Origin: Desulfatiglandales bacterium
GTDB lineage: Bacteria > Desulfobacterota > DSM-4660 > Desulfatiglandales > Desulfatiglandaceae
Direction: 5' to 3'
Assembly (NCBI GenBank): GCA_963662465.1
Contig: OY759599.1
Location: forward strand, 3,264,001 to 3,328,000
Length of the DNA stretch: 64,000 nt
This document shows positions 1 to 64,000 of the stretch, in pieces. How positions within the stretch are numbered: position 1 is the stretch's first letter; every line of letters begins with the position of its first letter. The notes under the pieces were generated by a model. It worked only from the letters and a program-made list of their open reading frames with translations, was not told where the DNA came from and made no database searches. The translations under genes were made by a program, and so were the position numbers.

Positions 1-963
1 CTGATTTTTCAACAACAACATCAGAACACGGCCCAGATCGTGCAGCAGTCCGATAGTCGCTACTTCCGAAGGATTCGCGGCTCGCGATGCCAGTGAGAGG
101 CCATAAGCGATGTGAGAAATCGCCACGGAGTGGGATTGAATCGCATTGAATTTCGGTGTATTCGGCATGGAGCGCCTTAGCCCTTCGGCGATAATCAATT
201 GGTATATTCTGCTGAAACCGATTAGGACTAAGGCGTGGTTAACATCGGAAACCTTTTGCCTAAGACCGTAATACGCTGAATTAACGGTCTTAAGCACAAC
301 CGCCACTGAAGAAGGATCCTGTTTGATCAGATCAGATGCTTCGCGCAATGACGTATTTTTTTGTGACAACCGAATCAGCAAGGTACTCGCAAAGGATGGC
401 AGCCTGGGGACTTTTTTGATAATCCCCTTGATTATTTCAGATTCTCCGTAATTGACTTCTCCCTGAGATCGCTCGGAATGGATACGATCGATCAGCCGTC
501 GATTCAGAACTTTCAGTTCCCTTTCACTTGATAACATTTGACGGATACGTTCATTGGCCAGATCGTTCAATTTCTTCAGCAGGAATAACTGGGTTTGAGC
601 ATTTAGCGCATTAAAGGCGGCCTCATTTATTGCCATAACCCTGGACGGAACACAGGCGATAACGGACGCCGTCCTAGGAACCTTCTTGGTAAATGCGATT
701 TCTCCAACCCAATCCCCGCTATGGAAGCAGGCAATTTCCCTCGGCTGCCCATTCGTGATTTTGAGGATCTTCAGTTTACCATCCAGCAGCAGGTACACTG
801 TTTGACCCGCGTCTCCCTCTTTCATCAGGTATTCACCGGTCGCCAATTTCCTGATTTCCGAACAGGTATACAGCGTTTTCAGATCTTTTTGGCTAAGTTG
901 GGAAAAGATAGATTGCAGGTTCTTTTTGGATGACCTCTCCAAACTTCTGACGTCATTTGACAT
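1..963 (-). CDS. cyclic-nucleotide-binding + HDOD domain signalling protein (3' end runs off the window)
   Basis: Manual translation from ATG at 963 (absent from the ORF track). cNMP motifs EGDAGQTVYLLLDG and GEIAF..PRTAS; HDOD motifs LPSFAS, DPSSVAVVLKTVNSAYYG, GLLHDLG. Confidence 0.85.
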   Translation of the reverse strand, partial: MSNDVRSLERSSKKNLQSIFSQLSQKDLKTLYTCSEIRKLATGEYLMKEGDAGQTVYLLLDGKLKILKITNGQPREIACFHSGDWVGEIAFTKKVPRTASVIACVPSRVMAINEAAFNALNAQTQLFLLKKLNDLANERIRQMLSSERELKVLNRRLIDRIHSERSQGEVNYGESEIIKGIIKKVPRLPSFASTLLIRLSQKNTSLREASDLIKQDPSSVAVVLKTVNSAYYGLRQKVSDVNHALVLIGFSRIYQLIIAEGLRRSMPNTPKFNAIQSHSVAISHIAYGLSLASRAANPSEVATIGLLHDLGRVLMLLLKNQ

Positions 964-1178
964 TAGATTCTGCCTCGAGGTTAAGCAGTTTACAGTCGTT
1001 TAAAAAAAACCTAAATTATTTGTCCAAACGCGGGTTATTAGCAGCCACCACCTTTTTACCTATTTTATAGAATTTCGCAGGTCAAGTAAACGAAAAAAAC
1101 AATAGTGAATTTTCTTTTTAAAGGCTGGTTTTTAAATTCTTATACAGGGGCCAAAGCGAGAAAAGGGACACCAAATTC

Positions 1179-2333
1179 CTAAGGTGAAGGAATACGCCTC
1201 CCCACGGGCAAACGGATCTTCTGCACCGCCATGAGGCTAATCAAACTCAAGCCCGCGCCCGCCACAAAGGGAATACGGTAATCCACCATCCATAAAATCC
1301 CTCCCAGGGCAGGCAGGAACACGGCGGCGATATGATTGATGGTGAAGCCCACTGCCATGCTGGGCGCGATGTCCTTGGGGTCGCCTATCTTTTGAAAATA
1401 AGTCCGAATGGCAATGGCAAAATTGAAAAAGATATGGTCCAGAATATAGAGGCAGGAAACCAGCATCTTGGAATCAACAGCCGCGTAAGCCATAAAAATA
1501 AAGATCAGGCTGAAATACTCCAGGGACAGGACTTTCCGCTCACCGAAACGGATAATGCATCTTCCCACCATGGGACTTAAAAAGTAATTGATGAGATTGT
1601 TGATGATAAACAACACTGTTACTTCCTGCACCGTAAACCCAAATTTCCGAACCAGCAACAGCACGGCAAAGGCCATAAAAATCTGCCGCCTGGCGCCAGC
1701 CATGAACGTCAGAAAATAATAGAGCCAGTACTTTTTCCGAAAGATCATTTTTTTGTGCTGTAAAACAATGTTTTTGTCCGTGGGATTTTGGGTAAAAGCC
1801 CACATGCCGGCAGCCATAACCAACCCCCCGATCGTCAGGTAAATATCCTTAAAATCCAGAAAACTTGAAATCAGAAAGATGAGAACGCCGACGCCGATAT
1901 TGGACGCGGCGGCAATGCTGCGCAGTTTGCCAAACACCATGGGGCTGGTATGCTCGTCAAAATACTGAAGCGTTAGGGACTGGTTGGTGGTTTCATAATA
2001 ATGAAACCCGAAGCTCATCACCACGGTGGTGACCATCAACCCGGCATAGGAAGGGAAAAACCCCGTAAACGTAAGTCCTATCCCCAAAAACAGGATGGAG
2101 ATAGCGGACAGGCGATGCTCCTTAATGATCATCATGACGAAAACCGCCAGGAGGGTCAAAAACCCGGGAATCTCCCGCACGGACTGGATCATGCCCACCT
2201 GTTCGCCCGTGAGGTTCACCTGTTCCACGGCAAAATTGTTGAACAGCATCATCCAGGCCTGCAATCCGACGGTGGAACTGATGGTCAGCACCAGCAGAAA
2301 CCGGTACATGGAGTTTTGTTTCAGCGGAATCAT
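1179..2333 (-). CDS. MFS transporter
   Basis: Many hydrophobic TM segments, REIPGFL motif; start trimmed to the ATG at 2333 just after the upstream gene. Confidence 0.8.
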   Translation of the reverse strand: MIPLKQNSMYRFLLVLTISSTVGLQAWMMLFNNFAVEQVNLTGEQVGMIQSVREIPGFLTLLAVFVMMIIKEHRLSAISILFLGIGLTFTGFFPSYAGLMVTTVVMSFGFHYYETTNQSLTLQYFDEHTSPMVFGKLRSIAAASNIGVGVLIFLISSFLDFKDIYLTIGGLVMAAGMWAFTQNPTDKNIVLQHKKMIFRKKYWLYYFLTFMAGARRQIFMAFAVLLLVRKFGFTVQEVTVLFIINNLINYFLSPMVGRCIIRFGERKVLSLEYFSLIFIFMAYAAVDSKMLVSCLYILDHIFFNFAIAIRTYFQKIGDPKDIAPSMAVGFTINHIAAVFLPALGGILWMVDYRIPFVAGAGLSLISLMAVQKIRLPVGRRIPSP

Positions 2334-2358
2334 ATGTTCGGGGATACCCAAAACCGTC

Positions 2359-3147
2359 TCAAAGGCAACTTCTCGCCCCTTTGTACCGAGGGGCATAATA
2401 GGAATTGGAAAGGGAATCCATGCGAATGGTCTTGCCTCTTCCCGGTGCATGAACAAATTTTCCGTCCCCCATGTAGATGCCCACGTGGGAAATCCGATTT
2501 CGGCCTGTTATATCAAAAAAAACCAGATCCCCTTCAACCAGATCGGGCTGAGGGAGCGGTTTTCCAACCTGGTACTGTTCTTTTGAGGTACGGGGCAGCG
2601 TAACACCGTTCAAGTGATAAACCGCCATGACCAGTCCGCTGCAGTCAAACCCGTTCTCTGCCGAACTTCCACCCCATCGATAGGGAAGCCCAATAAACCC
2701 ATGGGCCGTAGCCACAATCTCTTTTCTGAGGCCATGGCTTTCGAATTTTTCTTCTTTCCGGACGACCGCATGGTCACTGGGAGGAACCACATAATAATCA
2801 TCGATGATGCCCACACGCACCAGACTTCCGGCATTTCGGCGGGCCTCCATCCAGGAAGAAAAATCACCGAACCGGACCTTGTAAAGGCCCCGTTTCGTAC
2901 GAAAATAGTAGGCGTCTATCCCCCGTTTTTCAAGAGACCGGGTGAGTCTTACTGCATTGTCCAGGGTTCTGAAGGCGCCTACCTGAATGCTGTAACCAGT
3001 CAGCGAGGCTGCTGCCATCGCCCTTGGCGCGGCGGGCGATTGAGACGGTTCCCTGGACGCCTGGGCGCATCCCTCGCTCAAGGCAAGGACACCGAGCAAC
3101 AGCACCCAGGGTTTCAAACACAATAGGATCTTTAGAAAAGTCTTCAA
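2359..3147 (-). CDS. SPOR-domain NlpC/P60 (C40) peptidoglycan endopeptidase
   Basis: Signal peptide, SPOR motif YSIQVGAF, NlpC/P60 motifs PYRWGG..GFDCSGL and HVGIY.G.GKFVHA. Confidence 0.9.
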   Translation of the reverse strand: MKTFLKILLCLKPWVLLLGVLALSEGCAQASREPSQSPAAPRAMAAASLTGYSIQVGAFRTLDNAVRLTRSLEKRGIDAYYFRTKRGLYKVRFGDFSSWMEARRNAGSLVRVGIIDDYYVVPPSDHAVVRKEEKFESHGLRKEIVATAHGFIGLPYRWGGSSAENGFDCSGLVMAVYHLNGVTLPRTSKEQYQVGKPLPQPDLVEGDLVFFDITGRNRISHVGIYMGDGKFVHAPGRGKTIRMDSLSNSYYAPRYKGARSCL

Positions 3148-3159
3148 GCTTCAACGCCC

Positions 3160-3447
3160 TTACTGCCAGGGACTTTCGCCCCCATTCATATCCGGTCTAC
3201 CATAATCGTTTTCCCATGAAGGCGGTGCATCGGGGACCACCTGGTAACGCCATTGGGACGGATCAAACTCCTCCCGAAGATCGGCGCAGGATGACAGGGG
3301 CACGGTAACGCCCAAAATGCCAAAGGCAATGACAGCCGCCTTTGCATTGTTCCTTAACACCTGCATAATGGTTTTTTTATGCCCGCTCATATACGAATGG
3401 ACCTCCTGTTCGTTCTTGACTTGAAAATTCAGATTGGATACCCTCAT
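3160..3447 (-). CDS. small putative lipoprotein (true start probably internal)
   Basis: Hydrophobic stretch ending in lipobox-like LSSC; co-oriented with the NlpC/P60 gene. Confidence 0.45.
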   Translation of the reverse strand: MRVSNLNFQVKNEQEVHSYMSGHKKTIMQVLRNNAKAAVIAFGILGVTVPLSSCADLREEFDPSQWRYQVVPDAPPSWENDYGRPDMNGGESPWQ

Positions 3448-3679
3448 TCATTACAAAAAGGGGATGTTATCCACATCATCAGAGAAAAAAATATTTGTTT
3501 TATACCATCCCGAAACCGAAAATACCAGCGCCAAAAGGTTTTTTTCAAGTATCGGCGTCAGGGGTTTATGAAACGACTTTGCAATTCCATGAAGAGGCAC
3601 TAACTTTAGAAGATAAAGTAACCTTTTCGAAACATCCGGCTCTATAACCCGGAAGACTAATCTTTCAGGGAGGAAATCC

Positions 3680-3892
3680 ATGCCCATCTATGAATTCAAA
3701 TGTAAGAAATGCGGAACCGTTTATGAGTCCCTCTGCTTCCGTTCCAGCGGGGAGGACAAAGGCCCCTGCCCTACCTGCGGCGGGAATGACTGCGAAAAGC
3801 AACTGTCCACCTTTTCTTCCACCGGTTCGAGCCTCAACCTCGGCGGCGCTTCGGCCTCCGGTTCATGCGCCCCGCGCGGCGGTTTTTCCTGA
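3680..3892 (+). CDS. FmdB-family zinc-ribbon protein (possible Sec read-through to TAA at 3901)
   Basis: MPIYEFKCKKCG...CPTCG motif; GGAGG RBS. Confidence 0.9.
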   Translation: MPIYEFKCKKCGTVYESLCFRSSGEDKGPCPTCGGNDCEKQLSTFSSTGSSLNLGGASASGSCAPRGGFS

Positions 3893-3998
3893 GCCGGATA
3901 ATGAAGGCAGCCGTGCGCTGCCCCGAGTACACAATCCCGAAAATAATGGGAGATAAAACCTTTTGGAAACATCTAAACCCCAAAAAAAAGGAAACGAC

Positions 3999-4151
3999 AT
4001 GAGTATCTGGATCATATTACTGGTTATCGTGGGGTGGGTTTTGTTGCAAGCCTACATCCTGCCCAAATTCGGCATTTCCACATGAATGAGAAATAGTTGC
4101 CAGGTCGGCGACAAACAACCCAAACCCATCGATATTCTGGATAAAAAGTAG
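3999..4151 (+). CDS. candidate 50-aa membrane selenoprotein (TGA 4083-4085 read as Sec)
   Basis: AAGGA RBS then MSIWIILLVIVGWVLLQAYILPKFGIST-U-MRNSCQVGDKQPKPIDILDKK; hairpin GTTGCC-AGGTC-GGCGAC 10 nt after the TGA. Confidence 0.6.
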
Positions 4152-4350
4152 CTTCTCTCGGGCCGGGGAGAATTGAAGCTCCGGCCCGCGGAACCGGATG
4201 TAACTTCCGCCGGAAACCCAGTGGAACCGCTATACTGCTTTGCGATGCTTTCCTCGCCTGGGGGATTTTATCAGATTGACGAAATTCCACGTTCCGTGTT
4301 ATTTCCTTATCAAAACATTATCCTCAAAATCAGAAACAGGAGAAAAATCG

Positions 4351-5481
4351 ATGGAAGACAAGAAAGCCGATTTGGCCGGTCCCGGCATCGGTAATTACAC
4401 TGAAATTGAAAGCATCTTACCCGATGACTATGCCTCTTTGCTGAACCCGAAGGAAACCCAGCTTGCCCTTTATGCCGCCAAGGACTACATCGAGGAAAAC
4501 CTGTGCAAGGAACTGAATCTTATCCGGGTCACTGTTCCCCTCATCGTGGACGTGGACAGCGGCATAAACGATTACCTGGACCGGGACGGTTCCAGAACCC
4601 CGATCCAGTTTCACATTTCCAATGACCACGACAAAAATCCCATTGACGCTCAGATTGTTCAAGCCGCTACCAAATGGAAACGGGTCGCCCTCAAACAGTT
4701 CGGTATGAATGTGGGCGAAGGGCTCATCACGGACATGCGGGCCATACGGAAAGATTACTTCCTGGATCACGATCACAGCGCCTATGTGGATCAATGGGAC
4801 TGGGAACTGGCCATCACCGAAGAACAGCGCAACCTGCAACTCTTAAAACAGGTGGTGGAAAAGATATGGAAAGTCCTCAAGGGTGCTGAAACCCACCTGC
4901 AAACGCTTTTCCCCCAGCTCAAAACCGACAAATACCCGGACATGCCGGAAAAACTCACCTTTATCCACGCGGAAGACATCCTGGCCCAATACCCCGACAT
5001 GCCCCGCAAACAGCGGGAGACGGAAATCGTCAAGGAGCACAAAGCGGTCTTCATTTATGGCATCGGCTGGACCCTTGCGGATGGTTATCCCCATGAAATG
5101 CGGGCCGCGGATTATGACGACTGGGCCACGGAAACCACCTCCGAGGACGGTCAGCCCATGCATGGCCTGAACGGCGACATCCTGGTCTGGAACCCCATCA
5201 CGAAACGCCGCCACGAACTGACCTCCATGGGTATTCGCGTCAATGCCCAAACCCTGCGGCAACAGCTTGAAATCACGAACCAGATGGATTTCTTGAAAAT
5301 GCCCTACCACCAGGCCGTGTTGAACAATGACATCCCCCTCAGCATCGGCGGCGGCATCGGACAATCCCGAACCTTCATGCTGCTGCTCAAAAAAGCGCAC
5401 CTGGGAGAAGTGAGCGCCACGGTGTGGCCGAAAGTCCTTAAAACCATGTGTGCGAAGAAAAATATTCATGTGATTGAATGA
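4351..5481 (+). CDS. asnA: aspartate--ammonia ligase (asparagine synthetase A)
   Basis: KWKR, HSAYVDQWDWE, RAADYDDW, LNGDIL, ELTSMGIRV and SIGGGIGQSR motifs; start at ATG 4351 after AGGAG. Confidence 0.92.
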   Translation: MEDKKADLAGPGIGNYTEIESILPDDYASLLNPKETQLALYAAKDYIEENLCKELNLIRVTVPLIVDVDSGINDYLDRDGSRTPIQFHISNDHDKNPIDAQIVQAATKWKRVALKQFGMNVGEGLITDMRAIRKDYFLDHDHSAYVDQWDWELAITEEQRNLQLLKQVVEKIWKVLKGAETHLQTLFPQLKTDKYPDMPEKLTFIHAEDILAQYPDMPRKQRETEIVKEHKAVFIYGIGWTLADGYPHEMRAADYDDWATETTSEDGQPMHGLNGDILVWNPITKRRHELTSMGIRVNAQTLRQQLEITNQMDFLKMPYHQAVLNNDIPLSIGGGIGQSRTFMLLLKKAHLGEVSATVWPKVLKTMCAKKNIHVIE

Positions 5482-5486
5482 TGGGC

Positions 5487-5514
5487 GTTAGCTGTTAGCT
5501 GTTAGCTGTTAGCT
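5487..5514. repeat. heptamer tandem repeat (GTTAGCT)x4
   Basis: Read directly between asnA and the peroxiredoxin. Confidence 0.9.
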
Positions 5515-5589
5515 AGAGCCTCTTAATCATTGCTGTTGTATTGTTAACCCAACAAAAAACCTGAGAAGCATATCACACAAGGAGGTCCT

Positions 5590-6309
5590 ATGGCGGAAGA
5601 GCTGAAAGTAGGATGCGCACGTCCCACCGGAGGGCCGGTGGGAGAACCGGCCCCTGAACCCACCACCCAAGGAGAAACCCCTAAGAAGGAGGAAAAAAGA
5701 ATGATACAGGTTGGCAAAAAAGCCCCCGACTTTACCGCGCCGGGCTACCAAAAAGGAAAATTCGTTAATGTGAAATTATCGGAGTACCTGGGAAAATGGG
5801 TGGTGCTATGTTTTTATCCCGGTGATTTCACCTTTGTCTGAGCCACCGAGATTTCAGCAGTTGCTGAAAAATACCCCGAATTCCAGAAGCTGGGCGTTGA
5901 AGTGCTTTCCATGAGCATCGACAGCATGTTCGTGCATAAAATGTGGAACGATTATGAATTGAGCAAAATGGTAGATGGCGGCGTGCCCTTTGCGATGCTA
6001 TCCGACGCCGGCGGCAGAGTGGGAAAAGTCTATGGGATTTACGACGAGGATGCCGGCGTTGAAACCCGCGGTAGATTCATTATCGACCCCGACGGCATCA
6101 TCCAAGGCTATGAAGTGCTGACCCCGCCGGTGGGAAGAAACGTCAGCGAAAGCCTGCGCCAGATTCAGGCGTTTCAACTGGTCAGGGAATCCAAGGGCGC
6201 CGAAGCCACGCCTTCAGGCTGGAAACCCGGGAAAATGACCCTTAAACCCGGGCCCGACCTGGTGGGCAATGTTTGGAAAGAATGGAAAACCGAAATGGCC
6301 TTTGACTAA
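5590..6309 (+). CDS. prxU: selenocysteine-containing peroxiredoxin (AhpC/TSA family)
   Basis: ORFs 5590-5841 and 5902-6309 are one frame joined by TGA 5839-5841 at the peroxidatic position ([13 protein letters not shown]); SECIS-like hairpin TTTCAGC-AGTT-GCTGAAA 10 nt downstream. Confidence 0.9.
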
Positions 6310-6456
6310 CCCCCGGCAAATCCCTTCAGGGGTGAGGCGACAGCACTGTCGAACCCGCCTCACCCCCCCCCCTGCACTTATAAATATCTCCCATCGGATA
6401 AACGCGAACAGAAGGGCTCTCCCATCTTTTTTGTTATTAAATATTTCAAAAAAAGG

Positions 6457-6501
6457 TTGACAGTTTGCATTTCTTTTTTTACAGTCTAACGACTGTTCGT
6501 T
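6457..6501 (+). promoter_or_regulatory. sigma70 promoter with putative TetR operator
   Basis: TTGACA-17 bp-TACAGT followed by CTAACGACTGTTCGTT; similar architecture at 16479-16524. Confidence 0.65.
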
Positions 6502-6523
6502 TCCAACCTTGATAAAAACGGTT

Positions 6524-7105
6524 ATGCATCAAACCAAAACAAACCAAAAATTAAAAGAAATTCATCGAGCAATTGCTCGTCTCTTTGCACAAAAAGGATA
6601 CCATGCCACGTCCATGCGCGCCATTGCACAGGCACTGAACATGCAGCCTTCTTCCCTTTACCATTATTTCACTGGAAAAGAAGAGATGCTTTTCACCCTG
6701 ATGAACAATGCTATGGATGAGGCCCTGGAAACCCTGAAAACCGTCTGCGAAACGGACTCCCCACCCGAACAAAAGCTGCGGGACATGCTTGACTTCTACA
6801 CCCGGTTTTTTGCCGGCGATCAAGATCGTGAAATCTTGCTCGTAAACGAAATTGACTCTCTCACCGAGGATTACCGAAACATCCTCATCGCCAAACAACG
6901 CAGCTACATTCATCTGCTGAGATCCATATTTGAACAATTAAAGGGTCATGACCTGATGAAGGACATCGATCCGACCGTCGCTACTTTTGCGTTCTTCGGC
7001 ATGGTCCATTATACCATCAAATGGTATCAAAATAACGGACCTGTCAGCATATCGGACTTATCCAATACATTTGTGGAAATATTTACCAGGGGCATTTTAA
7101 AGTGA
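6524..7105 (+). CDS. TetR/AcrR-family transcriptional regulator
   Basis: N-terminal HTH LFAQKGYHATSMRAIA...SLYHYFTGKEEML; C-terminal WY..NGP motif. Confidence 0.92.
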   Translation: MHQTKTNQKLKEIHRAIARLFAQKGYHATSMRAIAQALNMQPSSLYHYFTGKEEMLFTLMNNAMDEALETLKTVCETDSPPEQKLRDMLDFYTRFFAGDQDREILLVNEIDSLTEDYRNILIAKQRSYIHLLRSIFEQLKGHDLMKDIDPTVATFAFFGMVHYTIKWYQNNGPVSISDLSNTFVEIFTRGILK

Positions 7106-7281
7106 CCCCCAGTAGCGTTTAAACGCCAAACGCACGCAAACAAAAATATTTTCACTGAACCATTAGACTATAACGCAGTGTAAAGATATTGGAGTGATAG
7201 TGTAAAGCCTTTACAGTTTTACGGTTTTAATAAGTCTGTAAATGAGTGCGGTATCAGGTAGTTGTTCAACATCTTCATTGT

Positions 7282-7297
7282 TGGCATAGTAATTGCT
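7282..7297 (+). promoter_or_regulatory. sigma54 (-24/-12) promoter
   Basis: TGGCAT-AGTAA-TTGCT with exact GG/GC spacing; upstream palindrome TGTAAAGCCTTTACA (~7201-7215) as possible enhancer site. Confidence 0.65.
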
Positions 7298-7513
7298 TCA
7301 AAATGAATTCACGACAATGATCTTTGACTTCATCAATGGGATGTAAATCTTTTTCAAAATGCAACAGGATTCAAAAACGGGCGGGAACCTCATTTGTGCA
7401 GGTTGTTGCCATGGGTTTCTTTATTCATCGCACATGGATCGAAAACGGTTACAAAAGTTTGGAAGTTCTTCTTTTTGAAGGGTCGTGAGCCAACAGATGA
7501 GACGGAGTTGAGA

Positions 7514-8488
7514 ATGAAACACCTAAAGTACATGATCGTGGTATTGGTGCTGAGTGCATGGGTTAGTGGTTCCGCTGATGCGGCGGAGGGCAGGAAATTC
7601 CTATGGAACAAAGCCTATTTTTACAATTTTTACAGTGTCTCCCCCCTGCCGAGCGGCGACGTATGGGCAGTGGGCAGCAATAGCATGGTCTGCCGGCTAA
7701 ACCCGGAAACATACGAATGGGACATTCAGGAACCCGGACTTCATGGCAACCTGTACAGCGTATCCTTTGTTGACGCCCAAAATGGCTGGATCTGCGGGCA
7801 GGACGGCCAAATTGCCAACACACAAGATGGCGGGAAAACCTGGCAGCTTCAAAAAAGCGGCACCAAGGAACATCTCTTCAGCATTTGTTTCAAAGATACC
7901 GAAAAAGGATGGCTGGTGGGCGCCTACGGCACCATCCTGCATACTCAGGACGGTGGGAAAAACTGGCATGTGCAGGGCGAAAAAGCAGACAAGATTTACA
8001 ACCGCGTCTACTTTCTCGATAGCCAAAATGGCGGGATCGTAGGAGAGTTCGGCACCATCCTCCATACGGAAGACGGCGGTCTCAACTGGACCGAACAAAA
8101 AAGCCCCCTGGGAGAAAAAAACCTGTTCTGCGTATACTTTACCGATTCACAAAATGGGTGGATCGCGGGAATGGACGGCAGCATTCTGAACACCCGGGAC
8201 GGCGGCAACACCTGGGAAGAGATAAAATCGCACATGGTTGAAAATCTTATGAGCATTCAGGTCATGGGAAACAAGGGCTGGACCATCGGACTAAAGGGAA
8301 CATACGGGATGCTCGGAGAAGGCGAGTGGAAGGACGAAACCCACAGGGTTCCCACAAGAGCATGGTTGAAAGATTGTGCTTTTGTTAATGAAAAAACCGG
8401 CTGGCTGGCTGGCAGCGTGGGAACCCTGCTGCATACCCTAGACGGCGGTAAAACCTGGCTTCCCGCTTACAAGTCGGGGAAAAACTAA
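7514..8488 (+). CDS. YCF48/BNR-repeat beta-propeller protein
   Basis: Signal peptide and repeated G..G.ILHT.DGG.TW motifs. Confidence 0.9.
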   Translation: MKHLKYMIVVLVLSAWVSGSADAAEGRKFLWNKAYFYNFYSVSPLPSGDVWAVGSNSMVCRLNPETYEWDIQEPGLHGNLYSVSFVDAQNGWICGQDGQIANTQDGGKTWQLQKSGTKEHLFSICFKDTEKGWLVGAYGTILHTQDGGKNWHVQGEKADKIYNRVYFLDSQNGGIVGEFGTILHTEDGGLNWTEQKSPLGEKNLFCVYFTDSQNGWIAGMDGSILNTRDGGNTWEEIKSHMVENLMSIQVMGNKGWTIGLKGTYGMLGEGEWKDETHRVPTRAWLKDCAFVNEKTGWLAGSVGTLLHTLDGGKTWLPAYKSGKN

Positions 8489-8543
8489 AAGCGCTGAATG
8501 ATAAGATACCGGGAACGTCCCAAGAAAAGAGAGGTGTTGGCAC

Positions 8544-10868
8544 ATGATAGAGAAGATCGCACAATTCATTGTAAACAGAAGATTATTGATCGCCATACTG
8601 GTATTGGCCACCACGGGCTTCCTTTTATACCATGCCCTGCATATCCCCATTAATACATTTTTCCCGGATCTCCTCCCGCAAAACCATTCCTTCGTACAAC
8701 TCATTAAAAAACATCCTAAATTCGGCGGAACCAACAGCGTCATTATTGGGATGGAAGTCAAGGACGGAGATATCTTTACACAAAAAACCCTCCAAAAAAT
8801 CATTGATTTCAGCAACGCGCTTTATTTTCTTCCCAGTGTTGACCGAACCAAGGTGGTATCCCTAGGCGTTAACAAAGTGAGAAATGCCAAAATCACCTCT
8901 TGGGGCATATCCAGTCCTTCCATCCTCTTTCCGGAAGCCCCCAAAACCAAGGAAGGGATTGATCAGCTCAAAGCGGATGTCTACAGCAACCCGGCCTATT
9001 ATGGAAACCTGGTGAGCCTGGATGCCAAGGTTGCCCTGCTCAAGCTGGGGTTTTTTGAAGACAAACTTCAACCCCGCCTCGTGTACAAGGAGTTACAGGA
9101 CCTGAAAAACCGCTTTGAGGACGACAACACCAAAATTCATATTGTGGGCGAACCCTACCTGTACGGGGTTATTTTTTCTTACCTGCCCCAAACCGCCTTC
9201 TTCTTCCTGGTCACCGTTGTGGCCATGCTGTTGATCGCCTTTATCTACACCAGAAGCTTCCGGCTGATCCTCATCCCCTTAAGTTCCGCCTGCATCTGCG
9301 CCATTTGGGGACTGGGCTTCATGCAGCTGATGCACTTCAACCTCGACCCTCTGATCCTGGTGATTCCGCTACTGATCAGCGCCACGGCCCTCAGCCATTC
9401 CATTCAATTTAACTGGCGAATCAATGAAGCCTATGCCGACAGCGGCAACCTTCGTGAGAGCGCCATAACCAGCATCAAAGGTCTTTTTTTCCCAGGCCTG
9501 ACAGGGATACTTACGGACGGAAGTGGTATTTTTCTCATCTCCCTGATTCCCATCCCCCTGATGAACAAACTGGGACTTTCCATGTTTCTATGGTGTTTGA
9601 CCATGATACCGGTCATCCTCATCTTCAATCCCGTGATCAACCTCTATCTGCCGGCCATGAAAAATGTCAAAAGATGGCGAGAACGCAGACGAAAAGGCTT
9701 TATGGAATCGGTCTTGCTGAAAAAGGTCGGGAACCTCAACTGCCGACCCGGCGCGCCCTGGATCATTGCCTGCGTCTTTTTTGTCCTGGCCCTGGTCGCC
9801 TTTTATCTGAACATGGGCCTTCAGGTGGGCGACATTCAGGAAGGCACACCCATCTTGCAGGACTCATCCGAGTACAACCAAGACGTGGAATTCATGGCGA
9901 AGCGTCTTCCCGGCAGCATGAACCCCATGCTGGTGGTGCTGGAAGGAAAAGAAGAGGGGGCCATCAAAGAACCTGAGCTGCTGAACCTGGTGGATCAATT
10001 CCAGGCTCACATGGCCAAGATTCCCGAAGTAACCTACACCCTTTCCATCGTCGATCTGGTCAAGGGGATCAACATGGCCTTCTGGGAAAACAACCCCAAT
10101 TATTTTATTCTGCCCGACAGCGCCAGAGGGATTTACGCCAACCTTCACCTGCTGACCAGCGGCGGCGCCGAACCCGGCGATTACGACACTTATTATGATT
10201 TTGATTTCAAGGATTTGAACATCACCGTATCCTGCCAGAACCACCTGCCCTCCACCATCGAAAAACTCCTGACGTCAGCCAATGAGTTCATCGCCACCCA
10301 CAAAACCGACAAAGCGGAATTCAAGCTGGCGGGAGGCCGCGTGGGCGTGATCGCGGCATTCAATGAATCCATCGTCGTGCATGAAACCACCACTCTTGTG
10401 GCGGCACTGGTACTCACGGGCATCATCGCATCCATCGTCTTTCGGTCATTTTTAGCGGGGATTTTGCTGGTGATTCCCCTTTCCCTGGCATCCTGGTTCA
10501 CCTTTGCCTACATGGCCGTCCAGGGCATCTCCGTCAACCTTCAAACCTTGCCCATATCCATCATTGCCATCGGCATCGGCGTGGATTACGGGGTTTATTT
10601 ATTGAGCCGAATCCGTGAAGAATACGCCAAAAAGCGCAATTTGGACAGCGCCGTAAAGGAGGCCATCGGCACGGCCGGAAACGCCATTGTGCTGACGGCG
10701 ATTATTATCATCGCCGGCGTGGTGTTCTGGAACTTTTCGGACATTAAATTTCAGGCGGACATGGGCCTGCTGTTATCCATCGTAACCCTGTTCCACCTGC
10801 TGGGAAGCCTGCTGCTTCTACCGGCAATGGTTCAAATCATTAAACCGCGGTTTCTGATGAAAAAATAA
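8544..10868 (+). CDS. RND/MMPL-family transporter
   Basis: Two TM bundles with large periplasmic loops; IGIGVDYGVY motif. Confidence 0.88.
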   Translation: MIEKIAQFIVNRRLLIAILVLATTGFLLYHALHIPINTFFPDLLPQNHSFVQLIKKHPKFGGTNSVIIGMEVKDGDIFTQKTLQKIIDFSNALYFLPSVDRTKVVSLGVNKVRNAKITSWGISSPSILFPEAPKTKEGIDQLKADVYSNPAYYGNLVSLDAKVALLKLGFFEDKLQPRLVYKELQDLKNRFEDDNTKIHIVGEPYLYGVIFSYLPQTAFFFLVTVVAMLLIAFIYTRSFRLILIPLSSACICAIWGLGFMQLMHFNLDPLILVIPLLISATALSHSIQFNWRINEAYADSGNLRESAITSIKGLFFPGLTGILTDGSGIFLISLIPIPLMNKLGLSMFLWCLTMIPVILIFNPVINLYLPAMKNVKRWRERRRKGFMESVLLKKVGNLNCRPGAPWIIACVFFVLALVAFYLNMGLQVGDIQEGTPILQDSSEYNQDVEFMAKRLPGSMNPMLVVLEGKEEGAIKEPELLNLVDQFQAHMAKIPEVTYTLSIVDLVKGINMAFWENNPNYFILPDSARGIYANLHLLTSGGAEPGDYDTYYDFDFKDLNITVSCQNHLPSTIEKLLTSANEFIATHKTDKAEFKLAGGRVGVIAAFNESIVVHETTTLVAALVLTGIIASIVFRSFLAGILLVIPLSLASWFTFAYMAVQGISVNLQTLPISIIAIGIGVDYGVYLLSRIREEYAKKRNLDSAVKEAIGTAGNAIVLTAIIIIAGVVFWNFSDIKFQADMGLLLSIVTLFHLLGSLLLLPAMVQIIKPRFLMKK

Positions 10869-10976
10869 GTACTTAAAAGCGAATGACCAAAAACCAACGG
10901 AAAGGAGGTGTATATTTAGTTTTTAAATGGGAAGCGCACGTTCAAATTGACCCAAAAGGAGAGGAGAGAGAAAATA

Positions 10977-12488
10977 ATGAAAAAGAGATGTTCCGTATTG
11001 TTTGTATTAATGGGGCTGATGGTCATGCTTTCTTTCGTGGCCATTCCCAACCTCGGCGCCATCACCCTTGATTCCAAAGGCGACTATGAGCTTGGCGGCT
11101 ATCTGAGAAACACCACCGGCGTAAGGATGGAAGATAGCATTAATCCGACCACTTCCGGCCCCCTTGCCTCCGGCAACAAGGCCTGGAGTTTTTCCATGGT
11201 TCGGACCGAACTGTTTCTCGATTTTTCAGCAAAATTCACGGATGAACTTCGGTTCAATGGAACCGCCAGAGGATGGTACGAGGCGGTTTACGGACTGGAT
11301 ACCGGCGTCAACCAGTATCCCCGGGATCTGGACTCAGTACCCGGCCCCCACGCCAACCCCATGGAAATGGGTTTTGATTTCAGGGAATACTATGTCACCT
11401 ATTCACCGGGAAATTTCGTGGTCAAGGCCGGCAGCCAGCAAATCGCCTGGGGTGAAGCCGACGCCCTGCGACTGGCCGACGTAATCAACCCCCTGGATTT
11501 GAGCTGGTACTGGTCCTTTCCGGCCTGGGAAGAAATCCGCATTCCCCTGACCATGCTGGACGTGGTCTACAACGTACCCGAGTCCAGGCATGACCTGCGC
11601 TTTGAGGCCGTGTGGGTACCGGCTGACTTTCGGCCCCACCAGTTTGCGGCGCCCGGCGGCAACTGGTCCCTTTACAGCGGCGGGTTTGGTCTGCCCGACT
11701 TTGTGGGCACCGCAGTCTTTAACCAAATGAATGAGGATCTTCCCACCAACGACCTGCGAAACGGACAGGGCGGCGTTCGGGTCCGCGGGAAATTCGGTGA
11801 ATGGGATACCTCCCTTTTTGGCTACTACCAGCGGGATCAGATCGGTGTCGCCACCCTGGATCCTCAGGCGGCCCTGAATCCCCAACTTTATCCTTTCAAA
11901 TGGGACTTTCCCCACATCATGAATATCGGCGGAACCTTCAATATGTATTCCTCCATGCTGGAAACGGTGTTCAGAGGGGAAGCGGCCTATGTGATTGATC
12001 AACCCTTTGGAACGAATCTGGGATCCAATAATGGAAACGGCTTTGCGCCCGTCTCCCAATACGGAGAAAGTGATACCTTCGCCTTCATGGTGGGCTTTGA
12101 CAAGAATGTCATGATCCCCGCGCTCAACCGGACCAAGTCCTTTTATTTCAGCGGCCAGTGGTTCAATAAATGGGCCTTGAACCTGGACTCGGACAAGTAT
12201 CTAACCTTTATGGGAGAAAACGACGCCAAGACCTATCAGACGGTTGGAAGCCTGATGATCAACACCGAATATTTTGAAGGTAAAATCATCCCACAAGTAC
12301 TCGGCGTTCATTTTTTCACGTCCGGCAGCGGTTTTTTTGACGGCAGCATTACGTTTAAGCCCACCTACACCTTCAGCATTGCTGCGGGAATCCTCAAAAT
12401 CTGGGGAAACGACAACCAGGCGGGACTCTATTTCGGTCCCATCAAACGCGACGATCAGTTGTACCTGACAGCAAAATGGAGTTTCTAA
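10977..12488 (+). CDS. DUF1302-like outer-membrane protein
   Basis: Signal peptide, G.QQIAWGEAD...DVINPLD motif, C-terminal Phe; typical partner of RND/YCF48/DUF1329. Confidence 0.8.
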   Translation: MKKRCSVLFVLMGLMVMLSFVAIPNLGAITLDSKGDYELGGYLRNTTGVRMEDSINPTTSGPLASGNKAWSFSMVRTELFLDFSAKFTDELRFNGTARGWYEAVYGLDTGVNQYPRDLDSVPGPHANPMEMGFDFREYYVTYSPGNFVVKAGSQQIAWGEADALRLADVINPLDLSWYWSFPAWEEIRIPLTMLDVVYNVPESRHDLRFEAVWVPADFRPHQFAAPGGNWSLYSGGFGLPDFVGTAVFNQMNEDLPTNDLRNGQGGVRVRGKFGEWDTSLFGYYQRDQIGVATLDPQAALNPQLYPFKWDFPHIMNIGGTFNMYSSMLETVFRGEAAYVIDQPFGTNLGSNNGNGFAPVSQYGESDTFAFMVGFDKNVMIPALNRTKSFYFSGQWFNKWALNLDSDKYLTFMGENDAKTYQTVGSLMINTEYFEGKIIPQVLGVHFFTSGSGFFDGSITFKPTYTFSIAAGILKIWGNDNQAGLYFGPIKRDDQLYLTAKWSF

Positions 12489-12560
12489 AAATGTTTCAAA
12501 TGCTCATTTTGAGCATGGCGCTGGTCTTTTACAGTGCAACTTTTTTTGGAGGTAAAAAAG

Positions 12561-13847
12561 ATGAAAAAATGGTTTAAATTTTCGATCTGTTTAATGGCGA
12601 CACTGGGATTTGTATCCCTGGGCAACGCGGAGATGCGGGAACCCATGGACGGGGCCGGATGGCACTATCCCTGGAAAGACACTTACTCGGTATGGAAACC
12701 GGGAAACATGAAGTACGACGAAAAACTGTTCGACCAGGATGTGACGGCGGCCTATGGCTGGGAAGCCGAGGACGTGGACAAAATCAAGAAACTGCTCCCC
12801 CCTGCCCTGTACACCATCATGAAACACCCGGAGGACTGGGGCCCCAGACGGATCAACGTCACTGCCTATATGGAAAATACCGGCTTTCTGTGGAAACGGT
12901 TCCTCAAGGCCACTGAAGAATACAAGGGAACCGCCAAGATTGATAAGGTGGGATGGATTCGCAATTATAAAGCGGGCGTCCCTTTTCCCGACCCCAAAAC
13001 GGGTCTTGAAGCCCTCTGGAACTTCAAGAAACACTTCAGCGAAGACGATCGAATTCTCTCGACGGTCACCATCATCACCAACCGCGGCGGCCAGGTCCGA
13101 TACCAGACTTCCGACGGAAACCTCATGTATTTTGACGGCAGGCTGCAAGTCGACCCCAAACCTTTGTATGAACCCAACCCGAATAACGAAGTGCGGATCG
13201 ACGTGTACGCCAACGCCCATCCCTATGAAATGCGGGGAACCCTGTCGGTCATCACCCAGTACAACAACCCGGACAAGGATGATTCCTTCTGGCTGTACCT
13301 GCCGGCCCTCCGACGCGTACGCCGCCTCTCCGCGGCCCAGAGAACCGACCGACTCCCGGGCGGTCAGGATCTCATGTGGGAAAACTTTGACATCTTCAAC
13401 GGCAACCCCATCAACTACACGGCCAAGCTGCTGGGCCAAAAAGAGATGCTCGCCGTACACAACGGGGATCCCAAAGGAACATGGATTGACGGGAAACACC
13501 TGGCCGGCCCCAACGACTACTACCAGAAGGTGAAAGTTCATATCATCGAAATGACGCCAAAGGATCCGGATTTCCCATTTTCCAAGATGATGCTCTATGT
13601 GGATTCCCAAACCTGGATGCCCTATTACGGGGAATGGTACGACAAAGAAAACAAACTCTATATCTTCTCCATGTTTCAATATGCACCGGGCAAAAACGGT
13701 ATCTTCTGCCCCGTGGTCATGAACCATGTGGACATACAAACCATCCACAGTACCGGATACTGCCCGACCGATCCCAAATACAACACGGGACTGACGCCGG
13801 ACTATTTCAAGGTGGACAACCTGAAAAAGGAATATCCTTCCAGGTAA
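12561..13847 (+). CDS. DUF1329 / outer-membrane lipoprotein-sorting-like periplasmic protein
   Basis: GVPFPDPKTGLEALWN and WLYLPALRRVRRLS motifs. Confidence 0.85.
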   Translation: MKKWFKFSICLMATLGFVSLGNAEMREPMDGAGWHYPWKDTYSVWKPGNMKYDEKLFDQDVTAAYGWEAEDVDKIKKLLPPALYTIMKHPEDWGPRRINVTAYMENTGFLWKRFLKATEEYKGTAKIDKVGWIRNYKAGVPFPDPKTGLEALWNFKKHFSEDDRILSTVTIITNRGGQVRYQTSDGNLMYFDGRLQVDPKPLYEPNPNNEVRIDVYANAHPYEMRGTLSVITQYNNPDKDDSFWLYLPALRRVRRLSAAQRTDRLPGGQDLMWENFDIFNGNPINYTAKLLGQKEMLAVHNGDPKGTWIDGKHLAGPNDYYQKVKVHIIEMTPKDPDFPFSKMMLYVDSQTWMPYYGEWYDKENKLYIFSMFQYAPGKNGIFCPVVMNHVDIQTIHSTGYCPTDPKYNTGLTPDYFKVDNLKKEYPSR

Positions 13848-13948
13848 ACGCTCACACTTTAATTCAAGTGCGGGCATTTGGCGCCCTTTCCAGGCGCCCA
13901 AATGCTCGCCCCTGGTTTTTAACCTAGTTTTTTTGGCGCAAACGGAGG

Positions 13949-14854
13949 ATGGTGATGTACAAAAATATCCTGGTTCCCCTGGATCAATCTCCATTGGCGG
14001 AAGAAGGAATCGAATCCGCGATAACCCTTGCAAAGGCATTTGATTCAACGATTCATTTGCTGTACGTCTTTGAGATCATTCCGCTGTTGAAGCGGGACAA
14101 GGAAGCGGAATACCGAACATTAAAAAGTGAAGGGGAGACGTATCTTTCCGAACTGAAAGAACGGATTTCCGAATTCGGCGTTTCCGTCAAGACCGTCGTG
14201 ATTCCGGGAGACCCGGGGCTCGTCATCTGCGACTATGCGGAAAAAGAAGATATGGACATCATCCTCCTTTCCGCCCGGGGCCGCGGCGAAATTGAACGGT
14301 GGGCACTCGGCTCCGTATCGGATAAAGTGGTGAGGCATTCACCGAAACCCGTATTGCTGGTAAAATCAGCGTCCAGGGATCTTCTTCGCGGTCGAACCAT
14401 CCTGGCCGTGGATGACGAAGCGGACGTTCTGGAAGTCATCGAAGAAGTCCTTGACATGTGCATTATCGATAAGGCCCCCGACCATGAAACGGCGGTGAAA
14501 TGCCTTAAAAACAACCGCTACGACCTTGCAATCCTGGATATCATGGGGGTGGACGGATTTGACCTTTTGAAACGGACGGCAGCAAAAGGAATCCCCACCG
14601 TCATGCTGACGGCCCATTCAGTAACGGAAGAATCACTGAGCAAATCCGCGAAGCTTGGCGCCGTTTCTTTTCTTCCCAAAGAAAAAATGGGAGAACTGGA
14701 AAGCTTTTTAATTGACGTCATCCGAAGCAGCGGAAAACCCGTATGGAAGAAGCTCTTTGATAGGATGTCCCCGTACTTCCGCATGAACTTCGGCTGGAGC
14801 GCCAAGGAAGAGGCGAAACTTCGCGAGGAATTTGAAGCAATCGGAAGAGAATAA
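13949..14854 (+). CDS. universal stress protein fused to a receiver domain
   Basis: YKNILVPLDQS...LGSVSDKVVRHSPKPVLLV (USP) followed by ILAVDDE...ILDIMG...MLTAH...FLPK (REC). Confidence 0.88.
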   Translation: MVMYKNILVPLDQSPLAEEGIESAITLAKAFDSTIHLLYVFEIIPLLKRDKEAEYRTLKSEGETYLSELKERISEFGVSVKTVVIPGDPGLVICDYAEKEDMDIILLSARGRGEIERWALGSVSDKVVRHSPKPVLLVKSASRDLLRGRTILAVDDEADVLEVIEEVLDMCIIDKAPDHETAVKCLKNNRYDLAILDIMGVDGFDLLKRTAAKGIPTVMLTAHSVTEESLSKSAKLGAVSFLPKEKMGELESFLIDVIRSSGKPVWKKLFDRMSPYFRMNFGWSAKEEAKLREEFEAIGRE

Positions 14855-14886
14855 GATACTCAAAAGAAATTGAAAGGAGATTTTCC

Positions 14887-15300
14887 ATGAATAAAAGATA
14901 CAGCAAGAAACTGTCCGTCTTTCTGGCAGCCCTGTTGGTCTTGGGAAGCATCATTTGCGCGACCCAGGCATTTGCCGAAGCCAAGGTTTCCATGGTCGGC
15001 GCCATCCTGGCCCCCGGAGAGAAGGGTGGCGTAAACGCCTATGTATTGTGGACCCAGGCCAAAAAATGGCATTTCAACATCACCAAAATTGACGCCATCA
15101 ATGCGCTTGGCACTTCCCCAGATGGCTGGTCCATCCTCCATGAGGTCAGTCCCAACCAGATCAACATCGTGGGCAATAAGAAACTCCTTAAGGATTTTGC
15201 CGATGCCGCAACCCCCGGCAAGCAATTCCAGATCGATGGCGTCCTGTATGTGGCCGATGGCGTAATGATGATCGGATCCTTTAACGAAATTAAAAAATAG
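14887..15300 (+). CDS. hypothetical secreted protein
   Basis: GGAG RBS; signal peptide ending AFA. Confidence 0.7.
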   Translation: MNKRYSKKLSVFLAALLVLGSIICATQAFAEAKVSMVGAILAPGEKGGVNAYVLWTQAKKWHFNITKIDAINALGTSPDGWSILHEVSPNQINIVGNKKLLKDFADAATPGKQFQIDGVLYVADGVMMIGSFNEIKK

Positions 15301-15383
15301 CACGGGAAAGTGATTGCCCCCCTGCTTAAAATGGGGCGGAAAACGGCCTGAAAGCCGTTTTCCGCTCTGGAAGAACGAACGTC

Positions 15384-16286
15384 ATGAAAACAAATTGTAA
15401 TCTGCATATATACCGTAGCAGTTGTTTTTTCACCCTCCTTTTTTGCCTGATGGCAATGCCGGCCTTCGGCCGGGACAAAACAACCACTGCCGATGAATAC
15501 AAAAAAAAATACGCTGTGATCCAGGAGAAGGCCGTAACCCTCCCTTCGGGGGCGATTTTCAAAATCACCTCCATTGATCAACGTGCACTGAATCAACTAT
15601 TGGGCCGATTGAATCTCTCCATGGATGAGTATAACAGGCTGGTCCATAAGAAATTTGAAAAGATGTCTCCCAAGGAAATCGGTCGGCACATGGACTTCTG
15701 GGAAGCCATGATCGCTCAGTCCGTTGTGGCGCCCGAGATGTGTATTGAGCCGGAAGACGGAAAGCTTGAAGTCCGCCTTCTGACCCCGGAAGACATGGAC
15801 AAACTGCAGGAGGAGATCGGCAAACTCAACACCCGGATACCGGAACTGCCCCTGAAACCCCTGAGTGCAGCGCCAACAAGTCCGGATGCCCCTCAATACA
15901 CCGTCAGCCGATTGCTCATGGACCCTGACAAATACGAGGGAAAGTCGGTGGACGTTTACGGCGAAGTAGACGGTGAATTGAGCGATATCGGCATTTCGCC
16001 CCGGCAGGGCAACAGCGTCAGCCTTCAACGATTTTATCTGACCGACGGCAAAAAAAAGCTTCTGGTAATCAGGTTCTACGTGAAAGACGACCGACTGCAC
16101 ATGAAATCCTTTCTAAGAGATATTTTTCATGGAAAAGACGATTCGGTAAAAGTTCACGTCAAAGACGCTAAATTCACCTCCCAATGGATTAATGAACCGG
16201 TTGTTTTGACCCACGGGAAAAAGATCGACAAAATCAAATCCGCCTGGATGGAAACCGCTCGCCGAAACATTGAAGTCTCAAAATAG
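15384..16286 (+). CDS. hypothetical secreted protein with C-terminal OB-fold-like region
   Basis: Signal peptide; DPDKYEGKSVDVYGEV motif. Confidence 0.65.
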   Translation: MKTNCNLHIYRSSCFFTLLFCLMAMPAFGRDKTTTADEYKKKYAVIQEKAVTLPSGAIFKITSIDQRALNQLLGRLNLSMDEYNRLVHKKFEKMSPKEIGRHMDFWEAMIAQSVVAPEMCIEPEDGKLEVRLLTPEDMDKLQEEIGKLNTRIPELPLKPLSAAPTSPDAPQYTVSRLLMDPDKYEGKSVDVYGEVDGELSDIGISPRQGNSVSLQRFYLTDGKKKLLVIRFYVKDDRLHMKSFLRDIFHGKDDSVKVHVKDAKFTSQWINEPVVLTHGKKIDKIKSAWMETARRNIEVSK

Positions 16287-16430
16287 TTTCTCTTTCTCTA
16301 TTCTTCTGAAAGAAGCTTTCCCTATCAAATTGAAAGACATTTACAGGCCCTTCTTTTCAGCAGGTCGCGATGATACCCAAAAAACAATTAAAATAAGCAC
16401 TTAGCACCCAGCAAAGACGATACTGCGATT

Positions 16431-16524
16431 TGGCATGCTTTATGCTTTTCGAAAGTAGGCAAAGCCGAAAAAAAACGGTTGACAGATTATTGGGTCCAAT
16501 GTAATTATCTAACAATCGTTCGTT
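16431..16524 (+). promoter_or_regulatory. tandem sigma54 and sigma70 promoters with putative TetR operator
   Basis: TGGCAT-GCTTT-ATGCT (16431-16446); TTGACA (16479-16484); CTAACAATCGTTCGTT (16509-16524). Confidence 0.6.
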
Positions 16525-16614
16525 TGTTTACGTGCCCATCCAAAAAGCATGTGAAACGGCAGTGGCTTATGCCGCATAAATAATTGTCTAACCCTTGCAG
16601 GAGGTGTAACCCCT

Positions 16615-18699
16615 ATGAAGTACGTAATCGGCGTGGACGTGGGAGGCACATTTACCGACCTGGTGTGCCTGGATGAACAGGGCAATGCGTTATTAACGAA
16701 AACACCGTCAACACCAGCTGACCCTTCAGTGGCCATCATGAATGGTATTTCCAAGGTATCGGGAATGCTGGGGAAAGACGCTGAGACGCTTTTGAAGGAG
16801 ACATCCAGAATTACGCACGGCACCACCGTGAGCACCAACACCGTCCTCACCTGGACCGGGGCAAAAGTTGGATTGCTAACCACAAAGGGATTCCGCGATA
16901 TCCTGGGCATCCGATTCGGCATCCGGGAAACCCCTTATGATTTTACCGTGCCGCAACCCAATACCTTATGCCCCCGCTATCTGCGCATGCCCATCGAGGA
17001 ACGGATTGATTCCACCGGAAAAGAAGTGCTGCCGTTAAACGAAGACGATGTGCGGAAGGCCTGCGCCTATTTGAAAGCCCAGAACGTTGAAGCCGTTGCC
17101 ATCTGTTTTCTATGGTCTTTTAAATATCCCGAGCATGAAAAACGCGCTCTTGAAATCTGCCGGGCCGAACTCCCCGGCGTGTATTTATGCGCCTCCTGTG
17201 AGATCCAGCCTGAAATCCGTGAATACTGGCGCATGAGTACCACGGTCATCAACGCCTATGTGGGCCCCAAACTGTCCAATTATCTCACCCATCTTTCAGC
17301 AAGTCTCAAAGAATCCGGGTTTTATGGTCAGCTATTGATCACCCAGTCCAATGCAGGGGTTATTTTCCCGGAAGTCGCCATCGAGCAGGCCGTCAGGACT
17401 GTCCTTTCAGGTCCTGCCTGCGCACCTGCCGCCGCAGCTTACGCGGGAAAACCACTGGACTTGAAAGACGTCATTACCGTGGATATGGGCGGCACCAGCT
17501 TTGACGTCTGTTTGATCAAGGACGGCAAACCGGTTACGGCCCTTGAAAGCGCGGTAGGCGGGGTCTACCACATGAAACTCCCTCTGGTGGATGTGCGAAC
17601 CATCGGAACGGGGGGGGGCAGCGTCGCATGGCTGGACAAGATGAATGTACTCCATATGGGGCCGCAAAGCGCAGGCGCGGATCCGGGACCGGCCTGTTAC
17701 GGCAAAGGCGGCCAGGAACCCACCAGCACCGATGCCGATGTGATCCTCGGGTATCTGGACCCGGATTATTATCTGGGCGGTGAAATGACGCTTCATCCCG
17801 ATCTGGCTCGAAAGGCCATCAAAGAAAAAATCGCGGACCCCCTGCAAATAGACGTGACCGAAGCGGCCTGGGCCATGAAGCAGGTCATCGACCATCACAT
17901 GATCGACGGGATCTCCATCGTATCCGTCCAGCGGGGAGAAGATCCAAGAAAGTACACCCTGGTGGTGGCCGGCGGCGCGGGCGCCTCTCATGCGGCCAAC
18001 TTGGCTTCCGTGATCGGCATCAAACGCATGCTCATTACCAGAAGCTCTTCGGTTTTCTGCGCTTTAGGGGGTGTTATTGCGGATGTCCGACACGATTTCG
18101 TGCGATCCGTTCCAGGCGTTACCAGCAAAATGGATTTGGGGAAAATGAACTATGCCTTCGAAGAAATGAAATCCGTGGGCGACGAATACCTCAAAAAGGA
18201 AGAGGTCTCCGTAAAAGACCGCTACTATCACCAATCCCTTGACATGCGTTACAAGGGTCAATATCACGAACTGGAAGTGCCCCTCACCCTGGATTTGGAA
18301 AAAGCGTCGTCGAGCGCCGTTGATGCGGGCATCATTGAAGAACTGGTGGAGCAGTTTCACCAGATGCACGAATCGCTCTACTCATACCGGGATACGGCGG
18401 AGATCGAAATTTTAAATCTCAGGCTGGCCGCTTTCGGAAGAGTCCATACGCCTGAAATCAAAGAAGAGCCCTTCGTCAGCCGGGATTCCGAAAATCATCG
18501 GAAGGGTCAACGGGACGCCTATTTTCAAGAGAGCAATGGTTTCATTTCGACGCCTGTCTACGATGGGGAAACCATGGAAGTGGGCAATGTGGTGGAAGGT
18601 CCCGCCATTGTGGAACTTAAAACAACCACCATCGTGATTCCCCCAAAGGCAAACCTCGAAGTAACACCCTTTGGCAGCTTTCTGGTGGAATTGTCCTAA
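16615..18699 (+). CDS. hydantoinase A / oxoprolinase family subunit
   Basis: GVDVGGTFTD, HGTTVSTN, DMGGTSFDV, SAGADPGPACYG motifs. Confidence 0.93.
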   Translation: MKYVIGVDVGGTFTDLVCLDEQGNALLTKTPSTPADPSVAIMNGISKVSGMLGKDAETLLKETSRITHGTTVSTNTVLTWTGAKVGLLTTKGFRDILGIRFGIRETPYDFTVPQPNTLCPRYLRMPIEERIDSTGKEVLPLNEDDVRKACAYLKAQNVEAVAICFLWSFKYPEHEKRALEICRAELPGVYLCASCEIQPEIREYWRMSTTVINAYVGPKLSNYLTHLSASLKESGFYGQLLITQSNAGVIFPEVAIEQAVRTVLSGPACAPAAAAYAGKPLDLKDVITVDMGGTSFDVCLIKDGKPVTALESAVGGVYHMKLPLVDVRTIGTGGGSVAWLDKMNVLHMGPQSAGADPGPACYGKGGQEPTSTDADVILGYLDPDYYLGGEMTLHPDLARKAIKEKIADPLQIDVTEAAWAMKQVIDHHMIDGISIVSVQRGEDPRKYTLVVAGGAGASHAANLASVIGIKRMLITRSSSVFCALGGVIADVRHDFVRSVPGVTSKMDLGKMNYAFEEMKSVGDEYLKKEEVSVKDRYYHQSLDMRYKGQYHELEVPLTLDLEKASSSAVDAGIIEELVEQFHQMHESLYSYRDTAEIEILNLRLAAFGRVHTPEIKEEPFVSRDSENHRKGQRDAYFQESNGFISTPVYDGETMEVGNVVEGPAIVELKTTTIVIPPKANLEVTPFGSFLVELS

Positions 18700-18723
18700 A
18701 ACTCAGTGAAGGAGGGATGAGAT

Positions 18724-20493
18724 ATGACCGATCAAACCAAAATAAGAGTAAATCCGGCTGATTTTTCAGTCTTGACGTCCGCAGTATTCACCATTGCCCG
18801 TGAAATGGGCGTCAACATGGAGCGAACCGCCAGAGCCCCCATCTACTTCTCGGCCCATGACTTCTGTACATCCATTCTGAATACGGATGCGGAACTCATC
18901 GCCCTGGCCGAATATATCCCCGTCCTGGTGGGCGCCACCCCGTTTGCCGTCAGGGCCATCAAAACCTATTTCCAGGACGACATCAATCCCGATGACGTCT
19001 TTCTCGTCAATGATCCCTATACGCTGGATGGCGGGAACCAGATGGCGGACTGGTGCATTGTTTATCCGGTATTTCATGGGGACGAACACATCCTGTGGAT
19101 TGCCAACAAGGCCCATCAACAGGATACCGGAGGGGGCGCACCCGGCGGCTACAATCCCAATGCCATCGATGTGTATGCGGAAGGTCTCCGGATACCGCCG
19201 TTACGAATTCAACGAAAGGGCCGGGAGCGCAAAAGCGTCATCAACCTGGTTATGACCAATGTGCGGATTCCCGACGTGCAGTACAGTGATTTGCTTTCCC
19301 TCATCGGCGCGGCCAGAGTGGCCGGAAAACGCCTGAACACCCTCATTGACACCTACGGCATGAAAACATTCAAGATGTTTCTGGAAGACCTCCTCACTTA
19401 CGGAGAATTCCTCATGCGGGAAGAGATCACCAAAATACCCGATGGCGTCTACCACAGTGAAGTCAACGGCGATGCGGGCGCCCCCCCCATTGTGTGCCAT
19501 CTGACCATCAAGGGAGACAGCGTCATCGTGGATCTCAGCGACAGCGGCCCCATGAGCAAGGAATACATCAACAGCCCCATTGCCAACACCTACAGCGCCG
19601 TATATCAAGCCATGCTTCAGTCCGTGGGTAAAAAGCTTCAAGTTAGATGCGGCGGATGTTACCGGCCCATTGAAATCCGCACCAAGCCGGGAACCGTTAC
19701 CCATGCCACCTTTCCTGCCACTCACGGGAACTGCACCAATTTCGTGGCCAAACAGATCATTGAATCCGTCTGGGCAGCACTGGCCGAGGTAGCGCCCGAG
19801 GAAACCCCCGGGGGCTGGGGATCCATTCCCTACTGGGTATTCAGCGGCATTGACCCCAGGCGGGGGGAAGGTTACGGTTCCCCCGACTTCCTGTCCTGCG
19901 CGTCCGGCGCCGGCGCCATCTGGGGCACCCAGGGATGGTCCACAAACGGCCCGGTGATCTGCAGCGGCACCCTGTACTACCCCGAAATGGAAGTATGCGA
20001 AAGCCTCTATCCCATGTTCTGGCATCGGTGGGAATGGGCCCAAGACTCGGCGGGCGCGGGGAAATGGCGCGGCGGCATGGGAGTTCATAATGAATGGGTG
20101 GCCGATGCTGATCCTCAACCGGTCTTTTTGCACTATGCCGCGGACCCATTCGATTACGAACCGGCGCCTGCCATCGCCGGCGGAAAACTTCCCCCCAGAA
20201 ACCGAAAGGAACTCTATTTTGCCGATGGACGGGAAGTGAACAATGATGAAGTACGGGAGATCAAATCCTTTGTTCTAGCCAACGGAGACAGGGTTGTAGA
20301 TTTTGTGCAGGGCGGCTGCGGCGTGGGCGACCCCATGGATCGGGATGTGGCGGATGTGAGAAATGATGTCAGGGACGAGCTGGTATCATTTGAAAGCGCC
20401 ATAAATGACTACGGCGTGGCCATTGACCCCGAAACCCTGGAAGTGGATATAAAAAAGACGGAAGCATTGCGGAATGCGCACCGACAACCGTAA
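18724..20493 (+). CDS. hydantoinase B / oxoprolinase family subunit
   Basis: RTA..PI....DF, NDPY...G, AH..D.GG..PG, EGLRIPP, DSAGAGKWRGG, GCGVGDP motifs. Confidence 0.92.
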   Translation: MTDQTKIRVNPADFSVLTSAVFTIAREMGVNMERTARAPIYFSAHDFCTSILNTDAELIALAEYIPVLVGATPFAVRAIKTYFQDDINPDDVFLVNDPYTLDGGNQMADWCIVYPVFHGDEHILWIANKAHQQDTGGGAPGGYNPNAIDVYAEGLRIPPLRIQRKGRERKSVINLVMTNVRIPDVQYSDLLSLIGAARVAGKRLNTLIDTYGMKTFKMFLEDLLTYGEFLMREEITKIPDGVYHSEVNGDAGAPPIVCHLTIKGDSVIVDLSDSGPMSKEYINSPIANTYSAVYQAMLQSVGKKLQVRCGGCYRPIEIRTKPGTVTHATFPATHGNCTNFVAKQIIESVWAALAEVAPEETPGGWGSIPYWVFSGIDPRRGEGYGSPDFLSCASGAGAIWGTQGWSTNGPVICSGTLYYPEMEVCESLYPMFWHRWEWAQDSAGAGKWRGGMGVHNEWVADADPQPVFLHYAADPFDYEPAPAIAGGKLPPRNRKELYFADGREVNNDEVREIKSFVLANGDRVVDFVQGGCGVGDPMDRDVADVRNDVRDELVSFESAINDYGVAIDPETLEVDIKKTEALRNAHRQP

Positions 20494-20520
20494 ATAACGC
20501 TGAGACCAAGGAGGTCGAGT

Positions 20521-22113
20521 ATGTTAATTGGCGACGCTCTCAGAAGATCCGCCGGAAATTATCCGGACAAACTTGCCGTCAGGGACGATTATGGAAAATA
20601 TTTTCCCGTCGGAACAGGCTATACCTATCGAGAATTAAATGAAACCGTGAACCGTTTGGGCAATAACCTGCTGGCATTGGGGCTTCAAAAAGGCGATCGG
20701 GTGGCGGTGCAGACCGGCACGGGACTGGGGCCTATTCTTTCCCTGCTGGCCCTTGCCAAAGTAGGGATGGCCATCGCCCCCATCGACAGAACCTTCATGT
20801 CCGAGGAAATCGCCTACCAGGTGGGAGACAGCGGAGCGCGGGCGTTTATCGCCGATGCGGACCTCTTCACAAAGAAAATAGCGCCCATTCGGGACCGGCT
20901 CAAATCCGTGGACTTTTTTATCGGAATCGGAGATGAAAACCCCTGTGAATACAGTTTTGAGGAAATGATTGCCGAAGGGTCAACGGAAGAACCCCAAGTG
21001 GTTGTTGCCAAAGACGATATGGCCACCCTCATTTACACCAGCGGTACTACGGGGAAACCCAAGGGCGCCCCCATGACCCATGGGAAATGGAGTTTCAGCG
21101 CAACCGTTTGGGCCGCTGAACTGAACATCCATCCCTATACCCGATGGGCACTGCTCTTGCCGCTGCATACATCGGGCGGCACCGGTTTGACCTTAACCGC
21201 CGTCACGCGGGGTTGCACGCTGATCGTCAGCAATCCCGACGCAGCCAAGATTCTGGATATCATCCATAAAGACAAGATCACCTTTACCCAGTTCAGCCCC
21301 ACCCTCCTGGCCAATGTGATCCGCCATCCCAATGCCCGCAAAACCGATTTCTCTCACATTGAGCGCTGGTTCACGTCGGCTGCGCCCATCTCCGAAGAGT
21401 TGCTGAAAGAGGGGGCGTCATACCTGGGAGAAAAGTTCGTTCAGTTGTACGGCACCACGGAAACCGCCCTTCTGGGAACGGTTTTACGACCCGAGGAAGT
21501 CAGCGTCACCGGTCCACTGTCAAAACGGATGACCTCCATCGGAAAGGCCTGCCTGGGCTATCAAACCAAGGTGGTTGATTCGGATAACAACCCGGTTGGA
21601 CCTGGCGGTATCGGTGAACTGGCCATTAAAGGCGAAGCAGTTTGCGATGGCTACTGGAACAAACCGGACGCGGACGACTTCCGCGATGGGTGGTGGCATT
21701 CCGGGGATATGGTCAGCATTGATGAAGAGGGTTTTTATTATGTGGTGGACCGGAAAAAAGACATGATCGTCTCCGGCGGCCTGAACGTTTATCCCCGGGA
21801 GGTTGAGGATGTAATTTCTGCCCATGACGCCGTTCATCTGGTGTGCGTCATCGGCATCCCCGATAAAAAATGGGGGGAATCGGTTAAAGCGGTGGTGGTG
21901 CTCAAGGACAACGCTCAGTGTACAGAGGCAGAACTCATCGAATTCTGCGCGAAGCGCATCGCTTCCTATAAGAAACCAAAATCAGTGGATTTTGTCGGCA
22001 TCTCCGAAATGCCCATGACAGGCGGCGGCTACAAGCTGCTGCGGCGGGAATTGCGAGACCGATATCGCGAGCAAAGCGCCAAAACCGGTGGGAAGGCCTG
22101 GGGAGCGGTTTAG
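20521..22113 (+). CDS. acyl/aryl-CoA ligase (AMP-binding family)
   Basis: YTSGTTGKPKG, YGTTE, HSGD, DRKKDMIVSGGLNVYPREVE. Confidence 0.93.
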   Translation: MLIGDALRRSAGNYPDKLAVRDDYGKYFPVGTGYTYRELNETVNRLGNNLLALGLQKGDRVAVQTGTGLGPILSLLALAKVGMAIAPIDRTFMSEEIAYQVGDSGARAFIADADLFTKKIAPIRDRLKSVDFFIGIGDENPCEYSFEEMIAEGSTEEPQVVVAKDDMATLIYTSGTTGKPKGAPMTHGKWSFSATVWAAELNIHPYTRWALLLPLHTSGGTGLTLTAVTRGCTLIVSNPDAAKILDIIHKDKITFTQFSPTLLANVIRHPNARKTDFSHIERWFTSAAPISEELLKEGASYLGEKFVQLYGTTETALLGTVLRPEEVSVTGPLSKRMTSIGKACLGYQTKVVDSDNNPVGPGGIGELAIKGEAVCDGYWNKPDADDFRDGWWHSGDMVSIDEEGFYYVVDRKKDMIVSGGLNVYPREVEDVISAHDAVHLVCVIGIPDKKWGESVKAVVVLKDNAQCTEAELIEFCAKRIASYKKPKSVDFVGISEMPMTGGGYKLLRRELRDRYREQSAKTGGKAWGAV

Positions 22114-22138
22114 ATGGCATCAAATTGAGGAGAAAAAA

Positions 22139-23287
22139 ATGGATTTCGCATTATCATCGGAACAAAAAGATATTCGTCAGGCAGCCAGGGAGTTTGCACT
22201 GGGAGAATTGAAAGACATCGCGGGGACTTGCGATCAGAATGAAACCTATCCCCCCGAACTCATTAAAAAAGCGGGGGAACTGGGCTTCTTAGGCGTCTTC
22301 ATCGATGAAGCTTACGGCGGCGCGGGACTCGGGTTTCTGGAACATGCCATTATCCTGGAAGAATTCTGGCGGGTGGATCCCGGTTTGGGGCAACAGTTGT
22401 GTTCGGTATCCTTTGGCGCGGAGGAATTCCTGCTTTTCGGCACAGAAGAACAAAAACAGAAATTTCTCCCTCCTGTTGCCGAAGGCAAATCCATCATGGG
22501 ATTTGCCATTACGGAACCGGATGCCGGCAGCGATACCCTTTCCGCCGCCACCACTGCCGTACTCGATGGCGATGAATACCGGATCAACGGCAGCAAGGTC
22601 ATGATCGGAAACGGCTCCGAGGGAGATTTTATCCTGATATTCTGTTTGACGGACCCGGAGGAAAAAAAGAGATCCGGACGGCACAGCATTATCGTGGTTG
22701 AAACGGATCGGCCCGGATATGAAGCGGATCCATTGCACGGAAAGATGGGCCTTCGCGCATCCAATACCGCCAACATCTTCCTTTCCGATGTCCGGGTGCC
22801 AAAAGAAAACCTGGTAGGAAAACGGGGCAACGGCTTTGCCCAGCTCATGGCCTTTTTTGACCGTTCCCGCGCCTATGTGGCGGCCCATGGGGTGGGACTT
22901 GCGCAAGGTGCCCTGGATCAGGCCCTGACTCACATTCGCAGCCGGGAACAGTTCGGCCGGAAAATCGGTTCATTTCAATCCACCCAGTTCAAAATCGCCG
23001 AAATGGCCACCAAGGTAGAACTGGCCAGAACCATCACCCATAAAGCCTGCACCCTTTTGGATCAGGGAAAGGGCAATACGGACACAACCGCCATGGCCAA
23101 GATGTTCTCAGGTCGAACAGCAGTAGAAGTGGTGGATGAAGCCTTGCAGCTTCACGGCGGCTATGGTTACTTCAACGATCAGGACATCGAGCGATTCTAT
23201 CGGGCCGCCAAGGTCCTGGAAATTTACGAAGGGGCCAAGGAAGTGGAAAAAATGATCATCGGCAGGAACGTTATCGGGAAGCTTTAA
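22139..23287 (+). CDS. acyl-CoA dehydrogenase
   Basis: FAITEPDAGSD, KMGLRAS, REQFGRKI, LQLHGGYGY, IYEG. Confidence 0.95.
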   Translation: MDFALSSEQKDIRQAAREFALGELKDIAGTCDQNETYPPELIKKAGELGFLGVFIDEAYGGAGLGFLEHAIILEEFWRVDPGLGQQLCSVSFGAEEFLLFGTEEQKQKFLPPVAEGKSIMGFAITEPDAGSDTLSAATTAVLDGDEYRINGSKVMIGNGSEGDFILIFCLTDPEEKKRSGRHSIIVVETDRPGYEADPLHGKMGLRASNTANIFLSDVRVPKENLVGKRGNGFAQLMAFFDRSRAYVAAHGVGLAQGALDQALTHIRSREQFGRKIGSFQSTQFKIAEMATKVELARTITHKACTLLDQGKGNTDTTAMAKMFSGRTAVEVVDEALQLHGGYGYFNDQDIERFYRAAKVLEIYEGAKEVEKMIIGRNVIGKL

Positions 23288-23297
23288 GCTGAATCGG

Positions 23298-23329
23298 CGC
23301 GATCAACCCCAACTCAGGGGTTGATCGCG
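23298..23329 (+). terminator. hairpin, probable terminator
   Basis: CGCGATCAACCCC-AACTCA-GGGGTTGATCGCG, perfect 13-bp stem after the acyl-CoA dehydrogenase. Confidence 0.7.
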
Positions 23330-23689
23330 TTATCACGTTACAAATTCATTGTTTTTCTGATCTCTGCCCCCCCTCAACCTCAGAAATTCCCTATTCCCTA
23401 ATCTATTTTACTTGACTTTGTTTCCATTCCAAGTATCATCCTTAATATGCTGCTGTTCAATCCATGCAAACCCTGAACGATTCGCCGAAGGTTTTCATAT
23501 GGAGCATCCCCTTAAAACCTGTCTGTTCCGCTCCCGGCATGCCTGCCTTTTCCGCCGGGAGCGAAAATCTTTATCAAAGGTTCTGAAAAACGGATAAGCC
23601 GGTAAGGTTAGATGTTTAACTGCCGACTTTGCAGGTCGGTTACGGGATTGATGAGCGAACACATCAGGGCATATCGAATGGAAACAACT

Positions 23690-24685
23690 TCACAAAAGCC
23701 CATCCAAAGGGCTTCGAACTACCGAAATGTCCTTTTCCATTACGTGGGTGTAGATCTCGGTGGTCTTCACATCCGCATGGCCCAACAATTCCTGAACCAC
23801 CCGAATGTTCACCCCGTTTTCAAGCAAATGCGTTGCAAAAGAATGGCGAAAGGTATGACAACCGACGGGTTTTGTAAGCCCCGCCTTTCCAACGGCGGCC
23901 TTCACGGCTTTTTGGAGCCCGGATTCAAGCACATGATGCCGCATTGTTTTACCTGATCGGGGATCCGTGCTGCGTTTTTTTGAGGGAAACACGTATTGCC
24001 AACCCAGGGATTTGGCGGCATTAGGGTATTTGCGAGCAAGGGCGTTCGGAAGATAAACGTCCCCATATCCATCCGCCAGGTCCCGCAGATGAAGATTTTC
24101 AGCCACTTCAACCTGATTTTTCATGAGGGAGTGGAGGGATTCCGGGAAAAGGGTGGTACGGTCCTTACCGCCCTTTGCGGCTCGAACGTAAATCAGCCTG
24201 CGTTCAAAATCAAGATCGCGAATACGCAAGCGGATGCACTCCATTAACCGCAGGCCGCTGCCATACAGGATTTTGGCCATGAGGAGATGTAACCCCTGCA
24301 TGTGTTCCAAAACAATGGAAACCTCCCGTTGGCTCATGACGACCGGGGGGCGGGAGCGTCTTTTGGCGCGGACAGGGTCAAGATCTTCGTCAACCGGAAT
24401 ATCAAGGACTCTTTTGTATAGGAAAATAATCGCATTGAGGGCTTGGCGCTGGGTGGAAGCGGCAACGTGTTGTTGGACCGCCAAATGGGACAGAAAGGTT
24501 TCAATTTCCTTCTTTCCCATATTCCGAGGATGGGTATTGCTCCCATGGTACCTGATATAGCGCATGATCCAATCGCAATAAGTTTGTTCGGTGCGATAGG
24601 CGTAGTGGTGATAGCGTAGAACCTGTCGAACCTGATCCATAAGACGAAGCTTGGGATCCGGTCGGAATTTTTTCGATTTTTCCAT
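23690..24685 (-). CDS. intI: integron integrase
   Basis: Tyrosine recombinase motifs [35 protein letters not shown] plus the IntI-specific insertion [14 protein letters not shown]....WQYVFPS; divergent from the array. Confidence 0.96.
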
Positions 24686-24757
24686 GCTATTGATGATATT
24701 ATTCAATAGATGGAAAAGTCAATAGGGTTTTTTCTATGTTTTGGGCTTTAATATCAC

Positions 24758-24828
24758 AATAGATGGAATTTTTTCCATGCTATAGAGGTAATAGGTAGAA
24801 AATTTTCCACCTATTGGGACTGTTGGAC
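24758..24828 (+). other. putative attI site (crossover G|TT at 24822/24823)
   Basis: GTTGGAC (24822-24828) is the exact reverse complement of the first attC inverse core GTCCAAC (26307-26313); preceded by imperfect palindromes. Confidence 0.65.
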
Positions 24829-24865
24829 AGACCCGCTGGACAGCGGGGGAACTTAACGTCGAAAA

Positions 24866-26065
24866 TTGGTAGAAATAGGTGAAATCGCAGTGGAAACGAC
24901 GATTCAGGGCATCTTTCTTCTTGGCTATGCCCTCTATAATCAGACGCATTGTCTTCCGGAACATATTCGTGAGGCGGCTCATCGTCTGATGTCCTGCCGC
25001 ACGTCCATTCTGGGGGGGCACGTCCAGGCATGTCCGGATGGTCACTTCCAGAGGGTCTGGTATAACTCGTGTAAACACCGTATGTGCCCACTCTGCGCCT
25101 TCACCCAGGTTGAGCGGTGGCTGGCGAAACAAAAGGCCCGACTCCTGAGTGCCGAGCATTTCCACGTTATTTTCACCATCTCCGATGAATTGCATGACTT
25201 ATGGCGGCTGAACCGTAAAGTCATGGCTAATCTGCTGTTCAAAAGCGCGACCGAGACCCTTTCCGAACTCCTTGGAGACCCGAAGCATTTGGGGGCCAAA
25301 GTCGGCATCATTGCCTCGTTGCATACCTGGAGCCGAAAATTGGATTTTCATCCCCATTTGCATTGTTTGGTGACGGCCGGTGGTCTGTCCGCCGGCGAGT
25401 GGATTGCTTCATCAAAAACGTTTCTTCTGCCGTTTGGCATTGTCCGGGCGGTTTTTCGAGGAAAATATCTCCACTATTTGAGAAAAGCCCTTGCCCGTGA
25501 AGAACTGATTCTGCCCGAAGGCATGGGACCGCAGCAGGCGCGAAACCTGTTTAATAAGTTGGGGCGCCGTAAGAAGTGGAACGTTAAACTCAAGGAGACC
25601 TATTCATACGGAGAAGGGGTCTTAATTTACCTGGCCCGGTATCTGAGAGGCGGACCGATCTCAAATAAACGCATCTTCCGCATTGAAAACGGAAACGTCA
25701 CCTTCAATTACGGTCGTGAGCGGGTAAGACTCATTACCTTGCCGATTCAAACCTTTATCGGCCGCTACCTGCAACACGTTCCCCTGGCGAATTCCATGAT
25801 GGTGCGTTCATACGGCCTTTACCATCACAACGCAAAAAAAGAACTGGCACGCTGCCGGGAAATACTGGGACAACCGGCACTTGAAGATACGGAATTTCTG
25901 GACTGGCAGAGTCTGTGGCAGCAGCGAAGCGACGAGCAACCGGATTGTTGCCCAGTTTGCGGGAAACGTCTTATTACGTTGAAAATAGTTGCACCGGTAA
26001 GAAAGTCAAAAAGTCTTCCGAGGTTCAATAAGGACCCGGATACGGTATATGCACAGGCAGCGTAA
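24866..26065 (+). CDS. IS91-family (HUH/Y2) transposase within the first cassette
   Basis: YNSCKHRMCPLC zinc motif, HVIFT, LHTW..KLDFHPHLH, YLARY, R.YGL. Confidence 0.9.
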   Translation: MVEIGEIAVETTIQGIFLLGYALYNQTHCLPEHIREAAHRLMSCRTSILGGHVQACPDGHFQRVWYNSCKHRMCPLCAFTQVERWLAKQKARLLSAEHFHVIFTISDELHDLWRLNRKVMANLLFKSATETLSELLGDPKHLGAKVGIIASLHTWSRKLDFHPHLHCLVTAGGLSAGEWIASSKTFLLPFGIVRAVFRGKYLHYLRKALAREELILPEGMGPQQARNLFNKLGRRKKWNVKLKETYSYGEGVLIYLARYLRGGPISNKRIFRIENGNVTFNYGRERVRLITLPIQTFIGRYLQHVPLANSMMVRSYGLYHHNAKKELARCREILGQPALEDTEFLDWQSLWQQRSDEQPDCCPVCGKRLITLKIVAPVRKSKSLPRFNKDPDTVYAQAA

Positions 26066-26306
26066 AACGATAATAAACATGAGCATATTCAAAAAGGCAC
26101 TTGAATGGCGAGGCGTTTGGTAAAGGGATAAATAACGCGATATTTCAGGGTTTTTGACGGATCATGCAATTGAAAGCAGGAATTTTATCATCCTTAACCG
26201 GCCATGACGGGTTAAAAAGAGGTCACGCGACAGCTGAGAAGCTCCCTTAATCTCCATAGCCGATCTCCTGCTTCCGGCAAAGTATGTGCTGATGACCCGC
26301 GGCTCT

Positions 26307-26437
26307 GTCCAACACCCCGTTGAACTGGAAAACTGGTATTGGGAGATAAACCGAAATGCGTTGGTTCCTACGAAGTCACCAGCTGGAATGATAATATATT
26401 TTTTTGAACCCGTTTTCCAGTTAACTAAACGTTATGT
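26307..26437 (+). repeat. attC site
   Basis: GTCCAAC ... GTTGAACTGGAAAAC / GTTTTCCAGTTAAC ... GTTATGT. Confidence 0.8.
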
Positions 26438-26456
26438 TTTAGAAAAGAGGCCTGTT

Positions 26457-27089
26457 TTGAAATTCCGTTTTGATGTAATTCTCATTTTGATCTTCTTTGC
26501 TCCAATAAATAGTGTAACAATTACATCTGATACTGGTATGACAATTTTCAGCTCTGAAAAAATCATTGATGCAGGATTTCATACACGGACCTATGCACGT
26601 TGGGAGTTCGGAGTAAATGATTCAAAATTCATTATATCAGGCTACACATATATTTCACGAACTGACTCTTTTTTTACTAATAAGTTAAGTGAATGGCGAA
26701 CACCTTTGGACATATCAATAATTCATTTATTTAAAAAAGCACTGTTAAAAGGCTTAGAATGGGACACTGTTGCTAAAAGCAACAATGTGGAGAACTATTC
26801 TAAGGAAATAGACAGCCTTGGCTACAACTTCAATATAATTTTTAAGGTCGATAACAACAAAAGCTATATACATGTTATAAGAAATGAATGGCCATATCCC
26901 CTAATCTTGGAGTGTGTAGATAACTATGACTTCATTAAAAATGCTCAACAATTGATATCTGCTATAGATAGTTTCCCAGATAAATACGAAAAATACAGAT
27001 CTCAAAAGGCGTTGGCAGTGCGTGAAAAGCAAAAAGGAATAAACACTATACAAGAAGAAAAAAAAAGTGTTGATGCTCTATTTGAATAG
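26457..27089 (+). CDS. cassette hypothetical protein
   Basis: AT-rich ORF between two attC; TTG start after AGAGG. Confidence 0.7.
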   Translation: MKFRFDVILILIFFAPINSVTITSDTGMTIFSSEKIIDAGFHTRTYARWEFGVNDSKFIISGYTYISRTDSFFTNKLSEWRTPLDISIIHLFKKALLKGLEWDTVAKSNNVENYSKEIDSLGYNFNIIFKVDNNKSYIHVIRNEWPYPLILECVDNYDFIKNAQQLISAIDSFPDKYEKYRSQKALAVREKQKGINTIQEEKKSVDALFE

Positions 27090-27096
27090 TTGATTA

Positions 27097-27220
27097 CATA
27101 AACTTGCAGTACAGAGGGATAGCAAGGGCGGGCAACTATTGAAAATAGAGGTTTAGCAAAAGACGAATCATTTATGAAGGTCAGTAGAAGCCCTTGCTAC
27201 TCCTGACCGTAGTGTTATGC
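27097..27220 (+). repeat. attC site
   Basis: CATAAAC ... CAGAGGGATAGCAAGGG / CCCTTGCTACTCCTG ... GTTATGC. Confidence 0.7.
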
Positions 27221-27437
27221 CACCCCAACAAGAAGGCAGAAGATGAAGGGAAACCTCTGGAATCGACTGTGTATAAAGAAGTACTCCACGGCGTTTTTGG
27301 TGAACTAACGATCGAGAAGGTGCAACTTTCCAAAAAAGCACTTCAGCGAAGGTCGGAGCAGACTTTTTAAGGGTACTGTTTGTATATAGAAAAGCAAAAG
27401 CAGCACAATGATCATTCGATAATATATCAAAGCAAAA

Positions 27438-28427
27438 ATGGAGCTTACCATGCATTCTGTGATTCTTATTATGGTTGTTTCACTGGTTTTTGTAATTCCA
27501 TCAGAATCTTTTGCGCGGTTCTATAAATGGGTTGATGGAAATGGAAAGGTTCACATTTCAGACAGAGAACCGACCAGACCTGAGAAAGAAATGAATCAAA
27601 GAGAAGCAGAAGATGTAGCGCAAAATTCGAACTTCGATTTCAGAAAAACAAACTGGGGTATATCTAAATACGAAGTTCTTCAAAGTGAGGGTAATAAAGA
27701 CTTTAGAAATAGTGAGTATACTGATTTTGATGAGGAGATCATATGTGAAACCAAAGCTTTCGGAAAAACATGTGTTTTATGTTACGAATTTCTCAAAAAC
27801 AAACTTGTATGCGCAAAATACGCTTTCCTTGGTGATAAGAAAAGAGGAGATATTTCCGTTACCGATTTCGTATATTTTGAGAGACAACTTAGAAAAAAAT
27901 ATGGGGAGCCAAAGGCAGAAAAAACTGATACTTTGCCATACAAAGTGAGTTGGGAAACTGACGCTACAGATATCCAGATTATTTACCGTAAGAATTCAAT
28001 CCCTGGTGTTGATTATCACTGCTGCAATATTGAGTTTAAAAGCAAAAAATTAAAACCTCTTATGGAAAAAAAGTATGCGGAGAATAAAGCGAAACAGCAA
28101 CAAGAATTTGAAAAAATGTTCTCTGAATTTCAGAAAAAAAATAAAGTATCAAATACAGAATACAATGGTGATTTCTCCGATGCAACCAATGTTATAAGAA
28201 ATGACTGTGCAAACAAATGGCAAAATGATTTTAGAATGCAGGAATATTGTATCCAGAAACAGGAAGACGCGCTTATCGCTTTGAAAAAGGGTAAACCAAA
28301 CGATATTCCTTCTGATGTGTTCGCAAAAATAAGATCCGAATGTAAATCTAAATGGGGAAACGATTTTCGAATGAGAGAACATTGTGAAAAGAAACAATGT
28401 TCAGCTTGGCGAAGGCTGAACCATTAG
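27438..28427 (+). CDS. DUF4124-domain secreted protein
   Basis: Signal peptide then FYKWVDGNGKVHISD; C-terminal duplicated C..KW.NDFRM...C..KQ. Confidence 0.75.
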   Translation: MELTMHSVILIMVVSLVFVIPSESFARFYKWVDGNGKVHISDREPTRPEKEMNQREAEDVAQNSNFDFRKTNWGISKYEVLQSEGNKDFRNSEYTDFDEEIICETKAFGKTCVLCYEFLKNKLVCAKYAFLGDKKRGDISVTDFVYFERQLRKKYGEPKAEKTDTLPYKVSWETDATDIQIIYRKNSIPGVDYHCCNIEFKSKKLKPLMEKKYAENKAKQQQEFEKMFSEFQKKNKVSNTEYNGDFSDATNVIRNDCANKWQNDFRMQEYCIQKQEDALIALKKGKPNDIPSDVFAKIRSECKSKWGNDFRMREHCEKKQCSAWRRLNH

Positions 28428-28474
28428 ATTGTTGGATAGCAATTACCAAAAATATTTTTTTAGGGGGTTACCTT

Positions 28475-28789
28475 ATGGCTTTCTGGAGTGATTTTCTCTC
28501 TAAACTGAAACTTTTTGATTTCCAAACTTCTCTCAAAACGGATCAGGCTGGAGCTGTAAATGTTAAGGTTCATAACAATACTTATCACTTACACTATCAT
28601 GATATTCAAGCAGTAGAGAAATTTAAAGCAGCAGCAATAACACCAGATTTTGAACAAGCTGTAAAAGAAGAGGTTGATAGGAAACTGCAACCCTTGAATT
28701 ACATCCTTAGCACACTTTCGCAAGCAGTATCGGGCGAGGTTGTTTTGGCATCAACGCTGGAATCAGCAATAGAAAACATCAAAATGTAA
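28475..28789 (+). CDS. hypothetical protein
   Basis: ORF with AGGGGG RBS in the array. Confidence 0.55.
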   Translation: MAFWSDFLSKLKLFDFQTSLKTDQAGAVNVKVHNNTYHLHYHDIQAVEKFKAAAITPDFEQAVKEEVDRKLQPLNYILSTLSQAVSGEVVLASTLESAIENIKM

Positions 28790-28904
28790 ACTTGGGATGA
28801 ATGAGAATGTGAGGCAAACAAATAGCCTTGTTTATGTAAGTGAATGCAAAAAATAAGTTTATAAGTGCTTGCTAAAGTTGATAGATAACAAAGGAGGAAT
28901 TAAT

Positions 28905-29342
28905 ATGAAACATGCAAATGTTTTGGTAATGATTTTATTTAGCATTATCTTCTTGAATGCGAACGTTTGTAATGCAGATGACATATCGTCAATTAGCAAA
29001 TTGGAATTATATGAAGAAAATACAGACTCAAAACCAGAGATGGATTCACTGAAAATATATGTCATATTTGGGGACAAACATGCTAAAAGAATTAACCCCC
29101 TTGATGGGATCACTATGGATTATACCTGCAAAATTTACAGTTATGAGGGCGGTAAAAAAGGAAACAAAATAAATGAAGATAGAGGTAAGTTGATTTCTGA
29201 AAGAGGATTTACATCGTTTGTAATAAAAATGCCACGCATAGCAGAAAAAAAGAGAGTGTTAGCAGATGTTACTGTTAAACTGCCAGATGGAAGAACCGTG
29301 CAGGGAAAAAGAAGTGATACCTTCGATCCAGAGAAATATTGA
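28905..29342 (+). CDS. hypothetical secreted protein
   Basis: AGGAGG RBS, signal peptide; weakly similar to 29642-30076. Confidence 0.7.
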   Translation: MKHANVLVMILFSIIFLNANVCNADDISSISKLELYEENTDSKPEMDSLKIYVIFGDKHAKRINPLDGITMDYTCKIYSYEGGKKGNKINEDRGKLISERGFTSFVIKMPRIAEKKRVLADVTVKLPDGRTVQGKRSDTFDPEKY

Positions 29343-29405
29343 TTTGCTGAAACAGGTATGTTTCAAAATTTCCTAATTGTGACGAGGCTTAATTGGAGTA
29401 TTCAT

Positions 29406-29457
29406 ACATAACCCAGCGCTGCACCAGATGTCTGATAGTGAGGCGGTCCTGGCGGGG
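29406..29457 (+). repeat. truncated attC (left half only)
   Basis: ACATAACCCAGCGCTGCACCAGATGTCTGATAGTGAGGCGGTCCTGGCGGGG matches the left half of the 86-bp attC family; no right half/GTT follows. Confidence 0.7.
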
Positions 29458-29641
29458 CACGACCATGGGTGTTTTGGATGCAGATTTGGCATTTTATTGC
29501 CTTTGAGTTATTTAGTTAGAATGAGCAATTTTGAATCAGAGCATTTTCCAGGTTTGGGTTGGTAGTCTTTACTCTTTTTGGCTGGTGTCAGGGTGTGGAG
29601 GGATATTAAAACTGATAATGTTAAAAAAGGGAGGTGTCGTT

Positions 29642-30076
29642 GTGAGAATTAGAAAAATTTTGTTTTGCGGAGCTATTCTTGTATCAGCCATTTTTTCCAT
29701 GTTTTCATTATCGACTGCAGAGAAACGACTAGAATCATTGAACTCTGTGGATTTGATAACGGTTAGTTCATATGTCAAAGATGGCGTCTTGAGCATCAAA
29801 TTTTTTTACAAGAATAGAGATGAGGATAAATATGTTTATTGGAAGGAAGGAACGGTAAGTTGCCAGTGTAAAGTTTATGAAGATGTAGGAAACAAGAAAA
29901 AAAAACAAAAGATTATCGGGATAGATAAGAAATTAAAACGTTACGACCAGAGGTTTTATTTGGATGTCCCTAAGCAGTACCTAAATAAAGGGAAAAAGGC
30001 AATCATTGAATGCTCAGTTAATATTGGATACAAAACATTAAACGTAACCGATGGTGGTGTATCTCTGGATGATTAA
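29642..30076 (+). CDS. hypothetical secreted protein
   Basis: GGAGGT RBS, GTG start, signal peptide. Confidence 0.65.
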   Translation: MRIRKILFCGAILVSAIFSMFSLSTAEKRLESLNSVDLITVSSYVKDGVLSIKFFYKNRDEDKYVYWKEGTVSCQCKVYEDVGNKKKKQKIIGIDKKLKRYDQRFYLDVPKQYLNKGKKAIIECSVNIGYKTLNVTDGGVSLDD

Positions 30077-30111
30077 GGCATTACACAGGTAGTAATTAGG
30101 AGCCCTATAAG

Positions 30112-31278
30112 ATGTATTTATTGAATGGTTTTTTGATTTTGTGCCTGTTGCTGTTTAGCTCATTGGATGGATTTGCAAAAGTATATAAATGGGTCGATAA
30201 AAATGGACAGACCCACATTGCAGATAAAAAGGTTCTCGAGGGTTGTCTCAGAGGCGACTGCATAAATGGAACGGGGACCTATTTTCTTGCTGATGGTCAA
30301 AGATATACGGGTGAATTCGAGAACGGAAAGTTTCATGGGCAAGGAATTGCGACTTTTCCTGATGGTAGCGAATATATGGGTGGGTTCAAGAACGGAATAC
30401 CCCATGGACAAGGAATTTTGACCGATTCTGATGGTAGAAGATATGTGGGTGAGTTCAAAGACGGAAAGTTTGATGGGCAAGGAGCTTTGATCGATACTGA
30501 TGGTACGATACGTAAAACAGGAAAACCACTCCCAAAAAACCCAATTTCTGTTATTGACCGAACTAAAGCAAAAAATGATTTGAAGGAGAGCCTATTAAGA
30601 AAATATGGAGATAGCTATTCTACTATTAAGCTTCTGTTAGATTCAGGGATGAAAGCTTATGAATACCTATGTGAAATACCAAGTAACTCAATTAACAATG
30701 GTATCCTAGCAAAACTAAACAGAGAGTATTACCCAAATTTTTCAACAATCGAAATGTTGTATAAATCAAACATAAAAGCATACTCAGAACTTAATCTCGA
30801 AGAACAAAAAAAAGAGGGAATAGATTCACAACCTCATGTCACAGAAATCACAACGTCAACAGAATATAAAACCATGAGCAAACAACTGTTTAGCGCAGGG
30901 AAATTCGATGAGGCTGAAGTCTTTATGAGCAATAGCATTGAGCTAAACAAAAATGATTTGGAAGCTTATTTTATCCGCGCTGTAATCTATCAAAAACTTA
31001 AAAAGAATAAATTAGCCATTAAAGACATTGATCGATGTGTCGAATTAGAACCAACCAATGGCAAGTACTACCACGATAGAGCCATTTTGCTCATAACAGA
31101 GAACAAATTCCAACTGGCATTTGATGATATCAAGACCGCTGAAAGATTAGGTTACATTGGAGAATTGACAGGAAAAATTAAGAACATAGAAAATGATTTT
31201 AATATGCTTCAAATACGTGCACGTTCCGGTAATAAGAAAGCACAGAGTCTTTTAACCGAAAAGGGGGTTAGCTGGTAG
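30112..31278 (+). CDS. DUF4124 + MORN-repeat + TPR protein
   Basis: VYKWVDKNG; repeats Y.GEF.NGKFHGQG; C-terminal AYFIRAVIYQKL...AIKDIDRCVELEP. Confidence 0.82.
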   Translation: MYLLNGFLILCLLLFSSLDGFAKVYKWVDKNGQTHIADKKVLEGCLRGDCINGTGTYFLADGQRYTGEFENGKFHGQGIATFPDGSEYMGGFKNGIPHGQGILTDSDGRRYVGEFKDGKFDGQGALIDTDGTIRKTGKPLPKNPISVIDRTKAKNDLKESLLRKYGDSYSTIKLLLDSGMKAYEYLCEIPSNSINNGILAKLNREYYPNFSTIEMLYKSNIKAYSELNLEEQKKEGIDSQPHVTEITTSTEYKTMSKQLFSAGKFDEAEVFMSNSIELNKNDLEAYFIRAVIYQKLKKNKLAIKDIDRCVELEPTNGKYYHDRAILLITENKFQLAFDDIKTAERLGYIGELTGKIKNIENDFNMLQIRARSGNKKAQSLLTEKGVSW

Positions 31279-31306
31279 ATACAAAAGCGTTAGAAAACAC
31301 TTCATT

Positions 31307-31392
31307 TCATAACCAAACGCTGCACCAGACGCCTGATACTTCGGCGGTCCCGGCGGGGGCCGGAGGAGGCGCTGGTGAGCTTATCGTTCGCG
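31307..31392 (+). repeat. attC site (86-bp family)
   Basis: TCATAAC-CAAACGCTGCACCAGACGCC...GGCGCTGGTGAGCTTATC-GTTCGCG. Confidence 0.9.
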
Positions 31393-31527
31393 CGCGCCCG
31401 TCACAGTAGCATCTACAAAAGGGAATGAAGAGGTTCAGTCGATAAGCGAAAGTGATGGTAGGAACCTGAACAAACCCTGAACAATGGATTTTGGTTGAAA
31501 TTTTTTTTAATTAATGGAGGAGATGCC

Positions 31528-32799
31528 ATGCTCAGAAAGAAATGCATGGTTTTGATTCTTTTCCTGACCTGTTTTATCGGTTTTCCGATTTTTTCGCACT
31601 CCGCAAATCGGACGGCTCTGGTCATTGGAAATTCCAATTATCGCACGGCACCACTGATTAATCCGGTGAATGACGCACGTGATATCGCGCAAGTACTCAA
31701 ATCTCTGGGCTTTGAAGTGATATGCAAGGTCAACGCGGGGAGGCGGGAAACGGAGGATGCGGTGCAGCAATTTCACCGGAATCTGAACCGCGCACAGGTG
31801 GGCTTTTTTTACTATGCAGGTCATGGGATGCAGATCGACGGGAAGAATTACCTGCTGCCGGTGGATATTCAGGTAAAGTCATCAGCCGACATCAAGTACC
31901 GGGCAACTCAGGTGGATTGGATTCTTTCGAAAATGGAAGATTCTGGGAGCAAGGTCAACATTGTTGTTCTGGATGCATGCCGAAACAATCCTTTTCGCGG
32001 CTTTCGCGGAGCGAACGACGGTCTGGTGCCAATTCAGTCGGTGCGGGGTTCCTTTATTGCCTATGCAACATCGCCCGGATCGGTTGCGCAGGACGGCAGT
32101 GGTCGAAATGGTCTGTATACGTCGCACCTGCTACAAAACATCAAGAAGCCCGGTTTGACGGTGGAAGAAGTGTTCCGGGAAGTCCGAAGGAGCGTCGCTG
32201 AAAAATCGAATTTTAAACAAATCCCCTGGGACAGCTCTTCGCTGATGGGAGCTTTCTACATTGCGGGAGCAGGTGGCGGCAATGACGATGACCGCCGCCG
32301 TTTTGAGGAAGACCAGGCGCGACTGGAAAGACAGCGCCGGGAGTTTGAGCAGGCGAAAGCTGAATTTGAACGGAAGCAACTGGAAGCAAAACAACAAACG
32401 GTGGAAGTGGCAAGCTTACCTCAACGGCCGTCCTATTCACATAAAGAAGATACAGATGAATTACAGTTTCTTAAAAAATTAAAAGGTGTTTGGGAGGGGG
32501 AGGGCAAACAATACAACAATAAGAGTTCCTGGACTATCAAAATGAAAATAGCACCAGACGATTATAAAATTGATTATCCCTCATTAAATTGTGGCGGAAA
32601 TCTTATACTTTTATCCCAAACGAATGACCATATTGAATTTAGAGAAAAATTAACTTATGGCCGAAATCGTTGTACGGATAATGGCAAAATTATTATTTCG
32701 AAGTCTGAGAAACACAAGTTAAAATGGCTATGGTATTATTCAAATGGAAAACTTGGCGCTGATAGTGTGTTAACTAATTCAACGATCAGCGCGCCATGA
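31528..32799 (+). CDS. secreted caspase-like (peptidase C14) protein
   Basis: RTALVIGNSNY, YYAGHG and LDACR dyad; signal peptide; coiled-coil linker. Confidence 0.9.
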   Translation: MLRKKCMVLILFLTCFIGFPIFSHSANRTALVIGNSNYRTAPLINPVNDARDIAQVLKSLGFEVICKVNAGRRETEDAVQQFHRNLNRAQVGFFYYAGHGMQIDGKNYLLPVDIQVKSSADIKYRATQVDWILSKMEDSGSKVNIVVLDACRNNPFRGFRGANDGLVPIQSVRGSFIAYATSPGSVAQDGSGRNGLYTSHLLQNIKKPGLTVEEVFREVRRSVAEKSNFKQIPWDSSSLMGAFYIAGAGGGNDDDRRRFEEDQARLERQRREFEQAKAEFERKQLEAKQQTVEVASLPQRPSYSHKEDTDELQFLKKLKGVWEGEGKQYNNKSSWTIKMKIAPDDYKIDYPSLNCGGNLILLSQTNDHIEFREKLTYGRNRCTDNGKIIISKSEKHKLKWLWYYSNGKLGADSVLTNSTISAP

Positions 32800-32844
32800 G
32801 CGCGGGTCGGCAGCCATGAATTCCAGGGACAGCATGTGGGGGTT

Positions 32845-33029
32845 GGGGTCGGACCAACAAAATGTCGAATTTTCAGCAAGTTGAGTTGTAAAACATGGTG
32901 TTTTTAGCCTTTAGAAGCACCTTTTGGCCCCCAAAACATGCTTCTAAGGATTTAGAGTATCAAAGGATGTCAGGCATACACTAAGGAAAACAGGACATGA
33001 CAGGCGTAGGCCACTTTACGGCTTCATAA
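32845..33029 (+). repeat. ~185-bp non-coding repeat, copy 1
   Basis: Aligns with 42104-42292 (GGGGTCG ... CCTTTTGGCCCCCAAAA ... ATGACAGGCGTAG.CCACTTTACGG.TTCATAA). Confidence 0.8.
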
Positions 33030-33080
33030 GTCGAGATCTGGAATCGAAAAGGAGGCACTGTTCAAATAACCAGTTGGAAT

Positions 33081-33167
33081 CGCGAACCAAACGCTCCACC
33101 GGACCCCTGGACGCGGAGGGGTAATCTCGAAGTCCTGTGCGGGGGGCCGGTGAGCTTGTCGTTCGCG
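33081..33167 (+). repeat. attC site
   Basis: CGCGAAC ... CACCGGACCCC / GGGGCCGGTG ... GTTCGC; same subtype as 50598-50683. Confidence 0.9.
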
Positions 33168-35393
33168 TGCGACGTGATGTCGCGTAAGTAGCTGTTTTGT
33201 ATATCAATATAAACCATATAACAAAACCCTGTTTTCTGCAACAGGTATTCTACCGGGACATGCGTCCGGAGTAATCCGGGGGTGTGAAGCTCTCGGGACA
33301 ATGAAGCCCGCGGAATTTTCCGGGAGAGGAAACCGTGAGGGGACCTCAACTCTGCAAGCATCATGCGGTAAGGGAGCTAGAATTGAGCAGTACGGTTAAC
33401 ACATGTGAATCGCTGCAGCGTCGTCACGAGAACAAGCCTAAGATGCTGAAAGGCTTGGACCAAAAAAGGTACGTGGCCAGGAACGGAGGCTGCGAACTCC
33501 TCCGTCGCGGATGTTGTGCCACCGGCGTAAAGGCGGAACCTAACCTGCTCTGGTACTTACGCGGAACATGGTAAGCCCGTAATCCTCCCCACGGGGAAAG
33601 CGAACCGCAAGGTGAGCCCATGGGGTTGCGGGTAAAGGATGTCAGAAAAAGCGAATGCCTCGTTGTAATGATGGGGATACGGATTGAAGGTGTAACTACC
33701 TACATGATCCGGCTCGAAAGAGAGCAGACTTCTGACCGGTGTTCCATTGCGAGATAATCTGTCGAATCTTTAAACAGGGGAAAGCAAATGACGGTGGCCG
33801 TTTTGGCGACTGGTGCACCTTTGGACGGAACAAACTGGTGGAAATCCATAAACTGGAAAACCGTCGGCGAGCACGTTAGAAGACTGCAGGTGCGTATCGC
33901 AAAGGCTGTGAAGGAAAAGCGATGGGGAAAAGTCAAGGTGATACAGTGGCTTTTGACTCATTCGTTTTATGCCAAGTTGTTGGCTATCAAGCGCGTTACT
34001 TCCAACCGGGGTAAACGCACACCGGGAGTGGATAAAGTCATATGGTCCACCCACATTGACAAAATGCAGGCGGTAAACGACCTGCGCCGAAGAGCCTACC
34101 GACCCAAACCGCTGCGCCGAATTTACATACCCAAGAAAAACGGCAAGAAACGCCCATTGGGCATTCCCACAATGAAGGACAGAGCCATGCAGGCGTTGTA
34201 CAAATTGGCGCTTGATCCGGTGGCGGAAACCACCGCCGATCCGAACTCTTACGGGTTCAGACCCTATCGGGGATGTGCGGATGCCATCGGTCAGTGTTTT
34301 ATTTCTCTGGCCAAGCGCCACTCACCCGTATGGATTCTGGAGGGAGATATAAAGGCCTGTTTTGATGAAATCAGCCATCAATGGATGCTCGAAAATATCC
34401 CTATGGATAAACGGACGCTTCAGAAATGGCTGAAATCCGGTTATGTGGAAGGAGGCAAGCTCTATCCAACTTACAGAGGAACCCCGCAAGGCGGGATTAT
34501 CTCTCCAACATTGGCTAATATGGTCCTGGATGGTCTGGAAGCGGCAGCCAAAAGTACCGCCCCGATAAGAATCCAGGGCAATATACGGTCCAAGATAAAC
34601 GTAATCCGTTACGCTGATGATTTCATCATCACCGGGAATTCCAGAGAGATGCTAAATGAGATCAAGCTGGAAATTGAAGCATTTATGGAGCGAAGAGGAC
34701 TTTCGCTTTCAGCGGAAAAGACGTTGATCACAAGGATAGAAGAAGGATTTGATTTTCTCGGACAGAATCCACGCAAATACCAGGGGAAGCTCTTGATAAA
34801 GCCCTCTCGCAAAAACGTGAAAGCCTTTTTAGGCAATATCCGGCAAACAATCCGAAAGCATGCGGCATCAAGAGCCGACATTCTGATTAAAGTACTCAAT
34901 CCCAAAATCAGGGGGTGGGCCAATTACCACAGGCATGTGGTTTCCGGTAGAACTTTCGGGCTTGTAGATCACCGTATCTACAGCTATATTTGGCAATGGA
35001 TGAGGAGGAAACATTCGGGCAAGAGTAAGAGTTGGCTGGTGGATAAATACTGGTCAAAAGGATCTCGCCCGTGGTCCTTTTCAGCGGTGATCAAGGACGG
35101 CTATGCGAAATCCGCCAGAATTGAACTTGAGAAAGCTTACGACGTCAAGATAAAACGCCATGTCAAAATTCGAGGGGATGCGAACCCCTTCGATCCGAAA
35201 TATGAACAATATTTCAGGAAACGATATGCCCAACGCAGTCAGCAGAAGGCAGACAGGCGTAAAGAGCATAAAACGTCACAACCGGGTAGCCCCGAAAGGG
35301 CTTGCCTTTGGAATGCTTGAGCCGTGTGCGTTTAACGGCGCACGCACGGTTCTTAGAGGGCTGGGGGATGGTGACATCCCCTGGCTACTCGAC
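33167..35393 (+). mobile_element. group II intron 1 (IIB-like, RT-encoding)
   Basis: 5' GTGCG; 34-nt domain V with AGC triad (35319-35352); domain VI ending CTACTCGAC. Removal gives GTTCGCC, exact complement of the cassette's own GGCGAAC (38094). Confidence 0.92.
33788..35320 (+). CDS. ltrA: group II intron reverse transcriptase/maturase, no C-terminal HNH endonuclease
   Basis: N-terminal RLQVRIAKA...TPGVD, RPLGIPT..DRAMQ, GTPQGGIISP.LAN, RYADDF, maturase LNPKIRGWANY; ends shortly after ANPFDP with no CxxC/HNH. Confidence 0.95.
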   Translation: MTVAVLATGAPLDGTNWWKSINWKTVGEHVRRLQVRIAKAVKEKRWGKVKVIQWLLTHSFYAKLLAIKRVTSNRGKRTPGVDKVIWSTHIDKMQAVNDLRRRAYRPKPLRRIYIPKKNGKKRPLGIPTMKDRAMQALYKLALDPVAETTADPNSYGFRPYRGCADAIGQCFISLAKRHSPVWILEGDIKACFDEISHQWMLENIPMDKRTLQKWLKSGYVEGGKLYPTYRGTPQGGIISPTLANMVLDGLEAAAKSTAPIRIQGNIRSKINVIRYADDFIITGNSREMLNEIKLEIEAFMERRGLSLSAEKTLITRIEEGFDFLGQNPRKYQGKLLIKPSRKNVKAFLGNIRQTIRKHAASRADILIKVLNPKIRGWANYHRHVVSGRTFGLVDHRIYSYIWQWMRRKHSGKSKSWLVDKYWSKGSRPWSFSAVIKDGYAKSARIELEKAYDVKIKRHVKIRGDANPFDPKYEQYFRKRYAQRSQQKADRRKEHKTSQPGSPERACLWNA

Positions 35394-35455
35394 CGGAAAG
35401 CGCAGTCAGCGGCAGGTCAAGAGTCGGAAAGCGCAGTCAGCGGCAGGTCAAGAGT
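35394..35455 (+). repeat. 31-bp perfect tandem duplication at the intron 3' junction
   Basis: CGGAAAGCGCAGTCAGCGGCAGGTCAAGAGT at 35394-35424 and 35425-35455. Confidence 0.95.
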
Positions 35456-35876
35456 TCCTTTTGTTGGCTACATTGTCTTTTTGGGAGCCAAAACGAAGCA
35501 GAATGGGAGGCGCTTTTTTGGAGTACGTAAGGCTTATCTCAGGTTTTGGGTATCCCAAAATCTTTGAGGCATCCAAAAGGTACCATATTGTATCCTGAAA
35601 GAATCCGTGAGGATTGACGAAATGGATCATTTGGCTGGTTTTCACTGCCTTGTCGTTTACGGTTTCACTTGGCAAGATGGAATGAGTTGGTGTACTTGAG
35701 CGCCATAATGCACGTTGTTCTTTCCTGCATCAGGTTATCTGGCGAATTAATCGCCTCCTTTTATTCTGTGCTTATGTTTGACAGTCATAGCCAAAACATA
35801 AGAAAACCAAATACCACAAAGTTGGCCGGTTGCCATTGACGTCACTGCGAACATTTATCAAGAGAAAGGAGCAATT

Positions 35877-37910
35877 ATGAGATTGAAAAAGGTCATCATC
35901 AAGATTCGGCAAAGTTCTTATTGGCTTGGTGTACTTGCTTTCGGGTTATTCTTGACAACTTGTTCTTCCGATAGCACTTCCAATTTAAAGCAACAGGATG
36001 AGGATTCGCAACTTGACTCCGTCGCTTTCTTTGGCTGGTCCAATGATAACCAATGGGCATTTACACAGCACGTTCGAGGTGGTGGCACCTTGGGCGAAAC
36101 GCTCATGTCAGGCGAATGGCAGGACGATTGGCAGAGCATGGCCCGTTTCAATACCGCAAGCGGACAGTTTATCATGGGGATGAGGCAAACTGAAACTCTG
36201 CACGGTGAGTGGTTCATTCAGACATTGCTGCCCACCAGTGATCTAGGACGGAGCTCAACCGGTACATTTGAACACTACTATGAAACCCTTGTGGGATTTC
36301 GAGTCCCCGGGGGCGGCACATTTATCTTTGGGCAGACCTCCGGAGATGACAATCGCTGGTTTATCCAGGCCATCAATGAAGACGGAACCCTTGGTGCCAC
36401 AACAGACAGCGGGCACTGGGCTCGTTTTTATGCCAATATCACGCCTGTAATCGTTGGATCCTCCCTCTATCTCTTTGGCCAGTCACAGGATGACGACAAT
36501 CGCTGGTTTCTGCAACATGTTCACCCCGACGGTCATTTGGGGGGCGAGACAGATTCCGGGCACTGGCACCACATTTTTACCACCACGCTCGCCGTTCAAA
36601 AGGACGGCAGGACCTATCTCTTCGGCCAGACCTGCAATGAAGATGAGGACAATGACAAATACTACTGGTTTCTGCAAGAGGTACATTCCAATGGGAAGAT
36701 GGGATCGCAAACCGATGCCGGATACTGGGAGCATTACTATCCAACCATGACGACCTTCGCCACGGGTGGCGAAACCTTTATTTTCGGCCAGACAATGAGT
36801 TCAGAACACCGCTGGTTCATCCAGAAAATCGACAGCGGAGGAAGAATGGGCAGCACAACAGACAGCGGACACTGGCGATATTACTATAATTTTGTATTTC
36901 CATATAGTTTTGAAGGATCATACATGTCGCCGTTGCACTGGATGACCAATGACTGGGACGTCATTAAAGACAGGACTTTGAAGGAACTGTCCTTTCCAGG
37001 CGCTCATGACGCCGGAATGTCTACGCATCAAAAATGCTATTGCGGCAATGCTTGCGATACGGTCGCTCAAACCTCGTCCATCAAAGGTCAGTTGGAAGAC
37101 GGGGCTAGATATTTCGACATTCGGCCCATAAGATATCACCCCACTTCCACAGATTGGGGAACACTTTATACAGGGCATTTTGCTTTGTCAAATAGTATGC
37201 TTTACGGTTGTTGCGGTGTATCATTGGAAGATGTGATTACCGATGTGCGGGATTTTTTAAACAATTCGGACAATGCTCACGAACTGGTCATGTTGAACCT
37301 GTCACACTGCTACGTCTATAACGAGGGTTCGTCTGGCTGTGATTGCGATTACGATACGTTCAGTGATGTGCTCGACATCCTTTCAGACGATCTGAGTGAT
37401 TTTATTTTCAAATGTGACGGATGCAATTTACTGGATCTGAAACTCAGCGATATACTCCCGCAAACAGGAGGAGCTGTTATTGTGTTTGCAACAAAAAGCT
37501 TTGCCGATCCGTCAGCCGGCATTTTTAATGGAAACGGGAGTGAAGGTTTAATCTATAACAACTACTCCCATAGCAATGATCTGGACTATATGGAAAATGA
37601 CCAAAAATCCAAGCTTACCACTAAAGCCAATCATGAAGACAAGCTCTTCTTATTGTCGTTTACTCTGACCCTGTCGAATGATCAGGTTGTGAATTGTGCG
37701 GTGGCTCCCGATATGTCGACCAGCATATTGGATTTGGCCAGTTTGGCGGATCCCAAACTGATCAAAATGCTGGATTCGTGGATGTATTACAGCAAGCCGA
37801 TCACACAAATTTGCTTTCCAAACATCCTATATGTGGATGATTTTCGTCCATTCGCAACCCGGGGTGCAAGGTACATGAACAGCCAGTACGGCAATTTGGA
37901 TCCGTCGTAA
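35877..37910 (+). CDS. lipoprotein with ~49-aa Trp-rich repeats and C-terminal PI-PLC X-domain-like region
   Basis: Lipobox-like LTTC; repeats F.FGQ......WF.Q.....G..G..TD.G.W; PGAHDAGM, GARYFDIRP, PNILYVDDF. Confidence 0.78.
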   Translation: MRLKKVIIKIRQSSYWLGVLAFGLFLTTCSSDSTSNLKQQDEDSQLDSVAFFGWSNDNQWAFTQHVRGGGTLGETLMSGEWQDDWQSMARFNTASGQFIMGMRQTETLHGEWFIQTLLPTSDLGRSSTGTFEHYYETLVGFRVPGGGTFIFGQTSGDDNRWFIQAINEDGTLGATTDSGHWARFYANITPVIVGSSLYLFGQSQDDDNRWFLQHVHPDGHLGGETDSGHWHHIFTTTLAVQKDGRTYLFGQTCNEDEDNDKYYWFLQEVHSNGKMGSQTDAGYWEHYYPTMTTFATGGETFIFGQTMSSEHRWFIQKIDSGGRMGSTTDSGHWRYYYNFVFPYSFEGSYMSPLHWMTNDWDVIKDRTLKELSFPGAHDAGMSTHQKCYCGNACDTVAQTSSIKGQLEDGARYFDIRPIRYHPTSTDWGTLYTGHFALSNSMLYGCCGVSLEDVITDVRDFLNNSDNAHELVMLNLSHCYVYNEGSSGCDCDYDTFSDVLDILSDDLSDFIFKCDGCNLLDLKLSDILPQTGGAVIVFATKSFADPSAGIFNGNGSEGLIYNNYSHSNDLDYMENDQKSKLTTKANHEDKLFLLSFTLTLSNDQVVNCAVAPDMSTSILDLASLADPKLIKMLDSWMYYSKPITQICFPNILYVDDFRPFATRGARYMNSQYGNLDPS

Positions 37911-38093
37911 AGAAAGGGCTTGGAGGTTGGAAGCGCCTGAAATTTGTTGGCATTTTGTGAAAGGTGAAGGCAAAATGCCTACCAAACGCCGAAATCTAAG
38001 CGATATATGGCCCAAAAGAGCCCGTAACCCTTTACCATGAAAATACAATTCATTGATATAGCGAAGACCCTTGCCAGAAATGAAGACGGAGTT

Positions 38094-38179
38094 GGCGAAC
38101 CAAACGCTCCACCAGACGCCTGAAAGTCCTGCAGTCCCAGCGGGGGCCGGTGGAGGCGCTGGTGAGCTCGTCGTTCGCT
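38094..38179 (+). repeat. attC site (86-bp family)
   Basis: GGCGAAC ... GTTCGCT with conserved internal arms. Confidence 0.9.
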
Positions 38180-38408
38180 GCCAATATTCATGGCTGGAAG
38201 GAGGCATGTTTTGAAACGCATACTTGTTTTGTCGGTTCAAGTTGTATGCTTTATCTTCTTACTCGTTTCCACAGCATATGCCCAATCTCAAGCCCCGAGT
38301 ACTAGAAATATTGGTGGTCCCCTTTTTGGAGCGGCAATCGCGGCGTTAATCTGTTATCGAGTACGAAAACGAGCAATAGGTGATTGGCTTTTATATTATT
38401 ATATCCAG

Positions 38409-40414
38409 CGCATAAGTCTAAATGTTGTGGGGTTGTATAACCCATCAAAATTAAAAGGCGTTTTCGGTAAACAAGAATGCATTATGAACATTCATAACTT
38501 GAATCCAAGGTAAGTCAAATGTTTGGCCGTTGGCTAATTCAAAGGGACTTTTATGAGCATTTTTTGCGCCAGGTAAAAATGGGACAAAATTCCTGATAGT
38601 CGCATGTGCTCGAAAGAAAAGACTTGCCCATTTCTTATCTCGAAAACTCTCAATTTGTTTTAGTTTACGTTTGATTCCTTTTAAATAATTGTCAACAATG
38701 GAGGTTGTTTGTTTTATCCCATTTCTATTTTTATGAGAGGTATAATGAGTGGCATTTTCTTTTAATTCTACTACCCTCTTTTTTAGTAATGGATGAGAAA
38801 ATGCATCGTCATCTAATGCCTTAATCTTTACTTCCAAGTTAACTTTAGATGTGGATGTTTTCAAAACTTTCTTAAATTTTTTATAAAGCTTGTCCACTTC
38901 TTGGTCGGTACATTTTGATTCTTTTTGATATTTTGATAGTGCATCGTAGAAGTTTTTCAAACAATGACGATGGCAATATCCGACCCAAATGTTATGGAAT
39001 ACGGTCTTGATAGCATTGGTTGAGGCTTTCCACTTATCTTTTGTTACACCAAGGATTTTGAAGTCGATTTTTTGCAAAAAATCCTCAAATGAACCGCACA
39101 GGTTTTCTTCATCAACATGATCAACATAATCGGAGTGCCATACTAATAAATTTTCAGGATCGACCATAACTACAGAATAAGTTCTTAAATTTGGTTCTTT
39201 TTCAAAGCCCTCATCTTCCTGTAGATATCCTGAGCCTTTCACTCCTGCTCTTGTTAGTATTGTTGCAGGATGAAGTGTTCCTGCCCATCGATTCCAGTTC
39301 AAGATGGTTTGTTTGCTTTTGACACTTTTTTTGCCAATAATTTTAAGGCTTTCGATGGCTCCTTGAATGCTCGCATTAAAACGGTACATATTCCGAAATA
39401 CGTGCCCAATAATCTCTATACCAAAATTCTTTTCCCTTGGGAGAAAGCTGGGAACAAGAGAGAACTTTTGTTTGCACTTCCGGCATTGTATCATGCGGAT
39501 TGGGAATGTCTGTTGTTCTCCTCCATTCATTATTGTTTTTCGAGGATTCCCGCGGAAACCAGATAAAATATATTCTTTAGGTCCAGAACATGTTGAATTA
39601 TGGCCTGTGTGGTGATCATATTTATCGAGTTTATCTAATACTTCAATGCGAAACTTCTTACTATCTTTTACGAGAGCATGATAGCTTTCGGTGTTATTAT
39701 AAGGAAAGATATATGTTTGATTTCCTCGTTTAGAAACAAGGTCTTCCATTTTCTTTTTTACATTTTCGATTATGGATTTATCAAAAGATTTTAACATCCC
39801 TATCTCAAATGCAATACTTATTGTACTATCACGACTTTTTACATTATTCAATTTTTTAGTAATATTACTTATCATTGAACGAATTGAATAAAAGATTCTA
39901 ATTTTCTGTCGATCCCGTTGTGTTTTTGGAATGCTTTTTTTCCCTTTTATTGGCTTACAAATATCCCATAATTGACTTATTAACCTACCAAGTTCATCAA
40001 TAAGAGCAGACAATGTTACATAAAAATATTGCAATGATTGAAACATCTCCCTTTCATTGATCCATGATCTGATGGCATTAATGCATTTCTCAATTTCAAA
40101 GAAAATCTCAGGATACTGTTTTGGATCGTAATAACATTGTCTTGCAAGTCTGTTTTGAGCTTTGTCCAACATTGTCAAAGCTCTCTTAATATTATTAATC
40201 ATGTGCAACCTCTCTAATTTAACATAGACTGTTGCACTATGATTATGCACACTTATCAAAAAAAGTCCCTAACTTTTTTCCGCTAAGGCGAATTCAGGAA
40301 AAAATGTTTGGCCTCACGAAATGCGCTTTGATTAGGATATTGATTCGGAACCGTTTAACAGATGAAATAATTTCAATATGTTAGAGTAAACCCCACAACA
40401 TTTAGACTTATGCG
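38409..40414 (-). mobile_element. insertion sequence, 2006 bp, family unassigned
   Basis: Perfect 26-bp TIRs CGCATAAGTCTAAATGTTGTGGGGTT; 8-bp target duplication ATATCCAG (38401-38408, 40415-40422). Confidence 0.93.
38451..40259 (-). CDS. putative DDE transposase
   Basis: Sole long ORF between the TIRs; CRKC, QEDEGFEK, VTKDKW, YCHRH motifs. Confidence 0.8.
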   Translation of the reverse strand: MISVHNHSATVYVKLERLHMINNIKRALTMLDKAQNRLARQCYYDPKQYPEIFFEIEKCINAIRSWINEREMFQSLQYFYVTLSALIDELGRLISQLWDICKPIKGKKSIPKTQRDRQKIRIFYSIRSMISNITKKLNNVKSRDSTISIAFEIGMLKSFDKSIIENVKKKMEDLVSKRGNQTYIFPYNNTESYHALVKDSKKFRIEVLDKLDKYDHHTGHNSTCSGPKEYILSGFRGNPRKTIMNGGEQQTFPIRMIQCRKCKQKFSLVPSFLPREKNFGIEIIGHVFRNMYRFNASIQGAIESLKIIGKKSVKSKQTILNWNRWAGTLHPATILTRAGVKGSGYLQEDEGFEKEPNLRTYSVVMVDPENLLVWHSDYVDHVDEENLCGSFEDFLQKIDFKILGVTKDKWKASTNAIKTVFHNIWVGYCHRHCLKNFYDALSKYQKESKCTDQEVDKLYKKFKKVLKTSTSKVNLEVKIKALDDDAFSHPLLKKRVVELKENATHYTSHKNRNGIKQTTSIVDNYLKGIKRKLKQIESFRDKKWASLFFRAHATIRNFVPFLPGAKNAHKSPFELANGQTFDLPWIQVMNVHNAFLFTENAF

Positions 40415-41171
40415 ATATCCAGCTATATGGCGGAGCATTAATTATTGGAATTATGACTCTTGCCTCCTTAAGCAATTATTACCCTCAAAATTGGGCTGAC
40501 AAACCTCTTTATACCCTCTTCCTTTTATCAACAATCCCCACTTATATAACGAATATTTTTGAAATTACGGTGGCCAGCTTTCTCCTAAGCAAGCGTTTTA
40601 GAAATTCCTCAGCAGTAAATATTTTAAGGATTGTCTTCGTTTTTGCGTTCATTTTCTCAATAGTCGGTATATTCATCGATTTAGCGCATTGGAAAGAAAG
40701 CGTTCCCTTTGATATTTTGGGCCTACTATGGTCGGCTATCTGGTTATTTTATTTCACATTTTCAAAAAGAGTTGATTCAGTGTTTAGGAGAATTGATTGG
40801 GATTATTCATCATTTTCAACTCAAGACCAATTTACTGGTAAAATGGATCAGGTTAAATTTATATTGACACCTGAACAAGTAAAAAAATACCGAAAAAAAG
40901 CCACCTTATACATTGTCATAAGCATCATCGTACTAATTTTCGGTACTCTATTAATATCCCGGCTTGATCAGTCTCTCAAAGGGCTTCAAACGATAGCGGC
41001 AATAATTGTGATGGCTTGGGGTATGGGATGGTATTCAATCAGCAAGGGATACAGCAGGAGTCTGGGTTTATTGTTAGGTCTTTTAAGCTGGATAGGATTG
41101 ATCATTTTGTATTTTTTGGAAAACAAGAATAAACCTGTAACAACATAAAACTTTAACTTTAAGGGTGAGAT

Positions 41172-41654
41172 GTGATCGATAAACAAAGGGAGTACCAACT
41201 CAGGCTGATAGATAAATATAAAGAATCTATCAATGTTTATTGGGGTGCTCTTCTTACGATAAATGGGCTATTGCTTACATTCTTTTCTATAGATTCACTT
41301 TCTTCAAGCGAGCAATGGATAATATTGAATTACTTGCTTGTTGGGTCATGTGTTTTATCTCTATGGCTCCTTGTCTGGAATTTCAAAACAATCAAGAAAA
41401 ACTACCAACATCTTGGATCATATACCATTGATGATTTGCCAGATGTACCTGCGGATATTCTTGAGACGGCAAAAAATGAAGATGAGATGCGAGAATTAGT
41501 GTCCGAGCATACAGCAAAGTCGAGAAAAGACGATTTAAAAAAGGCTGTAAGACATCAGAAAAATATGATGATTAGAGAGAAAATTATTGAATGGCTGTTA
41601 ATAGCGGAAACATTATTAGTTGTGTCGATTATTTTGACAAGAAAATGCAGCTAA
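41172..41654 (+). CDS. cassette membrane protein
   Basis: Three hydrophobic segments; stop TAA lies within the attC inverse core GCTAAC. Confidence 0.75.
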   Translation: MIDKQREYQLRLIDKYKESINVYWGALLTINGLLLTFFSIDSLSSSEQWIILNYLLVGSCVLSLWLLVWNFKTIKKNYQHLGSYTIDDLPDVPADILETAKNEDEMRELVSEHTAKSRKDDLKKAVRHQKNMMIREKIIEWLLIAETLLVVSIILTRKCS

Positions 41655-41712
41655 CAACGGCACTGAGAACAACGCGCAAAAAAACGCACGCCTCGCATGC
41701 CGGGCGTTAGCT
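41649..41712 (+). repeat. attC site (short, 64 bp)
   Basis: AGCTAAC ... CGGCACTGAG / CTCGCATGCCG ... GTTAGCT. Confidence 0.8.
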
Positions 41713-41743
41713 ACCATGAATTACTTATCGTAGAAGGGAAGCA

Positions 41744-42073
41744 ATGGGTTCGTCAAAGCTAGAATTTATTATAGAAATGGCAATCATGTTAGCAATAATC
41801 TTTGTCATTTTCTTCTTGGACAAGCCACCACCTATTTTTCGTTTTATCGCTAGAGGCCTGGTTTCACTAATATGTTGGATCATAGCTTTCTATGCTACCT
41901 TTATTCATGAGGATTATAGTGATTGGGATTTTGAAATTTCTGATTATATTTGGCTTAACAAGATATTTGAATATACAGTAAAGTTTCTTTCGATGATTTT
42001 CTGGACTATTATCCTCTATCTTTTTGCAGTTTACGGCATTGGAGGACAAGGAGGTCCTTGGGAAAATGTATGA
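41744..42073 (+). CDS. cassette small membrane protein
   Basis: Three hydrophobic segments, immediately after attC. Confidence 0.7.
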   Translation: MGSSKLEFIIEMAIMLAIIFVIFFLDKPPPIFRFIARGLVSLICWIIAFYATFIHEDYSDWDFEISDYIWLNKIFEYTVKFLSMIFWTIILYLFAVYGIGGQGGPWENV

Positions 42074-42103
42074 TTCTCTCATGCTTTTATTATTTTAGGG
42101 ATC

Positions 42104-42292
42104 GGGGTCGCCCACAAAAATAGCTAAGAATTCCATTGGTTGAGTCATAAAACACAGTGTTTTTGACCCTTATAAGCGCCTTTTGGCCCCCAAAAACATG
42201 CTTTTAAGGAATCGTAGTAGTATCGAAGCAGTCAGGCGTACACTTGAGGCGTACCTGAGATGACAGGCGTAGTCCACTTTACGGGTTCATAA
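42104..42292 (+). repeat. ~185-bp non-coding repeat, copy 2
   Basis: Aligns with 32845-33029. Confidence 0.8.
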
Positions 42293-42348
42293 CACGATTT
42301 TTGGCGTGAAATGATAAGCCCGGCACTACGAAATCAACGCATTGGAAC

Positions 42349-42434
42349 CGCGAACCAAGCGCTGCACCAGACGCCTGATAATTGGGCGGTCCCAGCGGGG
42401 GCCGGAGGAGGCGCTGGTGAGCTTAACGTTCGAG
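42349..42434 (+). repeat. attC site (86-bp family)
   Basis: CGCGAAC ... GTTCGAG. Confidence 0.9.
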
Positions 42435-43399
42435 TTGCGACACGAAGTCGCTTTAAATATATGTTTTCACAGAAGAATCGTGGAAACCCGGTGTTCCTCC
42501 ACCGGCATCCTAGGGAGGCATGCTGCCGTTGCGCTGATGACGGGGTGTGAAGCCCTCCCGACAATGTACCGAGGACCTTTGAAGTTGGAAAGTCGGGACA
42601 GAAAGCGTGAGTGGACTGTTCCTCTGGAAGCCTCATCCGGATTAGGGCTGGGATTGACTGATATGGTCAGTATATTCAAACACCTGCAGTATCGTAAACA
42701 GCAACAAGCCAAAGAGGCCGATAGGCTTGGACCAAACGGTGTGCGGCCAGGTCGGGAGTCTCGAACGTACGCCCGGCGCGGATGTTGTGCCGCCGGTATA
42801 GGGGGTGGACCTAAGTCAGTTAACAGTATTTATTGCGGAACGTGGTAAGCTCGTAACATCGCCATAAAGTTTTGTGGCAAGCCAACCGTGAGGCAGGCCG
42901 CTGGTGTTGCGGGTGCAAAACGCCTTACCAAGCCAATGCCCTCCTGAATGGGTGGGATACGGAGTTATCTCCGGCCCGAAAGGGAGCTGAATTTTGGCGG
43001 GTGCTCATGCGTGAGATAATTTGAAGAACCTTCTGATGGGAGAATAGCAAATGAGGGGTCTTCGTGACTGGTACACTTCCACAACAAGCTCCAAACTGGC
43101 AACTCATTAACTGGGATGTCGTCAAGAGTAACGTGAAAAGGCTTCAAATGCGTATTGCGCAGGCGGTTAAGGCGCAAAGATGGAAAAAGTGAAGGCTCTA
43201 CAGTGGCTTCTCTCCCATTCCTTCTCTGCGAAGTTATTGGCAAAAAAGGCCAAGAATGTTCGCCTTGCTTAGCCAATAACAACCGCCGGACTCTTCTGAT
43301 GAGAAAGGGTCTTACTGAGGGCTTGAGCCGTATGCTGGGAAACTCGCGTCTACGGTTCTGAGGAGGGAAGGAGGCCGGATGGCCTCCGACCTATCCGGT
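42435..43399 (+). mobile_element. group II intron 2, ORF-less (internally deleted RT)
   Basis: 5' TTGCG; frameshifted RT N-terminal remnant NWQLINWDVVKSNVKRLQMRIAQAVK/KVKALQWLLSHSF (~43051-43250); domain V 43325-43358; domain VI ending CTATCCGGT. Confidence 0.88.
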
Positions 43400-43732
43400 C
43401 GGTGGGGCATCAGTAGCATCCTCAAAAGGAAAGGTGAAAGGCAGTATGTAACGGCAAGCAATTGGAACCACTATAGTTCTTCGCAAATGAAGTGAAACAA
43501 AGAATTCTTAGCAACCACATGATATTGAAATGAAATTGAAATAAAAACAAATCCAAAACTGGTGTCATTCCATTCGCGAGGCACTACAATAAGGAAGAAG
43601 AGTTATTTTGAAACTGCACTGTAAAAAGTCCGTTCGACCCTATAGCATTCTGCCGGATGGGCCAAATAAGGACTGAATCTGCAAAGGAAATATGACGTCA
43701 TTTACGTGGGAAGAAAATATGAACTTAGCGCG

Positions 43733-44077
43733 CTAACGCGCGGGCTTTCTACCTTGCGCATATTTCATTGTTTCTCGATTGCACTGAGGGCAACCGAGAA
43801 TGGGCATAAAGCCTTCCACATTCCTTCCTTCATATTCTGCTTTTGCAATCTCGACGTCTATTATCGCTTCATTTACCTTCATTTCATGCCGGCAATGGGA
43901 ACAACGGTAAGGATATTCCTCCGGAGGAGGGCCGAACGGGAAGTCCTCGCCTTCCACCCCCGCTGTCATTTTGTCCTGTAACCGTGCCGTACCTGTCGTT
44001 TTTGATGTTTTCATATTCGTCATATAAAACTCCATATTTTGGATGCCATATCTTCCATAGCACCATTTCATGGCCAC
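43733..44077 (-). CDS. small zinc-ribbon protein downstream of the IS91-like transposase
   Basis: CSHC and CPQC pairs; start uncertain, overlaps the transposase 3' end. Confidence 0.55.
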   Translation of the reverse strand: MAMKWCYGRYGIQNMEFYMTNMKTSKTTGTARLQDKMTAGVEGEDFPFGPPPEEYPYRCSHCRHEMKVNEAIIDVEIAKAEYEGRNVEGFMPILGCPQCNRETMKYAQGRKPAR

Positions 44078-45332
44078 AATAACGACACAAAAAAGGATCT
44101 TGAGAGCTGATCTCCTTATAACGTTCTCGATATCTTTTCGCTTTTACGACTTGATACGTTCCTTTAATCCCACGCCCCAAAGCCTTCATCCCTTTCCGTA
44201 TTACTTCCGACCATTTCTTAAAAGTTTTCGTAGCCTGTAGCCCATAATAACGAACCCGCTGGAACCCTTTGGGCATTATGTGTTGAACCATTCGACCGAT
44301 AAAAACATCCACTTCCACGGTTTCAACCTTCCTGGATTTTGTCATGTGATCATTGTACCAATAGGTAACATATTGGCCATCATAACTGATTATCCGTCTC
44401 AGAGCTATCGGAGGAGATGCAACATATTTCGCCAAATATCGCGCCAGACCCCCACATGTCTCAGGAACATTACCCTTGCTCACATTGGCTACCAAACCTT
44501 TAGGGTATTTTTTCCACAGCTCATCAATAAGTTTATCGACCGCACTGCTGTTAAAATGGGACTTGAGCATTCTGAATAGATGATACTGCCATTTCTTATG
44601 TATAATCTCATACTTGAAGAACCTTAAATCAAACCAACCGCACAGATCTTCATTTATCCCACCGCTTGTCATGATGATATGCAAATGCGGATTATAATGA
44701 CCGGATCGACCATGCGTTTGAACAACGACGATCGTTCCTATTTTCAGTTTCCGCCGAAGAACCGTTCCGACAACATCCTCCAAACATTCGTACCCGCATC
44801 TCATAAAAGCCGATAACAAACGTCCATCATTTCGAGCCTTATAAAAAACGATTCTCAGTTGCTCGGGAATTGTCAAAACAATGTGACGGTAATTCATGCC
44901 CCCATGAAGCACCCACGGTGAATTTGTTCTAACGCTAATCCATTGATTTGTTTGAATTGATGTGTCCTTCATAAGGTTTTGATATCAAAGGTTTACAAAT
45001 AGAACAAATTTGCCCTGATGAAGCACCCTACTCACTTGACTGACAAAATCGTCAACATATTTCTTGGCGCAGGATAAACAAAAACAGCTCTTGCAACTAA
45101 AACCTATCCGGCGAACATCACCACCGCAATAAACACACCGGTGCTCGCTATATCCGGCGCTTTCCTTGCCGCAACCAAGCATTTTCTGAACCGGATCTTC
45201 ATATTGCGAATTATCATACCCTGGATGATGCTCTTTGAATGATTCCCAATGATCAATAAAAATCGTCCGGAAAGTCTCCTTATCAATTTTTTGGTTTGAT
45301 GGCATATGCATAATGTGCTTTTTTTGACACAT
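43884..45332 (-). pseudogene. IS91-family transposase interrupted by a 104-bp MITE
   Basis: FSCKSCFCLSC, HIVLTIP, YNPHLH, YLAKY, RYYG; both ORF pieces are in the same frame. Confidence 0.88.
44914..45017. mobile_element. 104-bp MITE
   Basis: TIRs CACGGTGAATTTGTTCTA / CAGGGCAAATTTGTTCTA (15/18); 10-bp duplication ATGAAGCACC (44904-44913, 45018-45027). Confidence 0.85.
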
Positions 45333-45376
45333 TTAATGCCATCACTGCAACAACTATTTGATATGCCAAATCAAAA

Positions 45377-45649
45377 ATGGAAATTCCTATGCTTTTGAAT
45401 TACTTTGCAAGCCTTTCATTCTGGGATTGCTATAGAAAACTGCCGAGAGATATTCAAGAACTGGCAGATGAGAATTTCAAACTGCTAAAACGAAACCCGA
45501 GACATCCATCCTTACATTTAAAGAAGGTTGGCAGGTATTGGTCTGCAAGAGTCGGGAGGAGATATCGAACTGTGGCTGTTGAAGTTGAGGAGGGCTTGGT
45601 CTGGTTTTGGATTGGTATACATGCCGAATATGATAAGCTAATTCAGTAA
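45377..45649 (+). CDS. RelE/ParE-superfamily toxin-like protein, no adjacent antitoxin seen
   Basis: FW.CY..LP..IQ..A...F.LL..NP.HPSL..KKVG..WS.RV...YR...WFWIG.H.EYD pattern. Confidence 0.75.
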   Translation: MEIPMLLNYFASLSFWDCYRKLPRDIQELADENFKLLKRNPRHPSLHLKKVGRYWSARVGRRYRTVAVEVEEGLVWFWIGIHAEYDKLIQ

Positions 45650-45754
45650 TTACCTAACCAAACGCGTCACGAAAGAGCAAAATAAGGCGTTATCAATGTC
45701 GAACGGTGCTGAACTGTTTCCATAAAATTCCGTACACTTGAGACCTTCAGAAGC

Positions 45755-45840
45755 GGCGAACCAAACGCTGCACCAGACGCCTGATACTTCGGCGGTTTCG
45801 GCGGGGGCCGGAGGAGGCGCTGGTGACCTTAACGTTGTGC
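45755..45840 (+). repeat. attC site (86-bp family)
   Basis: GGCGAAC ... GTTGTGC. Confidence 0.9.
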
Positions 45841-45979
45841 GTGCGTTGCTCCGAGCGAATAAGGACTGCCGGTAAAGATAATACAATTGAAAAAGGGAAG
45901 CATGATATGAAACACAATTTACCCCCCCCCCCCCGAAAATCCAGATCGGGAAAAGGATGCGGAAACGCGCCTTGCCCGA

Positions 45980-46759
45980 ATGCTCAGAAAACGGATTCGG
46001 ATCAATGAAGCGGGGTTGCACGGTGCGGTTTTCAAGATCGCGGATAGCATTGAAGAACTGGCGGGGTCATATAGGCTGGTTCATGACGCCTATGTGCATA
46101 AGGGGTATATGGACCCGGCACCTTCAGGGATGCGGGTGACCGAATTCACATTGAGCCCGCGCACCACCACCTTTATCGGAAGGCAAAACGGCGACATCAT
46201 CTCCACCATATCCCTTTTCGAGGATTCCAAAGCAGGACTGGCCATGGATGGCATTTACCAGGAGGAGCTGGATAAATTGAGAGAACAGGGGCGTAAGATC
46301 GCTGAGGTGGGGAGCCTGGCTGCTTCACCCGCCAACTGGAACGGAAGGCCTGATGCCACGTTTCACATGTTTAAGATCATGCTCAATTACGCCATGGACT
46401 ATCTCAATCTGGACGATCTGGTGATTGCCGTCAATCCCAGCCAGAAGCATTTTTATGTTTGGGCGCTGCTTTTTGACGAGATCGGCGGGCTGAAATCCTA
46501 TGAATACGTCAAATCCAACCCGGCTGTGGCCATGCGGATGCCTCTGGAAAAGTGTCAATACCGATACCTTGAAGCATACCAAGACCAAACCCTTAATAAA
46601 AATCTTCACCACTTTCTGTTTAAAATACAAAGCCCCCTGGTCCAACTGCCCGATGAAAAGAAACCGCACAGGGTGATGACCCCGCAAACAGCGGAATGGT
46701 TTTGTAAACGCTATGGCGTTGGCCATGAGCCGGAAAAGGCGGTTCAAAATGAACCATAA
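45980..46759 (+). CDS. N-acyl amino acid synthase (FeeM-like GNAT); may start at 45907 across a C13 tract
   Basis: YRLVHDAY..KGY, TISL..DS..GL.MD, IAEVGSLA, DLVIAVNP...FY...LLF, PAVA motifs. Confidence 0.75.
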   Translation: MLRKRIRINEAGLHGAVFKIADSIEELAGSYRLVHDAYVHKGYMDPAPSGMRVTEFTLSPRTTTFIGRQNGDIISTISLFEDSKAGLAMDGIYQEELDKLREQGRKIAEVGSLAASPANWNGRPDATFHMFKIMLNYAMDYLNLDDLVIAVNPSQKHFYVWALLFDEIGGLKSYEYVKSNPAVAMRMPLEKCQYRYLEAYQDQTLNKNLHHFLFKIQSPLVQLPDEKKPHRVMTPQTAEWFCKRYGVGHEPEKAVQNEP

Positions 46760-48260
46760 CACCGTCCAGCTTTTCATGGACGTCCTAGGGACTTCAAATG
46801 TCGTGTTGGACCCCAAGCGGCTGTCTGAAGCCCTGCGCAACACCCTCGGCGTAAGCCGAGAGGTTCCGGGCATCCTGTACCCGTCTTCCGTGTCCCAGGT
46901 GGCAGAGATTGTTGCCATCGCCAATGAACACAAAATACCCCTTTATCCCATCAGCACCGGGCGTAACATGGGCTATGGAGACAAGGCCCCGGTTTTGGAC
47001 GGGAATGTCATTGTGGATTTGAGCAAGATGGATGGTATCCGTGATTTCGACCGGACCCTGGGTAATATCACCCTGGAACCCGGCGTCACCCAGACGGCGC
47101 TTCACGCCTTCCTTACGGAAAACAATGCCCCTTTCTGGATGGACGCGACCGGGTCCGGTTATGATTCCAGTATTGTGGGCAATGCGTTGGACGGCGGTTT
47201 CGGCCACACCCCCAAAGGGAACAAACGGGAGAGCATCTTTGATCTTGAAATCGTCTGCGGAAACGGAACAATACTCAAAACCGGCGACCTTCAAGGCTTC
47301 GGACCGGGCCTGAGGGGGCTCTTTGTTCAATCCAATTTCGGAATCGTCACATCCCTTAAAACCGAGCTGATGCCCATCCCCCAACGATACGAATCCTTTG
47401 TGCTCAAGGTGCCGGAAGACCGGCAGTTGGAGGCATTGATCGATACCGTTCGAATTCTCAGGCAAAACGGGGCACTCACGTCGCTGGTACACATCGCCAA
47501 CGCCACCCGCTCCCTTATGACCACCCATGACATACCCAAGGGGTACGGGAACCGGCTCGTAACCTGTGAGGATGCCATGCGGATCATGTCTTCGCCCATC
47601 CTGAAGGTCGGGTACTGGACGGCCATCGGAGGGCTTTATGGAGCCGTACGGGAAGTTGGCGCAAAAAAGAAGGTCTTGAAGGAAGCCGTCAACGGGATAG
47701 GGAAAATCGCTTTTTTCAGCGATGACAAAATCCGGAAAATAAGTCGGTTGAAGTTTCTGGGTCGGGGCATGGCCAAAAGCATTGATTCCCTGACCTATAT
47801 CCACGGCCTGGGAAAAGGCGTGCCCAACGACATGCAGGTGCGAAACATCAAATGGCGGGTGCAAAACCCCGAGGACATGGGGCTCCTGTTTTTTGCCCCC
47901 AATGTGCCGGCCGAAAGCAAAGCCGTCCGGGACATGGTCAGAACGGCCAAAAGCCTTTACCGAAAACACGGATTCGAGTTTGCCATCACCATCACCTATA
48001 TTCGGCCGGAACAGGTGGCGGGACTCATGAACATCGGATTTGATCAAAGAGACCATACCGAAAGAGCAAGGGCCTTTGAGCTTTACAACAGCCTGAAAGA
48101 GACTTTTTCCGGAAAAGGCATTCATCCCTACCGCCATCATGTCGCGGCCATGGCGGACATTCGGTACGAGCCAGGCAAACGCGAAATGCTGACGGCCCTG
48201 AAAAAAGCCTTTGATCCCAACAACATCATTGCGCCGGGAAGGTACGGTATAGAAAGCTGA
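46713..48260 (+). CDS. FAD-binding oxidoreductase (VAO/p-cresol methylhydroxylase family)
   Basis: PLYPISTGRNMGYG, LEPGVTQ, QSNFGIVT, PYR, DPNNIIAPGRYGI; real start probably the ATG overlapping the upstream gene end. Confidence 0.88.
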   Translation: MALAMSRKRRFKMNHNTVQLFMDVLGTSNVVLDPKRLSEALRNTLGVSREVPGILYPSSVSQVAEIVAIANEHKIPLYPISTGRNMGYGDKAPVLDGNVIVDLSKMDGIRDFDRTLGNITLEPGVTQTALHAFLTENNAPFWMDATGSGYDSSIVGNALDGGFGHTPKGNKRESIFDLEIVCGNGTILKTGDLQGFGPGLRGLFVQSNFGIVTSLKTELMPIPQRYESFVLKVPEDRQLEALIDTVRILRQNGALTSLVHIANATRSLMTTHDIPKGYGNRLVTCEDAMRIMSSPILKVGYWTAIGGLYGAVREVGAKKKVLKEAVNGIGKIAFFSDDKIRKISRLKFLGRGMAKSIDSLTYIHGLGKGVPNDMQVRNIKWRVQNPEDMGLLFFAPNVPAESKAVRDMVRTAKSLYRKHGFEFAITITYIRPEQVAGLMNIGFDQRDHTERARAFELYNSLKETFSGKGIHPYRHHVAAMADIRYEPGKREMLTALKKAFDPNNIIAPGRYGIES

Positions 48261-48293
48261 ACCGTAGGAGATGTTTTGCAGCGTTAACAGGAG

Positions 48294-49078
48294 ATGCTCT
48301 ATATGAAGAAGCTGTTTATGAAACTCCCCGACCCCATCAAGGGTCCCATCCTGCGTAAACGCGTGTGGATCGATGAAAGCAAACTGGACAGGACCACCTT
48401 CAAGATCGCGGATACCGTCGAGGAGCTGGAAAGTGCCTACCGCCTGGTGCATGATGTGTATGTGAAGGAGGGGTACATGGACCCCCACCCTTCCAAAATG
48501 CGCATCACAAAATACAACCTGCTTTCTAAATCCACCACGTTTGTGGGGAAGCACGACGGTCGCGTGGTACTCACCATGTCGCTGATTCCGGATTCGGAAC
48601 ACGGGCTCCCCATGGATTCCCTGTTCAAGAGCGAACTGGATCAAATGCGGAATCGGGGGCGATATATCGCCGAGGTGGGAAATCTGGCCAGTGATCCGAA
48701 TTTCAGAAACCGTAACCAGAATGTGCCCACAGGTATCTGAATATTCATGATCTGGTGATCGCCATCAACCCCAGACATAAATGGTTTTACAGGAATATTC
48801 TCATGTTCAAAAAGATTTCCGGGAAACGGAATTATGATTATGTCAAAGGAGCTCCGGCTGTAGCGATGACTTTGGATCTTGTAACTGCCGAGAATCGATA
48901 TAAACAGACTTATGGAAATTCTACAGGCTACCCCCCCCCCCCCCCGAAACCTTCATCATTTCTTTTTCATGGAAAAAAGCCTTTCAATCCATCTGCCCAG
49001 GGAAACAAAACCCCACATTACCATGAAACCGGAAATCGTCTCCCATTTCAAAAAACATATTTCACAAAACCGCTCGTG
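48294..49078 (+). pseudogene. second FeeM-like acyltransferase, disrupted (internal stop/frame break and C15 frameshift)
   Basis: Similar to 45980-46759 in three frame segments: ...IAEVGNLA; DLVIAINP...PAVAM; RNLHHFFF... Confidence 0.75.
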
Positions 49079-49104
49079 ACCCCGGCGGGCGCTGGAGAAT
49101 ACCA

Positions 49105-49845
49105 ATGGAACGTATCCTGGAACCTGAAATCATGGCGGATAAAGGTGAGGCCGAGGCTTACGACCAGCTAGTTTCGGACCCGCAGGGGGAAATGCTGGAT
49201 ACCTGCTTTGCCCTTTCCGTTTTGGATGCGGCGCCTGCTCACGGCGTCATTCTGGATTTGGGCGTGGGCACTGCCAGAATCCCCATAAACATTCGGCGGT
49301 TTTCCGACCGGCATACCATCTGTGCTTTGGATATCTCCCAGAGCATGCTGGAAATCGCCGCCAAAAATATTGAGACTGGAGAGGCATTGGATATTCACTG
49401 TGTCCGCGCCGACATGAAACGTCTCCCCTTTCCGGATGCCTCCGTCGATATGGTCGTCAGTCATGTGGCCATGCATCATCTTCCGGAGCCCACCCGAATG
49501 CTCAAAGAGGCGGCAAGGGTTCTCAAGCATGAAGGGGCCTTTCTTATCAGAGACCTCAAAAGGCCGCCTAACCGCATAGCCCTTGCTCTGTATGTTCAGA
49601 TTTTCGGGGGGGGGGGGTACAATACGATTCAGAAAAAACTCTACCGGGATTCCCTCATGGCTGGTTTTACCGTACACGAACTGAGGCGAATGGCCGAAGA
49701 TGCGGGCCTCGAAAGATTTACCGTAAAGAAATACTTCATCACCCATGTGGGGATCGAAAGAAAGGCACCGGGAGCCAAACCGGGACCAAAGTTTGAGAAA
49801 AAGGGCGGCAAAGAAAAGTTAATGCAGCGACTTTACAGACGCTAA
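49105..49845 (+). CDS. class I SAM-dependent methyltransferase
   Basis: ILDLGVGTA, LDIS.SML, DMKRLPFPDASVD, MHHLPEP, RVLK..G; in-frame G12 tract. Confidence 0.9.
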   Translation: MERILEPEIMADKGEAEAYDQLVSDPQGEMLDTCFALSVLDAAPAHGVILDLGVGTARIPINIRRFSDRHTICALDISQSMLEIAAKNIETGEALDIHCVRADMKRLPFPDASVDMVVSHVAMHHLPEPTRMLKEAARVLKHEGAFLIRDLKRPPNRIALALYVQIFGGGGYNTIQKKLYRDSLMAGFTVHELRRMAEDAGLERFTVKKYFITHVGIERKAPGAKPGPKFEKKGGKEKLMQRLYRR

Positions 49846-49926
49846 CGCGCAGCATGCCGGGAAGATGGTCAAAAAAACGTTTGCGGAGATGTTGACCGAC
49901 AATAACATATTTGTTATATTCTAAAT

Positions 49927-50262
49927 ATGAAATGGAACATTAAATATTTCAGCTCAAAACTGGAAGAGGAAATTCTTGCCCTCCCGGATGGATTGCTGGC
50001 GCGGTACTTACGATTAACCGATTTGATGGTTGAGTTTGGTCCAAACCTGGGTCCCCCTCATACAAAGTCATTTGGAAATGCTCTTTTTGAATTACGGATC
50101 AAAAGCAAGGAAGGGATCGCCCGCGTTTTCTTCTGCACAAAAACCGGCAGGAAAATCATCATGCTGCATGTTTTCATAAAGAAAACCCAAAAGACGCCAA
50201 AAAAAGAGATAAACATCGCAAGGACCCGAATGAATGAGGTAACGCAAGATGGATCATTCTGA
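49927..50262 (+). CDS. RelE/HigB-like (phage Gp49-type) toxin
   Basis: GPNLGPPHTK...LFELR....IARVFF...MLHVFIKKTQKTP. Confidence 0.88.
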   Translation: MKWNIKYFSSKLEEEILALPDGLLARYLRLTDLMVEFGPNLGPPHTKSFGNALFELRIKSKEGIARVFFCTKTGRKIIMLHVFIKKTQKTPKKEINIARTRMNEVTQDGSF

Positions 50263-50551
50263 ATTGAAGGAAAAGGCGTTAAAGAGAAAAAGTGTTAAAG
50301 CTGCCTATGAGGCCCTCGAAACTGAATTCTCACTGCTCCGTGAACTGCTGAAAGCACGCCAGAATGCGGGCCTGACCCAGGCGGAGATTGCGGAGCGTAT
50401 GGGAACGAAAGCCCCCGCCGTTACAAGACTCGAATCGTCATTAAGCAGCGGAAAGCATTCGCCTTCTATTGCAACCCTTAAGAAGTATGCACAGGCATTG
50501 GGGTGCCGTCTGGAAATAAAGGTTGTCGCCGATAATAACCCATCGCCTTGA
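50249..50551 (+). CDS. HTH (HigA/Xre-type) antitoxin
   Basis: ARQNAGLTQAEIAERMGT...RLES...SPSIATLKKYA.ALG; overlaps the toxin. Confidence 0.88.
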   Translation: MDHSELKEKALKRKSVKAAYEALETEFSLLRELLKARQNAGLTQAEIAERMGTKAPAVTRLESSLSSGKHSPSIATLKKYAQALGCRLEIKVVADNNPSP

Positions 50552-50597
50552 TATCTGTAGAAATAATCACAACGATATCAAATAATTACCTTGAATC

Positions 50598-50683
50598 GCA
50601 CAACCAAACGCTGCACCGGACCCCTAGACGCAACGGGGTAATGGGGACGTTGGGTGCAGGGGCCGGTGAGCTTGTCGTTGGAT
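50598..50683 (+). repeat. attC site
   Basis: GCACAAC (exact complement of GTTGTGC at 45834) ... GTTGGA. Confidence 0.9.
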
Positions 50684-51935
50684 TGCGACACGATGTCGCA
50701 TAGTTTGAGTGTATTCATGTAGTTACATGTAGTACCCGGTATGTTCCTACCGGACCCTACGCAGGCATGCTGCCGTTGCGCTGATGACGGGGTGTGAAGC
50801 CCTGCGGACAACGTACCGAATCGGGTTCAAATGGCGACAGGAGAACCCCTCCGGGAATCCTCCCGGTTAAGGGCTAGGGTCGGATGATATGGTGAAGGTA
50901 TCTGAATGTCTTTAAGCGTCGATTACAAGCGAAGGGCCTACGAGGATTAATAGGTCTTATGCCGCTGCCCAGTGTCAGCGGATGTGGTCAGGTTGCAGGT
51001 CTGCTAACGGCCTGCACGGAACTGTTGTACCACCGGCGTAGAGGGCGCACCTAAGTCATCCACAGGATCAACTATGTGGAACGTGGAAACCCGTTCCCGT
51101 CGCCCCCTTTGGGGGCAGGCTAACGTAAGGCATGCTGTTGGCGGGCCGGAGTAGGAGGCTGAAAAAAGCGAATGCCGGGCTGTAATGGTCCGGATACCGG
51201 GTGAAACATTCCCGGCTCCGTAAGGAGGCAGACGTTCAGCGCGGTGCCCGATTACGTGAACACCGGAGGAATCAGATGAAAGCGGGGAAAGCAGCCAGTG
51301 AAACGGGCGAATGACGGCCCTTGAGGCTGGTGCGCCCCGTATGCCTTTGGCTACTCTGACAACCGGCCTGTAACGTGAAGTGGATGCAAATCCGCGGGAA
51401 TCCCCACCAGGGAAACCTTTTCGGGGGCTTGAGCCACGTGAGGTGAAAGCCTCATGCGTGGTTCTGAGGGTAATAGCGGCATAATACACACCTCCGTACG
51501 TTATTGAAAATTAAAGACTTGTTGTTTTGAGTTTCTTGAAAGCGGGCTCTTTGGAAACCCGGAATGAGCTGCCTTTTTTATCACTTCAGATTCAAGGTCC
51601 TTTTTTGAAATGATCCATGGAGCACCGGAACATACTCGCTTGGCGGGTAGAATCTCATGTTGTATAAGTCTCCAAACTTTGGTGCTGCCAATACCCAGCC
51701 TTTCGCTTGCTTCAGCTACCGTATATTCTTCTCGTCGCTGCCTCTCTCCTTCATGATATACAGGGATATTATGCCTATTTCGAAATGAACGCAACCTTAC
51801 CGGATTCCAGGTATATCCCTTTGTAGTCTTTGTACCCACACGGTTGAGAAAGGCCACGATGTGTTTATCAGGCATAATTCTAGCCAAATCGGCTAAAGCG
51901 TCATTATACGGTTGGATCCATCAGCAGCTTTAGCC

Positions 51936-53798
51936 TCACTGCAATGTGCGAGGAGCACGGCTACTGGCTGCTTTCTTGATGCGATGATTCATCTGATCCG
52001 TCCTAACCAAACGTCTATCTGCTGTCGATAGAGATGCTGTAGAAAGCTGAAGCTCTTTTTTAAGATTCACAATTTCTTGGGAAGGCAGCCATTTATTCTT
52101 CCTATTCCGGTTTTCCATATCTAATTGCGCGAATGCAAGAGGAAGCTGATCGATCGATCCACAAACTATATTGACGTAATCGGCGTGTTCCAGATTATAT
52201 GCCAGAGCCGCTTCTGCCGGTAGATGTTCCAGATCCTGACCAAGATTTTTCCGTCCACTGCGCCGTCGTTCTCCATGCTTCATTGTTCCAAAGAAGTTTT
52301 CGAGCAGTTCGTTGGTTCGACTCATAAGCCGTATGCCGCCGCCTGTTCTTTCCGGCAAACATATGCTGTGCCCCCAAAGACTATCACCATGCGTGTCAAT
52401 ATGTTTGATTATAATATCAATAGCTTCCCGAATATCTTTTCCCGGGCCTCGTTTTGGCCGGCGATCTTTAAGGGCAGTCGTCCATGTTTCAAACTGATAC
52501 CGCATCTCGTTAAGGTCTTCTATTGATTCCTTATCCGGGAGTTCTTTTGCCAACCGCAATTGATTTCGCAGCTCATCGAATAAAGCAGCACGGCGGTGCA
52601 ACTGTTTGACAGTTTGACGAAAGGGCACTTCACAAGAAACCTTCGAAGCGATCCTCCTAAGCCGACGAATCATGCGCACAACATGCTTATCATTCGGAGG
52701 AATGCGAAGAAATGCATCTATTGCTCGCAGAGCAACCATACACCTGTTGAAAAAACTCAAATACGGTCTGTCAAAAGGAAAATCCAGGCCTGAAAGATCT
52801 GCCTTATAGTCGATTATCCACTGTGCTATGTTTCGTACAACGGCAAGGCCATCTCGTCCCGGTGGGAGACGATAGTCATCCCTCTCTTGCCAATCCAGAA
52901 CCGCCTGCCGTGTTTCATTGATCTCAAAGCCTATCTCTCGCCCGATCTCACGGACTAAGTTATTGATTTTAGGTCGTACTTTTGTACGCCGGAAATGGTC
53001 CCGCAAAGCGGAATGGTCAGGTTTTATAAGGTCTTTACCAATGTCGGCAAGAAAGTGTTGATGGCAAGCTAACACGGGTATATCCAATTGCATCTCAGAT
53101 ACGAGTTCGTCGATGGCCGGCGATACCGCGCGTCCCAAGTCGCGCATGGCTCCGCAAGGCGGGCCGAATCGACTGACCGTATCCCGCATGCAGGGTAACA
53201 AAAGATCGGCTCGTTCAGTTGAAATTTTCCAGGCGCCAAGCACCCATTTTCTCCAACCAGCCATCACAACAAATAGGGTCCCTCGACCGGCTTCTCCAGT
53301 GGCATCCACTTGCATCGGCCAACCCCCATCCGCCTCCAGGACCCCTTTCAATTGCTCAGCCCGCACGTGATGAAGTCTGAGCAAGTATTCCAAAAAGTAT
53401 CGTGTCAGATTGCTAACCTCACCGCAAGACAATTTGATGCCGTGCCTTTCCTTTAATTCTGCTTTTATTTCCTCTCTCTGTTTATAGCCGAGCAGCCTAT
53501 TGAGACCCACATAAACCATTACGTCATAACCGACAATGCCGTTTGGCATAATGGTCCGAACGACCGATTCTGCTCTCTTGGTAAACAATGTCCCATCATC
53601 ATTACGGCACCGCTCCGAACATACATGTACCGTTTCCCTAACATTAAACGTACCATGCTCGATGGTCCGTCCTTCATGCACAAACGTTTTTTGTACACGC
53701 ATCGGTCCATTGCAGAGTTCACATACCCCAACCTCATCCTTAGCAGATACAACGATATCCGCTAACCCGACCACTTGTTTAAAACAACTATCATTCAA
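51936..53798 (-). CDS. putative DDE transposase (IS OrfB)
   Basis: CELC, MQVDATGE, AMRDLG, CHQHF, RTNELLENFF motifs inside the TIRs. Confidence 0.8.
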   Translation of the reverse strand: MNDSCFKQVVGLADIVVSAKDEVGVCELCNGPMRVQKTFVHEGRTIEHGTFNVRETVHVCSERCRNDDGTLFTKRAESVVRTIMPNGIVGYDVMVYVGLNRLLGYKQREEIKAELKERHGIKLSCGEVSNLTRYFLEYLLRLHHVRAEQLKGVLEADGGWPMQVDATGEAGRGTLFVVMAGWRKWVLGAWKISTERADLLLPCMRDTVSRFGPPCGAMRDLGRAVSPAIDELVSEMQLDIPVLACHQHFLADIGKDLIKPDHSALRDHFRRTKVRPKINNLVREIGREIGFEINETRQAVLDWQERDDYRLPPGRDGLAVVRNIAQWIIDYKADLSGLDFPFDRPYLSFFNRCMVALRAIDAFLRIPPNDKHVVRMIRRLRRIASKVSCEVPFRQTVKQLHRRAALFDELRNQLRLAKELPDKESIEDLNEMRYQFETWTTALKDRRPKRGPGKDIREAIDIIIKHIDTHGDSLWGHSICLPERTGGGIRLMSRTNELLENFFGTMKHGERRRSGRKNLGQDLEHLPAEAALAYNLEHADYVNIVCGSIDQLPLAFAQLDMENRNRKNKWLPSQEIVNLKKELQLSTASLSTADRRLVRTDQMNHRIKKAASSRAPRTLQ

Positions 53799-53833
53799 AC
53801 GATGCGCCTGATGCCTTAGGTAGACCAGCGTTT

Positions 53834-54526
53834 TCAGCGGAATCTTGACGTTTTTTTTTCTGCTTGAATGCCATGTTCTGAAAAAATCCGGTTCACCTGA
53901 TCGACAGTGACGGCCAATCCCCGAACGGCGAGGCGGGTTGCTATTTCAGATTGAGATACAATAACTTGGCCCGCCTTCAGCGCTTCCACAAGAACAGCAA
54001 TGGTCGTTTCCATTGGGACCGGCCCGACAATTTGAACCCCTTCTTGTATATGTACGCGACGCGCCGCTATTTGCACTTTTCCTTTATCCGGATCTCCATT
54101 GGTATATAAGGAAAGCCCTTCGGATCGGTGCCGACTTATCTGCTGGGATTGAACCAGCCCATGAAGCGTGTTGTGCAACGTGTTGGGAATCCGAATCTTC
54201 AACAAATGCAACAGCTCTTTCGGTGTCATTCCGGCATTCGATAAATGCACAATTTCCACCACAGTCGCTTTTAGCGTGCCGGCCTTTGAAAAGCCGATTC
54301 CCCGATAAAACCACAAACCCCAAGAATCAAACGAAGGAATATCCTCAAGGGTGTAGTAACGACCGGCATCCGTAAAGCTTGTCAAGTATCCGATAAGTTT
54401 AAGCCTCCGGAATACACTCATCCGAGAACTTGTTTTCAGTACATGGAAGAGCTGATTGAGATCTGCGATGTATTTCTTCCTAAACCATTTATGTAAAGCC
54501 TTTTTGGAGTCTTCAGGAGATAACAT
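53834..54526 (-). CDS. IS OrfA, probable DNA-binding part; A9 slippery site at its end
   Basis: Inside the TIRs; ends GCA GAA AAA AAA ACG and overlaps the open -1 frame of OrfB. Confidence 0.75.
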   Translation of the reverse strand: MLSPEDSKKALHKWFRKKYIADLNQLFHVLKTSSRMSVFRRLKLIGYLTSFTDAGRYYTLEDIPSFDSWGLWFYRGIGFSKAGTLKATVVEIVHLSNAGMTPKELLHLLKIRIPNTLHNTLHGLVQSQQISRHRSEGLSLYTNGDPDKGKVQIAARRVHIQEGVQIVGPVPMETTIAVLVEALKAGQVIVSQSEIATRLAVRGLAVTVDQVNRIFSEHGIQAEKKTSRFR

Positions 54527-56610
54527 GTGACCTCTGATACATTTATTTGTTTTCTGTGGCTATTTCCAAATAAATGTATCAAAATGCCAATTGCTTGTCA
54601 ATCCTCCAATTCAATAAAATCAAGTGGTTACTGAAATATAAGGTTTGTTTCCCAGCGTTTGTGTGGTACAATTATGAAAAAAATATCAAAGATAATACCG
54701 TTAATTCAATGGCTTATTGAATCCAACCGTATCCTGACGCTGTAGCAAATCGGATATTATCTTTTTTGTATCAACATCGGTTTTCAATGGGTAACTGGAA
54801 GACTTATTCTTCAGTACCTCCAATTCCGTATGCTCACCCCCTTCCCAGTGAATGATTAATTTGATCTTTTGCTCTTCCAAATAAACAACGATCTCTTTGA
54901 TAACCGTCCGGATTATACGCTTCTTTAAATCCAAAGAGCAACACGGATTATTCCATACACGAGGTAAATCTTGTGACAGATCTCTGATCTCGGTCTCTTC
55001 CTCAGGGGAAAGCGAAGGGGTGTTCGACCCCATAGCGGTAATCTCATTCTCCAACCTTGCTACCTTAACAAGAGCGTCATTCCAATCCTTCTCCAATGTA
55101 GATGCTACCAAACGATTATCAGGGTCCACTGCATTGTATTGACGTTTTGCCCGTAAAGCTTCATAACGCGCTTGTTCCAACTCCAGTTCCCGTTGCCGTT
55201 TCACTGAATCCGATTCATGGTTGATTTTCTTTATCGCCTCTAAAGAAGCTTCTAATCCTATCGGTGATAATACTTTCAAAAGAAAATCCGTAACAGCCCG
55301 GTCAACACGGAATCCACCAAATGATATACACGCCTTTCCTGTCTCGTTACCTCGTTTGCGGCTACACTCATAACGTTTATGAGTTCCATTACGGCCTTGG
55401 TATCGTACAATTAACTTTCTGCCGCAATGACCGCATCTTAACAAACCTCCAAGCAATGCCTTTCCTCCGCGAACAGCTCCTCTCACCACCGGCCTTTTCT
55501 TATTTGTATTTTGAGTTAGTATCTCCATGTTATACTGGTACTCTTCCCATGTGATGTAACCTTCATGGTGATCCAATATTAAAACGTCCCAATCCTTTTG
55601 TTCCTTACGAATACCCTTCCTCAGTCGCTTGCGCCCATTTTCAAAAGTTACCTCTGTTTTAGTCCGGCCATAGACGTAGGCGCCGGCGTAAATTGGGTTG
55701 TTCACTATATGCGACAAGGTATGAGCAGACGGTAGTTTCCACTCTATCCTACGTTCCCCTTTACCGCTGGAAACAACAGCAATCTCAATCTGTTCATCTA
55801 AAAACCAATGATACACCCGACGAAGAGTACCATATTCCTTGAATTTCGTGAATACCAAATCAATGACTTCTTGAATTCGTTTGTCAGGATTCTTTTTCAG
55901 CTTATTATCCCTAGTCTTTATATAGGCTGCCGGTACAGTAAGATATAATTCTCCCCGCTTCGCTTTTTGTTGTATTGCCGCCTGAGAACGCTCCTTTAAT
56001 AGGCTCAATTCCATTGCACTCATTTCTCCCTTTAAGCCCAGGAGCAAACGATCATTTGACACGTTTAGGTCATAAACAGCTCCTTGATCTACAAGAACCG
56101 TTTTTTTAAGTGCACAGATCTCAAGCAACGTATGCCACTCTCGACCGTTGCGGGCCAACCTCGATGATTCAATCGAGAAAATACCCCCTATTCTTCCTTC
56201 ACACACAGATGAAAGAAGATTCTGGAATCCTTTTCTGTCAACGCATCCCGATGCAGTTATTCCCAAATCACTATCTATCATCCATATGTTTTTCTCGTTC
56301 CATCCTAATTCTTTTGCCCTTTCTACCAAGCCATATTGTAAAAGTTGGCTTTCACGATGCTGTAGAACTTGGCCCGGTGTTGACTGACGGATATATATAC
56401 ATGCTTCCCGACTAATATGTTCAGCATTGATTTTATTGCTCATGCTCATTTCCACCTTTCTTTTCTCGAAATGTCAACCGAAAATTGACCTCTTGCGACA
56501 ACCGAATTTTGCCCCCACATGAGTAATTGTAACCTGCGACGCGGTCATAGAAGGCTCCGGTGGCTCCTGCCGAAATATCCATTAAAAGAGCGACCATAAC
56601 CGCACCTTAG

Positions 56611-56817
56611 TCAGCTTCCGACCAGATAATCATCTGGTAAGTCGAGAAAACCCTTTTTCGTCGCTAATTCGAGTTCAATCAAATACCCTATCTCGCCTTT
56701 CATTTTGATCTGTGAAACCATCCACTTCGGTAACCGAATCGTGACGGGGATACGCCTCAGATGTTCAGGACTCCTTTTTCGACCAGCGCCTTTTCGACTC
56801 CCACCTCTCATTTTCAT
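56611..56817 (-). CDS. small putative DNA-binding protein (copy 1)
   Basis: RGGSRKGAGRK then VTIRLP; identical to 61366-61572. Confidence 0.65.
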   Translation of the reverse strand: MKMRGGSRKGAGRKRSPEHLRRIPVTIRLPKWMVSQIKMKGEIGYLIELELATKKGFLDLPDDYLVGS

Positions 56818-57618
56818 CGCTCCTTTTCACCTTCAAATTCGTCCAATATTTTTGAATACCGCGTACGTTTTTCAATTAAACACCTATTTCTATCGGAAAA
56901 TAAGGTATTTATGATTTATAGTTACGATTTTTCTGAGTCGGATTAAGCTGCTTGCTTCAACAACTCCAGTCTCTTGACTGCTTCCAATATCAGACCGCGA
57001 TTTTACGTTAGTGAAACTACTTCTCTTTTCTATTTCTGTTACCCTCAGAATTTTGCCAGAAACCTGACAGAAGCTCTGCAAGGAAATCAATCAATCTATT
57101 TCGTGTTTCTATTGGAATTTCGATCGGTGATGGTAAATAATCCCAAAGCCGAAGTTGATGATATTTTTGTTTCGTCATCTTTCCTCCTTGTTTTCGAATT
57201 GACTTCATCAGGAGGAAACGGTATTTTTCTATTCACTATTAAGCAATATAAATTCTTAAGCGCCCTGATTTCGATAGCGGGTTTTGAGCCGAGGGATATC
57301 TTTTCATACTTTGGATTGGTCATCCACGCAGGTATCAATTCATGGCGACCATCAGGTTTCTTTGTTACAAAACAAGTTTCTCCACGATGGTTTCTGGTAC
57401 CTACCACATAAATTTCTTCACCGGTTCTTGGGTGAAATGGGTAATATACCCGAGTTATAAACTGGTTTTGATGGGCATTATATAGTGGTTCTGAGGGGGC
57501 TCGGGGATGGCAACATCCCCCGGCTACCCGGCCCCCCCCTCAAAATCCAACGATTTACCTTGACAAACAGTCTTACTGTTGTACAATTGTCCAAAAAGCA
57601 TTTAGATGAAGGTAAAAT

Positions 57619-58011
57619 ATGGACATTGTAATTGACACATCAGCACTGATTGCGGTGATCGTTGGTGAACCACAACGTACCAAAATAATAGAAATAACGT
57701 CAGGAAATACACTGATTGGTCCAGGATCTATTCCGTGGGAAATTGGTAACGCATTTTCGGCTATGTTCAAGCGAAAAAGGCTGTCACTTGAGGAAGCGAA
57801 AAAAGGGTTTTCAATCTTCGATAGCATCCCCATTCGATACATTGAGACTGATTTTATAAGTGTTCTAAACATATCAAAACGAGCAGCTATGTATGCATAC
57901 GATGCCTATTTTTTGGATTGTGCATCAAGGCAAAAAGCTCCTCTATTAACATTGGATCGAAGGTTAAAAGCCTCTGCCCAAGATTTTAAAATTGATACCA
58001 TGGAGGTTTAA
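57619..58011 (+). CDS. PIN-domain (VapC-like) toxin
   Basis: IVIDTSALIA, WEIGNA, AYDAYFL, LLTLD; TTGACA...TACAAT promoter upstream (~57560-57588). Confidence 0.9.
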   Translation: MDIVIDTSALIAVIVGEPQRTKIIEITSGNTLIGPGSIPWEIGNAFSAMFKRKRLSLEEAKKGFSIFDSIPIRYIETDFISVLNISKRAAMYAYDAYFLDCASRQKAPLLTLDRRLKASAQDFKIDTMEV

Positions 58012-58012
58012 A

Positions 58013-58231
58013 ATGCAAGTTTATACATATTCAGAAGCTCGTCAAAAGCTTGCTACGGTTCTTGAGCAGGCTGAAAATACAGGTAAAGTGATAATTCGAA
58101 GGAAAGATGGGAGAACGTTCTCCTTGGTTCCGGAAAAAGCTGCTACATCACCACTAAATGTTCCAACAATAAAAGCAAATATAACAACACAAGAAATAGT
58201 TGACATCATTCGCGAAGGAAGGGAAAGGTAG
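58013..58231 (+). CDS. Phd/YefM-family antitoxin
   Basis: YTYSEARQKLATVLEQA...VIIRRKDG; stop codon overlaps the attC. Confidence 0.88.
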   Translation: MQVYTYSEARQKLATVLEQAENTGKVIIRRKDGRTFSLVPEKAATSPLNVPTIKANITTQEIVDIIREGRER

Positions 58232-58313
58232 AACCAAACGCTGCACCAGACGCCTGATACTTGGGCGGTTCCAGCGGGGGCCGGCAGAGGCGCTGGTGAG
58301 CTAGACGTTAGCT
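58228..58313 (+). repeat. attC site (86-bp family)
   Basis: GTAGAAC ... GTTAGC. Confidence 0.9.
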
Positions 58314-59115
58314 TGCGACACGATGTCGCATAGTTTGAGTGTATTCATGTAGTTACATGTAGCACCCGGTATGTTCCTACCGGACCCTACGCAGGCATGC
58401 TGCCGTTGCGCTGATGACGGGGTGTGAAGCCCTGCGGACAACGTACCGAATCGGGTTCAAATGGCGACAGGAGAACCCCTCCGGGAATCCTCCCCGGTTA
58501 AGGGCTAGGGTCGGATGATATGGTGAAGGTATCTGAATGTCTTTAAGCGTCGATTACAAGCGAAGAGCCTACGAGGATTAATAGGTCTTATGCCGCTGCC
58601 CAGTGTCAGCGGATGTGGTCAGGTTGCAGGTCTGCTAACGGCCTGCACGGAACTGTTGTACCACCGGCGTAGAGGGCGCACCTAAGTCATCCACAGGATC
58701 AACTATGTGGAACGTGGAAACCCGGTCCCGTCGCCCCTTTTGGGGCAGGCTAACCGCAAGGCATGCTGTTGGCGGGCCGGAGTAGGAGGCTGAAAAAAGC
58801 GAATGCCGGGCTGTAATGGTCCGGATACCGGGTGAAACATTCCCGGCTCCGTAAGGAGGCAGACGTTCAGCGCGGTGCCCGATCACGTGAACACCGGAGG
58901 AATCAGATGAAAGCGGGGAAAGCAAATGACGGCCCTTGAGGCTGGTGCGCCCCGTGCGCCTTTGGCTATTCTGACAGCTGGCCTGTAACGTGAAGTGGAT
59001 GCAAATCTGCGGGAATCCCCACCAGGGAAACCTTTTCGGGGGCTTGAGCCACGTGAGGTGAAAGTCTCATGCGTGGTTCTGAGGGTAATAGCGGCATAAT
59101 ACACACCTCCGTACG

Positions 59116-61209
59116 TTATTGAAAATTAAAGACTTGTTGTTTTGAGTTTCTTGAAAGCGGGCTCTTTGGAAGCCCGGAATGAGCTGCCTTTTTTATCACT
59201 TCAGATTCAAGGTCCTTTTTTGAAATGATCCATGGAGCACCGGAACATACTCGCTTGGCGGGTAGAATCTCATGTTGTATAAGTCTCCAAACTTTGGTGC
59301 TGCCAATACCCAGCCTTTCGCTTGCTTCAGCTACCGTATATTCTTCTCGTCGCTGCCTCTCTCCTTCATGATATACAGGGATATTATGCCTATTTCGAAA
59401 TGAACGCAACCTTACCGGATTCCAGGTATATCCCTTTGTAGTCTTTGTACCCACACGGTTGAGAAAGGCCACGATGTGTTTATCAGGCATAATTCTAGCC
59501 AAATCGGATATTATCTTTTTTGTATCAACATCGGTTTTCAATGGGTAACTGGAAGACTTATTCTTCAATACCTCCAATTCCGTATGCTCACCCCCTTCCC
59601 AGTGAATGATTAATTTGATCTTTTGATCTTCCAAATAAACAACGATCTCTTTGATAACCGTCCGGATTATACGCTTCTTTAAATCCAAAGAGCAAAACGG
59701 ATCATTCCATACACGAGGTAAATCTTTTGATAGATCTCTGATCTCAGTCTCCTCCTCAGGGGAAAGCGAAGGGGTGTTCGATCCCATGGCGTCAACCTCA
59801 TTCTCCAATCTTGCTACCTTAACAAGAGCGTCATTCCAATCCTTCTCCAATGTAGATGCTACCAAACGATTATCAGGGTCTACTGCATTGTATTGACGTT
59901 TTGCCCGTAAAGCTTCATAACGCGCTTGTTCCAACTCCAGTTCCCGTTGCCGTTTCACTGAATCCGATTCATGGTTGATTTTCTTTATCGCCTCTAAAGA
60001 AGCTTCTAATCCTATCGGTGATAATACTTTCAAAAGAAAATCCGTAACAGCCCGGTCAACACGAAATCCACCAAATGATATACACGCCTTTCCTGTCTCG
60101 GTACCTCGTTTGCGGCTACACTCATAACGTTTATGAGTTCCATTACGGCCTTGGTATCGTACAATTAACTTTCTGCCGCAATGACCGCATCTTAACAAAC
60201 CTCCAAGCAATGCCTTTCCTCCGCGAACAGATCCTCTCACCACCGGCCTTTTCTTATTTGTATTTTGAGTTAGTATCTCCATGTTATACTGGTACTCTTC
60301 CCATGTGATGTAACCTTCATGGTGATCCAATATTAAAACGTCCCAATCCTTTTGTTCCTTACGAATACCCTTCCTCAGTCGCTTGCGCCCATTTTCAAAA
60401 GTTACCTCTGTTTTAGTCCGGCCATAGGCGTAGGCACCGGCGTAAATTGGGTTGTTCACTATATGCGAGAAGGTATGAGCAGACGGTAGTTTCCACTCTA
60501 TCCTACGTTCCCCTTTACCGCTGGAAACAACAGCAATCTCAATCTGTTTATCTAAAAACCAATGATACACCCGACGAAGGGTACCATATTCCTTGAATTT
60601 CGTGAATACCAAATCAATGACTTCTTGAATTCGTTTGTCAGGATTCTTTTTCAGCTTATTATCCCTGGTCTTTATATAGGCTGCCGGTACAGTAAGATAT
60701 AATTCTCCCCGCTTCGCTTTTTGTTGTATTGCCGCCTGAGAACGTTCCTTTAATAGGCTCAATTCCATTGCACTCATTTCTCCCTTTAAGCCCAGGAGCA
60801 AACGATCATTTGACACGTTTAGGTCATAAACAGCTCCTTGGTCTACAAGAACCGTTTTTTTAAGTGCACAGATCTCAAGCAACGTATGCCACTCTCGACC
60901 GTTGCGGGCCAACCTCGATGATTCAATCGAGAAAATACCCCCTATTCTTCCTTCACACACAGATGAAAGAAGATTCTGGAATCCTTTTCTGTCAACGCAT
61001 CCCGATGCAGTTATTCCCAAATCACTATCTATCATCCATATGTTTTTCTCGTTCCATCCTAATTCTTTTGCCCTTTCTACCAAGCCATATTGTAAAAGTT
61101 GGCTTTCACGATGCTGTAGAACTTGGCCCGGTGTTGACTGACGGATATATATACATGCTTCCCGACTAATATGTTCAGCATTGATTTTATTGCTCATGCT
61201 CATTTCCAC
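59116..61209 (-). CDS. large serine recombinase with zinc ribbon and C-terminal HTH (Y4bA-like)
   Basis: YIRQS catalytic motif, SRLARN, NPIYAG recombinase domain, LLRCGHCG...YEC, C-terminal YTVAEASERLGI. Confidence 0.95.
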   Translation of the reverse strand: MEMSMSNKINAEHISREACIYIRQSTPGQVLQHRESQLLQYGLVERAKELGWNEKNIWMIDSDLGITASGCVDRKGFQNLLSSVCEGRIGGIFSIESSRLARNGREWHTLLEICALKKTVLVDQGAVYDLNVSNDRLLLGLKGEMSAMELSLLKERSQAAIQQKAKRGELYLTVPAAYIKTRDNKLKKNPDKRIQEVIDLVFTKFKEYGTLRRVYHWFLDKQIEIAVVSSGKGERRIEWKLPSAHTFSHIVNNPIYAGAYAYGRTKTEVTFENGRKRLRKGIRKEQKDWDVLILDHHEGYITWEEYQYNMEILTQNTNKKRPVVRGSVRGGKALLGGLLRCGHCGRKLIVRYQGRNGTHKRYECSRKRGTETGKACISFGGFRVDRAVTDFLLKVLSPIGLEASLEAIKKINHESDSVKRQRELELEQARYEALRAKRQYNAVDPDNRLVASTLEKDWNDALVKVARLENEVDAMGSNTPSLSPEEETEIRDLSKDLPRVWNDPFCSLDLKKRIIRTVIKEIVVYLEDQKIKLIIHWEGGEHTELEVLKNKSSSYPLKTDVDTKKIISDLARIMPDKHIVAFLNRVGTKTTKGYTWNPVRLRSFRNRHNIPVYHEGERQRREEYTVAEASERLGIGSTKVWRLIQHEILPAKRVCSGAPWIISKKDLESEVIKKAAHSGLPKSPLSRNSKQQVFNFQ

Positions 61210-61365
61210 CTTTCTTTTCTCGAAATGTCAACCGAAAATTGACCTCTTGCGACAACCGAATTTTGACCCCCATATGAGTAATTGTAAGCTGCGACGAAGT
61301 CATAGAAGGCTCCGGTGGCTCCTGCCGAAATATCCATTAAAAGAGCGACCATAACCGCACCTTAG

Positions 61366-61572
61366 TCAGCTTCCGACCAGATAATCATCTGGTAAGTCGA
61401 GAAAACCCTTTTTCGTCGCTAATTCGAGTTCAATCAAATACCCTATCTCGCCTTTCATTTTGATCTGTGAAACCATCCACTTCGGTAACCGAATCGTGAC
61501 GGGGATACGCCTCAGATGTTCAGGACTCCTTTTTCGACCAGCGCCTTTTCGACTCCCACCTCTCATTTTCAT
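61366..61572 (-). CDS. small putative DNA-binding protein (copy 2)
   Basis: AAGGAG RBS; RGGSRKGAGRK, VTIRLP. Confidence 0.65.
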   Translation of the reverse strand: MKMRGGSRKGAGRKRSPEHLRRIPVTIRLPKWMVSQIKMKGEIGYLIELELATKKGFLDLPDDYLVGS

Positions 61573-61771
61573 CGCTCCTTTTCACCTTCAAATTCGTCCA
61601 ATATTTTTGAATACCGTGTACGTTTTTCAGTTAAACACCTATTTCTATCGGAAAATAAGCTATTTATGATTTATCGTTACGATTTTTCTGAGTCGGATTA
61701 AGCTGCTTGCTTCAACAACTCCAGTCTCTTGACTGCTTCCAATATCAGACCGCGATTTTACGTTAGTGAAA

Positions 61772-61963
61772 CTACTTCTCTTTTCTATTTCTGTTACCCT
61801 CAGAATTTTGCCAGAAACCTGACAGAAGCTCTGCAAGGAAATCAATCAATCTATTTCGTGTTTCTATTGGAATTTCGATCGGTGATGGTAAATAATCCCA
61901 AAGCCGAAGTTGATGATATTTTTGTTTCGTCATCTTTCCTCCTTGTTTTCGAATTGACTTCAT
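61772..61963 (-). CDS. small hypothetical protein of the recombinase element (copy 1 at 57017-57208)
   Basis: GGAGG before MTKQKY; identical in both copies. Confidence 0.55.
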   Translation of the reverse strand: MKSIRKQGGKMTKQKYHQLRLWDYLPSPIEIPIETRNRLIDFLAELLSGFWQNSEGNRNRKEK

Positions 61964-62252
61964 CAGGAGGAAACGGTATTTTTCTATTCACTATTAAGCA
62001 ATATAAATTCTTAAGCGCCCTGATTTCGATAGCGGGTTTTGAGCCGAGGGATATCTTTTCATACTTTGGATTGGTCATCCACGCAGGTATCAATTCATGG
62101 CGACCATCAGGTTTCTTTGTTACAAAACAAGTTTCTCCACGATGCTTTCTGGTACCTACCACATAAATTTCTTCACCGGTTCTTGGGTGAAATGGGTAAT
62201 ATACCCGAGTTATAAACTGGTTTTGATGGGCATTATATAGTGGTTCTGAGGG
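61851..62252 (-). CDS. start-less body of a DUF5372-like gene; 5' end supplied by 59086-59110 on circularisation (copy 1 at 57096-57497)
   Basis: YPFHPRTG...IPAWMT motif; frame open across the 13-bp core. Confidence 0.75.
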   Translation of the reverse strand, partial: PSEPLYNAHQNQFITRVYYPFHPRTGEEIYVVGTRKHRGETCFVTKKPDGRHELIPAWMTNPKYEKISLGSKPAIEIRALKNLYCLIVNRKIPFPPDEVNSKTRRKDDETKISSTSALGLFTITDRNSNRNTK

Positions 62253-62325
62253 GGCTCGGGGATGGCAACATCCCCCGGCTACCCGGCGTATTCTTTTAAG
62301 TGTGTCGAGAGATGGAGGAAAAACA

Positions 62326-62697
62326 ATGGGATTGCTCGATTTTATAGGCGGAAAGAATTTTAGGCAATACAAGGTTGCTCTAAATTGTCTCATGGCAAAA
62401 GCAACTTTTGCACAAGCAGATGATGATATGCGGTCTGCTGCGGTTTTTCGTTCATGGCGTGTTCTTGAGAAAATGGGTTTCAGTGACCCGACAAAGAGTT
62501 TTGAAGAAATGTCGGAAAAAGAGAAATGTGCTACCCTTGCTTTTGCTTTCGCGGAAATGGACACTCCACCTCCTTTTGAAAAAGAATCTTGGCAGTATGT
62601 AGCTCGACCTTTCGTGAATATTCTTAATTCAGATATTGCATTTACAGCAGCACAGCGTCATTTAAAAAAAACATATGGTGTTGAGATAGGATTTTGA
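62326..62697 (+). CDS. cassette hypothetical protein
   Basis: GGAGG RBS; stop abuts attC. Confidence 0.75.
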   Translation: MGLLDFIGGKNFRQYKVALNCLMAKATFAQADDDMRSAAVFRSWRVLEKMGFSDPTKSFEEMSEKEKCATLAFAFAEMDTPPPFEKESWQYVARPFVNILNSDIAFTAAQRHLKKTYGVEIGF

Positions 62698-62823
62698 GCT
62701 AACCATGTGTTGCAGTGGATCGGGCGACAGCGCGCCTTCGTTAACCGCTGTCTTTTAACAATCTTTTTCGTTTTCTGGTCGGCTGCCTCGATTCGACGCC
62801 CGCCCACTAACACTACGTTATGG
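62697..62823 (+). repeat. attC site
   Basis: AGCTAAC ... GTGTTGCAGTGGATCGGGCG / CGCCCGCCCACTAACAC ... GTTATGG. Confidence 0.82.
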
Positions 62824-63437
62824 CCAATACAAAAATGAATACTATTGATATAATAAATTCATTACGACTATTTAACGAAAAGGCGGAAAAGCTTGAGCGG
62901 TTGAGTTTCGTTGAAACAATTCGCAAATATAACAGTGGCTTTTCTATCGAAATTAGCAAAAGAAAGGATGGCCTTTACGACCTTATACAAGAAAGGAGAG
63001 GGCCTCTTGAAGAAGCTATTGATGCCTTTGTTTTAACGATAAGATTTTTCATTCAAGATAACGAAGCAATTTCCTTTAAAAATATAGCGTCGTTATATGA
63101 ATGTACTCCTGTAAATAACAAAATCAAAACTGACTTCAATAATATCAGAAAACAACTCAATGATTATCTTGATTCGAATTCAGGAATGGCAATTACCATC
63201 AATGATGAAACTTTAAATCACAGAAATATACTAGATATAATCACTTATGGTAACCTCTCACACGCAAATCCTCAAAAAAAAGAAAAATTTAACTTTTGGG
63301 TTAGAAGTCCTTTAAAAGCTATGTTAGAAAATGATTTCGTGTCTTCATTAACTGTTTTATTTTCAGCAATAAAGTCAATATACAAATTGAACACAATTGT
63401 TATTGATATCCTAGAGGAATCAAAGGATGTTCCGTAG
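62820..63437 (+). CDS. cassette hypothetical protein
   Basis: AT-rich ORF starting at the attC core. Confidence 0.7.
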   Translation: MANTKMNTIDIINSLRLFNEKAEKLERLSFVETIRKYNSGFSIEISKRKDGLYDLIQERRGPLEEAIDAFVLTIRFFIQDNEAISFKNIASLYECTPVNNKIKTDFNNIRKQLNDYLDSNSGMAITINDETLNHRNILDIITYGNLSHANPQKKEKFNFWVRSPLKAMLENDFVSSLTVLFSAIKSIYKLNTIVIDILEESKDVP

Positions 63438-63491
63438 CATTTGGCATCGCTACGAATGATCTGGAGCGACCAGAGTAGTGGAGGATTCAAG

Positions 63492-64000
63492 ATGCCCAGA
63501 GCAGGTGAAACCAACCGATGGCCGCCCAAAACTAACGAAATGCCAAACCTTTTAAGGCCAGACACGAAACTATCCCTCAACGTCGCGTTTAACGCAACTT
63601 TTCGTGCGGCTGGGCCGCTCAATCGTAAAGCCAGAGCACTTTGGATCAATTACGTTCGGTTAGTTGATCAATTGATTTGGGAATACGAGGCTGCCCGTGA
63701 TGCACTACAAGACTATGTGGACACACCTAACACAACGCTGAGCCCATTGTTTCGAGCCATTGCCCATATGGAAACTTTGGTCAACACGATGCGGAGAGCA
63801 ATTCTTTTCGCGCGCAGAATGCGACGTCATAAAGACAGCCCACAAATCGAAAAACTAAACGTCCTGAGCGGAAATGCTGGGGATCGAATTGTAGAAATTC
63901 GCAACGCAATTGAACATCTCGAAAATAAGATTCTGGAGGGCAAGATTACCCAAGGTGAACCAACTACATTATTGGTCCAAAGCGACCGAATTGAATTGCT
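63492..64000 (+). CDS. hypothetical helical protein with RxxxxH motif (partial)
   Basis: GGAGG RBS; open to the window end; IRNAIEH. Confidence 0.6.
   Translation, partial: MPRAGETNRWPPKTNEMPNLLRPDTKLSLNVAFNATFRAAGPLNRKARALWINYVRLVDQLIWEYEAARDALQDYVDTPNTTLSPLFRAIAHMETLVNTMRRAILFARRMRRHKDSPQIEKLNVLSGNAGDRIVEIRNAIEHLENKILEGKITQGEPTTLLVQSDRIEL

Follow-up and report, generated by a model that had tools for sequence, protein, structure and literature searches.

The window analysed here is a stretch of 64,000 nt on contig OY759599.1 (assembly GCA_963662465.1, positions 3,264,001-3,328,000, forward strand), and all coordinates below are those of the window. Positions 59073-62252 hold a 3,180-bp large serine recombinase (LSR) element, copy 2 in Table 1, with a 13-bp direct repeat at both ends. 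This core, which reads CCCTCAGAACCAC on the minus strand at the right end (59085-59073), is present at exactly four exact sites in the window (51458, 57485, 59073 and 62240), against a chance expectation of 1.17 even when two mismatches are allowed. The genome contains 13 exact core sites, namely five of attR type, six of attL type and two in unoccupied introns with the same junction (3334759 and 3354035 in G000). The short direct repeat and the unoccupied sites, which match flank-core-flank, define a discrete element, and genome copies c3 and c7 narrow down its boundary with the flank. Within the core, the crossover probably falls between CCCT and CAGAACC. Seven copies at 98.7-100% identity were found in the genome with differing outer flanks, two of them inserted in other intron variants, a distribution which shows at the level of sequence that the element moves within this genome.

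The LSR carries Resolvase, Recombinase and Zn_ribbon_recom domains and a C-terminal HTH_17/excisionase-like domain, and its Pfam scores (PF00239, 68.8; PF07508, 46.3; PF13408, 33.1 bits) place it among the LSRs. All 13 aligned LSRs share the serine of the RQST motif. Six of the seven genome copies have an intact LSR; in copy 1, the gene is interrupted by an insertion sequence at about 51893-54742. Two further ORFs lie between the LSR and the left end. The 68-codon ORF matched no family in Pfam or NCBIfam and gave only a weak PHROG match, and in compact metagenome relatives the small ORF adjoins the LSR directly without the intervening ~470 bp. The 63-codon ORF (p63), in which AAGGAGG precedes an inner ATG, is kept in 26 of the 27 metagenome loci L011-L037 (tblastn, 40-58% identity), with loci L035 and L036 ending before they reach it; no family was found for it in Pfam, NCBIfam or PHROG.

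The element is inserted, in antisense orientation, between domains V and VI of a group II intron that lacks an ORF. An earlier note on this DNA had taken the flank for ordinary chromosome, which turned out to be wrong, as Rfam covariance models recognised domains I-IV and V/VI of a group II intron on the plus strand beside both copies (RF02012, 78.1 and 75.5 bits; RF00029, 45.8 and 45.3 bits). In the 5' part of the intron at copy 2, the two matches are at 58365-58505 and 59044-59114, respectively. Copies 1 and 2 share their flank up to 62287, and the 3' part matches domain VI of an intact intron at 35340-35393 and of the unoccupied introns. Taking the element out restores canonical domain V and domain VI of the intron.

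Table 1. Features of the element (copy 2), of copy 1 and of the host intron in the window.
Feature	Position	Strand	Basis or remark
Copy 1, same ends, ATG 51482-51480	51458..57497	-	LSR broken by 2.85-kb insertion sequence
Host intron 5' part, domains I-V, domain V reaching the core; 5' limit approximate	58290..59072	+	Rfam and two-copy alignment
13-bp core, right (recombinase) end of copy 2, attR side	59073..59085	-	Exact repeat of 62240-62252
Right-end arm: SD-like motif, spacer, ATG, four codons into the core	59086..59115	-	Sequence
Large serine recombinase, 697 codons as listed	59116..61209	-	Pfam, NCBIfam, ORF list
68-codon ORF, function unassigned	61366..61572	-	In ~470 bp missing from compact metagenome relatives
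Small ORF, 63 codons listed (p63)	61772..61963	-	Overlaps 3' tail of split gene in another frame
Split-gene body, start-less DUF5372-like frame, 133 codons from the core	61851..62239	-	ORF list, Pfam, fold
13-bp core, left end of copy 2, attL side	62240..62252	-	First codons of the start-less frame
Host intron 3' part, domain VI and intron end, parted from domain V by the element	62253..62287	+	Common to copies 1 and 2

At the right end, the LSR stop TAA (59118-59116, minus strand) is followed by GGAGGTG (59110-59104), a 6-nt spacer (59103-59098) and an ATG (59097-59095) located 18 nt past the stop, from which four codons reach 59086 and then the core. In the integrated element, the frame that starts at this ATG runs into the intron flank and spans just 43 codons. 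At the left end, the core (62252-62240) runs on into an open frame ending at 61851, and the first in-frame ATG, GTG or TTG inside the integrated element is a GTG at codon 31, which is why the corresponding ORF of copy 1 is listed from 57407. Since the distances 59097-59085 = 12 and 62564-62252 = 312 are both multiples of three, the core stands in the same codon phase at both ends, and joining the ends gives 4 + 133 = 137 codons. Together with the register and phase tests described below, the frame arithmetic places attP inside an ORF of the element itself. The earlier note had described the two ends, a joined in-frame product of 137 aa and the same layout in copy 1, and on rechecking the coordinates its description was exact to the base.

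Comparing same-subfamily metagenome relatives, in which the LSR is 74-84% and the split gene 54-64% identical, we found the LSR stop, the SD-like motif, the spacing and the ATG kept in all 14 loci with a complete LSR. In all 13 loci examined for it, the distance from the LSR stop to the end ATG was 18 nt. The split-gene frame is open in all seven genome copies and in all 27 metagenome relatives. In a register test on the window and 12 metagenome relatives (n=13), the in-frame register was found to fit; the identity was unambiguous in five loci, whose longest identity is in frame (13, 6, 9, 10 and 9 nt), short or tied in six and contrary in two. The two contrary loci are L017 and L018, where the longer identity falls one base out of register; we put this down to a flank resembling the element arm, a question settled by comparing three insertions of one element. 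A longest-common-substring test on 31 loci did not discriminate, giving 12 matches in frame and 19 out of frame at 5 nt or more; at 7 nt or more, six of seven were in frame.

The same arrangement was observed in canonical DUF5372 loci, of which 80 from many phyla were sampled. The LSR lies downstream on the same strand in 73 of these loci, the middle gene is DUF6788 in the three tested, and the 3' end of the LSR has a conserved SD-like motif with an ATG overlapping or just past the stop. In at least 37 of the 80, a group II RT gene is interrupted at a single motif. Measured against the end ATG on one side and the DUF5372 frame on the other, the RT triplet phase agreed in 17 of the 18 scored loci, or 18 of 18 after correction of one mis-picked ATG, in both orientations (12 plus, 6 minus), the loci being non-independent through shared ancestry, with six of the 18 from one order. 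A third target is IS21 istB, in which relatives from Rhizobial and Azospirillum plasmids have the same SD-ATG and keep the frame (phase determined by hand), with the ORF unannotated in their records. The layout is conserved in distant relatives across three targets, the intron domain V/VI junction, the group II RT motif and IS21 istB, and the possibility raised earlier that the crossover might not preserve the frame was not borne out by the register test, the RT phase or the istB relatives.

The earlier note had called the product DUF5372-like. As distant homology this stood, considering that hhalign against five canonical DUF5372 sequences gave 90% probability with an E-value of 1.7e-6; membership of the Pfam family did not, since the match to PF17342 (residues 18-61 on profile positions 2-45 of 78, E 7.8e-4) reached 19.9 bits, below the curated cut-off of 25 bits. 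We therefore file the protein as a distant DUF5372 relative, which has both this homology and the gene order (this gene, small gene, LSR) in common with the canonical family. In the structure model, the fold spans residues about 11-95 with pLDDT above 90, followed by a disordered tail, and a strand at 13-16 sits upstream of the internal GTG, so that the modelled fold would need residues upstream of codon 31. It is a small barrel of a generic type (best Foldseek E 0.016, best Z 5.0), and a sequence search for solved relatives found none (best E 0.03).

When modelled as a complex, the split-gene protein is predicted to bind the zinc ribbon and the coiled-coil base of the LSR with a score of 0.64, compared with 0.01 for the best control. 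Among solved complexes, 116 of 157 scored this high, as did 2 of 215 mismatched pairs; these counts hold only roughly because our own alignments were used. The model runs share at least 70% of contacts, with a partner pLDDT of at least 68, and the modelled interface comprises LSR residues 335-345, 393-406, 478-498 and 508-542 and partner residues 21-23 and 67-90. The role of a directionality or re-integration factor, suggested in the earlier note, would thereby gain a predicted interface where known directionality factors bind.

We consider it likely that this minimal LSR element splits its own DUF5372-like gene across attP, that the gene is whole only in the joined form, and that its product is a cofactor reporting the state of the element. 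attP would sit in the 5' end of the element's own first gene, and integration would cut this gene after about five codons, leaving the ribosome-binding site and the ATG with four or five codons at the recombinase end behind the LSR stop and the remainder at the other end without any start. Only in the joined form, an excised circle or a head-to-tail dimer, would the LSR be followed directly by a gene of 137 codons that can be translated. The product, a small SH3-like protein and distant DUF5372 relative predicted to sit on the LSR zinc ribbon at the base of the coiled coil, would most likely act as a cofactor present only after excision, tuning the LSR for the free circle, and would be lost automatically once integration splits the gene again. 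As its effect we favour licensing of re-integration or blocking of the excision mode, with roughly even odds inside this reading.

The circle junction itself occurred nowhere in the genome assembly or the fetched loci. None of the 80 canonical loci had the LSR end directly upstream of the gene, there were no contigs with terminal repeats, and no circle joint was found in the contigs (Logan) of four runs. As the assemblies and contig sets all lacked the joined form, we infer expression from the circle, as we do circle formation, translation of the junction gene, binding of the protein and the direction of its effect. A promoter consensus scan of the unjoined sequence gave 7 sites against 7.0 expected, none of which spans an end, and so gave no evidence for a junction promoter.

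The most probable of the alternatives, though less likely than the reading above, is that the gene is indeed split and its product is an ordinary RDF, supplied in trans from free or tandem copies while integrated copies are locked, or else regulates the operon by binding DNA. Directionality factors are reported to bind at the site of the predicted interface (PMC5814800), and for archaeal integrases partition after integration is described as an excision lock (PMC8371274). Furthermore, a second small gene, p63 here and DUF6788 in canonical relatives, could fill the other role. However, if an excision factor were produced only once the element is out, it would stand in the way of its own circle re-integrating, and the seven near-identical copies, including the two in other intron variants, show that the element moves within this genome. 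The sequence data are compatible with either direction of the effect.

It is improbable that the DUF5372-like protein is also made from integrated copies, through a non-canonical, internal or flank-supplied start, with the SD-ATG being part of the recombinase-binding site or opening an unrelated short ORF and the shared frame an accident of inheritance. By eye, attP contains an inverted pair, GTGCA / TGCAC in the canonical family and GTATTATG / CATAATGC in the subfamily of the window, and the SD-like motif overlaps this probable recombinase-binding motif, so part of its conservation may serve recombination and not translation; against this, neither GAGG nor the ATG is mirrored on the opposite attP arm (by eye). 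The frame, once set, would tend to persist because the recombinase fixes the attP spacing, and could thus be inherited, yet it is kept though target, core and arm lengths differ among the three target classes. The flanks differ among copies and offer no common start.

As to internal starts, the earlier note had named a conserved one among homologues as grounds against a split gene, and none emerged. The codon-31 GTG is present in one of 20 distinct split-gene sequences, and no start-like codon precedes codon 17 in any of the 20. In the canonical loci, 36 of 76 have no ATG, GTG or TTG in the 21 codons before the domain and three have an ATG, while an SD-like 4-mer is upstream of 3 of 56 start-like codons; in favour of internal initiation, a TTG lies five codons ahead of the domain in 21 of 76. 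About 22 of the 150 representatives listed have the domain at their very N-terminus, 15 of these starting with M, and in the PGAP annotation one DUF5372 protein starts at a GTG two codons ahead of the domain. An unsplit form of the gene probably exists, and some relatives may use unrecognised internal initiation. The codons ahead of every candidate start are nevertheless coding-like and form the first strand of the fold: the synonymous share of changed codons is 45% in codons 14-30 and 35% in codons 31-60, and the stretch upstream of the GTG evolves as coding sequence.

Annotation is affected accordingly. Because the frames have no start, annotation either misses them or assigns an arbitrary N-terminus: predicted lengths run from 62 to 345 residues among homologues that form 343 clusters, the N-termini from gene callers vary in length and read into the antisense intron flank, and the gene tables of four RefSeq plasmid regions examined hold no gene for the start-less frame. 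That the frame is a decaying remnant without present function, as its lack of a start when integrated and the inactivation of copy 1 by an insertion sequence might suggest, is very hard to reconcile with its being open in every copy and metagenome relative, its coding-like substitutions, a confident structure model and this breadth of homologues.

Returning to a split gene whose product reports the element's state, we tentatively extend this reading to the family: DUF5372 proteins might be a new class of integrase cofactors in a superfamily of three-gene serine-recombinase elements that parasitise other mobile elements (ribozyme and RT sequences of group II introns, and IS21 istB) and sense their own topology by the splitting of a gene across attP. 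The cofactors would be made only from the circle, would flip the integrase from excision to integration and would turn themselves off upon insertion, giving directionality control without host input. If true, the element reads whether it is inserted or free from the physical wholeness of one gene, a mode of directionality control undescribed for serine integrases. These enzymes are widely used in genome engineering, and the small protein would be a new type of integrase partner. Start-less frames are also a blind spot of annotation, and recombinase elements that reside within another selfish element, in the sequences this host conserves most, represent an apparently undescribed lifestyle. DUF5372 and DUF6788 were not found in the main texts of the literature searched, and among the listed papers on serine recombinases and group II introns none, judged by title, dealt with such elements.

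Among known systems, the SSV-type ('suicidal') tyrosine integrases of archaeal viruses and plasmids likewise have attP in their own gene, which is whole only in the free form, and once partitioned they may need an external complete copy to excise (PMC8371274). There, the split gene is the tyrosine integrase, divided into two large parts, whereas here the serine LSR is unsplit and the divided gene is a small accessory one, DUF5372-like, in which the cut separates the ribosome site and about five codons from the gene body. Expression also depends on end joining in Tn4451/Tn4453 (TnpX), ICEclc Pcirc, ICEKp1 P3'end and IS circles, and Tn4451 is also mobilised by a large serine recombinase, via a circular intermediate. 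In those systems a promoter is assembled or repositioned, whereas here the coding sequence is divided and it is translation initiation that would be restored. Circle-junction expression is treated in PMC13023037 and Lyras and Rood 2000.

RDFs such as phiC31 gp3 and SPbeta SprB are small and encoded beside the integrase, and PMC5814800, PMC11795197 and PMC11722253 report that they bind the integrase zinc domain near the coiled coil, the same LSR region that is covered by the interface predicted here. The split-gene protein is not related by sequence, nor clearly by fold, to any protein of solved structure. Known RDF genes are complete in the integrated prophage, which is where their products are required, in contrast with the split gene, which is whole only after excision. 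In excisable elements that interrupt a host gene, such as skin in sigK, precise excision by a large serine recombinase makes a reading frame continuous again (PMC5025042). There the restored gene is one of the host; excision here would restore the element's own gene together with the domain V-VI junction of the host intron.

The earlier note had proposed that the large serine recombinase (LSR) element splits a gene between its two ends, a gene completed only by excision. The SD-like motif, the ATG, the 13-bp core and the start-less frame were all located in the window, and frame arithmetic reproduced the in-frame join of 4 + 133 = 137 codons. Since the distances from 59097 to 59085 (12) and from 62564 to 62252 (312) are both multiples of three, the two core copies share one codon phase. 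The core occurs exactly four times in the window, twice per element copy, against an expectation of 1.17 even with two mismatches allowed. The ends of copy 1 are identical to those of copy 2, so that the claim of a common layout was also borne out. In copy 1, a 2.85-kb insertion sequence disrupts the recombinase and has ~12 nt of element sequence on both sides, which may represent a target duplication.

Positions of the features discussed (window positions unless an accession or genome contig is given)
Feature	Position	Strand	Remarks
LSR element, copy 1	51458-57497	-	
LSR element, copy 2	59073-62252	-	
LSR frame	stop 59118-59116	-	697 codons
HTH_17/excisionase-like domain of LSR	59116-59320		C-terminal, residues ~624-668; Pfam 31 bits
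SD-like GGAGGTG	59110-59104	-	3' of the LSR stop, after 5 bases
ATG	59097-59095	-	after 6 further bases; three more codons follow, last base 59086
Core, recombinase end	59085-59073	-	CCCTCAGAACCAC
Core, other end	62252-62240	-	opening codons of the frame with stop at 61851
Small ORF	61772-61963		
68-codon ORF	61366-61572		
Intron domains I-IV	58365-58505	+	Rfam
Intron domains V/VI	59044-59114	+	Rfam
35 bases past the other element end	62253-62287		
Insertion sequence in copy 1 LSR	51893-54742		two ORFs, 620 and 230 codons, minus strand
Group II introns	33227-35393, 42487-43399, 50735-51499, 58365-59114	+	
~70-nt stretches	42340-42440, 50593-50680, 58223-58300		
Toxin-antitoxin-like pairs	49927-50551, 57619-58231		
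Element copy c7	G000:C1:6823236-6826415		outside the window
L130, Mesorhizobium plasmid	NZ_CP050297.1 123210-132542		unannotated frame, 690-codon recombinase and truncated IS21 istB in a row
L131, Azospirillum plasmid	NZ_CP054622.1 99317-107613		same layout; no start-like codon in 31 open codons
DUF5372 gene of L132, plasmid locus	NZ_CP088102.1 7713-7979		

The element lies antisense to an ORF-less group II intron, whose domains I-IV and V/VI were identified on the plus strand beside copy 2; the same pair adjoins copy 1. The core overlaps the 3' strand of intron domain V, and the 35 bases past the other element end are common to both copies and correspond to domain VI of another, intact intron in the window. 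With domain V and domain VI as flanks, removal of the element rebuilds a normal domain V-VI junction. Across the whole genome, the 13-mer has 13 occurrences, comprising 5 of attR type (recombinase end), 6 of attL type (start-less end) and 2 unoccupied introns, and the 3,180-bp element is present in seven copies with 98.7-100% identity. Copy c3 was inserted in a different intron variant and shares the core over 11 nt only. The ends of copy c7 do not match (CGCACAGAACCAC left versus CCCTGGGGG right) and its right flank lacks intron domain V; these odd ends could be the result of pseudo-site integration or of a later rearrangement. Copies c3 and c7 jointly place the boundary between element and flank between CCCT and CAGAACC. 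Based on the core repeats, the unoccupied introns and the comparison of copies, the ends proposed from the sequence are true recombination junctions. One of the four introns in the 64 kb carries an RT gene and three are ORF-less, with a similar ~70-nt stretch located 5' of each ORF-less intron; these stretches may constitute a homing site present in several copies, for example a stem-loop resembling a terminator or attC. Between the introns are toxin-antitoxin-like pairs.

Metagenome relatives of the same subfamily kept the LSR stop, the SD-like motif and the ATG in 14/14 loci with a complete recombinase, and the ATG lies 18 nt past the stop in all 13 examined. To compare the frames, the right end was slid along the left end in 13 loci and the register of longest identity was scored. 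The in-frame register was the clear winner in five (copy 2 of the window, 13 nt; relatives L011, 6; L027, 9; L031, 10; L034, 9) and was tied or too short to decide in six, while in relatives L017 (6 versus 3 nt) and L018 (7 versus 4 nt) the -1 register beat it. L016, L017 and L018 are, however, one element at three sites, and since the shared sequence stops at TCCA at their right ends and starts at CCAAG at their left ends, the crossover falls in the shared CCA and the frame is kept. The longer out-of-register match in L017 and L018 appears to be a likeness of the flank to the element arm. A frame-preserving crossover thus fits the subfamily by register or by the three-site comparison, apart from the undecided loci. 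These relatives, too, are flanked by intron domains V and VI in antisense, as identified by Rfam at seven loci and by eye at L036.

One rival reading is that the frame uses a conserved start of its own, such as the GTG at codon 31, in which case integrated copies would make the protein as well. The N-termini of 19 database homologues are very variable in length, and many read RVAGG..., the antisense translation of intron domain VI, which indicates that gene callers ran these ORFs into the flanks. We fetched 27 metagenome loci and compared 20 distinct sequences, among which the codon-31 GTG is present in the window's copy only and no ATG, GTG or TTG occurs before codon 17. The synonymous share among changed codons in these sequences was 0.45 in codons 14-30 versus 0.35 in codons 31-60. 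Considering that codons 14-30 lie upstream of every candidate start and yet show a coding pattern, selection at the protein level acts on this region. The structure model is confident for residues 11-95, with a first strand at residues 13-16, and a product begun at codon 31 would be predicted to miss this strand and part of the next one. A near-cognate Ile start at codons 13-14 was rejected, as several relatives have Phe-Val (TTT GTA) and no position is consistently ATT or ATA. A conserved internal start was not found in the 20 sequences. About 22 of the 150 representatives listed begin right at the domain, and an unsplit form of the gene probably exists.

When the phylum was searched with PF17342, six genomes were obtained, in each of which a recombinase lies downstream of the domain and the frame lacks a nearby start. 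A wider scan, with one genome taken per species and five canonical queries, gave 80 loci from many phyla, and an LSR lies downstream on the same strand in 73 of them; the intervening gene was DUF6788 in 3/3 tested. The 21 codons before the domain contain no start-like codon in 36/76 loci and an ATG in three only. The commonest start-like codon was a TTG five codons upstream of the domain (21 loci), and an SD-like 4-mer precedes the start-like codon in only 3/56. At the end of the canonical LSR genes, the SD-like GAGGTGCA is conserved and is followed within a few bases by an ATG, which either shares bases with the stop (ATGA) or is close behind it. A loose pattern search, in which some picks are surely spurious, found this site in 46/57 loci, and 6 of the 11 loci that it missed exhibited the site once located via the flank.

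At least 37 of the 80 canonical loci interrupt a group II RT gene, in either orientation, at one conserved motif, which corresponds to residues ~135-139 of the window's own RT. The canonical attP carries the inverted pair GTGCA and TGCAC, ~34 nt apart. A longest-common-substring search for the core gave 12 loci in frame and 19 out among 31 with a match, but chance 5-6-mers dominate this search, so we used an RT-phase test instead. Because the RT frame is continuous through the target, the gene is in frame if and only if the RT phase is equal relative to the end ATG and to the DUF5372 frame. The phases were equal in 17 of 18 loci with RT matches on both sides. In the exception, L070, the scored ATG is in the flank, 17 nt past the SD-proximal one, and the phases agree with the proximal ATG by hand arithmetic. 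Nineteen more RT loci were unscored, 18 with RT on one side only and one without an ATG. While the 18 scored loci come from at least nine host groups, six of them from one order, they are not independent trials, since all may descend from one ancestral attP. A fusion of the gene with the host RT was rejected, as the RT frame is offset from that of the gene by phase 2 or 1, never 0.

P0112, a relative whose sequence begins at the domain, had matches in 95 plasmid records, most of them rhizobial, with no gene annotated underneath in most of the matches listed. The flanks of the Mesorhizobium element are the IstB Walker A region read on the opposite strand; past the recombinase stop lie an SD-like motif and an ATG, and hand arithmetic gave an IstB triplet phase of 1 at each end. 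The start-less ORF is absent from the listed gene tables of both L130 and L131. The istB Walker A region is thus the third type of mobile element in which the family inserts. In L132, the 'DUF5372 family protein' annotated by PGAP begins at a GTG located two codons 5' of the domain; upstream of it, another 24 codons are open and the family's conserved upstream residues are present, and this GTG is probably an arbitrary annotated start. With the exact crossover positions that we infer in the canonical classes, the codon numbers on either side of the crossover differ among the three target classes and the sum stays in frame, which argues for selection on the reading frame.

No circle junction was present in the genome assembly or in 107 related loci, no LSR end was directly upstream of the gene in 80 loci, and no contig was terminally redundant. 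The only joints in the contigs of four runs, 59072 to 62240 and 59083 to 62250, are both of the element-free form and do not show excision, as the genome has unoccupied introns. A back-going (circle) joint was absent from these contigs, which drop rare forms and are uninformative either way. Coverage of parts of the element by contigs from RNA libraries does not show transcription. Comparative evidence across a large family supports the reading that the gene is completed only by joining of the element ends.

The LSR contains Resolvase, Recombinase and zinc-ribbon domains and a C-terminal excisionase-like HTH, which scored 22.5 bits against TIGR01764, below the cut-off. Such an HTH is unusual among serine integrases, and it may have a bearing on directionality or the choice of site. 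The DUF5372-like label of the start-less frame held only in part: the Pfam score was 19.9 bits, below the cut-off of 25, whereas a profile of the split gene's close relatives aligned with canonical DUF5372 sequences at 90% probability (E 1.7e-6). A small ORF conserved in relatives overlaps the 3' tail of the split gene in another frame, and this tail is predicted to be disordered. The 68-codon ORF is located in ~470 bp absent from compact 2.7-kb relatives. Family searches with the small ORFs gave nothing but one weak PHROG match of unknown function, and promoter and terminator sites were no more numerous than in shuffled sequence.

In the structure model, the split-gene product is a small barrel of the SH3, KOW or Tudor-like type with a helix after it. 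Fold searches returned only generic barrels of these kinds (best E 0.016, best Z 5.0) without a functional lead, and the PDB search by sequence gave chance rows only and no solved relative. The predicted complex with the recombinase scored 0.64, compared with 0.01 for the best of three controls; this mark was reached by 116/157 solved complexes and 2/215 mismatched pairs, counts that are rough because different alignments were used here. Three runs shared at least 70% of contacts, with a partner pLDDT of at least 68. The LSR is predicted to be contacted at its zinc ribbon (335-345) and where the chain enters and leaves the coiled coil (393-406, 478-542), and the available text of three papers reports that directionality factors bind the same LSR region (PMC5814800, PMC11795197, PMC11722253). 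The model supports, but does not show, that the product is a cofactor acting on the recombinase, and it may be reasoned that such a cofactor would be state-dependent. We favor a product that would serve as an integration licence or as a block on the excision mode, since an excision factor that is absent until excision has occurred would work against its own circle. The SD-like motif overlaps with an inverted motif to which the recombinase probably binds, so that either this binding or translation initiation could account for its conservation; by eye, GAGG and ATG have no mirror image on the other attP arm.

In searches limited to main texts, we found no paper on DUF5372 or DUF6788 and, by title, none on serine recombinase elements in group II introns and no such element under attP, circular form and start codon. 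The accessible sections of an ICE review (PMC5812530) do not mention a reconstituted element gene. Archaeal SSV-type elements, whose own integrase is partitioned by integration according to the available text of PMC8371274, are the closest known precedent for integration dividing a gene that belongs to the element itself. For expression that depends on joined ends, the nearest cases are Tn4451/TnpX, ICEclc and ICEKp1, for which the available part of PMC13023037 describes junction or repositioned promoters. In the present element, the recombinase is a serine enzyme and is left intact, an accessory gene is the one divided, and the part separated is the translation start.
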